From: Bdellovibrionota bacterium
Lineage (GTDB): Bacteria; Bdellovibrionota_C; UBA2361; JBIKWN01
Direction: 5' to 3'
Assembly: GCA_044356295.1 (NCBI GenBank)
Contig: JBIKWN010000010.1
Location: forward strand, 1 to 59,750
Length of the DNA: 59,750 bases
Part shown: piece by piece, positions 1-59,750 of the stretch
Layout of the letters: every line of letters starts with the position of its first letter
How positions within the stretch are numbered: position 1 is the first letter of the stretch
Position numbers and translations under genes: made by a program
The notes under the pieces: model-generated
Database searches by the model: none
What the model was told of the DNA's origin: nothing
What the model saw: the letters and a program-made list of their open reading frames with translations, nothing else

Positions 1-889
1 ATATTCCTGACTCTCCACTGACTCCACTAATTCCGCTTTCTCCAGAAACTCCACTTAAGCCACTGACTCCAGTAATTCCGGATACTCCACTTATTCCTGA
101 AATTCCTGAGACACCAGATATTCCTGATTCTCCACTGACTCCACTAATTCCACTTTCTCCAGAAACTCCACTTAAGCCACTGACTCCTGTAATTCCGGAT
201 ACTCCACTTATTCCAGAAATTCCTGAGACACCAGATATTCCTGATTCTCCACTGACTCCACTAATTCCACTTTCTCCAGAAACTCCACTTAAGCCACTGA
301 CTCCAGTAATTCCGGATACTCCACTTATTCCACTGATTCCTGTAATTCCTGAGACACCAGATATTCCTGATTCTCCACTGACTCCACTAATTCCACTTTC
401 TCCAGAAACTCCACTTAAACCACTGACTCCAGTAATTCCGGATACTCCACTTATTCCACTGATTCCTGAAATTCCTGAGACACCAGATATTCCTGATTCT
501 CCACTTACTCCACTAATTCCACTTTCTCCAGAAACTCCACTTACTCCACTGATTCCTGAAATTCCTGAGACACCAGATATTCCTGATTCTCCACTGACTC
601 CACTAATTCCACTTTCTCCAGAAACTCCACTTACTCCCGATCGTCCAGTAACACCACTAACGCCAGAGATCCCACTGATACCTGTAAATCCACTAACACC
701 TGAAATCCCACTAACACCAATTAATCCAGAAACTCCGCTTACTCCCGATTGTCCAGTAACACCACTAACGCCAGAGATCCCACTGATACCTGTAAATCCG
801 CTAACGCCAGAAATGCCACTAACACCAATCAATCCAGAAACTCCGCTTACTCCCGATTGTCCAGTAACACCGGTTTGACCAGTAGGCCC
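1..889. repeat. Coding tandem repeat, 9-nt base period with higher-order units
   Basis: ATATTCCTGA restarts at 1, 118, 235, 361, 487 and 577 (units of 117, 117, 126, 126, 90 nt). A different 108-nt unit restarts at 631, 739 and 847. Confidence 0.95.
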
Positions 890-1102
890 AACCAACAAAC
901 TAAAACGTGCAATGCGTGCCTCGCCTCGATTACATGATCTTCTTTGAAAAACTCTTTTTGTTTTTTGACTTTGGCAGAATACGAATGTTTCTGATGCTGG
1001 ATCTTGCGCGAATGAAATGTTTTCTAAAGAAAAACAAAAAAGAACCGCAACTACGGCGGTGCGTAGACATCTAAGTTTAAGGTGCTTGAACCAGTTTCTC
1101 AT
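1..1102 (-). CDS. Secreted collagen-like protein (Gly-X-Ser/Thr repeats); 3' end beyond the window edge
   Basis: Manual translation from ATG at 1102: MRNWFKHLKLRCLRTAVVAVLFCFSLENISFA|QDPASETFVFCQSQKTKRVFQRRSCNRGEARIARFSLLV, then GPTGQTGVTGQSGVSGVSG... continuing as G-X-Y triplets from 889 to base 1 (about 98 triplets). Signal-peptide-like N-terminus. Not in the ORF track because no stop lies in the window. Confidence 0.92.
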   Translation of the reverse strand, partial: MRNWFKHLKLRCLRTAVVAVLFCFSLENISFAQDPASETFVFCQSQKTKRVFQRRSCNRGEARIARFSLLVGPTGQTGVTGQSGVSGVSGLIGVSGISGVSGFTGISGISGVSGVTGQSGVSGVSGLIGVSGISGVSGFTGISGISGVSGVTGRSGVSGVSGESGISGVSGESGISGVSGISGISGVSGVSGESGISGVSGESGISGVSGISGISGISGVSGITGVSGLSGVSGESGISGVSGESGISGVSGITGISGISGVSGITGVSGLSGVSGESGISGVSGESGISGVSGISGISGVSGITGVSGLSGVSGESGISGVSGESGISGVSGISGISGVSGITGVSGLSGVSGESGISGVSGESGI

Positions 1103-1260
1103 CTATAGCTTTAATCTTTAGCTCTGTAAGTTATAGTCGCCCCTTTACGCTAACTACTTGATAGATAAGATGAGGAAATCTCTTAAGATTTTTCAGATGC
1201 AGTTAAAAATTGTACAGAAATGTAGTACGAAAATTTCTCTTTAAAAGTAGTCAAAAATCA

Positions 1261-2748
1261 CTAACCTAGTAAAAAAACTCGCCATTTTCCATATATATAG
1301 GTCGGATTGATGTTAAGTATCTGTCTTACTTTTTCATCATGCCTAACTCTGCAAACTACAATACCCTGTTTCAAAGTAGGCAAATTTTGTTCTGTAGCTA
1401 CTTTCAACTGAGGTTTTATTAACCCATCAGTCTCATCCAAAGCCCATCGTGCATAGTGATATGCTGAATCCGGAACATTCGAAAAAAAGAAAATTTCATG
1501 GTTTTGAATTAGATTCTTGTTCATAAGTTCAGCAAATAGAATTTTTGTAGATTTTCTATTTTCAATACTATTTGCAGAAAAGACTGTAACCAGTGAAAAA
1601 ATTATTCCAAATAATAGATTTAATAAAAGATATTTCTTATTTGAAGTTGATAATAGCCAAGAAACAAAAATCATACCTGCTGGCAGAACTGGCAGTAAAT
1701 AATAAATGAGCACTTGCTTTCCAAATGCTAAGAAAAGAACTGGTAACAGAGTCCAAGAGATCAAAACTAAGAATAAAGGTCTTTGATGATTCCAGATATG
1801 CTTACATTGTTCTTTCGGAATAAAAAATACGTAGAACAATCCCGGCAACATGCAGACTAGAAAATAGAGAAGCGAAATCCCTCTCGGTGTTGGATGAAAC
1901 GAACCATTCAAAAGCTGATCACTCGACGAAGAAAACCGACTTAGGTTTTCTTCAAGAATAAAGTATTTTAAGAAACCTGGGTTTGCTAATTCATGTAGGT
2001 AAAACCAAGGAGCAACAATAATAAAAAATAAGAGAGTAGCACTAACTATTACAGAACTAAAAAGAATGTGAATTTGCTTAGTAAACAGGAGCCAAACAAG
2101 AACAGTAATAACAGGAAAAAACAAAGCAAGAGGGCCCTTCGTTAAAAATCCTAGAGCACAAAGAATTCCAATAATATTCCATCGATGTATAGGAATTTTT
2201 AATAAAAAAACTTTAGATGAGCCTGTAAATAGCAGCTCATAAAACTGCATTATCGTCGCAGTTACAAAAAAAGTAAGGAGCGGATCTAACATTGCAGCTC
2301 CTGAAAAAGCAAAGATGAGCGCTGAAGAAAGAAAAAGTGTTGAAGCAAAGACTGCAACTGACTCAGTTATATGTTTTTTTGAAAAATATAAAATTAATAA
2401 AGCGGTACCAAACGTAGCAAGAAAAGATGGAAATCGGGCCGCCCAAGCTGAAAAGCCAAAAATACCCTGGGAAATTGCCATCATCCAAAACATCAGTGGT
2501 GGCTTAGACCAATAAGGAACAAGTTTTCCACTTTCGAAAGCTTTGATTGAAATCCAATCTCCACTTCGAACCATATACTCAGCAATCACAGTATACCGAG
2601 CATCACTAGGATCGACTAAGCCAGGAAAACCCAAGGTCACTAAACGAACAAATCCAAGAAGGAAAATGCAAATAAGACCAAATTGGTAAAAACTTTTATT
2701 ATAATAATATTTAGAGAGAAATTGATTTAATGAAACGCTCATATGCAC
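1261..2748 (-). CDS. ArnT/PMT-family (GT-C) membrane glycosyltransferase
   Basis: Polytopic membrane protein with DPSDARY, KPPLMFW, WAARFPS and LTKGP motifs. The start may be the Met at 2742. Confidence 0.88.
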   Translation of the reverse strand: MHMSVSLNQFLSKYYYNKSFYQFGLICIFLLGFVRLVTLGFPGLVDPSDARYTVIAEYMVRSGDWISIKAFESGKLVPYWSKPPLMFWMMAISQGIFGFSAWAARFPSFLATFGTALLILYFSKKHITESVAVFASTLFLSSALIFAFSGAAMLDPLLTFFVTATIMQFYELLFTGSSKVFLLKIPIHRWNIIGILCALGFLTKGPLALFFPVITVLVWLLFTKQIHILFSSVIVSATLLFFIIVAPWFYLHELANPGFLKYFILEENLSRFSSSSDQLLNGSFHPTPRGISLLYFLVCMLPGLFYVFFIPKEQCKHIWNHQRPLFLVLISWTLLPVLFLAFGKQVLIYYLLPVLPAGMIFVSWLLSTSNKKYLLLNLLFGIIFSLVTVFSANSIENRKSTKILFAELMNKNLIQNHEIFFFSNVPDSAYHYARWALDETDGLIKPQLKVATEQNLPTLKQGIVVCRVRHDEKVRQILNINPTYIYGKWRVFLLG

Positions 2749-4282
2749 TTACTTCTTGAGCTTTACATTGTTGATTAATGATTTTTGATAATTCATCACA
2801 TAACTTACTGTCTTGAGCATTGCGGGCAAGATGCAGAAGGAGAACCTGCGACCGTACATCACCGCCATTATTCACACTATCAAATGCCTCGACAAGAGCC
2901 CGTTGCGACTGTCCAGATATATAATCACAAAGTGAAGTCCAATAATTCAACAACCAATCATTCGGAAATCTATCTCTGTATGGCCTAATCCCTGACTGTA
3001 CAAGAACAGTCTTACTTTGTGAGATAATGCGATCTGCTTCTAATTTTTCTTCAAAAGTTTTTCCAAAAGCGCTCAGTAGAAATTCATTCCCATAAGAACC
3101 AAGCGTACTAATAAAAAAGGAGGCACCTTGAGTTATGTCGTTAGAGTCAACAAAAAGATCCGTCACATCAGGTCTAATATGATTATCTCCTCTTTGCTGT
3201 CCCCAAGTTCGGAAACTTTTTGGCTTCTTTAAAAGAGATTCAAATAGAGGAACAAGTTGTCTTGCGGCATTTTCTGCACCAAAAAACTTTTCCGCGTACT
3301 GCTTAGCATTTTTCCCAATTTTATCTCGTTCAATTGGATTCCTATATAAATACTCAAGTGCATAGGCATACTCTTCTTCAGTATTAACAACAAAGCCAGT
3401 TACCTGATCTATGACTAAGTCTTTAATTCCACCTGAGGGAAAAACAACTACTGGAATTCCAGCAAACATGACTTCTTGAAGATTCATTTCAGAAGCAGCA
3501 TACGTATCTTCGCGGAGTGGATATCCATACGCATCAAGAATGGATAAAAGTCCTTTCATATCTTCTACGTATCCAAGATATTTAAATTTATGTTCTGAAC
3601 CCAGAGCTCGTGCTTCATGAATAATTTGCGGAATAGCTTCACCACTTCCACATAGTAAGAACTGGGCATCAGGAATAGCAGCTTGCGAGCTCATCTGAAC
3701 ATACTTTGGATGCATCTTAATGAAATCAACAGTTCCAATATATCCAATATTAAATCCGCTATGCTCGCTCTTTTCGATCGCACCAATTCGATTAAAATCA
3801 GTTGCACCGTATACCATTGCCACTCTATAGGATTGCTCATGTTGAGATAATGAACAAAGTGCAGGGTGTCCACGTGTAAAAGGTGAACAAGCAATTGATA
3901 GATCAAAGAAATCAACTAATCCGTTCGTAAGGACTTGTGGAGCTGCTTGACCACCAACATGAAACCAACCAGATAAACGACATGCTGGAAGTCTGTTTCG
4001 CAAGAATCGATACATCTCTACCGAATTCCACCAACTAACATTTACGATGTCACTCTCTTCTAAATATTTGAACGCAATCGCATGCTCTGAAGCTACTTTC
4101 ACTGAAATGCCATAGTCCCTCGCAAGATTGACTGCATCAGGGTCAGGCGGTAAGAGAGAGAGAATTTGATGCTCATAGCCGGTGAGCTTCTGATGATAAT
4201 GGGCTAGATAAAGCGTTGCTCGAGCTCCGCCACCTCTAGAAAGCTGTTGAATTACATGAGTAACGATAATTTTCTTACTCAT
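2711..4282 (-). CDS. GT4 (group 1) glycosyltransferase with C-terminal helical extension
   Basis: N-terminal LSRGGG; C-domain LQEVMFAGIPVVV...GGIKDLV...TGFVV typical of GT4. Confidence 0.85.
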   Translation of the reverse strand: MSKKIIVTHVIQQLSRGGGARATLYLAHYHQKLTGYEHQILSLLPPDPDAVNLARDYGISVKVASEHAIAFKYLEESDIVNVSWWNSVEMYRFLRNRLPACRLSGWFHVGGQAAPQVLTNGLVDFFDLSIACSPFTRGHPALCSLSQHEQSYRVAMVYGATDFNRIGAIEKSEHSGFNIGYIGTVDFIKMHPKYVQMSSQAAIPDAQFLLCGSGEAIPQIIHEARALGSEHKFKYLGYVEDMKGLLSILDAYGYPLREDTYAASEMNLQEVMFAGIPVVVFPSGGIKDLVIDQVTGFVVNTEEEYAYALEYLYRNPIERDKIGKNAKQYAEKFFGAENAARQLVPLFESLLKKPKSFRTWGQQRGDNHIRPDVTDLFVDSNDITQGASFFISTLGSYGNEFLLSAFGKTFEEKLEADRIISQSKTVLVQSGIRPYRDRFPNDWLLNYWTSLCDYISGQSQRALVEAFDSVNNGGDVRSQVLLLHLARNAQDSKLCDELSKIINQQCKAQEVSAYERFIKSISL

Positions 4283-4875
4283 ATCTTCTCCTTTAGAATT
4301 TCATCTATTCGGATTGCGACTGACTGAGTACGAGGAAATACTGATTTGTTATTTTCTAATTGATTTTTAATTGATTGAAAATTTGAATAATTAAAATCTT
4401 TAGTAATTGCCGAAAGTAAGGCTGAGAAAGGTAATACGTCACTTCCTCTCTTTAAATCGGAATTATTCATTTTCATAGCACCTTGGCTTGCAAGTGTACT
4501 ATTTGATACAGGTATGATTTTTAATAATAACTCATCAAGAGATGAGAAATCTTTTCTCTTAATAACTGAGCAATTTGGAAACTGCTTTAAAAGAGCAACC
4601 ATTTCTGGTCCATTAAGAAACTGAGAATTAGATGGTAATTCTAAAACAAACCGAGCTTTAGGAAGTTCTTTACGTAACTGTTCCTCGTTAAGAGTCTGCG
4701 AATACATAGCGATTCCAGCAGGAAACAGCGAAAATTCAATAAAAGGAAGTAAAAAAGAAGGAGTAAATTCACCAATCCAACCGAGCGGTGCTTTCCCAAC
4801 ATCAAGAAGAGCTTGAACATCAGTCCTATCATCAGTGTTGAGTGGTCCAAAATAAAGAATGTCGATGCTACTCAT
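4279..4875 (-). CDS. Hypothetical protein in asnB-GT operon
   Basis: 198-aa ORF abutting the asnB stop and overlapping the GT4 start by 4 nt. Confidence 0.7.
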   Translation of the reverse strand: MSSIDILYFGPLNTDDRTDVQALLDVGKAPLGWIGEFTPSFLLPFIEFSLFPAGIAMYSQTLNEEQLRKELPKARFVLELPSNSQFLNGPEMVALLKQFPNCSVIKRKDFSSLDELLLKIIPVSNSTLASQGAMKMNNSDLKRGSDVLPFSALLSAITKDFNYSNFQSIKNQLENNKSVFPRTQSVAIRIDEILKEKI

Positions 4876-6594
4876 TTAAAATAGCTCCGAATAAAGTTCA
4901 GTAGGTCTTTTCCCTCTTACTAACATTTCTTCTAGTAAAGCTAGATTAATTTTGCTCCATATATCAAGCGTTAATCCCCAGTCTTCTTTAGTCCAACCAG
5001 ATGATGCTTTTATGCGAACAATTTCTTGATATTTTTTTGGATCAAAACATCGCTGACTTATAAAGCTATCTCGATGTACCATCGTGTGCAAAAACTTTTT
5101 TAGTCCACCATTAAACCATTCAATCATTGGTGAATTAAAACCAATTTTACTTCTTCTCGAACGAATCTCATCCGGCATTATGCCTTGCATTGCATCTCTA
5201 ATTATTCTTTTAGTAAATCCTGCGCCAACTTTTGCAGTCGCATCAAGTGAGAATGCATAACTTACCAAACGATAATCCATAAATGGCATCCGCACTTCAA
5301 TACCATGAGCAGCAGAGCATCGATCGAAATTTCTTAAAATTGCAGGCAGAAGGTTTCGATGAAAATCATCATATAATCCATTATTAAATGTCTTCATTGG
5401 CCAATCGAGATAACCGCTGTATCCACCCAGCAATTCATCACTTCCATGCCCGTCAATTGAAACGGTTACTCCTGTTTCTCGAAGCTTTCGGTAGGTACAC
5501 CATACAGGAGTTGCAATAGAATGAGCTACTTCTTCCATCGCCCAAACTGAATCAAGAACATGTGGCAACACTGCAGCATCAGTAAATTCCCAATATGATG
5601 CTTTTGCTCCAATGTGCGAGACTACTAAATTTGCAAAATAACTTTCATCAATAATTGTCCCTGGAAAAGTTGCGATACAAGTTCGCTGCCAGTCAGATTG
5701 AACTCTGTCACCAAGCGATCCTTTTTTATGAAGAAATGCCATTGTTGATGCGACAGCTGTAGAGTCAATTCCACCTGACAGAAGCGTTCCTACTGGAACA
5801 TCACTTCTCATACGTATACGAACAGCATCAAGGAATAAATCTCTGAAAGCTTCTACTTGATCTTCATATTTATTTTCTGGGGTCGGTAGATTATCTCTTG
5901 TCTCCCACCAACGATTCATTCGAATATCACCTTCTTGCGAAACAACTGCGCTATGTCCTGGAAGTAATCGATACACATCTTTTATTAATGTTTTTGAAAC
6001 ATTTCCCTCGGATGAATTACCACTAACAAGTTGAGGAAGCACTTCCTGTTCAAGCGTAGGAGTAAATCCATCGAGGCTACAAAAAGCTTTAATCTCAGAA
6101 GCAAATGCTAATCGATCGGTTACGCTAAAAAAAAGTGGCTTAACACCAAAACGGTCTCGAGAAAGAAAAAGCTCACGTTTTTTAGGATTCCAAATAGCCA
6201 GTGCCCACATTCCATTAAATCGCTTTAAAGCATCACTACCCCAGCAGTGATAGGCAGCAAGAATTACCTGTGTGTCAGTTTGATTTGTAAATCTATATCC
6301 TTGGGCTTCAAGTTCAGATCTGAGTTCCAAGAAGTTATAAACTTCGCCATTAAATGTTATGTATAATTCTTCACCATTAGGCATGACCATTTTCATTGGG
6401 CACTTACCGGCAGGAGAAAGATCTAGAATTGAAAGACGTGTATGACCTAAACCTAGATCAGGATTTCCATGTTCAGCATCAATCCATACATCATGAGCAT
6501 CAGGCCCACGATGATGCACAGACAAGGTAAAACGCTCGAGCGTTTCCCGATTAATCGGACGATTAAAATTCCAAATTCCAGCGATTCCGCACAT
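4876..6594 (-). CDS. asnB: Asparagine synthase (glutamine-hydrolysing) family amidotransferase
   Basis: Start corrected to MCGIAG (Ntn Cys) at 6594; HRGPD, FNGEVYN, SRDRFGVKPL, LSGGIDS, GSDELLGGY, EVRMPFMD. Confidence 0.95.
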   Translation of the reverse strand: MCGIAGIWNFNRPINRETLERFTLSVHHRGPDAHDVWIDAEHGNPDLGLGHTRLSILDLSPAGKCPMKMVMPNGEELYITFNGEVYNFLELRSELEAQGYRFTNQTDTQVILAAYHCWGSDALKRFNGMWALAIWNPKKRELFLSRDRFGVKPLFFSVTDRLAFASEIKAFCSLDGFTPTLEQEVLPQLVSGNSSEGNVSKTLIKDVYRLLPGHSAVVSQEGDIRMNRWWETRDNLPTPENKYEDQVEAFRDLFLDAVRIRMRSDVPVGTLLSGGIDSTAVASTMAFLHKKGSLGDRVQSDWQRTCIATFPGTIIDESYFANLVVSHIGAKASYWEFTDAAVLPHVLDSVWAMEEVAHSIATPVWCTYRKLRETGVTVSIDGHGSDELLGGYSGYLDWPMKTFNNGLYDDFHRNLLPAILRNFDRCSAAHGIEVRMPFMDYRLVSYAFSLDATAKVGAGFTKRIIRDAMQGIMPDEIRSRRSKIGFNSPMIEWFNGGLKKFLHTMVHRDSFISQRCFDPKKYQEIVRIKASSGWTKEDWGLTLDIWSKINLALLEEMLVRGKRPTELYSELF

Positions 6595-6674
6595 CTTTCT
6601 TGACTTTATAAGACTCAATTTCAAGCTTATACTATTCAAGTTTTCCTCAAAACCCGCTTAAAATAAGGTGTTAC

Positions 6675-7340
6675 ATGTCACTTCCAACCATTATTTTCGA
6701 TTTTGATAGTACTATTGTTGCAGTCGAGACCCTTGATATCCTCGCAGAACACGCTTTAGGCGGTCATCCCAATAAATTAGAGATAGCAGAGCAGATTATT
6801 GAAATTACCAATCGAGCGATGACTGGAGAGTTATCTTTTGGTGAAGCGTTAACAAAGAGGTTATCCCTCCTTCCTCTCACAAGAGAAATCATCAAAAAAA
6901 CAGCATTTGAACTTTGTAAAAAAATCACCCCTTCTTTCTTAAAAGAGTTTTCTTTTATTAAAGCTAATGCGGATCGAATCTACATTATTTCAGGTGGTTT
7001 TACTGAGTGCATTATACCAACTGCGGAAAGATTAGGCATAAACACATCTCATGTATTTGCGAATACCTTTCTCTATGAAGAATCAGGTGCCATTGTCATC
7101 GATGAAACAAACTTCCTTTCTCAGAATCAAGGAAAAATAAAACAAGTTGTAGCACTTAATCTACCACGCCCAATTCATATTATCGGAGACGGGTATACGG
7201 ACTTTGAACTTTTCAAAGAAAACGTAGCTGATGAATTTTACTGTTTTACTGAAATTATTTCTCGCAACAAAGTTCTCGAGTTATCAAATAAAAAAATATC
7301 ATCGTTATCTGAATACATACAGGCATCGATACATGAATAA
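6675..7340 (+). CDS. serB: HAD-IB phosphoserine phosphatase-like protein
   Basis: FDFDST motif I, ISGGF, IGDGYTD; ITNRAMTGELSF cap typical of SerB. Confidence 0.8.
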   Translation: MSLPTIIFDFDSTIVAVETLDILAEHALGGHPNKLEIAEQIIEITNRAMTGELSFGEALTKRLSLLPLTREIIKKTAFELCKKITPSFLKEFSFIKANADRIYIISGGFTECIIPTAERLGINTSHVFANTFLYEESGAIVIDETNFLSQNQGKIKQVVALNLPRPIHIIGDGYTDFELFKENVADEFYCFTEIISRNKVLELSNKKISSLSEYIQASIHE

Positions 7341-7500
7341 ATTATTTTGTTTTATTGGTAGCACTTTAGGAAGCTGGCTTGGCTGGTCAATTGGTGATTA
7401 CTTATTTATGGACAATCTCTTTGCTTCTTTTTTCTTAAGCACCGTGTTTGCAATCATAGGGGTTTATTACGGCTGGAAACTGGCCCAAGCAATTGATTAA
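7333..7500 (+). CDS. Small membrane protein (55 aa)
   Basis: ATG at 7333 overlaps the end of serB; two Gly-rich hydrophobic helices (MNKLFCFIGSTLGSWLGW...IGVYYGWK). Confidence 0.7.
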   Translation: MNKLFCFIGSTLGSWLGWSIGDYLFMDNLFASFFLSTVFAIIGVYYGWKLAQAID

Positions 7501-7629
7501 TCGCCTAACCTATCTATATCTAAATAGATTTTTAGCAAATTTTTTTTAAATAAATAAATTCTTTATTTATTTAGTATTTTCTCTTTAAAGACGACTTTAA
7601 CCTAACTTAAAGAGATACGTTCGAGTGAA

Positions 7630-8241
7630 ATGAGCGAAATATTTACTATTGTAATTTTATTTGGGATGGCTATTTCTTTTGGCTATCTTTATGGGGTTTA
7701 TTCCCATAAAAAAAAGCTGGCATCAGTTAAGCTTCCTGACGTTTTAGAATTAGACAGATTTGTTCATTCTTTTATGTCTCAAGTAACGTTACTTGAAGAG
7801 GCATCCTTGAATTACTTCATGACACTTAACGATGCCGGACTAAATCTGCTTGCAGCAATAAAGCTAGAATTAATAATCGCGCTTCACGATATCGACGACC
7901 TCATCGAAAAAAAACAGATTGATGATGCTAATGCTCTTATCGCATTTATCAATAATCCTGAAGGAGAACTTAGCCCTCATGTACTTAATCTTAGCAAAGC
8001 AAGATTAACAAAATTAAAAGGCTGGAGACAACCTGCTCGTGAAAAAATATTGGATTGTATTATTGAACTAGGAATCATGAGTAACCAACCAGAATTCTCA
8101 CTTCGTCAAAAAATCCCAGTTGGATCAGGAGACGAAATTGAACAAAGACGTAAAACATTCTGTACGCTTGATAGGCTTAGAGAGCTTATTGTTGATGATG
8201 ATGATGAGGGATTTAATACTTCTGAGGCTGAACTTCAATAG
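7630..8241 (+). CDS. Hypothetical protein with N-terminal membrane anchor
   Basis: 203-aa ORF with a hydrophobic N-terminus and an acidic tail. Confidence 0.7.
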   Translation: MSEIFTIVILFGMAISFGYLYGVYSHKKKLASVKLPDVLELDRFVHSFMSQVTLLEEASLNYFMTLNDAGLNLLAAIKLELIIALHDIDDLIEKKQIDDANALIAFINNPEGELSPHVLNLSKARLTKLKGWRQPAREKILDCIIELGIMSNQPEFSLRQKIPVGSGDEIEQRRKTFCTLDRLRELIVDDDDEGFNTSEAELQ

Positions 8242-8280
8242 TTTTCAGGACGAGATGTTCTTCGGATAATTAGAAAAGTC

Positions 8281-8367
8281 TTTTTTGTAACGCGAAGGCC
8301 GCGAAGTACGCGAAGGGGTAGATCTGTACTTCCTTCGTGTCCTTCGCGACCTTCGCGTTACAAAAAG
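8281..8367. repeat. GC-rich REP-like palindrome (copy 1), arms built from 9-nt CGCGAAGnn units
   Basis: TTTTTGTAACGCGAAGGCCGCGAAGTACGCGAAGG ... CCTTCGTGTCCTTCGCGACCTTCGCGTTACAAAAA; 35-bp arms with 3 mismatches. Confidence 0.9.
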
Positions 8368-8418
8368 TACCCTCGTGCTAAGAAAAGCAAGTCAAAGTAC
8401 TATCATCAGTGATAAACA

Positions 8419-9933
8419 ATGATACATATCTTTGCCGCATCAAAATCAAACGAATCAACATGGTCAGCACTGCTCATGGCAGTCGCTTCGGCACTGCTGC
8501 TCTTTGTCTTATTCCGCAGTGCTTGGCTCTGTGACGATGCCTATATTAATTTTCGGGTTATCGATAATTTTTGGAATGGATACGGACTTCGTTGGAATAT
8601 CGATGAGCGAGTCCAAGTATACACATCACCACTTTGGCTTTTAATACTTCTAATACTTTCTCCATTATTTACATCTGTTTACTGGCTGGGAATTGTGACT
8701 TCTTTAGTCTTATCAATATCTGCCGTCTACATTACGGCAAAAAAATATCTCAACTTCAATATATATCAATCTATTGTTTTTCTTTTTGCACTATCAGTAA
8801 GCTCATTCTTTATTGATTTTGCAACGTCTGGTCTAGAGCAACCAATTGCTTATCTTTTATTTGGATTATTTTTAGCTGAACTATCAAACGAAACTATTTC
8901 GGGAAAAAAACTTGGCATCCTATCTGGATTGCTCATTTTGACAAGAATGGATTACCTCTTAATAGTACTTCCAACTCTTATCTTTCATTTTTTTTCTTTA
9001 CGAGACAAAAAACAGCAACTCAAGCTAATTATTTATTTGATATTTTTTCCGTTACTTTGGGGACTTTTTGGCTTGTTCTATTACGGATTTGCACTGCCTA
9101 ACACTTTCTTTGCAAAGATTGCTTCGACGGCATCTCTTTATGATAAACTATCACAGTCCTTTGTTTATTTTTCAACTTCCATTCTTGCAAGTCCCATAAT
9201 TTTTATATTGTGGATTACTTCATGCTTCTTAGGCATGAGCCTAAAAAAAGAGAGGTACATAATAGTAGGAATTTTTATCTACATTTTATATATCGCTTCG
9301 GTTGGTGGTGATTATATGGTAGGCAGATTTCTTGCAGCTCCAACGTTTCTGCTGATTGCAATTCTGACAAAGAAACTCCCCAAGGAAACGAATTCTTTTA
9401 CCTGTCTTACTGTTGGAATTCTTCTTTTATGTGGGCAATCACTCAATGCTCGTTCGCTTTTTTTAGAGCCACAATCTGATCGGAATGTTCCCATCAGTGG
9501 CATTATTGATGAAAAGTTTTTTGATTATCAAATGTCAGGACTTATGCTTTGGAGTACTACAACATCACATGAATTTCACTATAATTCTAAAGTAGGTATA
9601 TCGTATCAAAATCAACCAGTAAAAATTGATGGTGCTATCGGACGTGTTGGTTATTTTGCAGGTCCACGATGTCATATCATTGATCCAATGGGTATCGGCG
9701 ATGCATTTCTTTCACGTCTAGAACCTGCTTCTAAAGATGCTCGAGTCGGACACTTAAGAAGAGATATTCCTAATAAATACTTGGAGTCTGTCTTTTACAA
9801 AAAAAACTTATTAGAAAATCCAACAGAGCACGCACTATTAAATGATATTTTTATAATTACCCGTGCCCCTCTCTTTGCATGGGAACGTTGGATGGCGATT
9901 GCTCGAGTACAATTAGCATTAGTGAAAAACTAA
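8419..9933 (+). CDS. GT-C membrane glycosyltransferase, AftB (arabinofuranosyltransferase)-like
   Basis: WLCDDAYINFRVIDN...GLRWNIDERVQVYTSPLW, TSGLEQP, LPNTFFAK, GGDYMVGRF; many transmembrane segments. Confidence 0.78.
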   Translation: MIHIFAASKSNESTWSALLMAVASALLLFVLFRSAWLCDDAYINFRVIDNFWNGYGLRWNIDERVQVYTSPLWLLILLILSPLFTSVYWLGIVTSLVLSISAVYITAKKYLNFNIYQSIVFLFALSVSSFFIDFATSGLEQPIAYLLFGLFLAELSNETISGKKLGILSGLLILTRMDYLLIVLPTLIFHFFSLRDKKQQLKLIIYLIFFPLLWGLFGLFYYGFALPNTFFAKIASTASLYDKLSQSFVYFSTSILASPIIFILWITSCFLGMSLKKERYIIVGIFIYILYIASVGGDYMVGRFLAAPTFLLIAILTKKLPKETNSFTCLTVGILLLCGQSLNARSLFLEPQSDRNVPISGIIDEKFFDYQMSGLMLWSTTTSHEFHYNSKVGISYQNQPVKIDGAIGRVGYFAGPRCHIIDPMGIGDAFLSRLEPASKDARVGHLRRDIPNKYLESVFYKKNLLENPTEHALLNDIFIITRAPLFAWERWMAIARVQLALVKN

Positions 9934-12900
9934 GCAACAATTGGCCATTCAATTCTACCTAACGAATCACGAGATGCTTCAGTCTCAGCATATTTTTCAA
10001 GGAGTCGGGATATCTCTGATAAATGCTCTCTGATTCTGCGAAGGAGATATTCAATAGCAGCTACAAAATCCCTATCATTCCATTTTGTATCGGGGCTTCC
10101 AAGAATCTTGGCTCTAATATGATCTTCTGCTTCTTTGAAAAGTTTAAAATAAAAAGGAAGATCGAGTCTTGTTTCTTCGTTTCTTAACGATAAAATCTTT
10201 CGCATCTCTATAATATTATTTGATTCACCATATATCTGCGCTTTCATACGGTGACCAGTTGAAAGTGTTGGAACTTTTCCACCAACAAGTATTAATTCTT
10301 GCGGTGTTTGAACATTCGCATTGTATGTCTGTATCAAACGTCCAAGCCAATCAAGTCCAAGTTGATCTTTTATAATATCATCAATGGTACACTCTTTTGC
10401 TACACGACGAATAACGGCGAGAGGATCATGAGGTTCGCGAAGTGCTATATTTGGTATGTTTTCACCGCGGGAATGGATAACATCATCAAGCTCTAATACT
10501 TGATCTAAACTTGCAAGCATTTCTAAAACTTGTTCGGTTGAAAGATGAGGAAGATAAATACGAATCCCTTCCCTCTCAAATGGGCCACAACCTGAACCAA
10601 CACGAATACCATATATTTCTTCAAGCAATCGCTTTGCAACGATCATATTTTTAGCTTGCGAAAAAATTCCAATCAATAAAGGAGACCGATCATATGCGTT
10701 AGGGACAAGTACAATGAGGTCCTGATGCCGTTCAAGCCAACCTAAAATAATATCCATTTTCTCTCTGTTTTCATTTTCAAGAGAGAGAACAGATTTCTTG
10801 AATGTATCTCGTTGACTCAGATGGTGATTGAGGAGAAGAAGTGATTCATGGTAGTTAGAAATATTTTTAGTTTGCAGTTCAGAATCAAATTTCATTCCAA
10901 GGGCTTGAAAAAGACCAGAGGACAGTGCATGGCATGCAATACCCGCTGGCAATCCCATAGATCGATTAAAACCTGCTATAAATCCTTGAAATGGAAGCCG
11001 CATCAGTCCCGTATCAGGTGACAAGAGGGTTTGATAGTAACGGGTACCTATCCCAGAAGTAATGTCACAGATCATCAAATAATCACGTCCTAAACGTAAA
11101 TTACCTTTATCGAGTTCTTTAATAATATGATCAGGGTGTACATCGGCAGTTGTTGATGTTTTATGAGGAGTAAGAACTACGATAGATTTTTTAGAGCTTC
11201 CATCAGTCAAAATAGCAGAGATTTTTTTTGTAACATCAATTAATTCTGAATTCTCTGCAGTCGTCCATGAGCCAACTATAGAAATTATATCTGTACCAGC
11301 TTTTTTAAAGATAGTGTTCCACCTTGCTGATGCAACATCGTTTACAACTTGAATTATCCTTACTGTATCTTTTGACTGTGCCGCTGCATCTGCAATCACC
11401 TGCATCGATTGTGTCGCTGAAGAAGAAAATCCTATTTGATAATCATCGGGGATACCAATCGTTGTACGAAGTTTTTCAGTGAGCTGAATTTCACTAAACG
11501 TTGAGTGTAGAACATGCTCAAAAGAAAAGATTTCTGGGTCAATCCCTCCTATCACATCTGCTGAAAATTTAGGGTGTATTTTATTAGAGAAAATTTGATC
11601 GTTTTTCTCTCTATCAAACCAAAGTCCAACTCGAGCAATTGCAATGCTATCAGGAGTTTCAAGAGTCTCAAATGGCCACAAAGCCCACATATCGTACAGA
11701 TTTCGAAAACATGCTTTATGTTCTTTTGAACCAGACAGAGCATAAACATTCTTTATAATGTCTTGGTGAACAAGAAGTAACGATAACGGTCTTTTTGCGA
11801 CCTGATGAAGGTCGATGACAGTCACAGCACTGGAATCTTGCGTTATGATAGGATGTTGAACAGAAGTCGAATCGAAAATTTGTGTATGATGTATAATTTT
11901 ATATTGATGAGAATCACCAAAATTTCTTCTTAAAATTTGAGCAGCTTCATCGGGGCTCGTTATAAAAAAAGGATACACATCATTAGAAATACCATAATAC
12001 TGATGTGCTCTTAAAAGAACATGCGATAAAAGACGTCGAATCTTTTCTTGCTTTGGATTTTCACTTGAAAGTTTTAGAACCGCTAAATCTAACGAGCAGT
12101 CTGATGTTAGTAATCCTTTGATACCATTTTTAGATGGGCGAAAAAATCCAGGTAAAATATGCGGAACTCTTCCAGCGATAGTGACCAACTGATCTCCACT
12201 TTCGCTGAGCGCTATGCCCAAACGTTGGCAAAGCTCTAAGTCCTTTCTTGCTGAATTAGTATCATGCAGACACAACCAATTCCAATATTCAGCACTGGCA
12301 AACTTTCCCTTTTCGGGTGCACAAATCTCTATACCATGCTTTCCGTGGAGCTTTAGAAATTTTTTAAACAATGCACTTTGACGAGACTTTAGTTCAGCAA
12401 CTTGCTCGGGTGCATTGTAACGACTACCAGGATTTGATAGTTCAAAAATTGCTCGTATGTGTACATCAATACCGCCACCAGACCCCACACCAGGGTGCAA
12501 GTGTCCATACGGAAGACACCGAAATCCATCAAGCGCACTAAAGCTCTTTGAATAGTCTGCATAAAGATCAGCAATCAAAGAAATTGCTGTTTCTCGTTCT
12601 GAAGTATCCTCGCCGTGGATACGAATATTTATATCAGTTGATTCACTTACTCCACCCATTCTTCGGGCTAATTCACGTGCATGTGACGGCGCAGCATGTC
12701 GAAGACCATCCATCAACAAAAGTTCAGCAGGACTTAAAATTCGAATTTTCTCGAACAGATTTTTTTCTGTAACAATAAAATTATCAAAATAATCCGAATC
12801 TGCTGTTTCAACATTAAATCGCAGCGCTTCTTTGTAAAATGTTGACTCTAGAAGAGCTGTATCATCACTAGAAAGAAAGCTAGAAAATGTAATAAATAAT

Positions 12901-13970
12901 AGTAATTCCTTACCTGAGACTAATGTTCGAATAGACTCACTAAACCTATCTGTTGAATCTCCCATCGCAAGAGAGAGCGTTGAGGTGGCAAGTATTTCAA
13001 TGCCAGTAACAATAATACCTTCATCGCCGCGACCTTCTTGAATGCGAGGATCGTTATTACTCGAAAAACAAAATGGACGCAATTGTTCCTGCAACTGAAG
13101 TGCTTGCAACCAAGCTGCTCGCCCAGTCCCAGCAAGCGGTACCACTATACCATGTTCATATTTTGGAAAAGCAGTAGGAATAAATTCTGCTTCAACAATA
13201 ATCCCTGCGTTACCATTTAATCCAACAAGCTGCTTTGCATCTTCGCCGATAAGTTTTTGTACTCTGCTTTCAGCATCGACAACGGTTACTGAAAAAACAT
13301 CCTCTGAAGCTTGGCTTCGATTTCCACCCTCTGCCCCAGTTGCAAGAATTCCACCAATTTGAGCATAAGCCTTACTTGTTGGATCAGGCATGATTCGGTA
13401 GCGATACCTTTCTTCAATGATATTTTTCTCTAAAAAATCATTAACCTCTTCAACGCTTACCGATGCTGAAGCATGAACAAGCCGAATGGGTGTGCCATTC
13501 TCGTTTTTTGAACAGAGTGAGATCTTCCCGTTTGCTATCGGTGTAGGATCTTTTTTAAATACAAGTCCAACAACACCTTTTAATCCAAATCGTTCAGCAA
13601 GTCCTCTTGCTTCAAAAATACCAATTGCACTCGTTTTTGCACCAATTGGCAAAGCTAATAGCTTTTCTGTTTTGCAAAATGAAATGGCTCGTTGAATGCT
13701 TTCAATTGAATCAATTTGAATCTTAAAAAAAGTATCTATAAGTTTTCCACCATCATCAGTTTCAAAGATATCATCTATCGAGCGAGGAAAGTTTGTCGGT
13801 ATAACTGCAAGTCCTAAATTTTTCGCTCTCTCTAAAAGCGCTTGTCTTGTATCTCGAAATTCATTAATGACGGCCTGTAATCGTGCTTTATTTTTAGATG
13901 AATACTTATGAACAGCTGAATAAGCTGAAAGAATTGATGAAATATAAGAATCAGACTGCACTGGAGACAT
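9930..13970 (-). CDS. 1346-aa fusion: FAD-binding (GlcD/D-2-hydroxyacid dehydrogenase-type) oxidoreductase plus class-V aminotransferase-like region
   Basis: PDPTSKAYAQIGGILATGAEGG, GLNGNAGIIVEA and YGHLH (FAD-linked oxidase motifs); IPDDYQIGFSSSATQ, HKTSTT, ICDITSG and GFNRSMGLPAGI (class V PLP fold). Confidence 0.72.
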   Translation of the reverse strand: MSPVQSDSYISSILSAYSAVHKYSSKNKARLQAVINEFRDTRQALLERAKNLGLAVIPTNFPRSIDDIFETDDGGKLIDTFFKIQIDSIESIQRAISFCKTEKLLALPIGAKTSAIGIFEARGLAERFGLKGVVGLVFKKDPTPIANGKISLCSKNENGTPIRLVHASASVSVEEVNDFLEKNIIEERYRYRIMPDPTSKAYAQIGGILATGAEGGNRSQASEDVFSVTVVDAESRVQKLIGEDAKQLVGLNGNAGIIVEAEFIPTAFPKYEHGIVVPLAGTGRAAWLQALQLQEQLRPFCFSSNNDPRIQEGRGDEGIIVTGIEILATSTLSLAMGDSTDRFSESIRTLVSGKELLLFITFSSFLSSDDTALLESTFYKEALRFNVETADSDYFDNFIVTEKNLFEKIRILSPAELLLMDGLRHAAPSHARELARRMGGVSESTDINIRIHGEDTSERETAISLIADLYADYSKSFSALDGFRCLPYGHLHPGVGSGGGIDVHIRAIFELSNPGSRYNAPEQVAELKSRQSALFKKFLKLHGKHGIEICAPEKGKFASAEYWNWLCLHDTNSARKDLELCQRLGIALSESGDQLVTIAGRVPHILPGFFRPSKNGIKGLLTSDCSLDLAVLKLSSENPKQEKIRRLLSHVLLRAHQYYGISNDVYPFFITSPDEAAQILRRNFGDSHQYKIIHHTQIFDSTSVQHPIITQDSSAVTVIDLHQVAKRPLSLLLVHQDIIKNVYALSGSKEHKACFRNLYDMWALWPFETLETPDSIAIARVGLWFDREKNDQIFSNKIHPKFSADVIGGIDPEIFSFEHVLHSTFSEIQLTEKLRTTIGIPDDYQIGFSSSATQSMQVIADAAAQSKDTVRIIQVVNDVASARWNTIFKKAGTDIISIVGSWTTAENSELIDVTKKISAILTDGSSKKSIVVLTPHKTSTTADVHPDHIIKELDKGNLRLGRDYLMICDITSGIGTRYYQTLLSPDTGLMRLPFQGFIAGFNRSMGLPAGIACHALSSGLFQALGMKFDSELQTKNISNYHESLLLLNHHLSQRDTFKKSVLSLENENREKMDIILGWLERHQDLIVLVPNAYDRSPLLIGIFSQAKNMIVAKRLLEEIYGIRVGSGCGPFEREGIRIYLPHLSTEQVLEMLASLDQVLELDDVIHSRGENIPNIALREPHDPLAVIRRVAKECTIDDIIKDQLGLDWLGRLIQTYNANVQTPQELILVGGKVPTLSTGHRMKAQIYGESNNIIEMRKILSLRNEETRLDLPFYFKLFKEAEDHIRAKILGSPDTKWNDRDFVAAIEYLLRRIREHLSEISRLLEKYAETEASRDSLGRIEWPIVA

Positions 13971-14083
13971 AAGAAACTAAGTCTAGAACCTTTACGTCAT
14001 AGAGGGAATTCTAAAACTAAACAGAATATTTGTGGTTAATATAGGCAATATAATGCAGTCATATAAAATTAATAAAATGAATT

Positions 14084-14160
14084 ATGCGAAGATCGCAAAA
14101 GACACGAAAAACTAGGAAGTTTTCCTTCGCGTACTTCGCGACCTTCGCGTTACAAAAAAA
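14084..14160. repeat. GC-rich REP-like palindrome (copy 2, inverted relative to copy 1, inner arm decayed)
   Basis: 14124-14159 is the reverse complement of 8281-8316 at 35/36 positions. Confidence 0.88.
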
Positions 14161-14192
14161 ATTTCAATTAATATCTATCAGAAATTAAGTGA

Positions 14193-14552
14193 TTACCGAA
14201 GCTGAGCAGCACGCTTAGCGGCTATTAACTGACGCTTTAACGAGCTAATAGTTCTAACATGACGTTGCTTCATTCTGCGGATATCGTTACGACATTCAGC
14301 GATACGGTAACGCTCGCTTTTCTCAACTGCAGTATTCTGGGCAAAGCTACACTGAGCCTCATACGTATCAGCACAAGGACCATCTTTGAACTCTGGAAGC
14401 ACTTCACCATCAAGAGTACATGGCATAACAGCTGCACACATAACCACGTCAATATTATCGTCTGATGATTGAGCAGAAACGACAGGGGCGGATACTAATA
14501 ATGATAATGCAAATAATGTAATGGTTTTGAGAGTGATGTGAGCTGTTTTCAT
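14193..14552 (-). CDS. Secreted Cys-rich hypothetical protein with basic coiled tail
   Basis: Start corrected to MKTAHITL (14552); signal peptide ending VSA; 5 Cys. Confidence 0.75.
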   Translation of the reverse strand: MKTAHITLKTITLFALSLLVSAPVVSAQSSDDNIDVVMCAAVMPCTLDGEVLPEFKDGPCADTYEAQCSFAQNTAVEKSERYRIAECRNDIRRMKQRHVRTISSLKRQLIAAKRAAQLR

Positions 14553-14804
14553 AAGATTTCCTGTTCGGTAGAGCTGTAAGTATACGAAATTCTTTATACC
14601 CTTATCTACAATTCTGTACAATTTGGAACAAAAAATCATATAACTACCTGATTTTACTTAACTAACCGTGTTCTAAAAGCGACCTATGTGGGTTTGGATG
14701 CAGCTGCAAAGGATTAGAATCTGCCATTTTCTTGAAAAAGAACCGTGAAACACGCATAATCGCCCCCTACCAATATTTTATTATTATTTCGGAGTACTAC
14801 TACA

Positions 14805-15185
14805 GTGGCTGTTACCCTTAGACTTTCTCGTCACGGACAAAGAAATCGTCCTTTTTATCGTATTGTTGCAACTGAAACTGCTAGCCGCAGAGACGGGAGA
14901 TTTATTGAAATCGTTGGAACATTAAATACAATGACAGAACCTGCTGTTGCTACACTTCACGAGGATAAAGTTCGTAAGTGGATCAAAAACGGAGCTCAGT
15001 ATTCTTTAGTTGTTAAAAACATAATCAAGAAACAAATCCCTGGCCTTATCGAAGCAAGAGAAGATAACCAAAGAAAAAAAATTCAAACTGCACGTAAAGC
15101 GCGTAAAGCAAGAATTGCTAAAAACGCTGGTGGTACTGCAAAAGCGACCAAGACTAAAACTGTTAAAGCGAAAGCAAAAAAATAG
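14805..15185 (+). CDS. rpsP: 30S ribosomal protein S16
   Basis: LRLSRHG.RNRPFYRIVAT..SRRDGRFIE.VG; Lys/Ala-rich C-terminal extension. Confidence 0.97.
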   Translation: MAVTLRLSRHGQRNRPFYRIVATETASRRDGRFIEIVGTLNTMTEPAVATLHEDKVRKWIKNGAQYSLVVKNIIKKQIPGLIEAREDNQRKKIQTARKARKARIAKNAGGTAKATKTKTVKAKAKK

Positions 15186-15203
15186 TCAGCGTCTTGACCT
15201 AAT

Positions 15204-15236
15204 AAAAAAAGCCTCCCCTTTGGGAGGTTTTTTTTT
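15204..15236 (+). terminator. Rho-independent terminator after rpsP (possibly bidirectional)
   Basis: A7-GCCTCCC-CTTT-GGGAGGT-T8. Confidence 0.85.
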
Positions 15237-15263
15237 AGATGACGGCAAAAAGGAAGAGGAGAA

Positions 15264-15953
15264 ATGAAAATAATTATTCTGACAATCTTTCCTCAGTTCT
15301 TTAAAAGCTTTTTAGAAACGAGCCTCATTGCTAAAGCGATTGAGAAAAACTGTGTATCCTTTGAAATAATTAATATTAGGGATTTCGCTCTCGATCAACA
15401 TTCAAAAGTTGACGATGAACCATACGGCGGAGGAGCTGGAATGGTCATGAAACCTGAGCCTCTCTATCTTGCAACACAAAAAGCTAAAGAGTCCTTGCCA
15501 CATGCTCCTGTTATCCTGATGTCACCTCGCGGAAATCAATTCAATCAAAACAAAGCGAGAGCATTCTCTGAACAACATAGCGGATTAATCTTTGTTTGCG
15601 GACGATACGAAGGAATAGATGAGCGTTATATTAATCTTTGCGTTGATGAAGAGATATCCCTAGGTGATTACATTATCATGGGCGGAGAATCTGCTGTGCT
15701 TGTGGTCACTGAAGCTGTTATTCGATTACTTCCTGACGTACTTGGGAATGCTGAAAGTATCACAGAAGAATCTTTTTCATCGCCTGAGAGTAAATTGTTA
15801 GAAGCCCCTCAGTACACTCGTCCAGCTGAGTTTATGGGACAACGCGTTCCTGATACGCTACTGGGTGGTAATCATGAAGCGATTCGATTGTGGCGTTTAA
15901 AGGAAAGCTTAGAAATTACTAAGACACGAAGACCAGATCTATTACAAAAATAA
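15264..15953 (+). CDS. trmD: tRNA (guanine37-N1)-methyltransferase
   Basis: VDDEPYGGGAGMVMK, CGRYEGIDER, SLGDYIIMGGE, PQYTRP. Confidence 0.98.
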   Translation: MKIIILTIFPQFFKSFLETSLIAKAIEKNCVSFEIINIRDFALDQHSKVDDEPYGGGAGMVMKPEPLYLATQKAKESLPHAPVILMSPRGNQFNQNKARAFSEQHSGLIFVCGRYEGIDERYINLCVDEEISLGDYIIMGGESAVLVVTEAVIRLLPDVLGNAESITEESFSSPESKLLEAPQYTRPAEFMGQRVPDTLLGGNHEAIRLWRLKESLEITKTRRPDLLQK

Positions 15954-15965
15954 AAGTAGCACACA

Positions 15966-16544
15966 ATGTCAGATCAATCAGATCAAAATGTCCTCCTCCA
16001 TGTCATTCTTCTTCATGATGATATGATTAACAAGCAAGGAGAAAAAGTTACAACCTCACTCACCATGATTGATACCCATGATCTTGCTCGAAGTAGCCGC
16101 ACCTATGATGTGACTAAATTTTATGTCTCTCACTCTTCTCCAACACTTCGAAGATTAGCAAAAACTTTAAAGTTTCACTGGGAAGAAGGATACGGTGCAA
16201 CATACAATCCAAAACGAAAAGCAGCCTTAGAGCGAGTAAGAATCGTAAGCTCATTGGACGAAGCGATCTCTGATATAGAAGCATCAACAGGGAAACTTCC
16301 AAAACTTATTGCAACCTCTGCTGCTCGTGGAGAAGGAAGATACTCTTATTCCGAAATGAGGAAATTGATTGAGAAAGATGATCAACCATTTTTACTTATG
16401 TTTGGCACTGGTTGGGGAATGTGTGATGAGCTTTTAGCAAGAGCTGACTACTATCTAGAACCGATTGAAGGACCAGTTCTGTATAATCATCTTTCTGTCC
16501 GATCTGCAGCTGCAATTATTCTAGATAGACTCCGTGGAAAATGA
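15966..16544 (+). CDS. SPOUT RNA methyltransferase (DUF2168-type, TrmD-associated)
   Basis: HDLARSSRTY, FGTGWG, YNHLSVRSAAAIILDRL. Confidence 0.9.
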   Translation: MSDQSDQNVLLHVILLHDDMINKQGEKVTTSLTMIDTHDLARSSRTYDVTKFYVSHSSPTLRRLAKTLKFHWEEGYGATYNPKRKAALERVRIVSSLDEAISDIEASTGKLPKLIATSAARGEGRYSYSEMRKLIEKDDQPFLLMFGTGWGMCDELLARADYYLEPIEGPVLYNHLSVRSAAAIILDRLRGK

Positions 16545-17595
16545 CGTGTTGAAACAAAAACAAATTATTCTTGGAATAGCACTTACTATTTTTTCCATAA
16601 TTTTTAGTTTTGGATTACTTGAACTTGGTGTTCGTGTTGTTGAATTTGTTGTCAATCCACCAAAAGCAAAAGTCATGAAGCCTCGCCCTCAATTCCCAGA
16701 AAGACCTCAGCGATATTACCTTCCGACGACATCAAGCTCACTTCGTGGAAATACTTCAGAAATCGAAAAATCAAAGGATACCTTTCGAATATCAGTTGTA
16801 GGAGATTCATTTACATTTGCACCAAAAATGCAGTTTTTTGACTCTTTTCCTTTCAGACTCGAGACGCTTTTAAAAACTAACCCGAATGCAAAAAAAATCG
16901 AAGTCAGAAGTTACGGAACACCTGGTGCAAGCACAAAGGATGAAGTTTCTCTCGTTGAGAATGCAATCAAAGCAAAAAGCGATCTCATTATACTTGAGAT
17001 TACCTTAAACGATCCACAACTTGAGCCATTTAGAAAAACACCACCAGATTTCGATCCTTCCAAGACAGATTCTAGAATAAGGAAAGTACTGTTTTATTCT
17101 GCACTATTTCGCTTTGTTTCAAAAAGAGTTTATAACTATCAAAGTTACCAACGTTATATTGATTATCATAACGAACTATTCCAACAACCTGAAACGAAAC
17201 AAAACTTCGAAAAATCAATTCAAAGAATCAACACTCTTGCAAAAGAAAGCGGCATTCCGCTTGTAGCAGTAGTTCTTCCTCTGTTTGATTTTGAATTTAA
17301 TAACTACCCATTCGAAGCTATACATAAACAGATTGCTGAACTTCTCAAATCAGAAAACATAATGATGTTAGACCTCCTCCCCCGATTTAAAGGAACTGAC
17401 AATGCACGCCTGCAAGTTGTACCCAGTATTGATAATCATCCAAATGAGATTGCTCACCGTATAATTGCGGAAGGAATATATGAATTTTTAATCAGAAAGA
17501 AATTAATATCAGATGATTATTCAGGACTCTATTTTGGGTACCGTGAAGCAGTTTTCCAACGGGAAAAGCCACGTCGCCTTCATCCAAAAAAATAA
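16534..17595 (+). CDS. Membrane-anchored SGNH/GDSL hydrolase
   Basis: N-terminal TM helix; VGDSFT, LND, DNHPN catalytic blocks. Confidence 0.85.
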   Translation: MENDVLKQKQIILGIALTIFSIIFSFGLLELGVRVVEFVVNPPKAKVMKPRPQFPERPQRYYLPTTSSSLRGNTSEIEKSKDTFRISVVGDSFTFAPKMQFFDSFPFRLETLLKTNPNAKKIEVRSYGTPGASTKDEVSLVENAIKAKSDLIILEITLNDPQLEPFRKTPPDFDPSKTDSRIRKVLFYSALFRFVSKRVYNYQSYQRYIDYHNELFQQPETKQNFEKSIQRINTLAKESGIPLVAVVLPLFDFEFNNYPFEAIHKQIAELLKSENIMMLDLLPRFKGTDNARLQVVPSIDNHPNEIAHRIIAEGIYEFLIRKKLISDDYSGLYFGYREAVFQREKPRRLHPKK

Positions 17596-17653
17596 TACTA
17601 CTTGCTGTTCATTAGGAAACTTTCGTCTTTCATTAGGCGATTGATCAAACATA

Positions 17654-18028
17654 ATGAATAACAAAAAAACGTATCATCCACAAAAAGGATTTACTCTGAT
17701 TGAGCTATTAGTCTGTATTGCAATAGTTGGCATACTGACTACCATTGCACTGCCACAATATAAAATATACAGGCAGCAAGCTTTTGATGCAGTAACTATG
17801 TCTGATGTTCATTCGCTTGTTCTAGCCGAAGAAGCCTATTTTTTAGACAATCAATCTTATAAAGCATGCGAAAATGAAAGTTGCACGACGCTTCCAAGTA
17901 TCATGAGGCTTTCAAAAGGAATATCAGCAAAGATTGAAGTTACCGTTGATAGTTTTAAAATTACAGCAAAACACATTCAAGGGAGTAAGACGATTATTTG
18001 GGATTCGGCTCTTGGTGGGCTGAGATAA
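17654..18028 (+). CDS. Type IV pilin-like protein
   Basis: KG|FTLIELLVCIAIVGIL..IALP prepilin cleavage/methylation motif. Confidence 0.92.
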   Translation: MNNKKTYHPQKGFTLIELLVCIAIVGILTTIALPQYKIYRQQAFDAVTMSDVHSLVLAEEAYFLDNQSYKACENESCTTLPSIMRLSKGISAKIEVTVDSFKITAKHIQGSKTIIWDSALGGLR

Positions 18029-18060
18029 AAGGCTCACATTGAGGTGCTTATATTTAAAGA

Positions 18061-18882
18061 TCAATTAAATAAATACAATATAATTATACCAGCAAAGATT
18101 CGATATCCGCCCCAAGGTCGAAGCGAGTACCGCTGAAGCAATCCAATAAAAGTACGTATTGCAATCATTGCAGCTAAGAATGAAACAAAAGTACCAACAG
18201 CAAAGAAAGAAAAATCATCAATACTCAAAATACGGAATGATTTAAGTAAATCATAGCCAGCAGCAGCTATAAGCGTAGGGACGGCAAGAAAAAATGAGAA
18301 CTCCGCTGCTACTTCTCTTCGCATACCACATAGTAGTCCACCAACTATAGTGGATGCAGAACGTGAAACTCCGGGACAAAGTGCTAACACTTGGAAACAG
18401 CCAACTTTAAATGCATCGAGAAAAGATATCTGATCTATGGAATAAGTTTTTTTAGGAATTTTATTTTCTGGAAAAAATAAAAGAATTATTCCGCCAATAA
18501 TTAAGGAGTAAGCTACGACAATAGGAGAAAATAAGTGAATCTTTATGTATTTATGAAGCAGAAATCCCAGAACAAATGCTGGCAAACAACCAGCAGCAAG
18601 CTTCATAAGACCTGTCCAGCCACTAAAGCCACCCTGCGTCATTCTGACAAACCAAGTTGCTCCATCAGGCTTTGGAATAAGGTTCAGAAAACGTTTCCAG
18701 TATAAAACAACGACCGCAAGCATAGCGCCAATCTGGATAAAGATTTCAAAAGTATCAGCTCTCTCACCAGTAAACCCAAAGATAGTTCCAAAAACAATGA
18801 GATGACCAGTACTAGAGATAGGAAGGAATTCTGATAAGCCTTCTACAATACCTAGAAGTGATGCAAGTGTAAGATCATTCAT
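18061..18882 (-). CDS. uppP: Undecaprenyl-diphosphate phosphatase (BacA)
   Basis: VEGLSEFLPISSTGHL, PGVSRSAST, AAEFSFFLAVP. Confidence 0.97.
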   Translation of the reverse strand: MNDLTLASLLGIVEGLSEFLPISSTGHLIVFGTIFGFTGERADTFEIFIQIGAMLAVVVLYWKRFLNLIPKPDGATWFVRMTQGGFSGWTGLMKLAAGCLPAFVLGFLLHKYIKIHLFSPIVVAYSLIIGGIILLFFPENKIPKKTYSIDQISFLDAFKVGCFQVLALCPGVSRSASTIVGGLLCGMRREVAAEFSFFLAVPTLIAAAGYDLLKSFRILSIDDFSFFAVGTFVSFLAAMIAIRTFIGLLQRYSLRPWGGYRIFAGIIILYLFN

Positions 18883-18889
18883 AGTCCTC

Positions 18890-20512
18890 CTAAGTGTTGC
18901 ATGAAAAAACCTTCAAGACGAGTAGGTGTTGCTTCTCTTTTACGACGGCTCGTGATGAGCGGTGGATTGTATCAAAACATTGATCGCCACGGAGTTTATT
19001 CTGAAATTCATCTAGGTTTCGTTCGTATAATAATACGATACCACTATCAACGTTTTTTTCTTTATCCGTACTAACTGAAAAGAAAGGCTTTTGTAAATAA
19101 AAACTAACACCATAAAATTCATCTTGAAATGAGTACAGTTTTTTCTCTTGAATAACTATCTGCCTGATTTCATCACTCACTGAACGATACGAAATTGAAT
19201 TCGCATATGCAGGGGCAAAAATTCCTTGAATTGGAATAAGAAGGGCTATCCAATAGTAACTTGTTATAATGAGTGGGTTAGTAGGATTTTTTATTTTTTG
19301 GGCGAAAATAAGAATACTCAGCGATGCTAGGATTGAGAAACAAAGAGATACATAGTGATCTTCTCTAAATTCGAAGAGCATTTGAATAATTTCATGGGAA
19401 CGCTCTATTGGGAAGAAGGCGAGAAATAAAATCGCAGAACAAATAAGAAGCCCAACAGAAAGAACACGTATCGTTGATGAAAAATACCGAATAAATTTCT
19501 TTGAGCTGACAAGGAGCATCGATGCGACAAAATAAGAAGCAGGTGCAAAAGCAGGTAATAGATAGGTATCTCTTTTACTTGATGGTATCGAGAAAAATAC
19601 AATAAAAACTATTAACCAAAGAAAAAAGTAGCTTCTTAGTGACCGATCTTTAACAAATGTAAATATTTTACTAAATGAAAATTTGGTTAAAAGACTCGAG
19701 CAAGGAATAATCCATGGAAGAAGTCCAAGAAGCAGCGTACCTAAAAGATAGAACACTGAATGTTTATGAGGCTCATCTTCCATAGAAGATGTGAGTCGTG
19801 CAATATTTTCATAATAGACTTTATCCAAAAAAAGTTGCCCAAATTCAATGTAACAAGCCCCGTACCAGAGAAGTGATAACATCATTGCTGGAAGGGCAAG
19901 CTGTAGGCAGTACCAAAATGCGTGATGAATTTTATACCGATTAATAAGAAGAAATAATCCAAAGACCATACATGGTAGTGCAATACCAACTGGACCTTTC
20001 GTCAAAGCAGCTGCAACAAGCGAAAAAAGAGCGAGCCATGGATAGCCAACTAATTTTCTTTCCCACCATTTATACATCTCAATAAGTGCAAATAGAATTG
20101 CAACACTAAGGATAAGGTCAACTCGGGTCGACGTTCCATTTCTGAACCATTGAACGTTTGTCGCAAAAATAGCAGTAGTAAGGAATGCCTCTTGAGCAGG
20201 TATTCGTAAACTTAAAAAATAAAAAAATACACACGCCCCAAGCAGTGCTAACATTGCAGATGGTAATCGAGCAGTGAACTCATCAAGTGAGCCCGTTACA
20301 AAACTTGCGCCATTAATCATCCAATGGAGTAGTGGCGGCTTCGAAGGCACAGCCCCATTATAAGCTTCTGGAAGGATGTAATTTCCCGTAAGCTGCATTG
20401 ATTGAGCAACGAGAGCTTCTCTGGCTTCACCTCGGGAATAAAACTCTTTGACCCCTAAAAAGGGGATAAAAAGCAGAAAGAGTGCTATAAATAAGGTTTT
20501 ATTTGAGTTCAC
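18890..20512 (-). CDS. ArnT-family (GT-C) glycosyltransferase
   Basis: GEAREA, SKPPLLHW, ARLPSA, LTKGPVG, SKRDTYLLPAF. Confidence 0.88.
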   Translation of the reverse strand: MNSNKTLFIALFLLFIPFLGVKEFYSRGEAREALVAQSMQLTGNYILPEAYNGAVPSKPPLLHWMINGASFVTGSLDEFTARLPSAMLALLGACVFFYFLSLRIPAQEAFLTTAIFATNVQWFRNGTSTRVDLILSVAILFALIEMYKWWERKLVGYPWLALFSLVAAALTKGPVGIALPCMVFGLFLLINRYKIHHAFWYCLQLALPAMMLSLLWYGACYIEFGQLFLDKVYYENIARLTSSMEDEPHKHSVFYLLGTLLLGLLPWIIPCSSLLTKFSFSKIFTFVKDRSLRSYFFLWLIVFIVFFSIPSSKRDTYLLPAFAPASYFVASMLLVSSKKFIRYFSSTIRVLSVGLLICSAILFLAFFPIERSHEIIQMLFEFREDHYVSLCFSILASLSILIFAQKIKNPTNPLIITSYYWIALLIPIQGIFAPAYANSISYRSVSDEIRQIVIQEKKLYSFQDEFYGVSFYLQKPFFSVSTDKEKNVDSGIVLLYERNLDEFQNKLRGDQCFDTIHRSSRAVVKEKQHLLVLKVFSCNT

Positions 20513-20567
20513 CTATCTCAGGCTAGCAAAGTTTGAGTCATACGGAAAATATTGGTATTTTTCACCC

Positions 20568-21425
20568 ATGAATAGAATCGTTTTGGCACTAATTACCTTA
20601 GCACTTTTTATTACGAATAATGCTTTTGCATGCCCAGGAAAGAACGGAATTTTAGATTACAATTGCGACGGAGTCGTAAAAATATTTTTTATTGGTGATA
20701 GCTTTGTGTTTGGATTTGGGGATACCGTCAATGACAATAAAGGCGGTTACGTAAAAAGATTAAAGAAATCTCTCTCAAAAGTTACTGTTGAAAGTTACGG
20801 GGTTCAAGGTCTGCGTGCAGTTAAACTTTTGCCAATAGTATTAGATACATTCAAAGTAAAAGATCCTTATCCAGCTTTTAGAAAATCACTGAATGAAGCT
20901 GATGCTATAATTCTGGATGTGGGTAGAAATGATAGATGGCTCATGGGTGAACCATCAGCCACATATAATATTCTTAACAGAATAACTAAACAGATTGCCA
21001 GAGGAGTCTTAAAAGATACTGGCTATGAGCCAATGGTAATTAAGGCCGTTCTAATGCTTCCTAATAGAGGTTCTCAAGGTCCTTGGGTAAAACTACTCAA
21101 TGAAATCATTCTTGCTAAAAGCACGAATCGATTCCCTTCTGACCTTCGATTTGATTTAGTTTCAAAAAGACTTATTGGCAAGGATCAAATCCATCCAACA
21201 CCGCTTGGCTATACAACGATTGCAAAAGCATTTAGATCCTACATACCTGACCTAACAAAGCACTTTAAAGCTCGTCGTCCTGATACAGATCTTGATGGTA
21301 TTTCGGATCTGCTCGAGACTAAAAAATTTCTTACCGATCCCAATATTAGTGATACCGACAGTGATGGTAAATCAGATACTGATGAAATATTTACGACGCT
21401 TACAAATCCACTTGTGGCTGACTAA
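20568..21425 (+). CDS. Secreted SGNH/GDSL hydrolase with C-terminal DxDxDG repeats
   Basis: Start corrected to MNRIVL (20568); IGDSF, GRND, DQIHP; tail DTDLDGISD...DTDSDGKSD. Confidence 0.82.
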   Translation: MNRIVLALITLALFITNNAFACPGKNGILDYNCDGVVKIFFIGDSFVFGFGDTVNDNKGGYVKRLKKSLSKVTVESYGVQGLRAVKLLPIVLDTFKVKDPYPAFRKSLNEADAIILDVGRNDRWLMGEPSATYNILNRITKQIARGVLKDTGYEPMVIKAVLMLPNRGSQGPWVKLLNEIILAKSTNRFPSDLRFDLVSKRLIGKDQIHPTPLGYTTIAKAFRSYIPDLTKHFKARRPDTDLDGISDLLETKKFLTDPNISDTDSDGKSDTDEIFTTLTNPLVAD

Positions 21426-22231
21426 TAAGAAGTAAGTCCAAAAATCCATCCTTCTTTTTTAACTACGGATTTTGACGGCGGTATTAAAAGTATCTGGCTA
21501 TTTTCAAATGCAGCAAACAGTGCAAGAACAAAACTATCCATTGAATCAACTGAAAAAAAGCTACTATAACCACCAAAGTCAATTGATATCCCTCTAGATT
21601 TTGCAAATTTTAATAACCCTTTTTCATCCCCTCGAGGGGATTTAATAAATGTTTTCCACAAAAACGAAGGATACCCTTCTGCAATAAATGCTTTGGAGGC
21701 TTCCTGATTTTCGAATGGCCAGATAGTGTACCAATTTTGATCAACATCAAGGTCCTTCCAAACTCGAAACGTTCCGCATCCGATATTTTTTTGAAATGGT
21801 TTTAGTTTGAAAATTGAATTTGCTTTTGTCAGTCGCTCTGCATGACGCGTTGGAAGCAACTGATCATCACGAGCATTCAAAACAACTTCATTAAAAAATC
21901 GGTGTGCAACTGAAGCTCCATACTTCTTTCCTTCAAATTGATAGGCATTAGCTTTTTTGAACAGCTTCCTAAGAGGCATATTGATAGTATTTTCTGCCGG
22001 AATTCCCAATACCGAATCAACAAGAATAAAACTATCGATTAATCTCTCATAAGGTACTATTTCTAAGAAAGCATCAGGATACAGTCCTGATAAAAAAATA
22101 TTAGTACGTGCCCTCTTTTTACCTTTGTATAAATCAACAATGGTACAGGGAAGTTTCTTTACAGACCCATTCTGAAGGACTGCCCCTGTTTGATCGATCC
22201 CTATGAAACTTTTAAACCGAGAAGATTTCAC
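21422..22231 (-). CDS. DUF429-like protein (predicted RNase H-fold nuclease)
   Basis: FIGIDQTG, VDSVLG.P, AEGYPS, DSMDSFVLA pattern. Confidence 0.55.
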   Translation of the reverse strand: MKSSRFKSFIGIDQTGAVLQNGSVKKLPCTIVDLYKGKKRARTNIFLSGLYPDAFLEIVPYERLIDSFILVDSVLGIPAENTINMPLRKLFKKANAYQFEGKKYGASVAHRFFNEVVLNARDDQLLPTRHAERLTKANSIFKLKPFQKNIGCGTFRVWKDLDVDQNWYTIWPFENQEASKAFIAEGYPSFLWKTFIKSPRGDEKGLLKFAKSRGISIDFGGYSSFFSVDSMDSFVLALFAAFENSQILLIPPSKSVVKKEGWIFGLTSY

Positions 22232-23597
22232 TCGTTACATTCTCAAGTTTTGCTTCAATTTTTTTAATACTATCCTGAAGCCGAATAGAATCGGCTTTTG
22301 ATTGCTTCATTTGAAAAGAAACTTCATATGAGATTGCATTGTATTCAGCTTCATATCCAAGATGAGAAATCTTATGCTCCGAGACTTCTTTTGCAGTCTG
22401 AGCATAAGCATCGCGGAATGGAATTCCTTTGTTAACTTTTTGATACGCTGCGTAAGTAGCATACATATCCGGATTATCAATTCTTGACTGGTTAAGTTTT
22501 TCTTCATTGAATGAAATTGCAGGAATCAGAATTTCAGACATACCTAGTATAAACTTCATGTTCTCAATTCCATCAAAAAGAGGCTGTTTAGTTAACGCTA
22601 AATCTCTATGATAGTGCGAAGGTAACTTACTGGTAACGGCTTGGATTTGATTTACAAACGATCGTTGTAATGCAGACCGACCTCTAAGGAGTTCAACAAT
22701 ATCTGGATTTTTCTTTTGAGGCATTATTGATGATCCTGTTGTCATCGAATCATCAAGTGATATGAAACTAAATTCTTTCGTAAAAAATAACTCCATATCC
22801 CAAGCAAATTTTTCAAACAACGAACCTATTGAACAAAGCCAAAAAAGGAATCGCTCTTCATATCTACCGCGACTATTTTGAATATCTATAAAACTTCTTT
22901 GAATACCATCAAATCCAAGAACTCTTGCACTAAACTCACGGTCAAGTGGAAGCGATGAACCAAAACCTGCAGCAGCCCCTAGAGGATTTTTATTAATCGA
23001 ACTATATAAGTGCACCCCTTCTTCAATGCATTCCAACATCCAATCGTAAAAAGCATGAAGATACATTCCAACTGAGGAAGGCATTGCTGGTTGTAAATGA
23101 GTGTATCCGGGAAGAAAAGTTTCTGAATTTTTTTCGTATGAAAGAGAGATGAGATCTGAGATCGTTATCAGTTGTGCAAGTATTTCTGAAATCTGTTCTC
23201 GTAAGAAAAGTCTGGTGGTAAGGATAATCTGGTCGTTTCTAGACCGCCCCGTGTGAATTTTTTTCCCGATATCCCCTATTTTTTCAACAAGTTTTGACTC
23301 AAGAAGTGTATGGCAATCTTCTAACTGATAAGGAATCGTTATGCCTCCTTTCAAAGCTTCACTGTAGATTTCACGTAATGCATTTAAAACTGAAGTTAAC
23401 TCATGAGTATCGATAATAGAGGCATGATGCAAAACTTTTGCTTGAGCAGCCGAACCAATACAGTCATAAATAAAAAGTTGCCCATCGTAGACTGGATCAC
23501 TGCCTACTGTTAATTGCTGCATGCGATCGCTGATAGCAGATCCCTTATCCCAAAGTGGTTTTAATGTTGGTTTATTTGTATTTTTATTGGGGCTCAT
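22212..23597 (-). CDS. argH: Argininosuccinate lyase
   Basis: IHTGRSRNDQ, PGYTHLQPA, TGSSIMPQKKNPD. Confidence 0.97.
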   Translation of the reverse strand: MSPNKNTNKPTLKPLWDKGSAISDRMQQLTVGSDPVYDGQLFIYDCIGSAAQAKVLHHASIIDTHELTSVLNALREIYSEALKGGITIPYQLEDCHTLLESKLVEKIGDIGKKIHTGRSRNDQIILTTRLFLREQISEILAQLITISDLISLSYEKNSETFLPGYTHLQPAMPSSVGMYLHAFYDWMLECIEEGVHLYSSINKNPLGAAAGFGSSLPLDREFSARVLGFDGIQRSFIDIQNSRGRYEERFLFWLCSIGSLFEKFAWDMELFFTKEFSFISLDDSMTTGSSIMPQKKNPDIVELLRGRSALQRSFVNQIQAVTSKLPSHYHRDLALTKQPLFDGIENMKFILGMSEILIPAISFNEEKLNQSRIDNPDMYATYAAYQKVNKGIPFRDAYAQTAKEVSEHKISHLGYEAEYNAISYEVSFQMKQSKADSIRLQDSIKKIEAKLENVTSEIFSV

Positions 23598-23635
23598 ATT
23601 GCATAATTATTCAATATCTAGCATAATTATGCAAA
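23598..23635. promoter_or_regulatory. Tandem ARG boxes (ArgR operator) between divergent argH and argR
   Basis: ATTGCATAATTATTCAAT (23598-23615) and CTAGCATAATTATGCAAA (23618-23635) match the TGMAT-N4-ATKCA consensus (one mismatch in box 2), 2 bp apart. Confidence 0.88.
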
Positions 23636-23647
23636 CGGAGCCCCCTC

Positions 23648-24085
23648 TTGTCTCAACTTACACCTATAGATAACAAATCCTCTCGCCATGCGACCATCAG
23701 AAAACTCCTCGATGCGTTTGATTTTACGTGCCAAGAAGACGTTGTTACGCGAATGATTAGAGAGGGCTTTGATGTCAATCAATCTTCCATTAGCCGTGAC
23801 TTTAAAGAGCTAGGTGTAACAAAACTTGCTGGAGTCTACCGAATAATCCAAATTGGAACCTTTCAATCCCCGATAAAAATCCTCATCAGAGAGATTGATA
23901 CAGCTGGAAATAATTTACTTGTTGTTAAAACCTCCTCTGGTGGTGCATCAGCTGTAGCAGAAGCTATTGATCTTGAATCGATAGAGGGTGTCGTCGGAAC
24001 TGTTGCTGGTGATAATACAATTTTTGTAGCTACAAAAGATAAATCATCTCAAACTCGTGTCATCAAAAAAATTAAACAGCTATAA
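23648..24085 (+). CDS. argR: Arginine repressor
   Basis: QSSISRDFKELG HTH; GTVAGDNTIFV arginine-binding motif. Confidence 0.95.
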   Translation: MSQLTPIDNKSSRHATIRKLLDAFDFTCQEDVVTRMIREGFDVNQSSISRDFKELGVTKLAGVYRIIQIGTFQSPIKILIREIDTAGNNLLVVKTSSGGASAVAEAIDLESIEGVVGTVAGDNTIFVATKDKSSQTRVIKKIKQL

Positions 24086-24101
24086 CCAACCTACCAAACA
24101 T

Positions 24102-25181
24102 ATGATACGAATCACTGCAGATAAAATTGGATCCTCAACGAAAAACGTTCCGCTTCGTTTCGATATTCGTTTAAGCTCTGATATTACCGCAAAGGAAGGA
24201 TATCTAGTTGCAGGAAGAATTCACGGTGACAAGTCAAAGTACAACACTCTCGAAAATACCGATGGTAGAATGGTTGCATTAAATGACGGCGATATTGTCA
24301 TTGGAGCTCTTGGTCACCGCAACGCACTTCAAGGTTATTCAGGTTTTGTTCCTGAAGTTATTAACGTTGGGGATATTCTAAACGTTCTTAATTTAGGTGG
24401 CGTGATTGGTAAATGTACTTCGAGTAATCCTGATGTAGGTGCTCCATTTGATTTTGAAGTACTTGGAGCAGTGCTGATTTTTCCAGATTTCGAAAGCCGA
24501 ACTGGATTACCAGCGCATGTTTCAATGAATTCACTCCCCGTGGTAACCGATCAACAGATTCAACACGATGGACTAGCTCCAATTATATTTATTGCTGGAA
24601 CCTGCATGAATGCCGGAAAAACACTTGCGGCTTGCCAAATTATACGAGAATTAAATAAAAAATCAGTTTCAATTGCTGCTGCTAAACTAACGGGCGTTTC
24701 GCTTTTAAGAGATACTCTTAACATGGTAGATCATGGTGCCAAATGGAGCGCATCTTTTGTCGATGCAGGAATTGTTACCACAGGACCTGAAACAGCTCTT
24801 CCTTCTGCACAATCAGTACTTCATCACCTAAGCACCAAACAACCTGATGTCATTGTCGCCGAACTGGGGGATGGGATCCTAGGAATGTATGGGGTTCAAA
24901 ATATCTTGGCAAATCAAAATATTAAAAATCGAATAGTAGCATTTATCCTCTGCGCAAACGATCCCGTTGGTGCTTGGGGAAGCGAAAAATTCCTAAAAGA
25001 CACTTTTGGGATTACTATTGATATTATTACTGGCCCGACAACAGATAATGATGTGGGCAGTAAGTTTATTGAAGAAACTCTAAGTATTAAGGCAATTAAT
25101 GCACGTACGAAAGGAAAAGAACTTGCTTGTTCAATCCTTACAATTCTTCAAGAAAAAGGATTATTAACAGATATTCAATAA
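24102..25181 (+). CDS. DUF1611-like (DgcN-related) P-loop protein inside the arg operon
   Basis: Start corrected to MIRIT (24102); AGTCMNAGKT P-loop, AAKLTGVS, SFVDAG, VAELGDGILG. Confidence 0.72.
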   Translation: MIRITADKIGSSTKNVPLRFDIRLSSDITAKEGYLVAGRIHGDKSKYNTLENTDGRMVALNDGDIVIGALGHRNALQGYSGFVPEVINVGDILNVLNLGGVIGKCTSSNPDVGAPFDFEVLGAVLIFPDFESRTGLPAHVSMNSLPVVTDQQIQHDGLAPIIFIAGTCMNAGKTLAACQIIRELNKKSVSIAAAKLTGVSLLRDTLNMVDHGAKWSASFVDAGIVTTGPETALPSAQSVLHHLSTKQPDVIVAELGDGILGMYGVQNILANQNIKNRIVAFILCANDPVGAWGSEKFLKDTFGITIDIITGPTTDNDVGSKFIEETLSIKAINARTKGKELACSILTILQEKGLLTDIQ

Positions 25182-25182
25182 A

Positions 25183-26274
25183 ATGCATCCTATGACTCAA
25201 TGTGAAAAAATTAATGTTGCTGTACTGGGTGCTACTGGTTTCGGAGGTGGAGAACTCCTGCGCCTGCTTTCGATGCATCCTCAAGTTTCAGTTTTTTCGG
25301 TTCAATCACGAAGCAACACTGGAAAGACAATTTGCGATCTGCATCCGCATCTACGATCTATTTATAATCTAAAATTTTGCGAAAAAATTCCAGCTGATTT
25401 TGGATCTCTTTCCCAACAAGTAATCTTCTCCAGTCTTCCGCACGGTGAAAGCAGTAAAGTTATTGACGAAGTTCAAAAACAGTTCCCACGTGCGCTCATC
25501 ATCGATCTCAGTGGAGACCTTAGACTAAAAGAAATTGAATCACATCAAAAATTCTATCCTCATTCACCGATTTTTTCAGAACTAAGAAGTAATACATCAT
25601 ACGGTTTATCTGAAATTTTTAGATCAGAGATAACAAAAAGTAGAGTTATTGCTAATCCTGGTTGCCTGGCAACCGCTGCAACTCTTTCACTACTACCTTT
25701 TACTTCCAGTAATTCTAATGATATTCCACCGATTTCAAATATTTCTCTACATCTTGCTACAGGGTCTTCAGGATCTGGAAAAGAACCTAAACCCAACACT
25801 CATCACCCTGTTCGTCACGCGAACTTTTATGCTTACAAACCATTAGAGCATCAACATATACCTGAAATTATTGAATCTCTCTCTCACACTCAACACCAAA
25901 ATAGCGCTGCAATTAAGAACCTCAGTTTTGTCCCTCATAGTCTGCCTGTTAGTAGGGGAATTCTCTGTTCTACGTTTATCGATCTAACTAATGCAACAAA
26001 ACCACAAGACGTCAGGTCGCTTTTTGAGACACAATTTAAAAATGATCCATTTATAAGAGTTCTACCCGAACATACTGCAGCAGAACTTGAAAATGTAGTT
26101 GGATCTAACTTTGCTGATATCTCAATTTTTTCAAAAGAAGACAAAGTCATAATTCACGTTGCCATAGATAACCTCATCAAAGGTATGGCAGGACAAGCGA
26201 TTCAGAATATGAATATAGCCCTAGGATTACCTGAAACAACTGGTTTATTTTTTGGAGGACTTCGTCCAATTTAA
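25183..26274 (+). CDS. argC: N-acyl-gamma-glutamyl-phosphate reductase
   Basis: GATGFGG, IANPGCLAT, SRGIL, DNLIKGMAGQAIQNMN. Confidence 0.96.
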   Translation: MHPMTQCEKINVAVLGATGFGGGELLRLLSMHPQVSVFSVQSRSNTGKTICDLHPHLRSIYNLKFCEKIPADFGSLSQQVIFSSLPHGESSKVIDEVQKQFPRALIIDLSGDLRLKEIESHQKFYPHSPIFSELRSNTSYGLSEIFRSEITKSRVIANPGCLATAATLSLLPFTSSNSNDIPPISNISLHLATGSSGSGKEPKPNTHHPVRHANFYAYKPLEHQHIPEIIESLSHTQHQNSAAIKNLSFVPHSLPVSRGILCSTFIDLTNATKPQDVRSLFETQFKNDPFIRVLPEHTAAELENVVGSNFADISIFSKEDKVIIHVAIDNLIKGMAGQAIQNMNIALGLPETTGLFFGGLRPI

Positions 26275-26277
26275 AGT

Positions 26278-27417
26278 ATGATAGACGCATCACCACTCCT
26301 TGATACCTATGAACAACTTCCGTTCCCACTTGTACGTGGGGAAGGGGTTTATGTTTACGCTGAAGATGGGTCAAAATATCTTGATCTGTATGGTGGACAC
26401 GCCGTCTCACTTCTTGGGCACTGCCCGAAAGCAATTATTGATGCCATAGAAAAACAGAGTCGAACTTTTTTCTTTTATTCAAATATTGCACGTATTCCGA
26501 TACGTGAACATGCTGCTGAAGCTCTAAAGAAAATTGTTTGGAAACGTTTCCATCATTTCTTTTTTTGTAATTCTGGTGCTGAAGCAAACGAAAATGCCCT
26601 CAAACTCTCTATCCGATTAACAGGAAGAGATAAACTTATCTCTTTTAAAGGAGCTTTCCATGGACGCTCCCTCCTTTGTACAGCTGTTACTGAAGGAACA
26701 AAATCGCACGCTGAGTTAAAAGGCTGGTGTGGTGATCGTGTTACTTTCCTAACACCAAACGATTACAATGACCTTGAAAAAATTACAGATGCTTATGCCG
26801 CTGTTATCTTAGAACCGATCCAAAGCATAGGAGGCGTAACTTCATTCGAGAATAAATTTCTAGAAGCGCTCCGAGCGCAATGTACAAAAGTTGGAGCACA
26901 TTTGATTTTTGATGAAGTTCAAACAGGTTTTGGTAGAACGGGACTACCTTTTGTTTCTGGATATTCTGGAATTGAACCAGACATGTTTACTACTGCAAAA
27001 GGAATCGCAAGCGGATACCCAATTGGTGCTCTTTTTGTTCATGATCATATCGCGTCAAAGGTAAAAATGGGTGACCTTGGATCTACATACGGAGCTGCCC
27101 CAGTTGCAATGGCTGCTATAGAGGCAACTGTTCATGAACTCACTTCTCGTCACTTATTTAAACACGTTCAAAAACTAAATGAATGCTGGCAAAGTCTTTC
27201 TTCAATCCCAGGCGTAGAAGAGATCAGAGGCCGCGGTTGTTTAATTGGAATCAAAACAAAGATTCCTGCTAAAGAGCTCCTGAAGCAGTTTCTTTCAAAA
27301 GGAATTATCACTGGAACATGCAAAGATCCTAATGTACTAAGACTATTACCCCCAATTATCCTCCAGAAAGAACACATTGAAGAGTTTGGCTTACACCTCA
27401 AAAGTTTTTTAAATTAA
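26278..27417 (+). CDS. argD: Acetyl/succinyl-ornithine aminotransferase (class III)
   Basis: NSGAEANE, FHGRS, DEVQTGFGRTG, TAKGIASG.PIG; operon context. Confidence 0.93.
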   Translation: MIDASPLLDTYEQLPFPLVRGEGVYVYAEDGSKYLDLYGGHAVSLLGHCPKAIIDAIEKQSRTFFFYSNIARIPIREHAAEALKKIVWKRFHHFFFCNSGAEANENALKLSIRLTGRDKLISFKGAFHGRSLLCTAVTEGTKSHAELKGWCGDRVTFLTPNDYNDLEKITDAYAAVILEPIQSIGGVTSFENKFLEALRAQCTKVGAHLIFDEVQTGFGRTGLPFVSGYSGIEPDMFTTAKGIASGYPIGALFVHDHIASKVKMGDLGSTYGAAPVAMAAIEATVHELTSRHLFKHVQKLNECWQSLSSIPGVEEIRGRGCLIGIKTKIPAKELLKQFLSKGIITGTCKDPNVLRLLPPIILQKEHIEEFGLHLKSFLN

Positions 27418-27428
27418 ACTAGAAAATT

Positions 27429-28421
27429 ATGAAAAGTTTTATTTCATTTCTTAATCATTCACCAGAAATAATTTTGAACCTCGTAAATCGCGGCATATCG
27501 ATTAAATCTGGCAAAGTTATTCCATCGAGTATTAGTGGGAAAACACTCGGTATGCTTTTCTTTAATCCATCTCTTCGAACCCGTGTATCTTTTGAAATGG
27601 CGATGCATCGCTTTGGAGGAAAAGCAATTTCTCTTGCAGCTGGTGGGGATCTTTGGAATCTTGAATTCCAGGAAGGCTCAGTCATGGATGGATCAACCAC
27701 TGAACATGTTAAAGAAGGAGCAAGAGTATTGAGTCGATACGTTGACGCAATAAGTGTCAGAAGCTTTGGATCGTTAAAATCGCTTGAAGAAGATCTTCAG
27801 GACTCAATTATTAGAAGTTTCGAGAAATACTCCACTGTCCCACTTATCAGTATGGAGTCCGCCGTCGAGCACCCTGCTCAAGCACTCGCTGATATGATGA
27901 CAATCCGAGAAAGACATGGTCATGAAAAAGTTAAGTTTGTACTTACGTGGGCTCCTCACGTAAAACCACTACCAATGGCTGTCGGTCACTCGGCACTCCT
28001 TGCAGCAGCTCATTTAGGACTTGATATTACGATAGCTCATCCAAAAGGTTTCGATCTTGCACCGCATTATGTACGACAAGCTTCTCAGATTGCTCAATCA
28101 CTAGGGGGTTCAGTCGAAGTTAACTTTGAACAACAACAAGCACTGAAAGGTGCGACAATAGTCTATGCAAAGAACTGGGCGCCGGTATCAATGTACGGAA
28201 AACCACAAGGAATTATTAAACTTGCTCAAGATTTCAAGCAGTGGATGGTTACTGAAAAATCTTTAGCTGATACAAAAACATTCCTTCACTGCTTACCGGT
28301 GCGAAGAAATCTAGAAATTGCTGATTCTGCTCTTGATTGTCCAGCTTCTGCAATTATCGACCAAGCAGAAAACAGAATGTGGGCTCAAGCAGCTCTTCTT
28401 GAAAAAATATTTGAACAATAA
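27429..28421 (+). CDS. argF: N-acyl-ornithine carbamoyltransferase (ArgF', Xanthomonas/Bacteroides type)
   Basis: NPSLRT, MDGSTTEH, TWAPHVKPLP, HCLPVRRN are hallmarks of AOTCase/SOTCase rather than classical OTCase. Confidence 0.92.
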   Translation: MKSFISFLNHSPEIILNLVNRGISIKSGKVIPSSISGKTLGMLFFNPSLRTRVSFEMAMHRFGGKAISLAAGGDLWNLEFQEGSVMDGSTTEHVKEGARVLSRYVDAISVRSFGSLKSLEEDLQDSIIRSFEKYSTVPLISMESAVEHPAQALADMMTIRERHGHEKVKFVLTWAPHVKPLPMAVGHSALLAAAHLGLDITIAHPKGFDLAPHYVRQASQIAQSLGGSVEVNFEQQQALKGATIVYAKNWAPVSMYGKPQGIIKLAQDFKQWMVTEKSLADTKTFLHCLPVRRNLEIADSALDCPASAIIDQAENRMWAQAALLEKIFEQ

Positions 28422-28434
28422 AGGATACAGTCAG

Positions 28435-29337
28435 ATGTCAATTCAATTTTCTTCAGTACTTGATTTTACCTCACTTCGTGGAGCACTCCCTTATATCAAG
28501 ACATTTCGTGACAAAATTTTTGTTATCAAAATGGGAGGCGATATCTGTGAAGATAGCGTTGCTACTGATCAAGTCATCGAACAACTATCTCTGTTAAGCC
28601 TTGTTGGTATTAAAATAATACTGGTACACGGTGGAGGAAAACACGCTACTTCATTAAGTTCTAAATTAGGAGTTGAAAGTGAGTTTGTTTCTGGACGACG
28701 TGTTACGTCGAAAGAGATGCTTGATGTTACAAAGATGTCTTTTGCAGGCCAGTTAAATACCGACCTGATTGCAGCATTTAGAAAACATGATATCCGAGCG
28801 GTTGGACTGAGTGGAATTGACGGAGGCCTGATAAAAGCTACAAAAAGAAGCCCTAAAAAAGTCTATGATCAAGAGCTAGGAAAGGAGCGAGAAGTTGATT
28901 TTGGCTTTGTAGCTGATATTGAATCAGTTGATGGCTCTGTTATCTCTCACTTACTAGCAGGAAATTACATCCCTGTGATTTGTTCTTTAGCATCTGATAA
29001 CGCTGGTCAGGTGTTAAATATTAATGCTGATACCCTCGCTTCTCGTATTGCAAGTTCAGTTGGTGCAACAAAGCTCTGTATTCTTGGGGCTGTTGATGGT
29101 GTGCTACAAGATGTAAGCGATCCGCAAACTCTCCTGTCAATTTTGAGTAAAAATGACGTTGAAAAGCTATTAAAAGGGACTGGTATCTCTGGGGGAATGA
29201 TTCCTAAGCTTACAACCTCATTGGATGCTATTGGTGCGGGAGTACCCCAGGTTCATATAATTTCTGGTATTCGAACCGATGCAATTTTACAAGAAATCTT
29301 TACTAATGAGGGCTCTGGTACGATGATTGTCCCCTAA
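28435..29337 (+). CDS. argB: N-acylglutamate kinase
   Basis: Start corrected to MSIQF (28435); IKMGG, VHGGG, GRRVT, NINAD, GGMIPK, EIFTNEGSGT. Confidence 0.96.
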   Translation: MSIQFSSVLDFTSLRGALPYIKTFRDKIFVIKMGGDICEDSVATDQVIEQLSLLSLVGIKIILVHGGGKHATSLSSKLGVESEFVSGRRVTSKEMLDVTKMSFAGQLNTDLIAAFRKHDIRAVGLSGIDGGLIKATKRSPKKVYDQELGKEREVDFGFVADIESVDGSVISHLLAGNYIPVICSLASDNAGQVLNINADTLASRIASSVGATKLCILGAVDGVLQDVSDPQTLLSILSKNDVEKLLKGTGISGGMIPKLTTSLDAIGAGVPQVHIISGIRTDAILQEIFTNEGSGTMIVP

Positions 29338-29338
29338 T

Positions 29339-30355
29339 ATGGATACAATACTAATTACCGGCTCCCAAGGAGAAGTTGGTCACTCATTGATTGAGTACTT
29401 TCTTGATGAGACCGACACATCAATTATCGCCTTAGATCTTCGCCCCCAAGAAAAAGATCTAAAATCAAAATATTCAGCAAGACTCACTCACGTGACTGCT
29501 GATATAACTGATCATCATGCTATAAAAAAAATATTTAGCGATTACTCTTTCACGGGAGTTTTTCACCTGGCTGCAATTCTTTCCTCTGGCGGAGAGCGTG
29601 AACCCGAGAGAACTCACGGTGTGAATGTAGGAGGAACACTCAACCTCCTATCAGCAGCTCAAGAAAGTAGTATCATACAGAAAAAATCGATTCGGTTTAT
29701 GTTTCCGAGCACCATTGCTGTTTACGGAATTCCTGCTGATGAAAAAAATCCAAAAGAGTCTATCAAAGAAAATGCATGGAATTTTCCAATCACAATGTAC
29801 GGAAATAACAAGCTCCATGTTGAAAATTTAGGAACGTACTACTCAGACTTTTATAAATTTCTGACATCTACTCCAGATGATATTCGACTTGATTTTAGAG
29901 CCGTTCGTTATCCTGGGCTACTCAGTGCGGATACGATGCCAACAGGTGGAACCAGTGATTACGGCTCAGAGATGATTCACGCTGGGGCTTCTGGTAAATC
30001 CTATTCTTGTTTTGTTCCTCCGACAGCCAAGCTTCCATTTATGACTATGCCTGATGCAGTTCGTGCGATGATCGAGCTCTACCAAGCACCTCAGTCTTCA
30101 CTAACAAGACGATCATACAATGTTGGCAGTTTCTCTGTTACAGCAAAACAGATCGAGGAAAAGGTTCGTCAATCTTTTGGCAATATTGAAGTAACATATA
30201 ATCCGAATCTAAAACGTTCAGCTATTGTTGCATCATGGCCAGGCGACATTGACGATAGCAAGGCCCAGAAAGACTGGAATTGGAAATCTAACTATTCATT
30301 TGATTCAGCATTTTCAGAATACTTAATACCTTCGATTAGGAAAAAATATGCATAA
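29339..30355 (+). CDS. tdh: L-threonine 3-dehydrogenase, SDR/GalE-like type
   Basis: [46 protein letters not shown]; immediately upstream of kbl. Alternative start 29327. Confidence 0.85.
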
Positions 30356-31541
30356 TACTCAAGAACTACTAGCTCCATTTGTTTCAACGCTTGAAGAGAT
30401 CAAATCTGCTGGGCTCTATAAAACAGAGCGCATCATAAAAAGCCCTCAAAAAGTAGAAATTACAGTAAACGACAAAACAGTCCTTAATTTCTGCGCAAAT
30501 AACTACCTTGGCCTTGCCGATGACTCTCGAATTAAAGCTGCAGCAATAAAGGGAATTGAACAATTTGGATTTGGTCTCGCTTCCGTTCGATTTATATGCG
30601 GAACACAATCAATTCATAAACAGCTTGAGCAAGAGATTGCATCTTTTCTTGGCACGGACGACACAATTCTTTACTCGTCTTGTTTTGATGCAAATGGTGG
30701 ATTATTCGAAACTATTCTGGGCGAAGAAGATGCAATTATCAGTGATGCCTTAAATCACGCATCGATTATTGATGGTATTCGTTTATGTAAAGCCAAACGT
30801 TTCCGTTATGCAAATGGAGATATGGATGAGCTTGAAGCTCATCTAAAAACTGCAAGAAAAGAAGGTGCTAAGAAAATTCTGATTGCAACAGATGGAGTCT
30901 TCTCGATGGATGGATACGTTGCAAAGCTTGATGCAATCGTAGAACTTGCTCACCGCTACGATGCACTCACCATGGTCGATGATTGTCACGCAACAGGATT
31001 TTTTGGCGCCACTGGTCGTGGTTCAATTGAACACTGTAATGTTATGGGTAAAATTGACGTTATTACTTCGACCCTCGGAAAAGCATTAGGTGGTGCTTCA
31101 GGCGGATTCACTTCTGGAAGAAAGCCTATTATCGATCTTCTCCGTCAAAGAAGTCGTCCCTATTTATTTAGTAACTCATTAGCCCCTGCAATTGTTACTG
31201 CAAGTCTTGAGTGTTTAAGGATCCTTAAAGAGAACACAGGTGCAATTAATCAATTAAAAGAGAACACAGCATTTTTCAGAAAAAGCCTTTCAGATGCAGG
31301 ATTCAGTCTAAAAGAAGGAATCCATCCAATCATTCCTGTAATGATTGGTGATGCCAAGAAAGCTTCTGAATTTGCGGATGCTTTACTTGCCGAAGGAATT
31401 TATGTCATCGGTTTTTCTTTTCCTGTTGTTCCAAAGGGAGCCGCTCGAATACGAACTCAAATGTCTGCGGCACACACAAAAGAACAGCTTGAAAAAGCTG
31501 TTGCATGTTTTATAAAAGTAAAAGAAAAGTTGTCTCTTTAG
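30348..31541 (+). CDS. kbl: 2-amino-3-ketobutyrate CoA ligase
   Basis: [43 protein letters not shown]. Confidence 0.97.
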
Positions 31542-31549
31542 AATATGTA

Positions 31550-32164
31550 TTAGTGAATCACACCGCTTTCTAGTACGGATCGGAATTGAAGTGTAACACT
31601 GAGCTGCTCACGATTTATCAAGAATTGTTCAGACCATCCAGTTTGTGAACCTTTATGCACACAGACGAGGTCTAATAATAAATTTTGATGGTGATCAGCA
31701 TCGTCTCGGGCAATGCCACGAATCTCAGCATAGCCAACCGCAGATAAGCAGTAACTTAAAATTAGTTCTCCAATACTTTCTGAAGGAGCCACATTTGCAC
31801 CCAGTTCCTTAGAATATGACAACCCTAATCGAATTTGCCTCCGTCGGAACCATTTCTCTTCGGGACGAAGCAACGATTCGTTGAAGCTAAAATGCTGATC
31901 GACTGGTTCTGTAATTGGGTATTCTGACAAAATTGACTCAATTGGAGCAGTGACGGTTCCAATAACCCTTTTTTTAATAAGAAAAACAAAGGTTACTTGG
32001 TCTGGGGCGTGTTCAATGTCTCTGCTTATAAAAATACTCTTTTTTTCGGAGCACCAACTTAAAGCTATTTCTTCAAGAGAGCGAGAAGAACGGCAAAGAG
32101 ATCTGAGCTCCCGTGTTGATACGGGGAATCGTCGATGAGAGGCGGGCTGAAAATTACTAAACAT
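31550..32164 (-). CDS. Hypothetical protein
   Basis: 204-aa ORF with an AGGAG ribosome-binding site upstream; no recognised motif. Confidence 0.6.
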   Translation of the reverse strand: MFSNFQPASHRRFPVSTRELRSLCRSSRSLEEIALSWCSEKKSIFISRDIEHAPDQVTFVFLIKKRVIGTVTAPIESILSEYPITEPVDQHFSFNESLLRPEEKWFRRRQIRLGLSYSKELGANVAPSESIGELILSYCLSAVGYAEIRGIARDDADHHQNLLLDLVCVHKGSQTGWSEQFLINREQLSVTLQFRSVLESGVIH

Positions 32165-32258
32165 CTCCTGCTATAGGAGAACGATATACAGCTTTTAAAT
32201 ATCCGAAAAGGGGTTTTCTTTAAGTAATTTAAACTTAGTAAGAATTTTTAAGGGGCTT

Positions 32259-34352
32259 TCAGTGAAAAAGAGGCTCTATAGATGCACCTGCATGCGAAAT
32301 TTTAACTGTTTTAGCTATCCAGTCGACAAGTTCACTATATTTAATTGGTTTTTGAATAAAACTTAAGGCTCCTCGACTGAGCAGCCTTGATACTTCAAGG
32401 TCGTCTACGTACCCACTAATAAGCACAATTTGAGCATCAGGATTGATGGCTTTTAGTTTTTCAAAACTCTCAGCTCCGCTGCACCCAGGCATCTTCATAT
32501 CGAGTAAAATCAACGATACAGTGCTTTGATGTTTCTGGTACCAGGTGAAGGCTTCAAAAGGATCTGAAAAGCTAAATGTTTTAAAACCTGCACGCTGAAG
32601 AAAGCTACAGGCTAATTCAGCGAGAACGGGTTCATCATCTATTACCAAGATTGTTCCAAGTGGCGCATCTTGCTCACGACTAACCGAGACCTGAGCATCG
32701 AGCGATCCCTTATCGTGATCTCCCGCAAGTGGAAGATAAAGAGAGAATACCGTACCTGAACCAACCTGTGAATCAACTTCAATCCATCCGCCGTGTTTTT
32801 GTACAATTGCATACGCCATTGAAAGACCAAGACCAGTGCCAGTACCATTTTTTTTAGTCGTAAAAAATGGCTCAAAAATTTTAGAAAGATACTCTTCTTT
32901 AATACCACATCCAGTATCACTAATTGTTAGAACTACGTAACGACCAGGCTCGGCGATTGGATTACAGAATTTAACCTGATCAACCTCAGAAACTGAATAG
33001 TGAAATCCAATGGTCCCACCATTGGGCATAGCATGAATTGCATTAATAATAAGATTAGTAATTACTTGTGATAGTTGGTTTTTATCAGCAAAAATCAAAT
33101 GGTCTAAAACCTGTCCACTCATTTTTACTGAGGTTTGTTTACCTAATATCCCTCTTGATAACTCAATAGAACTATCAACGACTGACTTTAAACTAACTTT
33201 AGTCATTGCTAGCTCAGCTTGTGAAGAAAAAGACAAAAGCTGTTTAATCATATCACTAGCAACTCGGCACCCAAGAAGGGCTGCGTCTGCACTCTCTCTG
33301 GTCTGATCACTTATCTCTGAGTTCAATTTTATAAGGTTTAAGTGCCCTACGACAGCGGTCAGATGATTATTTAAGTCATGTGCAAGCCCTGCTGCTAGCT
33401 GCCCTACCGCTTCCATTTTTTGTAACTGAAACAGATGCTGCTGCAAGGCTACATTTTCAGTTGATGATTTTTTTTGTTCAGTGATATCGATGTGACACGC
33501 AATATTACCAACGACTTCACCGTGAACGTTTCTATAAGGACAGGCGTTAACGATTGTTGACAATGGTTTTCCACTTTTACTCAATTGAGTTACTTCATAA
33601 GAATCTGACTGTCCTGCACGACGTCTGGAAGTTCCTTCGGATATTTTATGCTGCTCTTCTATCGGTATGAGAAACTTATACGCTTGTTTTCCTAAGATCT
33701 CCTCAGGTAAATATCCAAGCATCTGTGCGTAACGATGATTTACATAAATTATAGTATCATCAAGATCTCCAATTGAAACGCCCTCTGTAAGATTATCAAG
33801 GACGGTTCTAAATCTTAGATCGAGCTCTTCCTTACTCGCTGTTAGTTTTTCTCGATGCAAAATTGGGCTCACTAATAAAGAAACAACTTTTAAGGATTCA
33901 ATAAGTGTTTCTGAAAAAGTTTGAGACTTATTCACCATGTCTATCCCAATAATTGCAACCGGAACGTTGTCTAACTTAATAGGGAAAGCAAGGATGCCTT
34001 TAAGCATTTGGCGACTACATACTTCTCGCTCTAATACAGCAGATTCGGGAATTGAGTTTGTATCTTCGATACAAAGCAGACCTTCGGTAAAAAGCTTTTC
34101 AGTAAACCAGGCAAGTTCATTCATCGGAAAAACTTCATCAATTTGAAGTCCTGACGGTACCCCATCCTTACACCATTCATGGGTTACTAATGCTTGCTCT
34201 TTTTTTAACTGAATTATCCAAGAACGATCGGCAGACGAAAATGAACCAATTTTTGCTAATAAAGTATTGAAAGTTTCATCAGAATTCGAACGCGAGTAAT
34301 CGCTAAATATGTGGGATATTTCAGTAAGAAATTTAAATCCAGACTTCGGCAT
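32259..34352 (-). CDS. Hybrid sensor histidine kinase (GAF-PAS-HisKA-HATPase-REC)
   Basis: [51 protein letters not shown] receiver. Confidence 0.95.
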
Positions 34353-34414
34353 TATCCTTATGATACTAACCGAAGGCTAAGACCTAATAAAAGGAAAAAG
34401 AGCCCGGCTATGCA

Positions 34415-34816
34415 TTAAAGGAATCTGCTTCGTATATTGTGTGGTGGGATGGGGCAACTATCTAATTTTCCAAAGATTTTATACCTATTCTGGGCAACCA
34501 GGTCATATATATAATCTCTCAAAGCAAGCGGAAAAACACTAAATAAGCTTATTATAGACCACACCCCGCCTAGAATAACTAAGACATAGAAAACAGCATC
34601 ACTTTTCTTTCGAATACTTCCATCCGATTCATCCAGAACAAAAACAGATTCACCAGGCTCAAAAGTGAAATTAAATTTATCTGCAAATTCCTGAGCAAGA
34701 GAGTTTTCTTGAGCTAAAAAAAAGAATTTTCCTTGTGTATCAAATCGAATAACAAAAAGTATGAACCAATTGCAAAGTGCGCAAACTCCATCATAGAAAA
34801 TTATTTTTCGATTCAT
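34415..34816 (-). CDS. DCC-family thiol-disulfide oxidoreductase (DUF393)
   Basis: FYDGVCALC; YDLVAQNRYKIFGK. Confidence 0.92.
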   Translation of the reverse strand: MNRKIIFYDGVCALCNWFILFVIRFDTQGKFFFLAQENSLAQEFADKFNFTFEPGESVFVLDESDGSIRKKSDAVFYVLVILGGVWSIISLFSVFPLALRDYIYDLVAQNRYKIFGKLDSCPIPPHNIRSRFL

Positions 34817-35772
34817 AATCGAGCATTAAATCCGATTTGAACTCTGTGATCTTGCAGTGTTTGTAAACCATCATTATCGTTTGAAATTGGTGCATCAATT
34901 TTAACATACACTAAGTATCGATTATTAAAGGTAAGATCTACTCTTGGTCCAAAGGCTAAAAATGATTGACCAGTATCAACTACATCAAATCCATTCTGGG
35001 TGTCTTTATTTTTTGTTAAACCAGAAAGAAATAATTGGCCATCAAACGAGAAATCATGGTCTTCATAGAAACGACGACCAACTCCTACATTCCACCTTAG
35101 GTCATTACCATATTGATAACTCTGGTCTCCTTCTGTTCGAAGATTATATTGAACTAAAGCATCGACAAGCCATGAATTAAACTCTGAACGAATTCCTGTA
35201 GCTATTGGAAAATCAAAGGATCCACTTCCTGGGGAAACTGCACCGCCGTATATTCCTGTTTCGCTCCAAGTATTTTGAGAAGTCTCTGAAAGTCTATCAG
35301 TCCCACCTGAGGGAAGTTTTAAACCACCAAAGAAATCCCATTGAAACATCCCGCCACCTCTTAAAGCTTTCCTTAAAAGCACTACATCTGCATAGACTGC
35401 AACATCACCAACGCCACTTTCACTATCAGTATCAAATTCACCCGCAACTCTTCTTTTAATATTATGATTAACAATCGGAACAGCAGTTAACAGTGAGAAT
35501 CGATCTGAAAATGAATATTGAGCTGTGAACTCAGTAACATTAATTTTTTGATTTTGGCTACCTAATGCATTTTCATCATTTCCGTCACGCTTTGTTTTTG
35601 AATAACCCAGCAGATCTTCTCGAACACCTACTTCTAGGTTTTTAGCTTGATGTTCTCGAACAAGGAGAGGTGTATAGATACCGCAAAAATCACAGGCTTG
35701 AGCTTTTTGAGCTACCAAGAGCAAAGCAGAGAGTAATATAAATGCGCTTGTCGCTAAAAGGTGTTTTTTCAT
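34813..35772 (-). CDS. Outer-membrane beta-barrel transporter-like protein with N-terminal CxxC
   Basis: Signal peptide then ACDFCG; SGVGD, GLKLPSG, PGSGSFD; alternating beta-strand pattern. Confidence 0.72.
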   Translation of the reverse strand: MKKHLLATSAFILLSALLLVAQKAQACDFCGIYTPLLVREHQAKNLEVGVREDLLGYSKTKRDGNDENALGSQNQKINVTEFTAQYSFSDRFSLLTAVPIVNHNIKRRVAGEFDTDSESGVGDVAVYADVVLLRKALRGGGMFQWDFFGGLKLPSGGTDRLSETSQNTWSETGIYGGAVSPGSGSFDFPIATGIRSEFNSWLVDALVQYNLRTEGDQSYQYGNDLRWNVGVGRRFYEDHDFSFDGQLFLSGLTKNKDTQNGFDVVDTGQSFLAFGPRVDLTFNNRYLVYVKIDAPISNDNDGLQTLQDHRVQIGFNARL

Positions 35773-35807
35773 AGGCAAAGTTATATCGAATTATTTACAC
35801 TCTTACC

Positions 35808-36248
35808 ATGGCGGAAACGAAATGGAATGGTCGATTACAGCAAGCTGATATTAAAATTTCTGCCTCAAGAAGCACAGGGCCAGGAGGACAAAATGTCAAC
35901 AAACGAAGCACCAAGGCAGAGGTGATTTTTGAAATCCATAACTCAAACAACCTCTCAAAGACAGAGGCAGAAAGACTCATTAAATATTTAACACAATACA
36001 AACGCTCTCTACTCGCTGGAACAACGGGTGCTGAGTATATTCTGATGAATTCTTCCGAACACAGAACCTTTCTGCGGAATAAAGAAGTAGCGATACATAA
36101 GCTTGAAATACTCATCAGCAAAGCATTGCTTATACCAAAGCAAAGAAAAAAAACTAAGCCAACAAAAGGATCGATTGAAAAAAGAATTACTTCAAAGAAA
36201 AAAAATTCTTTGAATAAATTATTCCGAAGTAAAAAAAATCTAGATTAG
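35808..36248 (+). CDS. arfB: Alternative ribosome-rescue peptidyl-tRNA hydrolase
   Basis: SRSTGPGGQNVNK; basic tail RKKTKPTKGS..KR...KK. Confidence 0.93.
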   Translation: MAETKWNGRLQQADIKISASRSTGPGGQNVNKRSTKAEVIFEIHNSNNLSKTEAERLIKYLTQYKRSLLAGTTGAEYILMNSSEHRTFLRNKEVAIHKLEILISKALLIPKQRKKTKPTKGSIEKRITSKKKNSLNKLFRSKKNLD

Positions 36249-36252
36249 GAAA

Positions 36253-36738
36253 TTACTTAAATAAATCAAATCCTGTTAAAAAAGATTGGTTATAGGAACC
36301 AATTATTTTTATTTCTTCTCCTTCCTTAAGTGTTATTTCTTTTATTGGATAATACGAGCGCTGAGTAACTTGAAACGGTATTGAGATATATCCTCCTGAT
36401 TGATCAGAGTCTGCGATAATACCAGAGATTATTTGTTGGAAATGATTTGGCTTATCACCCATTTTTGGTTCAGTTCGTAAATAGCTACAACTACTAACAC
36501 GACCTGTAACTTCCAGTCGTCTTTCAAATTCGATTCCGGGCGCCCCTAATTATTTGATTTTGGGAACTCCAAAAAAAACTTGGCTTGGTGTTACTTTTTC
36601 AGGAGGTCTCATCGAATCCATAAGGGCAGTAGCACCGTAACTAATAGGAATTAAAGTAGCGAATGCTCCAAGAACTTTGGCTGCTGTGATCGAGTGCTCT
36701 CTGAGTGCTTCTTTTTGATACCAACCGAGTTTTAACAT
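36253..36738 (-). pseudogene. Membrane-anchored hypothetical gene interrupted by one in-frame TAA
   Basis: ORFs 36550-36738 and 36253-36462 share a frame, and the codons between them are open (K*LGAPGIEFERRLEVTGRVSSCSYLRTEPKMGD). Confidence 0.65.
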
Positions 36739-36765
36739 TTTTTTAATATTAGAAAAAAATTACTA

Positions 36766-37566
36766 CTAACTCCAGAGCTCAATTGGTGCATGTCGAACAA
36801 TTGCTCTAAGAATATCGCCTCTTGTTAGAATACCTACCAATAATCCGTTTTCATCAAGTATTGGAAGACATCCAATATGGTATTGAATCATGACTTCTGC
36901 AATGGTAGGAATCTCGGTTTGAGGACGTGCGGTTAAGATATTCGTCTTCATCTTATCTTTGATAAGTACCTTTTTTAAAGAGGCATGAGGAATTCCTCCA
37001 ATAAAATCCCTATCGGAAAGAATTCCTATAACTTTTCCTTCTGCTGAAATAATTGGTATATGACGAAAATGGTGTTGTTTAAATAGACGCTCAGCTTCCT
37101 CTAATGATGATTCAGATTTCAGAGTGATAACGGATGCTGTCATGATATCGGACGCGATTACTACAGGTTTTTTCTCTTTCTTGAGAGTGAAAGGTTGATA
37201 CTGATTTTTTTTTATTGGATTTACTCGGTGCGGTAATCTTTCAGAGGCGTCATCTACAAGTGAAGAAGCTTCAATGGAGGTAACTCGAGGAATTACCTCT
37301 TCATGGGTGACTTCATTTTGCGCGTCGGACTCATGTTGGTGATAAGCCATAGCAGCACCAGCACGTGCTATGTTATGTGCATTTGCAGTTACCGATAGTT
37401 CTCTTCCAAATGAATTCGTATGACCTTCATAGACGGCTGCTTCCTCAACTATTTGAGAGAAATTAACCTTCCCAACTTCTGCAACCTGTTTTATTTCATT
37501 AGAAATAGGTGATATTCCAGGATTAAAAGGAGTCAGTGAACCAGAGATGCTTGATACATAGAACAT
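36766..37566 (-). CDS. CBS-domain protein
   Basis: C-terminal CBS pair (ASDIMT..VITL, FRHIPI, GILSDRD; IGCLPI, GILTRGD). Confidence 0.9.
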   Translation of the reverse strand: MFYVSSISGSLTPFNPGISPISNEIKQVAEVGKVNFSQIVEEAAVYEGHTNSFGRELSVTANAHNIARAGAAMAYHQHESDAQNEVTHEEVIPRVTSIEASSLVDDASERLPHRVNPIKKNQYQPFTLKKEKKPVVIASDIMTASVITLKSESSLEEAERLFKQHHFRHIPIISAEGKVIGILSDRDFIGGIPHASLKKVLIKDKMKTNILTARPQTEIPTIAEVMIQYHIGCLPILDENGLLVGILTRGDILRAIVRHAPIELWS

Positions 37567-37645
37567 AGTGGATCTATATCATGAATATCGACGTTGTGGC
37601 TGATTATTTTATAATTTAGTGACTCTCAAGTCAGAGGTTAAAAAC

Positions 37646-38041
37646 TTACGCTAACTTTAACTCTGCTTCCTCACGAGCTGTTATTCTTTTAACTGCAGTT
37701 TTCCTTAAGTCTTGAATAGATTTAATTGTGTCTTCGTATGTTTGACCATCCTCATTTGTCCACTTTGGGGCACTTGGATGACTTAGCTTAACGCCACTCG
37801 AGCGAAGACAGAATCGGTATTGATCGTGAGCATAAAGAGCATCTTGAATGATTCTGTGATAAAGCCTTTCGACATCCACTAAAGAATCTAATTGATCAAA
37901 CTGTCTATTAAATGGAAGGTTATTTTTATTTACATCAAAAACTGAACTTTTGAAGCCGTACGCTTTGGCCATTTCAGCTTTATTAATATCAGCTATATCT
38001 TTAATGACGTATCGTCCCGAAGAGGCAGCAGGATCTATCAC
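37646..38041 (-). CDS. Hypothetical ORF, possibly the frameshifted C-terminus of the upstream 794-aa gene
   Basis: GTG start; the frame stays open upstream past the stop of 38110-40494. Confidence 0.5.
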   Translation of the reverse strand: MIDPAASSGRYVIKDIADINKAEMAKAYGFKSSVFDVNKNNLPFNRQFDQLDSLVDVERLYHRIIQDALYAHDQYRFCLRSSGVKLSHPSAPKWTNEDGQTYEDTIKSIQDLRKTAVKRITAREEAELKLA

Positions 38042-38109
38042 ACCACCAAAAGTGTTTTGATCAACTGGGGTCTGCTCGATTAAACGGCCACGTGGCTGAC
38101 CCCCTGCCT

Positions 38110-40494
38110 TTACATCTTTTCGGGGGATTCTACTGGGGGTTCTTCAGAGCCATTTCCTGTTATTTTATCAAACCAACTTCCAAAGAATCCTCTTTTTTTC
38201 ACTACTGGCTCTTCTTCTAGAGGTGCGGATACTTCCTCAGCTCCCTTGGAAGCCGGTGCTACTGTAGCTTTAACATCAGTTTCTAAAGGACTAGAAAGAG
38301 GTTCTGGTTCTGGTTCTGGTTCTGGTTCAGTAGGTGCTACAACTTCCTCAACGATAACTTCAGTTGGACCTCCAACAACTTCGTCAGTAACAGCGCCTTC
38401 TTCTAAATCGCCATCTACCGGTGGAGCACTATCAACATTGCCTTTGGGTGCTTCTATAGTTGCCTCATCTTTATCCAAATCTTCACCTAGCTTAGGCGTT
38501 GAACGTACTTCAATAATTTGTTCACCTACAGCTTCAGGAAAACGTTCTTGAAGTTTTAAAGCAGATTTAATAATTCTCTGCGCAGAGCTTAAATGTCCAG
38601 CAGTTAATGCATCGGCTGCATTCGCTAATAGTTGATTATAACTTTCGTTAAGATCATTTTTAGCAATATTTACAACAGCTGAAATACTATCAGGTCCACC
38701 TTCTTCAATTTGTTTTTCTAATCTTTCAAACATTGCACGAGCTTTAGCAATCACATCGACTCGTAATGATTCTATAGAGGCAGATTCAAGAGCATCTAAA
38801 GATGCTTCAAGACGTGAGTGTTTTTCTGCTATCTCTTGAGCTGCGTCAATTTTCGCTGAAAGCATTTCATTTGCTGTTTCAAGACTTGCATAAAGTTCAG
38901 CTGAAAGGGCGGCATCGTGTTTACCCTCATTTAATTCATTGATATACAATTCACAAAATTGAATGTCTTTATTAAGTCTTTCTACCTGAGAAATATCTGG
39001 ATTTTCCAAATCAGTTACTTCAACAAGACAATCTCTTTCTTCAGTGAGATCAATTAAAATCTGAAACCAAGCATCAATTTCATCTGCTACAACATAAGTA
39101 AGAGCAAGCTCAATCTCAGATTTTTCATAGCCTATGTCGAAAACTTCTTGTTCTGCGGCATCAAAATCAGTCTCAGTTAAATTGAGTTGTTCTTTCAAGC
39201 TTTCAAATTTTGAAGTTCGACTCACTGGCTTATCTTCAATTGCAGATTTCAGCATATCCGTTAACTGAATCGCACTTTCACTATCTGGCGCCTGTCTAAT
39301 GCTATCTTTTAAATTTTCAATATTTTGTTTTGATAATTCGTGGAGCACTTCCTCCGCGGCAATAGGGTCAGCATGTGCAATCGCAGCAATTCTTTCTACA
39401 GCATCTGTTGCAGTTAAAGGTGTTTGACTCACATTATGGCCAATTGCTGGCAAAAACTTAGGTGCTATTATTGCAGGCAATTCTAGGTTACTGATTTGAG
39501 CAACAGACTGCCCAGCTCTTCTGAGAAGGTTAACTGCTTTCCCCAAAAAGACAGATGCGTTTTTAATTTCACCACTTTCAAAACTGTCTTCTATATTGCT
39601 TACAAGTTCGATTTTTCTCTCTTGAACAACAGATGACAGTGCGTCATTGAGAATATCTAAGCAAGCACTTGCCGCTTCAGGTTCAATTGCTCCGCCCACC
39701 AATACATTTACCAAACGTGGGCTTTTTGTATTTGCAACTGCAGCAAGTATTTTTCCATGTTCTTCTTGTGATAACTGATCAGGATTACGTTCAGCGAGAA
39801 GTCCATTTAATGTTTTTTGTGCAGTATGAAGCGCACGCTCTTCACTGGCTTGCATCTTGGAAAGATTATTCAAAGTAGCTTCTTCAGCTTTAATCGTACT
39901 TTTTAAAGCCTCATCATAATCACCATTTTCTAAGTCTAGAATTCTCTGATTTAAGTCAGCAATACTTGTAGTAAGAAGCATCGTATCAACGGCAGCATCA
40001 AAGGGATCGCTTTCATGCTGCTCTTTTATAAGCGCATTTCTTCTATCGACCTCTTCTTTTATCGCATTAGGAACAATTGCTTCGATTTTTTTTCTTTGTT
40101 CTTCAATCAAATCAGATCGGTCTGCAAGCTTATCTATAAGTACGTTCACCGATTCTTCGCTCTTGGCTAATACTTGATCATTTACGAAAAGGTCTTTTGC
40201 ATTTGTAATATGACTTGCAATTGCCTTTTGTTCCGCCGAACCTGGCTCCGCATTTAGGTAGCTCGAACGCATTTCATCTTTCAAAATGCCGAAAGATACA
40301 TGAAGCTCTTTTATGACAGCAGTTGGATCAAACGAAGTAACAACCTTCATAAGTTTCAAAGCTTTCGCGCCTAGTTCTGATAGAATTTGTTTTTGTTCTA
40401 CAGGTGCTACTTCTGGGGTTGCGCCATTCGAAGATGTATTTAAATCCTGATCAGGATTATTAAGTTCTTGCTTTGATTGTGTTGCTGCGCTCAT
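38110..40494 (-). CDS. Large acidic coiled-coil orphan protein
   Basis: 794 aa, E/A/L-rich; PEPEPEPEP linker and KKRGFFGSWF amphipathic segment near the C-terminus. Confidence 0.8.
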   Translation of the reverse strand: MSAATQSKQELNNPDQDLNTSSNGATPEVAPVEQKQILSELGAKALKLMKVVTSFDPTAVIKELHVSFGILKDEMRSSYLNAEPGSAEQKAIASHITNAKDLFVNDQVLAKSEESVNVLIDKLADRSDLIEEQRKKIEAIVPNAIKEEVDRRNALIKEQHESDPFDAAVDTMLLTTSIADLNQRILDLENGDYDEALKSTIKAEEATLNNLSKMQASEERALHTAQKTLNGLLAERNPDQLSQEEHGKILAAVANTKSPRLVNVLVGGAIEPEAASACLDILNDALSSVVQERKIELVSNIEDSFESGEIKNASVFLGKAVNLLRRAGQSVAQISNLELPAIIAPKFLPAIGHNVSQTPLTATDAVERIAAIAHADPIAAEEVLHELSKQNIENLKDSIRQAPDSESAIQLTDMLKSAIEDKPVSRTSKFESLKEQLNLTETDFDAAEQEVFDIGYEKSEIELALTYVVADEIDAWFQILIDLTEERDCLVEVTDLENPDISQVERLNKDIQFCELYINELNEGKHDAALSAELYASLETANEMLSAKIDAAQEIAEKHSRLEASLDALESASIESLRVDVIAKARAMFERLEKQIEEGGPDSISAVVNIAKNDLNESYNQLLANAADALTAGHLSSAQRIIKSALKLQERFPEAVGEQIIEVRSTPKLGEDLDKDEATIEAPKGNVDSAPPVDGDLEEGAVTDEVVGGPTEVIVEEVVAPTEPEPEPEPEPLSSPLETDVKATVAPASKGAEEVSAPLEEEPVVKKRGFFGSWFDKITGNGSEEPPVESPEKM

Positions 40495-40821
40495 AAAAGT
40501 ACCTTTAAAAAACTTCTTGTACCAAGATATGTGTCGTTTGAGTCGGGTGTTACGTAATAAAATAAATTTATTGGCAATCCTGTCTGCGTGATTTATCTAA
40601 CGATATCTAATAGTTACAAACTTCAGCGCTATATTGGGTCGCATATTTTTATAAGAATTTTTACCATTCTTGCGCCGTATTGTCCTTAAGTGGCTTATGT
40701 TTCCCCAAAAAAGCTTCACTTTGAGATTTTCTGATCCCATAGATTCCTCAATACAACTTAGAAGCGAGGTCATTTTCGCAAAACTTGGAAACTATTGCTG
40801 CAAATAGATCGAAAAATCAGA

Positions 40822-41142
40822 ATGCATTATGTCTATATTTTAAGGAGCAAATTTTTTAATAGGCAGCTTTATGTTGGAATGACTACTAATTGTAATAGGC
40901 GATTGTCTGATCATAATGAAGGGAGAAGTTGTCACACTGCAAAGTTTCGTCCTTGGGAGTTGGTTTATACAGAAAAATTTGAATGCTCTCTTGAGGCTGT
41001 TCGGAGGGAACGACAGGTTAAGAAATGGTCTCGTGGGAAGAAGGAGGCGTTGATTGCTGGGGATTTTGTTAGGTTAAAAGAATTAAGCCTTTCGACTCCC
41101 CTTCGACAAGCTCAGGGTCGCTCAAGGCAGGCCCGCAAATGA
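40822..41142 (+). CDS. Small GIY-YIG nuclease (UPF0213-like)
   Basis: MHYVYILRS...LYVGMT..RRLSDHN.G...T.KFRPWELVY.E...ERQVKKWSR.KK..LI. Confidence 0.93.
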   Translation: MHYVYILRSKFFNRQLYVGMTTNCNRRLSDHNEGRSCHTAKFRPWELVYTEKFECSLEAVRRERQVKKWSRGKKEALIAGDFVRLKELSLSTPLRQAQGRSRQARK

Positions 41143-41294
41143 ATTCGATAAGCTTATTTTCTTTGATACTGGTACAGAGCGGAGTTGGAGAGTCCGCCCT
41201 TCGACTCCCCTTCGACAAGCTCAGGGTCCGCTCAGGGCACTCGACTCGCATTCAGATTGCGGGGCCTGCCACGAGCGAGCGAAGCGAGTCGAGT
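41087..41294. repeat. REP-like repeat cluster between GIY-YIG gene and tmRNA 3' end
   Basis: Identical 29-mer TTCGACTCCCCTTCGACAAGCTCAGGGTC at 41091 and 41200; inverted pairs GGCAGGCCCGCAA/TTGCGGGGCCTGCC and ACTCGACTCGC/GCGAGTCGAGT. Confidence 0.88.
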
Positions 41295-41694
41295 GGAGAT
41301 GGCGGGAATCGAACCCGCGTCCGAGAAGCGTCAACACTAGCTTTCTACACGTTTAGTAATCCCTTTATGTCTTACCAAAGGAGCTTTAGATCACGAAATC
41401 TCGCTTGGCCAGAGTCGCTTTTGTCTTAAAGTTATATAACGACCATATAACTTCCAGTCCACCTATGGTTTAAAGTTCAACAAAGATCATGAACTTATCT
41501 TTGTAAAACCGGCTCGGTGATCTCTCAGCGAACCATTTTAGCTTTAAGCGTTTACAACTTTTTGGTTGTAAGCGATATCGCTGTTAGTTGCATTAAAGTT
41601 TGCATCTACATTTTCTCCGCTTTTTTAAGAGGCCAGCGGACCCTCTACGTGCTTACCAGTGCCTCAAGAATCCCGTCGAAACCAGTGCATCCCC
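41294..41694 (-). ncRNA. ssrA: tmRNA (transfer-messenger RNA)
   Basis: 5' GGGGATGCACTGGTTTCGACGGG; 3' GGACGCGGGTTCGATTCCCGCCATCTCCA; acceptor stem with G3-U70; tag frame TAGAT-GCA AAC... at 41603-41544; next to smpB. CCA not encoded. Confidence 0.96.
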
Positions 41695-41942
41695 AAAGAA
41701 CTTTTGGAATTTGAAAAATTCCGTCGATAGATCAATCTTCATTAATCGATCGACGGGATTCTTGAAAAACAACACTGCCGCCGGCTAGGAGCAAAGCGAC
41801 CCAGGCGGGCTCCCGTCGAAACCATGTCTCAATAGCGGTAGCTGTTGAACAAAACAACACTGCATCCCCAAAGAACTTTTGGAATTTGAAAAACTCCGTC
41901 GAGCGATCAAACTCAATTAATCGATCGACGGGATTCTTGAAA
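41686..41942. repeat. Direct duplication of the tmRNA 5' leader and 5' end
   Basis: 82-bp near-identical copies at 41686-41767 and 41861-41942 (offset 175); TCCCGTCGAAACCA at 41671 and 41811; AAAACAACACTGC at 41766 and 41851. Confidence 0.9.
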
Positions 41943-41958
41943 TTTTTAATCTAAATCT

Positions 41959-41987
41959 ATTATGAGCACGCACAAGGCGAAATTCAA
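41959..41987 (-). promoter_or_regulatory. Candidate sigma70 promoter for ssrA
   Basis: Minus strand TTGAAT-17 nt-CATAAT just downstream of the smpB stop. Confidence 0.55.
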
Positions 41988-42001
41988 GGAGAAGTAAGGG
42001 T

Positions 42002-42469
42002 TTAACCTGACTTAATTCTACGCTGAATATCCCTTTTAGCGTCCTTCTCTTTAATATCGCTTCTCTTATCGATTGTATTCTTACCCTTACCAAGGGCAAC
42101 TTCAACTTTGACCCGTCCATTTTTGAAGTAAACTTTTAATGGAACAAGTGTTAGTCCTTTTTGTTCAACTTTACTCTGAAGTTTTTCGATCTCTTTTTTA
42201 TGCATTAAAAGTTTTCGTTGAACTGTTGGATCATACTCACGGTTAGTATCATGTGAATAAGCCTTTATGTGGGCACCTAACAGAAAAAGTTCACCATGAA
42301 ATGGGCGTATATAACTTTCTTGTAAACTAAGCCCCCCTGAGCGAATTGATTTCACTTCAGCACCAGTTAAAACAATACCTGCCTCGTGAGACTCAAGGAT
42401 CGTAAAATTAAATCGAGCTTTTCGATTTTCAGATGCAATTTTGATTGATGAATCAGATGGTTTGCTCAC
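42002..42469 (-). CDS. smpB: SsrA-binding protein
   Basis: NRKARFNF, EAGIVLTGAEVKSIR, RKLLMHKKEI, GKGK..DKR. Confidence 0.98.
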   Translation of the reverse strand: MSKPSDSSIKIASENRKARFNFTILESHEAGIVLTGAEVKSIRSGGLSLQESYIRPFHGELFLLGAHIKAYSHDTNREYDPTVQRKLLMHKKEIEKLQSKVEQKGLTLVPLKVYFKNGRVKVEVALGKGKNTIDKRSDIKEKDAKRDIQRRIKSG

Positions 42470-42518
42470 GACAGAACTATTGTAGCAGAAATTAAAAAAA
42501 CTACCCTATAGCCATCGA

Positions 42519-43253
42519 TTATAGATTGGCAACTGAAAAAATTACTTCTCTGCCGTCTGGCACCTCGTTTAAAGCATCAATATGCACTGCTCTAACCTCG
42601 CTTAAACTTTTCACATGGGTTCCACCACATGCGTTTGCATCAATACCATCGATGACAATTAGCCGTACTGACCCTTTTAATGAGCCAGAGGCTACTGTCG
42701 GACGGTATACATCTTGATATAATTCAATCGCTTCACTTTCACTTTTAACTGTTTGTGAAGAAATTTTTCTATCTTCTTTGATGAATGTTTCAACTAATAA
42801 TAATGCTTCATTGAGTTCTGTTTCTTGTAACGAAGAGTGATGGGGATAAAGCACTGAACATGTTGTTGTAGAATCAGAGATCTTCATGCCACCAGTAAGA
42901 ATATCTTTTCTTATAATTCTAAGTGCCCCGGCTAGAGCATGTTGACCTGAGTGAAGTCGCATAGTTTTATATCTTCTCTCGAAATCGAGAATACATTCTA
43001 CCTCCATCCCTTTTTGAACTTTTGCATCTGAACTTATTACATATCCAGTATTACCTTTCTCTTTCATTATTCTTAAAAGAGGAAAGTCGACACCTTCAAT
43101 TTTAATAACTCCGTGATCCATCGGTTGACCTCCTCCTTCCATAAAGAGGGCTTCACGGCAAAATAGTGCAACCCCATCATCCAATGGTAAAATTCGGTCA
43201 ATAACAGTAAGAGCTGATGCGAGATACGGATCGCTTCGATAAAGAGGAATCAT
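42519..43253 (-). CDS. alaX: Free-standing alanyl-tRNA editing protein (AlaX-M-like)
   Basis: EGGGQP.DHG, RLHSGQHAL (HxxxH), ACGGTHV (CxxxH). Confidence 0.88.
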   Translation of the reverse strand: MIPLYRSDPYLASALTVIDRILPLDDGVALFCREALFMEGGGQPMDHGVIKIEGVDFPLLRIMKEKGNTGYVISSDAKVQKGMEVECILDFERRYKTMRLHSGQHALAGALRIIRKDILTGGMKISDSTTTCSVLYPHHSSLQETELNEALLLVETFIKEDRKISSQTVKSESEAIELYQDVYRPTVASGSLKGSVRLIVIDGIDANACGGTHVKSLSEVRAVHIDALNEVPDGREVIFSVANL

Positions 43254-43294
43254 AGAAGTTTAATCTATGACATCAAAAACAAAGAGGCTACGTG

Positions 43295-43699
43295 TTAATT
43301 CAGATTTTCTTTATCAATCAGTGCGGGACCTGCAATTTCTTGTCTTACTGACTTGATACTGTTGTTCTCATCAACAAATACAACTGTAGGTTCATATCCT
43401 TCTAACGATTGTTCTGGAATATGACTAAATGAAGCAACAATCACATTATCTCCAGGCTGAACTAAACGGGCAGCAGCACCATTTACAGAGATAACTCCTT
43501 CTTCTTTACCAGCGATTATATAGGTCTCAAAACGAGAGCCATTTGTCACATCCCAAACATTTACAGCTTCGAAAGGCGCCATATGAGAGGCTTTCAGCAG
43601 AGACGGAGGAATCGTAATGCTTCCCTCGTACCTTAAATCAGCATGAGTAACAGTAGCACCATGAATTTTTGCGTGGAGCACTTTTCTCATTTTATCCAT
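43295..43699 (-). CDS. panD: Aspartate 1-decarboxylase
   Basis: KIHGATVT, YEG|SITI self-cleavage site, NGSRFETY, NGAAAR. Confidence 0.97.
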   Translation of the reverse strand: MDKMRKVLHAKIHGATVTHADLRYEGSITIPPSLLKASHMAPFEAVNVWDVTNGSRFETYIIAGKEEGVISVNGAAARLVQPGDNVIVASFSHIPEQSLEGYEPTVVFVDENNSIKSVRQEIAGPALIDKENLN

Positions 43700-44528
43700 G
43701 TAATCTATCTCCGTAAGAAAATTCTTTTGAAGGAAATTCAGATGCTTTTACCTCTTCTCGATATTTCTCTAGTGCAGCTATGCCATCTTCAAAAAGATTT
43801 GCAAATTGTTTTACAAACTTAGGTACACGTTTATTGTGTAGTCCTAAAAGATCATGAAAAACTAACACCTGACCATCACATTTATTTCCAGCCCCAATAC
43901 CTATTGTTGGAATAGAGATAGTTTCAGTAATAGTCTGTGCTAGATCATCTGGGATACCTTCAAGAACAACAGCAAAAGCTCCGGATTCCGCAACAGCAAT
44001 TGCATCATCAATGATTCTCTTTGGATCTTCTTTTCCTTGTACTTTAAATCCTCCCATCCGATGAACCGATTGAGGAGTCAGTCCAACATGACCCATCACT
44101 GGTACATCCATTGATGTAATTTTTTTTATAGCATCAGCAAAAATGACCCCACCTTCTAATTTTACAGCGGCAGCAGAGCCAAATTTTATCATTTTAAAAC
44201 TTGTCTCGACTGCTTGCGCTTCTGAAAGTTGATACGACATAAAAGGAAGGTCTGCCACAAGTAATGAACGAGTAATTCCCTTTGAAACGCACCGAGAGTG
44301 ATAAACCATCTGCTCAAGAGTCACCGGTAAAGTATTCTCTTCACCTTGAATGACCCCTGCTAATGAATCTCCAACAAGAACGATATCAATACCAGCGGCA
44401 TCAACCATAAGAGCTGAAGTATAATCATATGCTGTAACACATGTGATTTTCTGTTTATTTTTTTGGGAAAGTATCCAAGGAACAGTACAAGGCGCCCCTA
44501 GTACTGAGGTTTGATTTTTATTTTTCAT
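43692..44528 (-). CDS. panB: 3-methyl-2-oxobutanoate hydroxymethyltransferase
   Basis: TAYD, LVGDSL, ADLPFMSY, KLEGG, GHVGLTPQ. Confidence 0.97.
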   Translation of the reverse strand: MKNKNQTSVLGAPCTVPWILSQKNKQKITCVTAYDYTSALMVDAAGIDIVLVGDSLAGVIQGEENTLPVTLEQMVYHSRCVSKGITRSLLVADLPFMSYQLSEAQAVETSFKMIKFGSAAAVKLEGGVIFADAIKKITSMDVPVMGHVGLTPQSVHRMGGFKVQGKEDPKRIIDDAIAVAESGAFAVVLEGIPDDLAQTITETISIPTIGIGAGNKCDGQVLVFHDLLGLHNKRVPKFVKQFANLFEDGIAALEKYREEVKASEFPSKEFSYGDRLHG

Positions 44529-44623
44529 AAGTCACTTCTGTTTCCAGTAAATGCTGCTTGTCCATGTGGACAACCTCAAGTATATCAAAGGAAACCCACC
44601 TTAACGCAAGTTTTTATAGCCCC

Positions 44624-45658
44624 ATGAATACCCCCTCTTTTTCAGCCGTTGGACACCATTTTATCGTAGGAATATCTGGTACTAAGCTCTCTGAGCTCGA
44701 CAAACAAATACTAAGCCAGCTAAAGCCTTCAGGGATTCTATTTTTGAAGCGTAACTTTGAATTCAATCTGCCTTATACTGAATGGCTCGAATCGTTCTCT
44801 ACCCTTCTTTCTAGTATTAAAGAGTATACAGAACGAGACAGGATGTTTTTCTCAATTGATCATGAAGGCGGAAGAGTTCACAGAACCCCTGCACCATTAA
44901 CTCACTTTCCAGATCCAATTACTTTTAGAGAAGAGAGTTTTTCAATCGCCAGCAAAATGGCTCATGAACTTCGTTCAATCGGCATTAATGTAAGTTGGAG
45001 TCCTTCGGTTGATATACACACAAATCCATCAAATCCAGTTATTGGTAACAGAGCGTTTGGAAGTACAGTTGAAGAAGTTACAAAATTTTCCAGTCAGTTT
45101 ATGAGAGGACTTCTTGAAAATGGAATCCTTGCATGTATAAAGCATTTTCCTGGACATGGTGATACCAATGTTGATTCCCACTTAGCGCTTCCCGTTGTTC
45201 ATAAATCTTTAGAAGAGCTTAAACAATGTGAGCTGCAGCCGTTTGCAACACTTATCAATCAAGGTGCTCCCCTTGTCATGACATCGCACATTGTTTTTCC
45301 AAATATAGATCCAGGATCACCAGCGACACTTTCTAAATTATGGCTTCAAGATATTTTAAGAAAAGAGCTTGGATTTGGTGGAGTCATCGTAACAGATGAC
45401 CTTGATATGAATGCTGTGAGCACTCATCACAATCCCGATGAGCTTTGCATTAAGGCATTTGATGCAGGGTGTGAATTATTTATTGTTGCAAGGCATCCTG
45501 ATGGATCTTCGGATAAGCCGCTTAGAATGGGCAAAGCTCTCAATGATGCAATTTTAAAATCAAAAGAGCTCCAGCAGAAATCAGATCAGATTAAAGAAAA
45601 AATTGATTACCTACTTCAATATGCGGTCGGTCACTATATTCCAAGGCAGATCTGGTAA
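44624..45658 (+). CDS. nagZ: Beta-N-acetylhexosaminidase (GH3)
   Basis: DHEGGRVHR, KHFPGHG.T.VDSH, VTDDLDM; start probably MNTPS (44624). Confidence 0.9.
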   Translation: MNTPSFSAVGHHFIVGISGTKLSELDKQILSQLKPSGILFLKRNFEFNLPYTEWLESFSTLLSSIKEYTERDRMFFSIDHEGGRVHRTPAPLTHFPDPITFREESFSIASKMAHELRSIGINVSWSPSVDIHTNPSNPVIGNRAFGSTVEEVTKFSSQFMRGLLENGILACIKHFPGHGDTNVDSHLALPVVHKSLEELKQCELQPFATLINQGAPLVMTSHIVFPNIDPGSPATLSKLWLQDILRKELGFGGVIVTDDLDMNAVSTHHNPDELCIKAFDAGCELFIVARHPDGSSDKPLRMGKALNDAILKSKELQQKSDQIKEKIDYLLQYAVGHYIPRQIW

Positions 45659-45676
45659 TTTATTACGAAAATATTT

Positions 45677-46081
45677 TTAATGAGGACTCTGAGCAATTAT
45701 TTCAACCATCTCTTTAGCTTCTTTAAGATCTAAACCAGTTACTGAACGAAGCTCTTTAATTGCCTCAATAGTTTTAGATTCCCTTGCAAGCTTAATAATA
45801 TTGTTTAAGGTGTCTCCATCTAGCTCTATTGTTTTGCCATTAACAGAGACACTTCCTCGACTCGTCATTGAAAAAGAAATAAAGCTACGATTGGTATCAA
45901 TTGTTGAGCTCAGAACTTCTGATTTCTTCAAATCACTAGTCGCATCAAATGAAACACTAGACGATGATTTCCTTGATGTTACGAGTTTAGAAAATATAAA
46001 TCCTATGATTAGCCCACCAATAATCGGATGAATTTAGTAACTAAGAAAGAACTTAGAACATTGGTCAAGAAAGCTATCCAT
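45677..46081 (-). pseudogene. Membrane-anchored protein with L7/L12 C-terminal-like domain, in-frame TAA at codon 16
   Basis: ATG at 46081 reads MDSFLDQCSKFFLSY*IHPIIGGLIIGFIFSKL..., in frame with ORF 45677-45931 (IEAIKELRSVTGLDLKEAKEMVE). Confidence 0.6.
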
Positions 46082-46099
46082 GATAAATATTTATTGGCT

Positions 46100-47131
46100 C
46101 TATTTCGTCACCTTGATAGTAGCTTTCGCTGTTTTTTTGTATTTTATTTTTGCAGTCAGCGTACCCTTTCTAATTGATTTCAATTTCACCGTTGTTTTTG
46201 CGCACCCTGTTTTATCAAGAATGAAATTCTTTTTAAGACCAACACTTTTACCATTCATAGAAAATTGAATTGCAACTTTAGCTCCAGATTTATATTGGGT
46301 TCCCGCACACATTGCTAAAGAAACGGATTTTCCGGTTTTTATAGTTGTTTTGTTAAATGCAATACCAAGTGTTCGCGCTCCGGTAGTAATCTTGCTGGTA
46401 GCTTCAGTAAATCCTTGAGATCCAACTTTTGAGTTATTTCCATTGGCAGATTTGAGGCTTGCTATATCAACATCAAGTGAAACGCTTCCATCATCATTAG
46501 TAGTTACGTTTGCAAATGGATCAGGTTTACCACCAACGTATACCCCTAAAACACCTCCAAGAAAATTAGCAGCGGCTTGAGGAAGATCCATTCGGAAATG
46601 AGCTTCGCCACCTTGTGTTCCAGAGAGTTCAATGCCGAATGTGACACCTGAACTAGACATTTCGCCTGAAAGGTCCCATCTACTGACATCACCAAATACT
46701 GAGATCTGGATTCCCGATAACTCTGCAGGGGGCGAATCTAAACCAGGAGGTGTAGGAGGATTACTGAAAGTAACATAAAAAGTTGTAGGAGGTCCTTCTG
46801 GACCAGGTCCAAATGACATACCACCACGATACGTAACAGTTGCAGTAATCACTCCTGCAGCACAGCTCCAATTTGTAGTGAATTCCGCTCCACCAGTCAT
46901 TGCCACACCAGGGCAAGCTGAATCGGTCGCAAAAGATAGCTCTGTAGAATCACCAGAAGCGATGCCGCCGAATACAAATATTCGTTCATTATCTTCGTCG
47001 ATTGTATTAGTAAGAGTTACTGAGTTTGTAGCACTAACAAAAGTTACGGCTGCATAAGAGCTCTGTACAAACAAAGCACAAGAAAGAGCCGTTACAAGCA
47101 ATGCAATAAATTTTGCTTTTGTAGTATTCAT
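46100..47131 (-). CDS. Secreted hypothetical protein (beta-rich, basic C-terminal domain)
   Basis: Signal peptide ending SYA; S/T/G-rich. Confidence 0.78.
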   Translation of the reverse strand: MNTTKAKFIALLVTALSCALFVQSSYAAVTFVSATNSVTLTNTIDEDNERIFVFGGIASGDSTELSFATDSACPGVAMTGGAEFTTNWSCAAGVITATVTYRGGMSFGPGPEGPPTTFYVTFSNPPTPPGLDSPPAELSGIQISVFGDVSRWDLSGEMSSSGVTFGIELSGTQGGEAHFRMDLPQAAANFLGGVLGVYVGGKPDPFANVTTNDDGSVSLDVDIASLKSANGNNSKVGSQGFTEATSKITTGARTLGIAFNKTTIKTGKSVSLAMCAGTQYKSGAKVAIQFSMNGKSVGLKKNFILDKTGCAKTTVKLKSIRKGTLTAKIKYKKTAKATIKVTK

Positions 47132-47299
47132 GTTTAATCCCCAGAAAATTTCTTAAATTACTCTTCGACAATTATTGTTTATTTCTTTAATTTTGAAAGG
47201 AAAATGAAATACTCCTCTTTGACTAGATTTCATTTAAGAAACAAATTTTAGGTATTACGACTATATTTCGTTAAAATACAAATAATTCCTAGAGAACTA

Positions 47300-47914
47300 T
47301 TAGGTAGAAAATTTCTTTTTCAAACTAGTAAGATCCATAGTCGCTCTGACATCTTCATCTGTCTTTTGTCGAAGACGAGGGTAACTTTTAACATCTGATT
47401 CAGGATTAAGGGAAACTGCTTTAACAATTTCTTTTGGTACAATCGGAACTTCTATCGTTTTATTAATTGGTGCAAGTTCTGGTTTCTTTGGCTGAACAAA
47501 AGATGGTTCTTCATCAAAGAAATCATCCTCTTCAACTTGAAAATCGGCTATTTTTTGCACGTATTCTGGTTCAATTTCGCACCAATAATCGGTACCCGGA
47601 TCAATCATAATCCAACGATTTCCACCAAGTGCAAGACAGATATCTGCACAATTAATTGAAAGTCCCTCGCCTTCAATCTCATTTTTTTCTAGCCATGATT
47701 TTAAAAGTGGCATCGAGGTAAAAATTGGAATTAAACTTCTACCACTTTCTTTAATCGTGATAACTGAAACCTTAGTTTCAGTTCCAATATTTTTCATTTT
47801 TACAGAAGGAACTATAACGAGTCTCTCGGCAAGCTTTGGCACAATTTTAGTTTTGGCAGAACTATCCCCTTGAGAGATCTTTTTGAGTAATAGATGAAGT
47901 ACTGTTTTCTGCAT
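47300..47914 (-). CDS. SseB-family-like protein
   Basis: LVIVP...LIPIFTS..LL..W...IMIDPG pattern of the SseB N-domain. Confidence 0.65.
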   Translation of the reverse strand: MQKTVLHLLLKKISQGDSSAKTKIVPKLAERLVIVPSVKMKNIGTETKVSVITIKESGRSLIPIFTSMPLLKSWLEKNEIEGEGLSINCADICLALGGNRWIMIDPGTDYWCEIEPEYVQKIADFQVEEDDFFDEEPSFVQPKKPELAPINKTIEVPIVPKEIVKAVSLNPESDVKSYPRLRQKTDEDVRATMDLTSLKKKFST

Positions 47915-47996
47915 GCTCTTTGTGTTTCGTAATAATTTATGAATTTCTTGAAAGATTACAGGAAGTAATCAAGAATAGTGTTTCAAAAGAAGCTAA

Positions 47997-48659
47997 ATGG
48001 CTGAAAAAACTATAAAACACACTACTTCAGAAATAAAACGACGTACACAAATCCTCAATGTGCTCCATAAGCTCTATCCTGACCCTCGTTCAGAACTAGA
48101 GTTTAAAGATCCTTATGAACTCGTTGTTGCTGTTGCACTTTCAGCTCAATGTACCGACAAGAAAGTAAATGAAGTAACAAAGAATTTATTCAAACAGTTT
48201 CCTACCTTTCAACTATTATCAAATGCCAGCCTCGATAAAATTGAAAATATTATTCGTCAAGTTAACTACTTCAAAACAAAATCAAAGAATATAAAATTAC
48301 TTGCAGAAAAAGTTTGTACTGAATTTAACGGATCACTTCCATTAACACACCAAGAACTTACATCATTACCAGGTGTTGGAAATAAAACTGCAAATGTCGT
48401 GCTTTCAGAACTTAACATTACTCCAGCATTTCCTGTTGATACACATGTTTTTAGAGTATCGAGACGTTTGAAATTAGCTCGAGGCAAAGATGTACTTCAA
48501 GTCGAAGCTTCATTAAAGAAAAATTTTAAACCAGAGCAGTGGCACGATCTTCATCATTGGCTTATTTTTCACGGAAGACGAGTATGCAAGTCTCAAAATC
48601 CTTCATGTGACATTTGTCCTCTTAATAAACTGTGCCCTTCAAATAGCTACAAAAAATAA
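47997..48659 (+). CDS. nth: Endonuclease III
   Basis: LSAQCTD, LPGVGNKTA, VDTHVFR, C-x6-C-x2-C-x5-C Fe-S motif. Confidence 0.97.
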   Translation: MAEKTIKHTTSEIKRRTQILNVLHKLYPDPRSELEFKDPYELVVAVALSAQCTDKKVNEVTKNLFKQFPTFQLLSNASLDKIENIIRQVNYFKTKSKNIKLLAEKVCTEFNGSLPLTHQELTSLPGVGNKTANVVLSELNITPAFPVDTHVFRVSRRLKLARGKDVLQVEASLKKNFKPEQWHDLHHWLIFHGRRVCKSQNPSCDICPLNKLCPSNSYKK

Positions 48660-48903
48660 CCAAATTAATTTTGGCTACGAAGAGAAATTGCACGCTCTTT
48701 AATTTGATCCCAATTAATTAATGAGCCATAGCTAGTACCGCCATCTCCTAAAATAAATCTGGGGTCATTGATATCAATTTTATTTTGGGTGCTAGAAAAA
48801 TACTCGATAATTTTATGCGTTTCTAAAAGATAATCAGGCCAGAGGAGTTGCCATTACAGCTAAATCTTACACCCTCAACCACAGATCTAATATATCAATT
48901 TAG

Positions 48904-49296
48904 CTAGTCTTTATAGGCTTCTAATAACTTCTTTCGAAGAATTGACTCATCAAACGGCTTTAATACGTAATTAGTTATGCCTTCATTAAACGCAGTTTCA
49001 ACCAGTTTCTTATCTGCGTGAGATGTAATGAGGATATATGCCTTAGGAGTTTTATCTTGATCTTTTAACGATGCATAGAGCTGCAATCCATTAAGTCGAG
49101 GCATCTCTATATCCGAAATAATAATATCAAATGATGTAGAGTCGCTTTTTTCAATCGCATCTATTCCATCATTAGCTTCGGTGAAATCAGTAAACCCTAA
49201 TTTCGTAAGGAATTTCACCATTATTTTCCTTACGGTCGTTATATCATCGACAATAAGAAATTTAGGGTTTTTTAGTACAAGCTCTTCAATGTTCAT
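48904..49296 (-). CDS. CheY-like single-domain response regulator
   Basis: LIVDD, ISDIEMP, LITS, LKPF. Confidence 0.92.
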   Translation of the reverse strand: MNIEELVLKNPKFLIVDDITTVRKIMVKFLTKLGFTDFTEANDGIDAIEKSDSTSFDIIISDIEMPRLNGLQLYASLKDQDKTPKAYILITSHADKKLVETAFNEGITNYVLKPFDESILRKKLLEAYKD

Positions 49297-49391
49297 GAAT
49301 TAGTTTCCAATACCATTCTCTATCACTCAATATCGTCATCATGATAATCAAGCTTTAGAGTCTGCTATTGGAAAATTTCTATGAAATATTC

Positions 49392-50177
49392 TTAAAGTGA
49401 AACTTTAAGAGAACTTATCGTTTGTAGGTCATTTTTCTCACGATCTGGAGCGGGCTGGTTATCCATGACGTTTCTTACTGTAAATACCATGGCAAGATCA
49501 GTACTCAGTGCTGCTTCAATACCAATTTCTGCGTTAACGATATAATTTGAACTTTCATCAAGGTCAAAAAGTACTTCTGCTTTTTGATAGAATTTAGATG
49601 TGCAACTAATTATCCAATCAAATCTGTCCGCAATTCGAGGGGCAAGATAGTTATTAGTCTCACCACCTGATTTTTCAAACACATAAGATGGGCCAGCTTC
49701 AAAGCGTAGTTTAAAATCATCATTTTTTAATACGTAATATCCAGGTGATGGATCTATTGTTATACGATAATCAAGATCTGCAAGTTCATCATTTAGAAAG
49801 CTCGACCCGATTCCAAGGTACCATCTATCGTCTAATAGCTTGTCGTACCTTCCATTTGCACGAAAATCATTTCTAGTTACTTTATCGCCACCAGCTTTTT
49901 CGATTGCATTGTCTTCTCCGTAGTTAAATGCACCAGCAAAATCATAGATATTACCTTCTTTATCTTCTTTTCGAGCAGCACCACCTAGTGTTAAGAGTAC
50001 TGTTTCTGTATTTCCACGGGTTAAGTTAAAACCAGCGCTGACTGACTTTTCCCATGCATCAATGACTTTTTTAGGAGCACATGCATCAGTAGCAGGATTA
50101 CATGCCGCAAATGATTCTGATAATGTTGAAAGGAACAATATAGATACGATTGAAATCGACGAAATGATATTTTTCAT
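49392..50177 (-). CDS. DUF481 (YdiY-like) outer-membrane beta-barrel
   Basis: Signal peptide; W...SAGFNLTRGNTET, EAGPSY..E, DNQPAP..EKND. Confidence 0.85.
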   Translation of the reverse strand: MKNIISSISIVSILFLSTLSESFAACNPATDACAPKKVIDAWEKSVSAGFNLTRGNTETVLLTLGGAARKEDKEGNIYDFAGAFNYGEDNAIEKAGGDKVTRNDFRANGRYDKLLDDRWYLGIGSSFLNDELADLDYRITIDPSPGYYVLKNDDFKLRFEAGPSYVFEKSGGETNNYLAPRIADRFDWIISCTSKFYQKAEVLFDLDESSNYIVNAEIGIEAALSTDLAMVFTVRNVMDNQPAPDREKNDLQTISSLKVSL

Positions 50178-50240
50178 AAACCCCTTATGGTAATAAGTTT
50201 GGTTTATGACTAACGTATAAATATATTTAGTGGCAAGTGG

Positions 50241-50570
50241 TTATTTAAGTGCGCTCTTCTGAATAGCTTCAACAAGGTCTGTCCTTACCAACGGCTTTGG
50301 AAGGAAACGTTTAACACCCATATCAAGAGGGCTTGCTATCTCATTTGGCGTTATGATAGCGGAAAGAACAATAATTGGTTTCTCGTCTTTTGAGGAAACC
50401 TCTCACATCTTTCTAATAACTCTCGACCATCTCAATCGGGAAGCCCAATATCAGAGATAATCATTTCTATTTAAGGATTGAGCTCAAATATTTTCCAGGC
50501 TAGTTCTCCGCAATCAGCACAGAGTTGATCAAAACCACAGGTTTCGATCTAATTATTTCTGCCATACATC
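50241..50570 (-). pseudogene. Degenerate CheY-like receiver gene
   Basis: Manual translation ...ADCGELAWKIFELNP*IEMIISDIGLPD*DGRELLE [frameshift] KPIIVLSA...MGVKRFLPKPL...ALK*; at least two stops plus a frameshift. 5' boundary approximate. Confidence 0.8.
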
Positions 50571-50701
50571 CTCAATTTATTAAAGAAATTTTAGTTTTAT
50601 CGCGAAAGCCTTACAACACAAGAAAGCTTATATTGAACAAGTGGAATATATATTGTCACTGAATATAGCGAAAAAGAAATGGAATTTCAGAAGATACTTA
50701 A

Positions 50702-50935
50702 CTATGGATTTTTTAAAAGAATCGCCAATGCCCAAGCCTCAATTCCAGTTAACTCTTCGTCATTCTCAAAAACAAAACTATCACCATCTGCAAAAACTCC
50801 TTCACCCTTGAATCCACTTTGAGTAGCGGAAATTGATGTAATTTTTGCATCCTCCCCAAAACCGAGAGACCCGAGGATGATATCCTCAGCGCGTATTCGC
50901 TCTGAGAGAAATTCCTCAGCCATAGCAACCAACAT
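50702..50935 (-). CDS. Small acidic hypothetical protein
   Basis: 77-aa ORF coupled to the fabF stop. Confidence 0.6.
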   Translation of the reverse strand: MLVAMAEEFLSERIRAEDIILGSLGFGEDAKITSISATQSGFKGEGVFADGDSFVFENDEELTGIEAWALAILLKNP

Positions 50936-52176
50936 TACACTTTACTAATGATTATTGAAGCATTCGTACCGCCGAATCCAAACGAATTTGAAATAGCATT
51001 TTGAATTTTAAGAGGTTTTGCTTTATGCGGAGCATAATCAAGGTCACAACCTTCCCCCGGATTATCGAGGTTAATAGTTGGAGGAACAATTTCATTATGA
51101 ATCGCCTTCACACAGAAGAGAGCTTCTATTGCACCTCCTGCACCCAAAAGGTGTCCTGTCATTGATTTTGTTGAACTTACAACGAGACCATTCTTTGCCC
51201 AGTCTCCAAAAACTTTTTTAATACCTGCAGTTTCAGAAGCATCATTAAATTCAGTTGAAGTTCCATGTGCATTAACATACTGCACCTGTTCAGGAGCTAA
51301 CTGAGCACTACGAAGAGCCATCGACATACATTGAACAGCACCGTCTCCATCTGGACTTGGGGAAGTAATATGGAATGCGTCACAAGAGAAGCCGTATCCA
51401 GTAATCTCTGCTAAGATATTTGCTCCACGTTTTTCAGCATTCTCTAAAGCTTCAAGTACTAAAACAGTAGACCCCTCACCCATTACAAATCCATCTCGAT
51501 CTTTATCAAATGGACGAGATGCTTTTAAAGGTTCTTCATTTCGAGTAGACATTGCTTTCATTGAACAGAATCCACCAATGCCAATCGGAGTAATGGCTGC
51601 TTCTGTTCCACCAGCAACAACAAGATCTTGTAAACCATCCGCAATCAGGCGAAATGCTTCGCCAATAGCATGTGTTGCAGAAGTACACGCAGACGTCATT
51701 GCATAATTGATACCTTTTAGTCCGTATTTAATAGCAAGATTTCCAGGACCAAGATTTGAAATCATCGCTGGAATTAAAAAAGGAGATATCTTTCTGGGAC
51801 CGCCTTCAACATAAGCACCATGATATTTTTCGAGAGTTCCAAGACCTCCAACCCCGATACCAAGAATGCATCCCATCATTGACGGATTATATGGATGATT
51901 TTCAAGTTTTGCGCTCTGCCATGCTTCAACTGAAGCACCGATTGCAAATTGAGAAAACAGATCAAGTTTTTTTACTTCTTTATGCTCAATATAAGTTACC
52001 GGATCAAAATTTTTAAGCTCACCGGCAATTCGTGTAGCAAAAAGGCTTACATCAAATCGAGTAATTGGAGCTATTCCAGAACGTCCATTAACTGCATTAT
52101 CCCAGTTCTCAGCGACAGTAGAACCAAGCGGAGAAAGTGAGCCCATTCCTGTAATTACAACGCGTCTTTTTGTCAT
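50935..52176 (-). CDS. fabF: Beta-ketoacyl-ACP synthase II
   Basis: RRVVITG, SACTSA, NAHGTST, KSMTGHLLG, SNSFGFGGTN. Confidence 0.97.
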   Translation of the reverse strand: MTKRRVVITGMGSLSPLGSTVAENWDNAVNGRSGIAPITRFDVSLFATRIAGELKNFDPVTYIEHKEVKKLDLFSQFAIGASVEAWQSAKLENHPYNPSMMGCILGIGVGGLGTLEKYHGAYVEGGPRKISPFLIPAMISNLGPGNLAIKYGLKGINYAMTSACTSATHAIGEAFRLIADGLQDLVVAGGTEAAITPIGIGGFCSMKAMSTRNEEPLKASRPFDKDRDGFVMGEGSTVLVLEALENAEKRGANILAEITGYGFSCDAFHITSPSPDGDGAVQCMSMALRSAQLAPEQVQYVNAHGTSTEFNDASETAGIKKVFGDWAKNGLVVSSTKSMTGHLLGAGGAIEALFCVKAIHNEIVPPTINLDNPGEGCDLDYAPHKAKPLKIQNAISNSFGFGGTNASIIISKV

Positions 52177-52262
52177 AGTAAGCTAATCGTAATGAAAACA
52201 GCGGAAGAATTCAAAATTCGGCTGTAAGGTCGAAAAGAAAGGGGTTTTACGACTCGAATAAG

Positions 52263-52961
52263 CTAAACAGCATCACCTAAAATTGGATACTCAATTTTTG
52301 CACCAAATAGTTTTGAAAGATGTAAAACGCGAGAAAGATAATTTTCAATGCCGATGATATCTCTGGGAACTCGTCGACTGACGAAATCGATCTTTTTCTC
52401 TTTTAACTGAATGCCCCGCTGCTTTGCCATTGCATTGATGATTGCAGGGATTTCATCTTCTTCGGGAGCAGTAATTTCGGGAGCAACTGAAGCATTAAGC
52501 CTACTAAGAATATGATTGTCGACAGAGAATGACTCTTTTGGTTGAGAGGAAAAAAAATAAAGTTTTCCCCCAGCAACTCTTACCGCTTCATAAAAAGCAA
52601 CGAAAGGTCCTGACATACCTTCATGAAGTTTTTCAAGGTAGACTTGTACATCGTCTATCAGAAAAGCATCAAAGCGAGACAGTGCTAACGTATGACTAGT
52701 CTGAGTGAGAAATGTCTCAATATTTGTTCCGTCAATAAACCGAGGAATAACACCTGATTGCTTTGAAATATCATCACCGATTCGAACACTTAAATGTGTC
52801 TTTCCTGAACGACTTGCTCCAACATAAAAACGACTAGAAAAACCATTGATTTGTGCGGCTGCGTGCGCATCAAGTAATGCTTCACTAACTCCATGATGAG
52901 ATACGAATCCTTTCGCATCGTATGGAATTCTTTCAGTAAGATTGAGACCGAGCTGCGTCAT
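52263..52961 (-). CDS. hda: Hda/DnaA-like AAA+ protein
   Basis: MTQLGLNL clamp-binding-like N-terminus, GASRSGKTHL, LIDDV, LSRL, QRGIQL. Confidence 0.72.
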   Translation of the reverse strand: MTQLGLNLTERIPYDAKGFVSHHGVSEALLDAHAAAQINGFSSRFYVGASRSGKTHLSVRIGDDISKQSGVIPRFIDGTNIETFLTQTSHTLALSRFDAFLIDDVQVYLEKLHEGMSGPFVAFYEAVRVAGGKLYFFSSQPKESFSVDNHILSRLNASVAPEITAPEEDEIPAIINAMAKQRGIQLKEKKIDFVSRRVPRDIIGIENYLSRVLHLSKLFGAKIEYPILGDAV

Positions 52962-52976
52962 AAATAGATTATGCGA

Positions 52977-54266
52977 TTAACAACCGCTAAACATAAAATC
53001 ATCTGGATCTTGCACTTTCACCCAAGCGGAAGCACCAAGCGAATTAAGCTTTATCAAAAGTTTTTCATATCCACGTTTCAAGTGGGATGTTTCAGTAATG
53101 GTAGTAACGCCGTCTGCAGCAAGTCCTGCAATAACCAACGATGCTGCTGCACGAATATCTAATCCTTCAACAAGTGCACCACTTAACTTGGGTACTCCAG
53201 TAACAACAGCACAGTGATCTTGGATAATAATTGAAGCACCCATTCTGCAAAGTTCACTTACATGTCCAAACCGACCTTCAAACATGCTTTCTTGAATAGA
53301 GCTTAGTCCATCAGCAAGGGTAAGAGCTGCCATAAGAGGAGCTTGTAGATCAGTTGCAAAAAGAGGAAATGGTGCTGTTTTAACAGATACAGCTTTAATA
53401 CCTTTTGTTGCATTGACTCGAATTGATTTTTCTGTTGTTGAGACAGAGATATTCATTTGGTCGAGGATTTCTAAAAAAGATCCAAAAAAAGCAGGATTAA
53501 TTCCTTCAATTGTAATATCACCTTTTGTAGCTGCTGCAGCCATAAGGTAGGTTCCCGCTTCAATCCTATCCCCTATTACTTTGACAGTGGCTCCACCTAA
53601 TTCAGATTTACCATTAATAATAAGAGTATCAGTACCTGCACCTTCAATACTTCCTCCCATTTGGTTTATGCATTCTGCAACTGCAACAATTTCGGGTTCT
53701 TTTGCCGCACCAGTAATTATAGTCTCACCAGGAGTTAAACTTGCTGCCATCATTAATTGATGTGTTGCGCCAACTGAAGGAAAACGAAAATTAATTTTAG
53801 CAGGGCGAAGTCCGTTTGGTGCTGATGCAAATACAACACCGTGCTTCACTGAAACATCAGCACCCATTTGTCTGAGAGCTTCAAGATGGATATCAACTGG
53901 ACGTGCACCAATTGCATCACCACCTGGCAGTGCAACTCTTGCTGCGCCACCTCTTGCAAGAAGAGGTGCTAAAACCCAAAAACTTGCGCGAAGAGATTTT
54001 ACTAATGAATAACTTGCTTCCGTCGCTATTAACGAAGGAACTTCAATTGTAGCAGTATTTTTTGAAAAAGTTGTATGAGCACCTAAGTGTTCTAAGAGTT
54101 GCAACGTGAGACGAACGTCTTCTAATACGGGAACATTATGAAAAGTACATTTCTCTGAAGTAAGGAGTGCTGTAATGAGTAGTGGAAGACTTGCATTCTT
54201 TGCACCACTGACCTGAATAGTTCCAGACAGTGGACTGCCACCTCTTATTTGTAATACTTCAGACAT
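52977..54266 (-). CDS. murA: UDP-N-acetylglucosamine 1-carboxyvinyltransferase
   Basis: SGAKNA, LPGGDAIGARPVD.H, SVGAT, DRIEAGT, FATDLQA, RGYE. Confidence 0.98.
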   Translation of the reverse strand: MSEVLQIRGGSPLSGTIQVSGAKNASLPLLITALLTSEKCTFHNVPVLEDVRLTLQLLEHLGAHTTFSKNTATIEVPSLIATEASYSLVKSLRASFWVLAPLLARGGAARVALPGGDAIGARPVDIHLEALRQMGADVSVKHGVVFASAPNGLRPAKINFRFPSVGATHQLMMAASLTPGETIITGAAKEPEIVAVAECINQMGGSIEGAGTDTLIINGKSELGGATVKVIGDRIEAGTYLMAAAATKGDITIEGINPAFFGSFLEILDQMNISVSTTEKSIRVNATKGIKAVSVKTAPFPLFATDLQAPLMAALTLADGLSSIQESMFEGRFGHVSELCRMGASIIIQDHCAVVTGVPKLSGALVEGLDIRAAASLVIAGLAADGVTTITETSHLKRGYEKLLIKLNSLGASAWVKVQDPDDFMFSGC

Positions 54267-54296
54267 ATTTATTTGACTCGATGAAACTTGTGACCT

Positions 54297-55007
54297 GTGA
54301 AAGAATACGGGGCAGTATATATGAAGTCAAAACCCATCAAAACAGTGACCGCAAGCTGGCGAAGTGAATCAAGAATTGCCCAACAGCTAAAAATAGCTAC
54401 CTTCGATCATGAATCACTTGAGGCATCGCTCTCGCCCTGTACGAGCTGTGCTGGAGTTTGTTGTAGCCATGGTTTTTATCCAGAGCCAGATGAACTTTTA
54501 GATCTTCAAGATATTCTGGACGAGAAAGAAGAAGCTCTTATTCAGTTGGGGGTAAAAAAACCTGCTTCATGGTTTATAGATGAAGAGCATCCTGAATTTG
54601 GAACTGTTAAACGAGTTGCTCTTAACGAAAGAGCATTTTCGGAAAATGTTTCAAACTATCCAAAATATTTTCCGGATACTGCATGTGTTTTTCTTTTAGA
54701 AAATGCGAGATGTGCATTGCAAGTTCTTGCAATGAATGAAGGTAAACATAAGTGGAGTTATAAACCGATTCTATGTTCTTTGTTTCCTCTTGTCATAGAT
54801 GAGCAAGATAACGGTACTATTGCAGTTACCGTCTATGATCCAAATCGTTCAGAGCAACCAAGACCAGAATATGATGGCTTCAATGCAGATACACCATGTG
54901 GAGCAATTCATCAAAAAAATTCGCTTCATACTTTTCCAGCAAAGGAAGTTTTAAAAGAAGAGCTCGCTTTCTTATCTGCAATGAGCGAAAGAACTGAATC
55001 TATTTAA
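54297..55007 (+). CDS. Cys-cluster protein (DUF3109/YkgJ-like)
   Basis: C..C.G.CC, ACVFL..RCALQ, KPILCSLFPL; start may be 54321. Confidence 0.72.
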   Translation: MKEYGAVYMKSKPIKTVTASWRSESRIAQQLKIATFDHESLEASLSPCTSCAGVCCSHGFYPEPDELLDLQDILDEKEEALIQLGVKKPASWFIDEEHPEFGTVKRVALNERAFSENVSNYPKYFPDTACVFLLENARCALQVLAMNEGKHKWSYKPILCSLFPLVIDEQDNGTIAVTVYDPNRSEQPRPEYDGFNADTPCGAIHQKNSLHTFPAKEVLKEELAFLSAMSERTESI

Positions 55008-55095
55008 TAGTAAAAACTGTGTGTGAGTTTTTTTACCTTTAAAATACTTTCAGCACTATCGAACTATCCAGATGAGTATGCCCAAAAGTTGTTTT

Positions 55096-55246
55096 ATCTG
55101 TGGTTATTACTAATAACCACAGTTGGGAATTTATAGTGCAATCCGTGGTTATTATTATTAACCACGGATTGTAAATGGTATTTTGAGGCTAACTTGTTGA
55201 ATTAAATGTGTTTATTTATCTGTGGTTATTGATATTAACCACAGAT
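55096..55246. repeat. Three palindromes ATCYGTGGTTA-N7-TAACCACRGWT
   Basis: Copies at 55096-55124, 55141-55169 and 55218-55246. Confidence 0.92.
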
Positions 55247-55274
55247 GTTGGTTAGGGATTTGGATTTGGGTAAC

Positions 55275-55295
55275 ATGTACACTGATATGTTATCC
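55275..55295 (+). other. attI-like primary recombination site of the cassette array
   Basis: GTTATCCTC at 55289 is the exact complement of GAGGATAAC at the first attC (56109-56117), but no attC hairpin precedes it. Confidence 0.7.
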
Positions 55296-55326
55296 TCTCC
55301 TCGAGATATCTTAGCGGAAATAAAAT

Positions 55327-56106
55327 ATGAAAAAATTGTTTTTTAGATTACAAATATTCTTAATAGTTTTTTTGATTGAAATAGTTTTTATTAATGTAAC
55401 GCCAATTGCGTTTGCATTTCCATCTGTATCCTTAAATGGTTCTGCCATTGAATGCGCGGGTGGCTGGAATAGTAATTTTTTATATTTAAGACTTAGTAAT
55501 GGAAATCAAAGCTGGCTAGAGCCAGCAGCTGCCGGGAAGCTAGTAGGTTCAGCTGGTAAGAAAATTAAAGATAATATTAAAAAGATTAAGAATGATCTCA
55601 AACGAGCAAGCAAAAAGAATAGAGTAAAGTTACAGAAAAAGTTAACGCAGCAAAATTTATTATTAAAACAGAATAGGGACTTAGATTTAGCAGTTCGTGC
55701 CTGCTTTGCCGGAACTGTAGTTGGATCTTCACCTGCGTCCACAACCGGTACCGGTTTAATTACATCTGCGAATTATGCACCTTTTGGCGGTGGTTTGATT
55801 TATGCCTACAATGGTCAATTTTTAGGCGTTCTCTCTTCGAATTTATATAGCTCGGATTCGATTAATAATTCATTTGGAGCGTATGGTAATAAATTTTCTC
55901 CGACTTCCATGTTTAACCAATTTAGTAGTTATGGCGGAAGATTCGCTATTCAATCACCATTTAATCAATTTAGTGTTCAAGCACCTATTGTTTATTTAGG
56001 AGCGCAACCAGTAGCGTATATCACCAATAACCAATACATATATGGTGCTAGAATAGACCCTTCGGAGCTTTTTACTTTTCTTGGGCGTGCAAGTGATATC
56101 CCTTGA
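55327..56106 (+). CDS. Cassette 1: secreted hypothetical protein
   Basis: Signal peptide ending AFA, Lys-rich coil, C-terminal S..N.FG.YG..FS..S.FN repeats. Confidence 0.82.
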   Translation: MKKLFFRLQIFLIVFLIEIVFINVTPIAFAFPSVSLNGSAIECAGGWNSNFLYLRLSNGNQSWLEPAAAGKLVGSAGKKIKDNIKKIKNDLKRASKKNRVKLQKKLTQQNLLLKQNRDLDLAVRACFAGTVVGSSPASTTGTGLITSANYAPFGGGLIYAYNGQFLGVLSSNLYSSDSINNSFGAYGNKFSPTSMFNQFSSYGGRFAIQSPFNQFSVQAPIVYLGAQPVAYITNNQYIYGARIDPSELFTFLGRASDIP

Positions 56107-56110
56107 CCGA

Positions 56111-56208
56111 GGATAACAAAAAAGTCGTACGGAGAAACGGGGCGCGGAATGCAACGGCGATTTCAATTGATTAGCCGCCCCGTTTCCCGCACACTTTAAA
56201 CGTTGTAC
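56111..56208 (+). other. attC site 1
   Basis: R'' GGATAAC ... R' GTTGTAC; arm AAAGT[C]GTACGG[A]GAAACGGGGCG pairs with CGCCCCGTTTCCCGCACACTTT leaving extrahelical bases. Confidence 0.9.
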
Positions 56209-56251
56209 CCCATCATTTAAAACCAATATACTTTTCAATATTTGTAAGTGT

Positions 56252-57331
56252 ATGAAAAAAAGTCTAATTGTATTGTGCTTTGTTGGCGCCTTATCCCTTT
56301 TTGCCCATAGTGAAAATTTGTCTAATAACAAAGTTCAGGATCTTACAACGTCTAATCCTTCTTGGACTAAGCTATGTAGTCTTCGATTAGGATTTCAGTC
56401 ACCAGAGGACATAAAGTTGCAAGAAGAAATAATTGCAGATTTACAGTCACAAAACTATCCAGGTGTTCATTCTTGGAAGCTACGCGTTTTATCTCCAATT
56501 CCAATGAATATATTAGAGAGTTGGAATTTAAAGCAAAGTCAAGCGGGGGACATATGCGCGACTTTTAATCTAGCCATGCATTATCAATATTATCAAAGTT
56601 TAAATATGAAGGAGTCTTTTAAATTATTGAATCAGGCGGCGGATGCTGGATTAGCCGAAGCGGAGTATTGGTTAGGTAACGCATATTATCTGGGCGAAAA
56701 GGGAATTCTTGAAAAAGACCCAAAGAAAGCTGCTCAATTATGGTCGAATGCCGCGAGTAAAGGATTTCCTGATGCAATATATAAAGTTGCTAATATGCAC
56801 AGACTAGGCGAGATTTACCCAAAAAATTTAAAAATAGCCAAAGATTTATTTCTGCAATGCGATAAATATGGAAATCCCCTCTGTGCCTATTGGTATGCAA
56901 GGATGTTATTAGAGGATGATAAACCAGACGTAAAAGAAGCATTAAAATACCTAGAAAAAATCACTCAAACATCTATTGTTTACGGTGAGGCACAGTTGAC
57001 CATTGGTAAAATTCTAATTGATACCACAAATATTGAAGAATTTAATTTAACCGGAGGAATTAAATCGCTAAGGTCTGCTACACTTCTTGCTAATAATGCG
57101 GAAGCTGCTTTGATACTTAGCAAGATTTACTATGATAATCGCTTGATTTCAATCGATCTTACCGAATCTTATCGTTGGCTCTGCGCATATCAAAAAATCA
57201 AGCAAGATGTTGGAATTGAATTCGAAATACCAGAAGATGTTTTTGCAATGAAAAGTCACATAGAAATATCCATAGGTTCAGATGCTGCTGAAAAGATTAA
57301 AACCGATGCTATTACAATCCTCAAAAAGTGA
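56252..57331 (+). CDS. Cassette 2a: secreted Sel1-repeat (SLR/TPR) protein
   Basis: Signal peptide; AADAGLAEAEYWLG.AY..G..G..KDPKKA, AASKGFPDAIY repeats. Confidence 0.88.
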   Translation: MKKSLIVLCFVGALSLFAHSENLSNNKVQDLTTSNPSWTKLCSLRLGFQSPEDIKLQEEIIADLQSQNYPGVHSWKLRVLSPIPMNILESWNLKQSQAGDICATFNLAMHYQYYQSLNMKESFKLLNQAADAGLAEAEYWLGNAYYLGEKGILEKDPKKAAQLWSNAASKGFPDAIYKVANMHRLGEIYPKNLKIAKDLFLQCDKYGNPLCAYWYARMLLEDDKPDVKEALKYLEKITQTSIVYGEAQLTIGKILIDTTNIEEFNLTGGIKSLRSATLLANNAEAALILSKIYYDNRLISIDLTESYRWLCAYQKIKQDVGIEFEIPEDVFAMKSHIEISIGSDAAEKIKTDAITILKK

Positions 57332-57891
57332 AGCAAAAGACACCACGTATTAACTTTGATCAATTTAAGAGTATAGTTGACTACTGCAGAGATAATTTTC
57401 AAGAAGTATGCTTCGAACTAAATTCACCTGTTAAATCTGTGAATGGTAAGGGTCTTTTAATTTTGAAAATACCATCCATAGTTATCGACATACCCCAAAA
57501 CTATCTGAAAGCAAATTACCTAGATACGACTTGTATTTTATTTCACGAACTTGGCCATTATTTTCGTGCATTTGAATCTATATCAACCCGAAGAAAGACC
57601 AAGAGAATAGAAAATACATGTGAGTCGAATCTGATAGAACGTGAAAGTGAATTTATATCTTATACATCCGAAGTGCTAATGCCTAAGAGGCGTGAAATGG
57701 ACGGAATACTCAATGACGAGCAAGATGCCTGGAATTTGGGTTTGTGTGGACTAGATGGTGAATACGCAGATGTGTTTAAAACATTTAGAAGTTGCCTAGT
57801 TGAGGTTATGAGTTTCCCTTCTGCAGAAATTGAAAGCTGCATTAGAAGATACAAATATTTAAATAAAAAATGTATAAATACGTATAAGTAA
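57328..57891 (+). CDS. Cassette 2b: HExxH-motif protein (possible zinc metallopeptidase)
   Basis: LFHELGHY plus downstream E.DAW; overlaps the Sel1 gene stop by 4 nt. Confidence 0.7.
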   Translation: MKQKTPRINFDQFKSIVDYCRDNFQEVCFELNSPVKSVNGKGLLILKIPSIVIDIPQNYLKANYLDTTCILFHELGHYFRAFESISTRRKTKRIENTCESNLIERESEFISYTSEVLMPKRREMDGILNDEQDAWNLGLCGLDGEYADVFKTFRSCLVEVMSFPSAEIESCIRRYKYLNKKCINTYK

Positions 57892-57904
57892 GTATGAAGT
57901 AAGG

Positions 57905-58001
57905 GTACAACAAAAGCCTCGATAGTGAGGCGCGACCGCGCGAGGTTGTGGTGATATTAAAGTTTGATTTGGTCGCGCCCACATCAGGCAAAACGTTAGC
58001 C
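57905..58001 (+). other. attC site 2
   Basis: R'' GTACAAC ... R' GTTAGCC; GCCT[C]GAT[A]GTG[A]GGCGCGACC pairs with GGTCGCGCCCACATCAGGC. Confidence 0.92.
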
Positions 58002-58014
58002 TTTATTCAGTATA

Positions 58015-58539
58015 ATGAAATCTAAATATAAAATATTAATAATTTTAACTAACTTACTAATTCCTAGTTTTAATTTACTCGCTGAGAATCATACTGATCT
58101 GAATGACAGGGAACTAGGTTCATTAACACAGTCAAAGCCCAGTAGTAAAAGCGCACGCCAGCAACTGTTAGAAGGAAAGTCTTTTCGCTGTAAGTTCACT
58201 AAAGGAGTCACCTTTGGCGTAGAAAATCATTCATTTACTCAAGAATTTAGTAATTTCAATAATGATAATCTTCCAATTGACTTTGATAATGTAGATTCGA
58301 AGAATTCAAGAGCTAGAATGATCGGTAACAATGGTGCAGGTGATATTGCAGTAACAGTATTAGCCAACGGAATTAACTTTATAGAAACATCAGGGTGGGG
58401 ATTAAATACATATACAATTTTCGCCGAGAATACAGACTCAAAAGGAGAATTCTATGCAGCAGCTTCAAGGCATTCTTTAATTGTCGGACAAATGACACCG
58501 TCGACATTTGTTGGTACTTGTAAAATTTGGGATAAGTGA
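58015..58539 (+). CDS. Cassette 3a: secreted hypothetical protein
   Basis: Signal peptide; beta-rich with one Cys near each end of the domain (FRCKF...VGTCK). Confidence 0.8.
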   Translation: MKSKYKILIILTNLLIPSFNLLAENHTDLNDRELGSLTQSKPSSKSARQQLLEGKSFRCKFTKGVTFGVENHSFTQEFSNFNNDNLPIDFDNVDSKNSRARMIGNNGAGDIAVTVLANGINFIETSGWGLNTYTIFAENTDSKGEFYAAASRHSLIVGQMTPSTFVGTCKIWDK

Positions 58540-58540
58540 A

Positions 58541-58786
58541 ATGAAGTATTATGAAATTCATATAATGCAAAACAACGATTTAACTAATGGATACAAAATA
58601 TTATTGACAGAAAAAGGTGCGTGCACTGTTTTGGAAGATTTAGAGGAAACCCAAATGGTTCAAATACGAAAGTTAAGTAAAATTGTAGAAACGCGGACAT
58701 GGGGTCAAAAAGACATGGCAGGTAACCCTGTCGGTATCGAGGAATTAGTTGAATATTATTATGTTGACGATAATAATGCCGGTTGA
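58541..58786 (+). CDS. Cassette 3b: small hypothetical protein
   Basis: ATG at 58541 directly after the 3a stop; ends 2 nt before attC3. Confidence 0.65.
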   Translation: MKYYEIHIMQNNDLTNGYKILLTEKGACTVLEDLEETQMVQIRKLSKIVETRTWGQKDMAGNPVGIEELVEYYYVDDNNAG

Positions 58787-58788
58787 AA

Positions 58789-58883
58789 GGCTAACAAAAA
58801 TATCGAAAAGGTTTATGTCCACGTAATCATTTGACTTAATGAAGACTTAAATGGGCGTAAACATTTCATCCAAGACGTCAGCC
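58789..58883 (+). other. attC site 3 (degenerate; R' core GTC)
   Basis: R'' GGCTAAC ... R' GTCAGCC; imperfect arms AT[C]GAAAAGGTTTATGTCCA / TGGGCGTAAACATTTCAT. Confidence 0.78.
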
Positions 58884-58899
58884 AGCACAGTATCAACTA

Positions 58900-59577
58900 A
58901 TGAAAAGAAAACAGAGTATTGATGCACTACTAGATAAAGCTTTGACAACTTTTAACGAAGTCGAATTGTTATACAAAAAATCACTCAACGAACAAGCCAT
59001 TGATGCTAGATTAAAAATTGATATTAAGAATATTTTTGAAAATCTTCGCTCCTGCCTTGATTATTTAGCGCTTGAAATAATCGAAAAATATTTACCAGCA
59101 CAGTCTGCAAAGATATATTTCCCCGTCACCTCTACAAAATCAGATTTTGAAAGTCGAGTTAACAAATATTTTCCTAACTTGATCAATTTATGTCCTGAAG
59201 TTTATCAATTGCTCGATCAAATCCAGCCCTACAACGATCCATGGCTTGGAAAATTTAACAAATTAAACAATGATAATAAGCACCAAGATTTGGTAGAGCA
59301 GATAAAATCAACAGAGAGAAGAGTTGATGTCCGTGATGCTTCGGGTGGTGGTGTGAGCTGGACATCGGGTATCACATTTGGCGCTGGCGTATCTGTTATG
59401 GGCGTTCCGATAGATACCAAGACACAGCTTCCGATAGCGAATAGCATCGTTAAAACTACGGTTACAACCTGGATCGATTTCAAATTTCAAAATACAGGCG
59501 ATTCTGTTTTGTCATTCATCACGGAATCAAGAAAGCGTGTGATCAAGCTAGTTAATGATTTGAGTTCCTTCCTTTAG
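58900..59577 (+). CDS. Cassette 4: hypothetical protein (possible HEPN-like fold)
   Basis: Helical N-terminus with ENLRSCLDYLA, IYFP and LNNDNKH. Confidence 0.78.
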   Translation: MKRKQSIDALLDKALTTFNEVELLYKKSLNEQAIDARLKIDIKNIFENLRSCLDYLALEIIEKYLPAQSAKIYFPVTSTKSDFESRVNKYFPNLINLCPEVYQLLDQIQPYNDPWLGKFNKLNNDNKHQDLVEQIKSTERRVDVRDASGGGVSWTSGITFGAGVSVMGVPIDTKTQLPIANSIVKTTVTTWIDFKFQNTGDSVLSFITESRKRVIKLVNDLSSFL

Positions 59578-59581
59578 GCCT

Positions 59582-59680
59582 GGCTAACAAAAAACGCCAC
59601 GCAGAATTGTAACCCATGGAGTTTTTTACATGATTAGAAGTCCCGTTTGGGTTACAATCTGGTGCGTTAAAACGTTATCC
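59582..59680 (+). other. attC site 4
   Basis: R'' GGCTAAC ... R' GTTATCC; AACGC[C]AC[G]CAGA[A]TTGTAACCCA pairs with TGGGTTACAATCTGGTGCGTT. Confidence 0.92.
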
Positions 59681-59749
59681 CTTTCTACCAAATCCAATGG
59701 GTTTCTTTTTACTGGTAGCAGACGGAGCCATTAATTGTTGAATTGCAAA
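59675..59749 (-). CDS. 3' end of a probable ORF6N-domain DNA-binding protein (partial)
   Basis: Manual translation FAIQQLMAPSATSKKKPIGFGRKG* resembles the F.AI.QLM.P....K..IGF tail of ORF6N proteins; only 24 codons visible. Confidence 0.55.
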   Translation of the reverse strand, partial: FAIQQLMAPSATSKKKPIGFGRKG

Positions 59750-59750
59750 T

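Follow-up and report, generated by a model that had tools for sequence, protein, structure and literature searches.

Head-copy units before the tmRNA gene of a Bdellovibrionota bacterium: a possible 5' counterpart of tRNA-linked repeats

Why should a tmRNA gene be preceded by a spare copy of its own beginning and by two perfect antisense copies of its nucleotides 16-31? This question is raised by the region between smpB and ssrA in a Bdellovibrionota bacterium, which was analysed in a stretch of 59,750 nucleotides (the window). The elements of the locus are as follows.

42002..42469, minus strand: smpB coding sequence (155-aa ORF; PF01668 SmpB, 189 bits), directly upstream of the repeat region.
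41959..41987, minus strand: sigma-70-like promoter candidate, TTGAAT-17-CATAAT, a consensus match only.
41884..41943, minus strand: leader hairpin 1; mirror copy 1 (41940-41925), perfectly complementary to tmRNA nt 16-31, lies in its 5' arm.
41861..41869, minus strand: spare head part a, GGGGATGCA, a copy of tmRNA nt 1-9 at the end of an 85-nt repeat.
41825..41860, minus strand: 36-nt insert interrupting the spare head; the junction motif GTGTTGTTTTG opens it, and a small TACC-loop hairpin comes next.
41811..41824, minus strand: spare head part b, TGGTTTCGACGGGA, a copy of tmRNA nt 11-24 (100%).
41779..41810, minus strand: GC-rich segment with the loop motif TCGCTTTGCTC, resembling part of a module 3' of the tmRNA in G073.
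41766..41778, minus strand: junction motif GCAGTGTTGTTTT, directly before mirror copy 2.
41710..41767, minus strand: leader hairpin 2; mirror copy 2 (41765-41750) lies in its 5' arm.
Within 41710..41767, minus strand: 3' arm of leader hairpin 2, a decayed direct copy of tmRNA nt 14-31.
41293..41694, minus strand: ssrA (tmRNA) in the standard one-piece form, with tag ANFNATNSDIAYNQKVVNA (ARAGORN; Rfam RF00023).
41679-41664, minus strand: tmRNA nt 16-31, the target of both mirror copies.
41238..41292, minus strand: 3' trailer module, which begins with the last tmRNA bases (CTCGACTCGCTTCGCTCGCTCGTGGCAGG...) and has a 12-nt inverted repeat.
40795..41142, plus strand: small GIY-YIG nuclease gene (PF01541, 66 bits), convergent with ssrA and just past the 3' trailer.

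One full unit of 175 nt (41869-41695) can be delimited, with a partial unit, leader hairpin 1, upstream of it. The full unit consists, in order, of a copy of head nt 1-24 carrying the 36-nt insert, the GC-rich segment, GCAGTGTTGTTTT, a long palindromic hairpin and a copy of the final 17 leader nucleotides. The 175 nt between the repeats hold no ORF of note, no recombinase gene and no cargo. The direct repeat itself measures 85 nt (41683-41767 and 41858-41942) and is 92% identical. TGGTTTCGACGGGA occurs at 41684-41671 and 41824-41811, with 0.00 occurrences expected by chance (100 shuffles), and GCAGTGTTGTTTT at 41778-41766 and 41863-41851. The spare head begins with GGGGATGCA (41869-41861) and resumes with TGGTTTCGACGGGA after the insert at 41860-41825; the true gene has a single C instead of the insert. 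The tmRNA contains, at 41679-41664, the exact complement of TCAAGAATCCCGTCGA, which itself is found at 41765-41750 and at 41940-41925. These three matches compare with 0.04 expected, and three were reached in 0/100 shuffles. Mirror copy 2, a 16-nt mirror at -71 from the head, was equalled in 0/200 shuffles.

Is the structure real? A sequence-only reading had described a duplicated tmRNA leader, a decoy tmRNA 5' end (the copy of nt 1-24 split by 36 nt) and two perfect 16-nt antisense copies, and every named element is present on the minus strand where it had been placed. One detail did not hold up: the small GC hairpin at 41779-41810 exists as a segment, but its predicted fold is no better than shuffles in the host genome (z +1.39). 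Misassembly is excluded. The repeat copies differ at 6/73 positions, and a contig from an independent DNA run covers 41691-42050 with 0 differences. The same layout is found in a sister species of the same genus (G002), where the complementarity between leader and tmRNA is kept. The two outcomes that had been named as fatal to the sequence-only reading, a misassembly and the loss of complementarity in relatives, are thus contradicted by a sound assembly and by the sister species. RNA cover, from Logan contigs of three metatranscriptome runs, spans 41300-41656, and such contigs cannot show transcript ends. They end short of 41709-42050; the DNA run breaks likewise at 41632/41691, so neither the gap in RNA cover nor the shared stopping point is informative on the leader.

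Which of the two heads is the 5' end of the tmRNA? In G002, G012 and G036, ARAGORN takes the upstream head as the start of the tmRNA (lengths of 492-540 nt), and the minimum-energy fold pairs the upstream head with the 3' end, as if the 175-nt unit were an expansion inside an unusually long tmRNA. This reading is scarcely credible. The Rfam model RF00023 fits the proximal head at 172 bits, end to end over model positions 1-374. The upstream head of the window is split and ends at nt 24, so that helix 2 would be 150 nt away, and arrays of up to four units, as in G036, cannot all be internal. The wrong-head start makes the annotated tmRNAs of the three relatives some 100-140 nt too long. Permuted two-piece tmRNA genes are thought to arise through the duplication of ssrA parts, and partial 5' duplications of the kind seen here would be raw material for permutation. 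The gene in the window is not itself permuted: the RF00023 match is in standard order and the permuted model RF04321 reaches only 26.6 bits against a gathering score of 47.

Is the arrangement peculiar to one genome? With interrupted copies counted, at least 14 of the 68 genomes examined from the order, spread over 8 of 21 families, have head-copy units before ssrA; 54 of the 68 have none. Each locus carries one to four tandem units, each beginning with a copy of the tmRNA head. The head pattern was searched by exact matching, since a version with two mismatches was swamped by chance hits; an exact 20-nt head pattern occurs at least twice in tandem in 10/91 genomes, while the reversed-pattern control gave 1 hit in all. 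Outside the order the pattern matched in only 5/33 genomes of the phylum, which provides no usable census there. When 185,579 species genomes were scanned for two heads 99-129 nt apart, 54 loci were obtained; only 6 of them contain a tmRNA, and all six belong to the host's order. A metagenome scan with the 16-mer TCAAGAATCCCGTCGA gave at least 120 single chance matches, with a tmRNA in none of the matches listed.

The unit of the window is inherited within its genus and is a member of this order-wide family. In BLAST comparisons of the window and G002 units with the loci of relatives, only tmRNA-derived pieces matched and no unit-specific hit was obtained. Hairpin inserts lie at the same spare-head site in G086, G006 and G033, making four families altogether, and a 35-nt hairpin related to the 36-nt insert lies at another place in G002. 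The ORF between smpB and ssrA in G002 has no Pfam match and, by that test, is not a nuclease or recombinase.

The leaders appear to evolve in concert. Between paralogous leaders, identity is 91.8% in the window and 100% in G002, whereas between the two species it is 81-85%; that paralogues resemble each other more than their counterparts in the other species indicates concerted evolution.

The same design is found at tRNA genes of this genome. Units 5' of tRNA-Val, tRNA-Gly and tRNA-Arg-tcg carry copies of head nt 1-29 at -121, nt 1-26 at -125 and nt 1-20 at -100, respectively. After the head copy of tRNA-Val, the 12-nt junction GTGTTGTTTTGT is followed by a TACC-loop hairpin, as in the 36-nt insert of the window. 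Leader sequence before +1 is duplicated as well, over 73 nt at ssrA and 33 nt at tRNA-Val. Downstream of five tRNAs, the tail reappears as a mirrored copy of 14-20 nt. Head-copy units are thus not specific to tmRNA; three tRNA genes share the design and the junction motif. The exact motif CAGTGTTGTTT has 5 hits in G000 and 5 in G002, and in each genome 3/5 are no farther than 100 nt from a tRNA or tmRNA gene. With one mismatch allowed, the junction motif gives 125 hits genome-wide against 85 for the reversed control, and so only exact or contextual hits were used.

Could the locus have arisen by a single accident? A neutral one-off tandem duplication of leader and gene start by replication slippage, followed by small insertions, would fit the tandem layout, the 92% likeness of the copies and the fact that no function has been demonstrated. 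Such an event would hardly account for the same architecture in the sister species and in other families, with an insert at the same site in four families, or for its recurrence at three tRNA genes with a shared junction motif. Moreover, mirror copies are no product of simple slippage, and this explanation is very improbable. A dispersed repeat of the MITE or REP type was also considered and rejected: the 338-nt region has no other match with E < 0.07 in the 2.96-Mb host genome.

Related modules are also found on the other side of the gene, stacked behind ssrA and ending in tail copies of ssrA. Modules with a terminal copy of the tmRNA tail lie 3' of the tmRNA in 8/25 loci and in 6/29 loci; reverse-strand and upstream controls, run on the first set of 25 only, gave 0 hits. 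The module type of the trailer at 41238-41292 follows the tmRNA or its 3' modules in G027 and G073. The two sides share sequence. BLAST finds matches (31-45 nt, 93-97% identity, E 1e-8 to 4e-14) between the 127-nt 5' units of two genomes, G054 and G073, and the 3' modules of four others; the 5' units of the other three genomes of genus g8 gave no BLAST hit to 3' modules. A pattern search places the core of a hairpin, hairpin A, in the units of all five g8 genomes; across 9 sequences, 13 pairs are kept and none is broken, and in 4 of the pairs both sides have changed. The GC-rich segment of the window aligns to L042 with a local score of 31, above 300/300 shuffles (maximum 29). The TCGCTTTGCTC loop motif has 8 hits in tmRNA flanks, all on the tmRNA-sense strand, and 0 on the reverse strand.

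Do these modules mark the entry of a mobile element? Island integration at ssrA with duplication of part of the gene is well known, and the repeats of ssrA and tRNA islands are the 3' part of the gene and flank kilobases that include an integrase. The locus is like such islands in having a direct repeat of a piece of an RNA gene and in keeping the gene intact through the copy beside its body. It differs in that the 5' part is repeated, in gene-less units of 100-217 nt, and in that the upstream leader is duplicated too. For these reasons it does not qualify as an integrase-borne island scar, and the only nuclease gene is on the 3' side. Tandem accretion has been described for islands at tRNA genes (PMC9897764, PMC11915505).

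An integrase-type or homing-nuclease element might have entered ssrA after nt 23-30 and brought a replacement head, so that the upstream copy would be the displaced original and the present units gene-less remnants. Several observations would suit such an origin. All 15 intact upstream copies that were measured, from nine genomes, start at +1 and match the resident tmRNA exactly up to the narrow zone of nt 23-30. Throughout genus g8, the native promoter and leader stand in front of the first head. Some genomes of a genus have units and others do not (5/36 genomes in g8; 1/2 examined of 4 genomes in g24), and modules are common to the 5' and 3' sides and to different families.

Also in favour of such an origin, a homologue of the GIY-YIG nuclease gene, which is single-copy in the host genome, occupies the same place and orientation in 7/37 tmRNA loci of the order, the window included. 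However, the gene lies beside 5' units only in the window, and there on the other, 3' side of ssrA; a GIY-YIG cassette linked to the 5' units was accordingly rejected. The absence of recombinase gene and cargo between the repeats, the near-identity of adjacent units in G054 (126/127), which fits local amplification, and the duplication of the leader before +1, which an incoming element is not expected to carry, also weigh against this origin, which we regard as unlikely. The sequence-only proposal of a scar left by an element targeting the 5' end therefore came close but was too narrow: there is a recurrent family of small, tandem head-copy units, with no integrase or cargo.

What known system do the units resemble most? 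Gene-end repeats, the tRNA-linked repeats (TLRs), still await an explanation, although they have been known since 1978. The TLRs of Escherichia coli are small, non-coding tandem units of unknown function, present in 1-5 copies per locus; by definition, the last 18-19 bp at the 3' end of the unit exactly repeat the 3' end of the upstream gene (PMC8144298). The E. coli set used for comparison includes the tyrT/tyrV 178-bp repeats and RtT RNA (Rfam RF00391); no RF00391 match was found at the locus at gathering score or at E up to 10. As with TLRs, a stable-RNA gene is adjoined by small tandem non-coding units carrying an exact copy of a gene end, with one full and one partial unit in the window and one to four in relatives, within the 1-5 of TLRs. 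The ssrA 3' flank in the host's order carries modules of the TLR kind. Unlike TLRs, which lie downstream of a tRNA or rRNA gene within an operon, the units lie upstream of ssrA, between the promoter candidate and +1, and the 5' end of the unit copies the 5' end of the gene downstream, so that only the mirror image of the TLR rule holds. In addition, the gene is a tmRNA and a mirror copy is part of the unit.

The reading favoured here, with a probability that we would put near the halfway mark, is that the smpB-ssrA units are the 5' counterpart of tRNA-linked repeats and are carried passively in the pre-tmRNA leader. Units would originate at the edge of a stable-RNA gene, by duplication or by insertion, and would then be amplified by unequal recombination and homogenised by gene conversion. 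The whole array would be transcribed from a single upstream promoter as a leader of ~255 nt. The candidate at 41959-41987 is the sole one between smpB and ssrA, and the two sigma-70-like sites in the region are no excess over shuffles (0.8 +/- 1.0). The array would be harmless because RNase P presumably cleaves at the head that runs on directly into the tmRNA body, and each mirror copy may be locked early in its own local hairpin. The leader hairpins fold at -22.5 kcal/mol (z -4.26, hairpin 2) and -23.3 kcal/mol (z -4.21, hairpin 1). Antisense and "decoy" would then be design features of the repeat, with no dedicated regulator of tmRNA.

Several findings stand against passive carriage. The analysis turned up neither an enzyme nor a mechanism by which the units spread. 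The unit of the window has no dispersed copies in its genome and no BLAST-level match to the modules of other families; only its GC segment aligns to a 3' module, and the counterpart in G002 does not (16/300 shuffles reach its score against 3' flanks, which is not significant). The minimum-energy folds of the precursor are predicted to be misfolded rather than harmless. The mirrors at other heads and the conservation of the mirror block, considered below, tell in the same direction.

Is the mirror copy under selection as RNA? A significant mirror, defined as one equalled by at most 1/200 shuffles, lies 47-73 nt upstream of 7/84 heads, in six genomes of families f1, f5, f10 and f21. These mirrors always cover head nt 16-35, and six different head sequences are all matched by complementary mirrors, as would also be expected from selected RNA pairing. 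All four leader copies, from two species, share a 22-nt block containing the mirror without a single difference (22/22), against ~75% identity over the remaining leader; the partner arm within the local hairpin has drifted, and the long-range complement to the tmRNA is perfect. The identity of the block looks like constraint on complementarity to the tmRNA itself.

These observations could point to a cis-acting RNA device, in which the leader antisense would transiently pair with nascent tmRNA nt 16-31, a stretch that we take to cover the D-loop analogue together with the 5' strand of helix 2, and the spare head would compete for the 3' acceptor strand, so that RNase P maturation and folding are timed or limited. 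The precursor minimum-energy fold (-215 kcal/mol, z -5.4) contains both pairings: the 3' acceptor strand is taken by the spare GGGGAUG, and true tmRNA nt 16-31 by mirror copy 2. In rRNA precursors, leaders assist folding and form processing stems, and a leader stretch able to pair with the beginning of the mature RNA could likewise guide or delay folding until processing; a difference is that the complementarity here is absent from most relatives.

Such a device is possible but doubtful. The units of 8/14 unit-bearing genomes (five g8 genomes, G012, G036 and G013) lack the mirror, and most genomes of the order manage without any unit at all. In the array of G033, both mirrors tested match the next head, though those heads are non-functional copies, and the direct-plus-mirror design is also present at host tRNA genes. 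The local leader hairpin, at -22.5 kcal/mol, forms before transcription reaches the tmRNA head and should trap the mirror, and a perfect 16-bp duplex would be hard to release after cleavage. Nor was a terminator-like site found on the minus strand of the region scanned for promoters; the U-run behind each leader hairpin is predicted to be paired within the stem, and the hairpins are thus unsupported as terminators. No Rfam family matched the leader. Measured as an attenuator or riboswitch, the locus offers predicted alternative pairings, and a mirror is seen at only 7/84 heads. For the folding switch of the sequence-only reading the evidence points both ways: the folds permit it, and the antisense shows unusual conservation and, in other families, covariation with the next head, but most unit-bearing genomes lack the antisense, which matches non-functional heads within an array as well, and tRNA genes share the design.

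A stronger version seems somewhat less probable still, namely that the mirror-type unit is a selected pre-tmRNA device, in which a covarying cis-antisense would sequester the D-loop analogue, together with the 5' strand of helix 2, until the 3' half has been synthesised, and disabled spare heads would compete for the one 3' acceptor strand. If true, the device would set the rate at which RNase P releases functional tmRNA and would add a control point of trans-translation not known before, with the units at tRNA genes doing the same for tRNAs.

If the units are passive gene-end repeats, as favoured here, TLRs would have a 5' counterpart, and tmRNA genes would carry both kinds. Gene-end repeats are frequent, structured and evolving in one bacterial order, so that comparative work can test their origin. 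Concrete hypotheses, either of RNA-level control of tmRNA maturation or of a new mechanism of DNA rearrangement at stable-RNA genes, follow from the covarying antisense and from the hairpin insert that recurs at one spare-head site.

The sequence-only reading had claimed a promoter, a doubled leader, an interrupted tmRNA 5' end and a perfect 16-nt antisense upstream of ssrA, and all of these elements were located on the minus strand. The upstream copy of the first bases (head) of tmRNA is termed the spare head.

Features of the smpB-ssrA spacer in the window
42469-42002, minus: smpB (PF01668, 189 bits), preceding the ssrA repeat region
41987-41959, minus: promoter-like site, TTGAAT-17-CATAAT
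41943-41884, minus: leader hairpin 1
41869-41861, minus: GGGGATGCA, tmRNA nt 1-9 (spare head)
41860-41825, minus: 36-nt insert
41824-41811, minus: TGGTTTCGACGGGA, tmRNA nt 11-24 (spare head)
41810-41779, minus: GC-rich segment
41778-41766, minus: GCAGTGTTGTTTT, the junction motif
41767-41710, minus: leader hairpin 2
41694-41293, minus: tmRNA (ssrA)

The leaders are copies of each other, a direct repeat of 85 nt with 92% identity. Both contain the 16-mer TCAAGAATCCCGTCGA, the mirror, whose exact complement is tmRNA nt 16-31; the 16-mer and its complement give three matches against 0.04 expected, a number reached by none of 100 shuffles. The spare-head part TGGTTTCGACGGGA also recurs above chance in a shuffle test, and both leader hairpins fold with z ~ -4.2 relative to shuffled sequences. 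A small GC hairpin had been proposed as well: the GC-rich segment is present but its predicted fold, like that of the 36-nt insert, is no better than those of shuffles in this genome. Adjoining smpB is a gene for a 244-aa AlaX-like protein (42519-43253, minus), whose sole domain is PF07973 (editing/second additional domain of alanyl/threonyl-tRNA synthetases). The 794-aa product of 38110-40494 (minus), acidic, of low complexity and containing a PEPEPEPEP stretch, has no Pfam match.

Is the arrangement an artefact of assembly? Six of the 73 positions compared distinguish the leader copies, and 41691-42050 is matched without any difference by a contig of an independent DNA run, which refutes misassembly. 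The repeat region is single in its 2.96-Mb genome. In a second genome of the genus, G002, the parts follow one another as in the window (leader, head copy of nt 1-23, GC hairpin, junction motif, leader, tmRNA), and the significant mirror there is complementary to the resident head, so the complementarity is kept in a relative. The spare head of G002 is intact, unlike the split copy in the window; an additional decayed copy lies further upstream, and a related 35-nt hairpin stands as two tandem copies in the loop of leader 1 rather than within the head. The window has A and G002 has G at acceptor-strand position 5, and in each genome this base is matched both in the spare head and in the 3' acceptor strand. 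Leader identity is 91.8% within the window and 100% within G002, and 81-85% between the two species; this excess of within-genome identity indicates, from sequence comparison, that the leader copies evolve in concert. Thus, the feature is real, inherited within the genus and broader than first described. G002 also has, in the interval from smpB to the ssrA repeats, a 201-aa ORF with a CxxC motif on the opposite strand (L010:722-1327), which has no Pfam match; the corresponding interval of the window holds no such gene.

The 91 genomes of the order represent 21 families. Of these genomes, 65 contain an exact match to a 20-nt head pattern, for which a reversed-pattern control gave one match overall. 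In 10 genomes (G002, G012, G013, G033, G036, G054, G059, G067, G073 and G079), a single contig carries two or more tandem occurrences of the pattern, with periods of 100-217 nt and five heads in G036. Inspection of the DNA upstream of the head in 68 genomes (the 23 with no located head are left out of the partial-copy count) revealed further, interrupted copies in the window, G006, G022 and G086, for a total of 14/68 genomes with repeat units, from 8 of the 21 families. All 15 intact head copies measured begin at +1 and match the resident tmRNA exactly through nt 23-30. In genus g8, the native promoter and leader always precede the first head, and the same sequence precedes tmRNA in unit-less relatives. 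When one genome from each of 185,579 species was scanned for pairs of heads spaced 99-129 nt, 54 loci were returned; six contain tmRNA, all from this order, and the other 48 are unrelated repeats. Tandem heads are therefore restricted to this group, for that head sequence and spacing. A one-off neutral duplication is contradicted by the recurrence of units and is very improbable, and internal expansion within a long tmRNA seems scarcely credible. At three loci (in G002, G012 and G036), ARAGORN places the tmRNA start at the upstream spare head; gene lengths then come out at 492-540 nt, and the tag begins at 191-233 instead of ~92.

A significant upstream complement (reached by at most 1 in 200 shuffles) was found for 7 of 84 heads tested: those of the window, G002, G006, G022 and G086, and two in an array in G033. 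All seven mirrors lie 47-73 nt upstream of the head and cover head nt 16-35. This stretch has six sequence variants and the mirror is complementary to each, so the proposed co-variation of the antisense arm with tmRNA is seen across relatives. In the G033 array, two unit variants alternate, the mirror is complementary to the head that follows, and the rest of the units is ~85% alike. Families f1, f5, f10 and f21 share one architecture: head copy, GC stem with variable loop, U-rich motif, mirror, A/T-rich leader of ~30-55 nt, and next head. In four families (the window, G086, G006 and G033), a hairpin insert interrupts the spare head at one site, 3' of nt 7-11 and 5' of GGTTTCGAC; it begins GTGTTGTTTT in the window and GTATTGTTGTT in G086. 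The G033 array (C2:180760-181358, L044) stands at a contig end with no tmRNA body. Another contig of that genome begins with a tmRNA 3' end (C33:23-104, L045) and has a complete, unit-less tmRNA 5.6 kb on (5755-6108, L024); ssrA may be present in two copies, or an island may lie in between.

Is the mirror under selection? Between the window and G002, identity is 91.4% for tmRNA, 76.3% for smpB (DNA) and 81-85% for the leaders. A 22-nt block with the mirror is identical in all four leader copies of the two species, the remaining leader is ~75% identical, and the partner arm of the leader hairpin has drifted; by simple arithmetic, 0.75 to the power 22 is ~0.002. This two-species comparison favours some constraint on complementarity to tmRNA, or the mirror may have been re-copied repeatedly from the tmRNA gene. 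With one promoter candidate ahead of it, the array would form a leader of ~255 nt. In the predicted minimum-energy fold, an alternative structure of the kind envisaged earlier, the mirror is base-paired to tmRNA nt 16-31 and the 3' acceptor strand is taken by the spare head; as the RNA is transcribed, the local leader hairpin would be the first of these to form. Mature tmRNA is present in RNA libraries, being covered by RNA contigs of three metatranscriptome runs (two studies). A selected folding or maturation device, one of the two origins first suggested, is a possible but minority explanation.

Units with hairpin modules after the head copy and no mirror occur in g8 (5/36 genomes), G012, G036 and G013. 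Among g8 units, only those of G054 and G073 (127 nt) gave BLAST matches, to modules 3' of tmRNA in four other genomes (31-45 nt, 93-97% identity, E 1e-8 to 4e-14). Across nine sequences, taken from 5' and 3' of ssrA, 13 pairs of their first hairpin are preserved; 4 of the 13 are changed on both sides and none is broken. The modules are stacked 3' of ssrA, each ending in a degenerate tmRNA tail copy. A strict pattern finds them at 8/25 and 6/29 loci; in the first set (25 loci) none is on the reverse strand or upstream. The GC segment of the window aligns to a G073 3' module above 300 of 300 shuffles, and its G002 counterpart does not exceed all shuffles. All eight occurrences of the motif TCGCTYYGCTC in tmRNA flanks are on the sense strand. 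Tandem units of ~105 nt in the 3' flanks of L024 and L029 (G022) each hold an inverted T-arm copy and end in the tmRNA tail (…CCCCACCTCCACCA).

Similar copies flank tRNA genes. Among 37 tRNA and tmRNA genes identified by ARAGORN in the window's genome, three tRNAs have head copies 100-125 nt upstream, with hairpin filler.

Head copies upstream of tRNA genes in the window's genome
C74:25441-25650: tRNA-Val(gac), nt 1-29, leader piece duplicated too
C76:33470-33683: tRNA-Gly(gcc), nt 1-26, leader piece duplicated too
C110:1390-1571: tRNA-Arg(tcg), nt 1-20

The tRNA-Val copy is followed by GTGTTGTTTTGT and a TACC-loop hairpin, as in the 36-nt insert, and the tRNA-Arg(tcg) copy by a close variant of the junction motif and a hairpin. 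Mirrored copies of the 3' part (14-20 nt) lie 27-203 nt downstream of five tRNAs: Arg(tct) on C12, Met on C23, Pro(ggg) on C38, Trp on C50 and Arg(cct) on C63. The first also has a direct copy. The junction motif stands beside the mirrored tail at tRNA-Cys, tRNA-Arg(tct) and tRNA-Met, and likewise behind tRNA-Cys in G002. The exact 11-mer CAGTGTTGTTT occurs five times in each of these two genomes, and in both, three of the five are no more than 100 nt from a gene for tmRNA or a tRNA.

What kind of repeat is this? The preferred reading, held at about even odds, is a 5' counterpart of the tRNA-linked repeats of E. coli, which passages of PMC8144298 define by a 3' end identical to that of the upstream gene and describe as of unknown function. 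Such units would originate and multiply where stable-RNA genes begin or end, and would be tolerated because RNase P removes everything upstream of the head joined to the gene body. Two points tell against this gene-end reading: the mirror is conserved and covaries, and no mechanism was found. The other origin first suggested, in which an integrating or homing element left scars and restored the gene's head, is retained as an unlikely rival; partial tRNA genes are treated as integration or CRISPR products in portions of PMC9897764. A small, convergent GIY-YIG nuclease gene lies directly behind ssrA in the window and six others of 37 loci compared, and among these no association with 5' units was found. 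In the window a ~40-nt segment (…GAGCG.ACCCTGAGCTTGTCGAAGGGGAGTCGAA…, minus-strand reading) occurs twice within 41087-41238, in the tmRNA trailer (~41238-41197) and overlapping the end of the nuclease gene (~41127-41087), whose final residues thus come from a repeat also found on its own.

Titles and abstract openings from a literature search revealed no repeats of the ssrA head on its 5' side. Three gene forms are described in the 2025 tmRNA database paper (PMC11915505), and a word search of its main text gave neither 'tandem' nor 'duplicat'. For annotation, spare heads are a pitfall in locating tmRNA starts with ARAGORN. The feature of the window is a new form of a known, still unexplained kind of repeat.

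Follow-up and report, generated by a model that had tools for sequence, protein, structure and literature searches.

A copy of the attI region without adjoining integrase gene heads a cassette array of a Bdellovibrionota bacterium, a probable satellite integron platform

In this study, we analyzed a DNA stretch of 59,750 bp from a Bdellovibrionota bacterium (the window) and found that the cassette array at its right end is headed by a true copy of the attI site which lies beside the single intact integron integrase gene (intI) of the genome. Usually, intI is located just upstream of attI, and a sedentary chromosomal integron consists of intI, PintI, Pc, attI, and the array; in large integrons, expression is confined to the cassettes near attI and Pc. 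Judged from sequence comparisons, the locus in the window is probably a satellite capture platform served in trans by IntI, so that a single enzyme is likely to insert new genes at several distinct places of the chromosome. The window spans the entire contig C51 of the genome under study (G000), whose fragmented assembly comprises 128 contigs, so that its right edge is the end of the assembly and not of the array. C38, C70, C128, C69, C87, and C15 are other contigs of this genome; G002 is a sister species, and G001, G010, G013, G022, and G040 are relatives.

The copied attI module (55084..55291, + strand) corresponds to the intergenic region between intI and the first cassette on C38. Positions 55084-55295 were 92.5% identical over 212 bp to C38:55161-55372, the stretch between the intact intI and the first cassette, and the module begins at the position which in C38 lies 25 nt upstream of the start codon of intI. 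It differs from the C38 sequence by 15 mismatches in 208 nt, of which the distal 126 nt hold 14 and the proximal 82 nt one (Fisher p 0.006), while the palindrome arms carry one mismatch in 54 positions. This sparing of the proximal part and the palindrome arms fits selection or conversion acting on the working part. Across the last 50 nt the head site is 98% identical to the C38 attI, and homology stops at the crossover (G55289/T55290) in the attI core (55270..55295, + strand, left limit putative), where GTTATCC pairs in 7/7 positions with the end of cassette 1. The initial annotation described the first GTT as attI-like and without hairpin; the site is indeed an attI copy, but the GTT closes a 28-nt inverted repeat, which is too short for an attC site and has no L boxes. 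By pattern search, three palindromes of the type GTGGTTA-N7-TAACCAC were located at 55100..55120, 55145..55165 (extending to a 15-pair stem at 55137-55173), and 55222..55242 (retained in a shortened copy on C70), compared to no match in 100 shuffles. Their interpretation as LexA/SOS boxes was rejected, since six of the eight exact matches in the genome fall in two attI modules and none at the lexA-recA or dinB promoters, which bear a different direct-repeat motif. A weak miRNA match in the Rfam scan (E 0.034, 26 bits versus a gathering score of 90) was caused by the palindromes. The search for Pc gave one sigma-70-like match versus 2.5 expected by chance.

The four attC sites annotated with sizes of 98, 97, 95, and 99 bp proved to be real by fold, covariation, and core matches. 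The site attC1 (56111-56208, 98 bp) is 93.8% identical to C38:56699-56794, attC2 (57905-58001, 97 bp) 92.3% and the weaker attC3 (58789-58883, 95 bp) 83.5% identical to one C38 site each, and attC4 (59582-59680, 99 bp) 92.6% identical to C38 sites; thus, all four types recur in the C38 array at 84-94% identity. The bottom strands of attC1 (z -3.6, 0/200 shuffles as good), attC2 (z -2.7, 0/200), and attC4 (z -2.8, 1/200) fold better than shuffled sequences, and that of attC3 does not (z -0.4, 62/200). In an alignment of the four sites with 11 sites of C38, 93% of the cells pair, the best slid control reaching 52.5%, and two-sided changes occur at 12 of 17 pairs, which was reached by none of 500 shuffles. 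With our own covariance model all four sites score 71-89 bits, a circular result because the model was built from these sites. The extrahelical C (L'') with the adjacent A is legible in attC1, attC2, and attC4 and blurred in attC3; the GTC at the attC3 crossover was borne out. Also, the start core of each cassette matches its own end (7/7, 7/7, 7/7, and 6/7), as had been stated.

A genome-wide IntI profile search revealed one intact intI, located on C38. The encoded protein scores 429 bits with TIGR02249 (cut-off 265), has no stops, and is the only IntI of the genome above the cut-off; it contains the R, K, HxxR, H, and Y motif strings, which presumably have their roles as in IntI, and the IntI insertion. 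A homologue search with this protein gave 80 distant integrases of 46-57% identity. The C38 locus is a sedentary chromosomal integron with at least 12 attC sites. It has the same attI, attC families, and junction rule as the window array, which differs in having no intI in cis and in the left end of its module. Cassette 5, of which the start is present (59675..59750, + strand) before it is cut off by the contig end, is 77/77 identical to C38:58133-58209 and 87% identical to C128:93185; thereby, one cassette junction is common letter for letter to both arrays. The C38 cassette run containing this match ends at a dinB-like gene. C15 was rejected as true right end of the intI array, as this assignment rests on one neighbour in G001 with 36.6% identity.

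On the left flank, the initial annotation correctly named murA (52977..54266, - strand; phmmer versus solved MurA, E 1.5e-109; same order in G002) and a DUF3109 gene (54297..55007, + strand; PF11307, 36 bits, cut-off 33.5). The region upstream of the array, given there as about 280 bp of non-coding DNA, comprises 281 bp from the DUF3109 stop at 55007 to the G/TT at 55289 and has no ORF of at least 50 aa. Its first 76 bp (55008..55083) form a spacer without intI remnant; a short resemblance to the start of intI in it was at chance level (279 and 830 of 2000 shuffles as good). As IntI also had no tblastn match on C51 and the sole IntI above the cut-off lies on C38, the statement that no integrase gene adjoins the array holds. 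The right end of the array is probably the dinB-like gene, without intI: the last 77 bp of the window are those with which a C38 cassette begins, and the run of that cassette reaches this gene; in the sister species the DUF3109 ortholog (75%) is directly followed by a dinB-like gene with a gap of 25 bp and without attC, so that both ends look free of intI. Comparison of the DUF3109 locus in relatives thus gave an empty site in one relative, G002; in G001 (62% complete), the genes beside dinB are different ones, and no DUF3109 gene was detected.

Four further attI copies without intI are present in the genome. That on C70 is of the same type as those in the window and on C38, those on C128 and C69 are of an older type, each heading cassettes, and that on C87 is decayed and internal. 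The first cassettes at C51, C70, C128, and C69 each match their own end in 7/7 positions. The copies on C51, C70, and C69 have a common left edge, which reads AAAAG/TT in C38, C51, C69, and C87, AAAAA/TT in C70, and AAG/TT in G013; identity between copies runs 5-6 nt left of the edge G/TT. None of the three loci bearing the current attI type has an integron in G002, where nrdB is located next to uvrD without attC. We dropped katG as marker of the orthologous locus for the C70 array, because katG travels with an array and nrdB adjoins uvrD in G002. The rpmB locus with an array is common to G000 and G002, and intI is located at different loci in these two genomes, indicating that integrons move in the genus. 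The multiplicity of intI-less platforms had been missed in the first reading.

Extra attI copies heading cassettes were detected in all three intI-bearing relatives tested (G040, G013, and G022). In the single-contig genome G040, an 85% attI copy, with a first cassette matching in 7/7 positions, is located about 0.77 Mb from intI round the circle (1.5 Mb linearly). In G013, extra copies occur at eight places; these satellites have about 250 nt more in common among themselves, and one of them breaks into an attC at a point away from a GTT. A DNA search with the attI module of the window gave no match in 40 relatives, the C128 attI as query gave chance-level matches in G001 and G002, and an exact 22-mer scan gave no match in the metagenome collection or in the genome collection.

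For the sequencing runs, attI joints were examined in X1-X4, of which X1 and X2 alone give good coverage of the site; small shares (0.06-0.19) are contained in X3 to X14, with X3 and X4 being patchy. In X1, three exits from the attI core (depths 6.3, 6.3, and 9.7) match the window, C38, and C70, and in X2 the two module variants occur at equal depth (4.3 and 4.5). In long contigs of both runs the DUF3109 flank continues into the module. An alternative first cassette at the window attI was not seen in the four runs, in a search limited by the loss of rare variants from assembled contigs. Joints from 55293 to 59647 and from 55295 to 59586 resemble cassette skips but are best explained by the C70 and C38 copies and not by excision. 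A 151-nt record of X4 joining an attC4-type end to cassette 5 was left uncounted (17 letters on one side, depth 2.2).

The initial annotation had offered two options for the locus, service in trans or clean loss of the integrase gene. The former is better supported by the intact intI on C38, the attI copy, the attC types, the shared junction, and the missing remnant; the head without variation in four runs leaves it qualified. The platform would then consist of an intI-less copy of the attI region of this genome, which lies between DUF3109 and, probably, dinB and which cassettes join at the canonical G/TT, together with a cassette array of its own. IntI from C38 would diffuse and at this site insert cassettes by ordinary attC x attI recombination and excise them by attC x attC recombination, and a cell would thereby have several first-position slots for one cassette pool and one enzyme.

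It is unlikely that the array is the leftover, perhaps still used, of a once complete integron, either a duplicate of C38 or the earlier seat of intI, which lost intI by deletion. Loss of intI is named among the sources of CALINs in the available part of Cury et al. (PMC4889954), the similarity of the G040 copy reaches near or into the start region of intI, intI has changed its locus between G000 and G002, and G010 has an attI-like head with cassettes and no IntI above the cut-off. Against this, the 76-bp spacer has no intI trace, the common left edge of the C51, C70, and C69 copies would require several deletions that all stopped at the same point, and all three current-type attI loci are integron-free in G002. 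Even less probable is a platform which was loaded in the past and is now inert, its attI being kept only as promoter or by conversion from the C38 copy. Conversion could explain the conserved proximal 82 nt, and the uniform head in four runs and the decayed attC3 agree with inertness, but attC1, attC2, and attC4 are undamaged and share 92-94% identity with sites of the intI array, C38 has a junction identical to that of cassette 5, and the core match of the first cassette is perfect. That the assembler or one rearrangement parted an ordinary integron from its intI appears very improbable: the contig ends inside a cassette common to C38, from the synteny, C38 seems to be composed of the left portion of one array and the right portion of a different one, and the assembly is in 128 contigs; yet a second attI cannot arise by a split, X2 has both module variants in equal depth, long contigs of X1 and X2 lead from the DUF3109 flank into the module, the identical stretch common to the copies is 74 nt and thus shorter than a read, and the same layout occurs in single-contig G040.

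The satellite platform may have been founded when the attI module was copied, with or without some cassettes, from the intI locus or another satellite, possibly once the lineage had separated from that of the sister species. A tentative candidate for the mechanism is recombination by IntI at a secondary G/TT at the left edge of the module, located at 55088 in the window and at C38:55165; this route is not clean, because identity passes the G/TT by 5-6 nt and the G013 satellites extend further, one of them interrupting an attC. In addition, the accessible part of Loot et al. (bioRxiv 10.1101/2022.09.11.507474) states that attI1 hardly recombines with genome sites, which counts against such a founding. 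The insertion of a complete integron with later deletion of intI or gene conversion is somewhat doubtful, and homologous or repeat-driven recombination rather unlikely. A speculative version, for which we see a low probability, is that the attI-plus-regulatory module itself is the unit moved by IntI and seeds new platforms. Recombination of a secondary G/TT upstream of intI with a downstream attC would yield a circle with attI and cassettes and without intI, which would insert elsewhere and found a working platform, while replicative resolution would keep the donor intact. Each incoming integrase might then seed a fresh generation, here copies of 94-98% over an older set of about 70%. If so, integrons would breed their own landing pads, and many arrays now regarded as dead CALINs would still be live as acceptor platforms.

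CALINs and their mobilisation in trans are already in print. According to the available sections of Cury et al. 2016 (PMC4889954), a CALIN is an attC site cluster that has no integron integrase, many CALINs occur in genomes encoding IntI elsewhere, most have no intI pseudogene, and the definition ignores attI, which could not be searched for. Their cassettes are described as open to an integrase in trans (PMC9668308 and 10.1101/2025.06.18.660453, in the parts available). The window array resembles a CALIN by its four clustered attC sites, at least two being required, by IntI encoded elsewhere, and by the missing adjoining intI, the right end being extrapolated across the contig break. As in a complete integron, attI heads the array; unlike there, intI is not adjacent to it, 76 bp without remnant separating DUF3109 from the module. 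In the portions of these sources at hand, CALINs figure as donors of cassettes or as remnants without connection to Pc, whereas the window array has a near-identical attI and upstream region of its own and can therefore be an acceptor, and a genome has several arrays of this type.

In attG-founded SALINs and small CALINs, as covered by the accessible text of 10.1101/2022.09.11.507474, IntI likewise acts away from its own locus and founds arrays; there, the target (attG) is a mere GWT triplet of the host DNA, whereas the first cassette of the window is joined not to an unrelated host GWT but to a copy, 200 bp long, of the attI region of the integron itself. Delta-attI-type cassettes of class 1 and 2 mobile integrons (PMC12901181, available part) comprise displaced attI sites or parts used by IntI1, including attI-gene-attI units. 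Those lie inside a mobile integron array next to intI, whereas here entire modules stand at the head of separate arrays in the chromosome; closest to them are the internal copies of C87 and of C8 in G013. Second-locus CALINs of Xanthomonas resemble the rpmB locus in being fixed loci away from one intI and conserved across species, and attI heading the arrays, as in the window, is not among the features reported in the accessible part of that work (10.1101/2025.06.18.660453). Our literature search found no publication on several attI sites per integrase. Several attI platforms with one integrase would multiply first-position slots without extra integrase genes, and satellite platforms would supply origin and function for part of the many CALINs; detection tools miss them because unknown attI sites are not searched for. 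The question can be tested in this genome, in which one intact IntI, the native attI, two close copies of it, and three older copies are present together.

The cassettes, all read on the + strand, carry mostly genes without known family; for cassettes 1, 3, and 4 no family was found in Pfam, NCBIfam, or PADLOC. Cassette 1 (55290..56202) contains a 259-aa ORF (55327-56106), for which all Atlas matches were under 0.8, and attC1. Cassette 2 (56203..57995) contains two ORFs and attC2, the first ORF (56252-57331) encoding a Sel1-repeat protein (PF08238, 43.6 bits) and the second (57328-57891) 187 aa with an HExxH motif; a weak capP match (E 5e-4) was also obtained. Cassette 3 (57996..58877) has a 174-aa ORF (58015-58539), a short ORF ending at 58786, and attC3. 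Cassette 4 (58878..59674) carries a 225-aa ORF (58900-59577) and attC4; its protein belongs to an unnamed family, with an Atlas feature score of 0.97 to an unnamed cluster of 151. The C38 cassette (58133-58875) whose start matches that of cassette 5 bears a 185-aa gene on the opposite strand, whose product matches the PADLOC candidate PDC-S05 (E 1e-50).

Judged by its sequence, the cassette array in the window is headed by a real attI, and the initial annotation was right to call the start of the first cassette attI-like. Positions 55084-55295 are 92.5% identical to C38:55161-55372, a region of the contig that carries the genome's single intact intI together with its own attI and cassette array. 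The homology starts 25 nt upstream of the intI start codon and stops at the crossover (G|TT); in the 40 nt left of this module, only 11 of 40 positions match C38. The 15 mismatches within the module are unevenly distributed (p 0.006): the proximal 82 nt have one, the distal 126 nt the other 14. The module contains three palindromes of the form GTGGTTA-N7-TAACCAC (0 in 100 shuffles), whose arms differ from C38 at 1 of 54 positions. As a guess, they could be binding sites of the integrase or of a repressor; a role as SOS box was rejected, since the window and C38 modules account for six of the eight exact genome matches, and lexA-recA and dinB for none. The 281 bp ahead of the first G|TT lack any ORF reaching 50 aa, in line with the initial description of the upstream region as non-coding, and no Pc promoter was located for the array.

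The absence of an integrase gene beside the array was also confirmed. In the whole genome (128 contigs totalling 2.96 Mb; completeness 93.6%), a single match exceeded the TIGR02249 cut-off (C38:54143-55075; 429 bits, no stops), and no intI remnant was found adjoining the window array. Three further matches of 20-50 bits belong to two other tyrosine recombinases. The C38 IntI comprises 358 aa; the strings of the catalytic motifs are present in it, as is the insertion characteristic of IntI. Its gene heads an ordinary divergent array with at least 12 attC sites, where the core matches are 7/7 in 11 of 12 cases and 6/7 in one.

All four proposed attC sites could be verified (attC1, 56111-56208; attC2, 57905-58001; attC3, 58789-58883; attC4, 59582-59680). 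Bottom-strand folding is strong for three of them (z -3.6, -2.7 and -2.8) and weak for attC3 (z -0.4), which crosses over at GTC as described before. In an alignment with 11 C38 sites, 93% of the cells were paired and 12 of 17 pairs were altered on both sides, with none of 500 shuffles as high and slid controls reaching at most 52.5% paired; the stem structure was derived from the same sequences, which favours this test. The claim that each cassette start matches its own end core held fully for three cassettes (7/7 of the first seven bases complementary) and in the fourth for 6/7. The second gene of cassette 2 (57328-57891) encodes an HExxH motif and matches capP weakly, its partner being a Sel1-repeat protein.

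Further attI copies were detected within the genome. An attI-end profile finds C38, the window (C51), C70, C128 and C69 with E-values of 4e-20 to 1e-8, these five being the seeds of the profile, and, with E 0.21, a degenerate copy that lies within an array on C87 and was found by BLAST as well. Over the last 50 nt of attI, identity to C38 is 98% for the window and 96% for C70, against 68-72% for C128, C69 and C87, which share 76% among themselves; this indicates two generations of copies. The first cassettes of C70, C128 (array at C128:89647, without intI) and C69 match their own ends at 7/7. In the C70 module, palindromes 1 and 3 are fused and the left edge is unchanged; the older copy at C69:46325-46420 retains the left edge, and a different inverted repeat replaces the three palindromes.

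That the coexisting copies are real is supported by sequencing runs. Two lake-water runs, possibly not independent and one possibly the source, each contain about 0.9 of the window. Run X2 contains both variants of the module, that of the window and that of C38, at depths of 4.3 and 4.5. Run X1 has three exits from the attI core (depths 6.3, 6.3 and 9.7), fitting the first cassettes of the window, C38 and C70, and one record of run X3 covers the short module of C70 and continues into the cassette behind it. Among the listed records, in which contigs conceal rare variants, none has a different first cassette at the window attI.

Since the window is an entire contig, the assembly truncates the array. 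At its end, the window shares 77 of 77 bases with the beginning of a C38 cassette (58133-58875), of which C128 carries a 91% copy, and all four window attC types also occur on C38 (83.5-93.8% identity). The proposed comparison with relatives was informative in the sister species G002, where murA, DUF3109 and a dinB-like gene are adjacent, with 25 bp between the latter two and no attC. As this dinB-like gene closes the C38 array in the present genome, the window array most likely continues via C38:58133-65116 to dinB, a continuation based on this one relative; in G001, DUF3109 has no match and the dinB neighbours differ. The insert would then most likely span about 11.6 kb with some 12 cassettes and a far end without intI. 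Because DUF3109 adjoins dinB in G002, C38 probably unites the left portion of the array next to intI with the right portion of the window array at the shared cassette (C38:58133, window 59674), either by a mis-join at the duplicated cassette or by a real exchange between the two arrays; the same join is present in run X2. In G002, the site of the C70 array is unoccupied as well (nrdB adjoins uvrD), and no intI was found at the C38 locus of this species. Several cassette proteins of this genome and G002/G001 (L068-L075, L207) are 95-100% identical, core genes mostly 63-93%, which points to recent cross-species cassette exchange. A katG plus regulator gene lies at the tail of arrays in this genome and in G002 (C70:146120-148823; G002 C35:15564-18952), in G002 followed by a weak attC-like site (E 0.007).

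From site identity, the junction rule, the shared attC types and cassette, the multiple copies and the empty sister locus, we infer that the C38 IntI probably loads the window attI in trans, thereby bearing out the service in trans suggested initially. Excised cassettes would be inserted through ordinary attC x attI recombination, and each satellite, i.e. each intI-less copy heading its own array, would be a separate, independent first-position slot. By the definition in PMC4889954, the window array is a CALIN, and CALIN cassettes are described as mobilisable in trans (PMC4889954, PMC9668308, 10.1101/2025.06.18.660453). Displaced attI pieces are reported to function inside mobile integrons (PMC12901181), and environmental attI sites to be diverse (PMC3146285). 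In searches of a literature collection with few subscription papers, no title or opening of an abstract described several chromosomal attI platforms per integrase; CALIN head sequences might be contained in supplements. The present genome is a clear case, with an intact integrase, near-identical attI, two copy generations and empty sister loci.

Of 41 genomes searched, 13 have an IntI above the cut-off, this one among them. Additional copies of the own attI region were present in all three relatives tested (G040, G013, G022), a small sample of non-independent kin from the other 12, picked for attC-model matches (three of five scanned). In G040, a single contig, an 85% copy at 757109 heads a cassette with a 7/7 match; its intI, with one internal stop, lies at 2268717. 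G013 has copies at eight places; around the seven loci listed, no intI ORF was detected up to 1.5 kb away. The one G022 copy, a second module with two cassettes (C13:93491-96033, L204), lies opposite the first, just beyond the intI 3′ end, and is oriented towards intI, which is thus flanked by an attI array on both sides. At G013 C8:55209-65322 (L203), four tandem modules with genes after each lie within 10 kb, one interrupting an attC. In G002, a distinct attI type of its own is present at least twice (C190:8030-8272, L070; C243:16433-16618), and G010, in which no IntI exceeds the cut-off, has an array head that resembles attI and carries related palindromes. In both this genome and G002, rpmB is followed by an intI-less array with unrelated attI and different first cassettes.

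How the satellites were founded is less clear. A bolder reading, in which integrons would found their own landing pads by means of IntI, is considered rather doubtful. Founding by an IntI cut at a secondary G|TT would predict such a sequence at the left edge of the module, and this edge lies at AAAAG|TT in C38, the window, C69 and C87 and, relative to its own intI copy, at AAG|TT in G013; use of secondary sites is reported for IntI1 (PMC10127599). However, identity runs 5-6 nt past the cut, and the edge, which coincides with the outer end of an inverted repeat, could just mark where selection stops. Moreover, the G013 satellites extend beyond this edge on the left, the attC interrupted by one of them is not broken at a GTT, G040 and G022 have no sharp G|TT edge, and attI1 as donor is reported to recombine poorly with genome sites (10.1101/2022.09.11.507474).

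A GAA-N8-GAA direct-repeat motif was observed just upstream of lexA (lexA-recA promoter, C104:18594-18617 region) and dinB (C38:66401-66424), and upstream of intI at 4 of 12 relatives' loci examined. It is a candidate SOS box of the host's order, with three genome matches against 0-2 in five shuffles, a count biased by building the pattern from the same sites. An element labelled IS3-like from its translation ends inside attC in at least two arrays (C125:8140-9359, C15:1-127, C25:1-127), as does a second repeated end at the start of C125 (C125:1-115; C8, C91, C106); both are possibly attC-targeting insertion sequences, and such repeats break the assembly. Two dispersed hairpin-repeat families with dozens of copies lie on many contigs, some beside arrays (e.g., C38:66466-66569 and C12:14945-15075).
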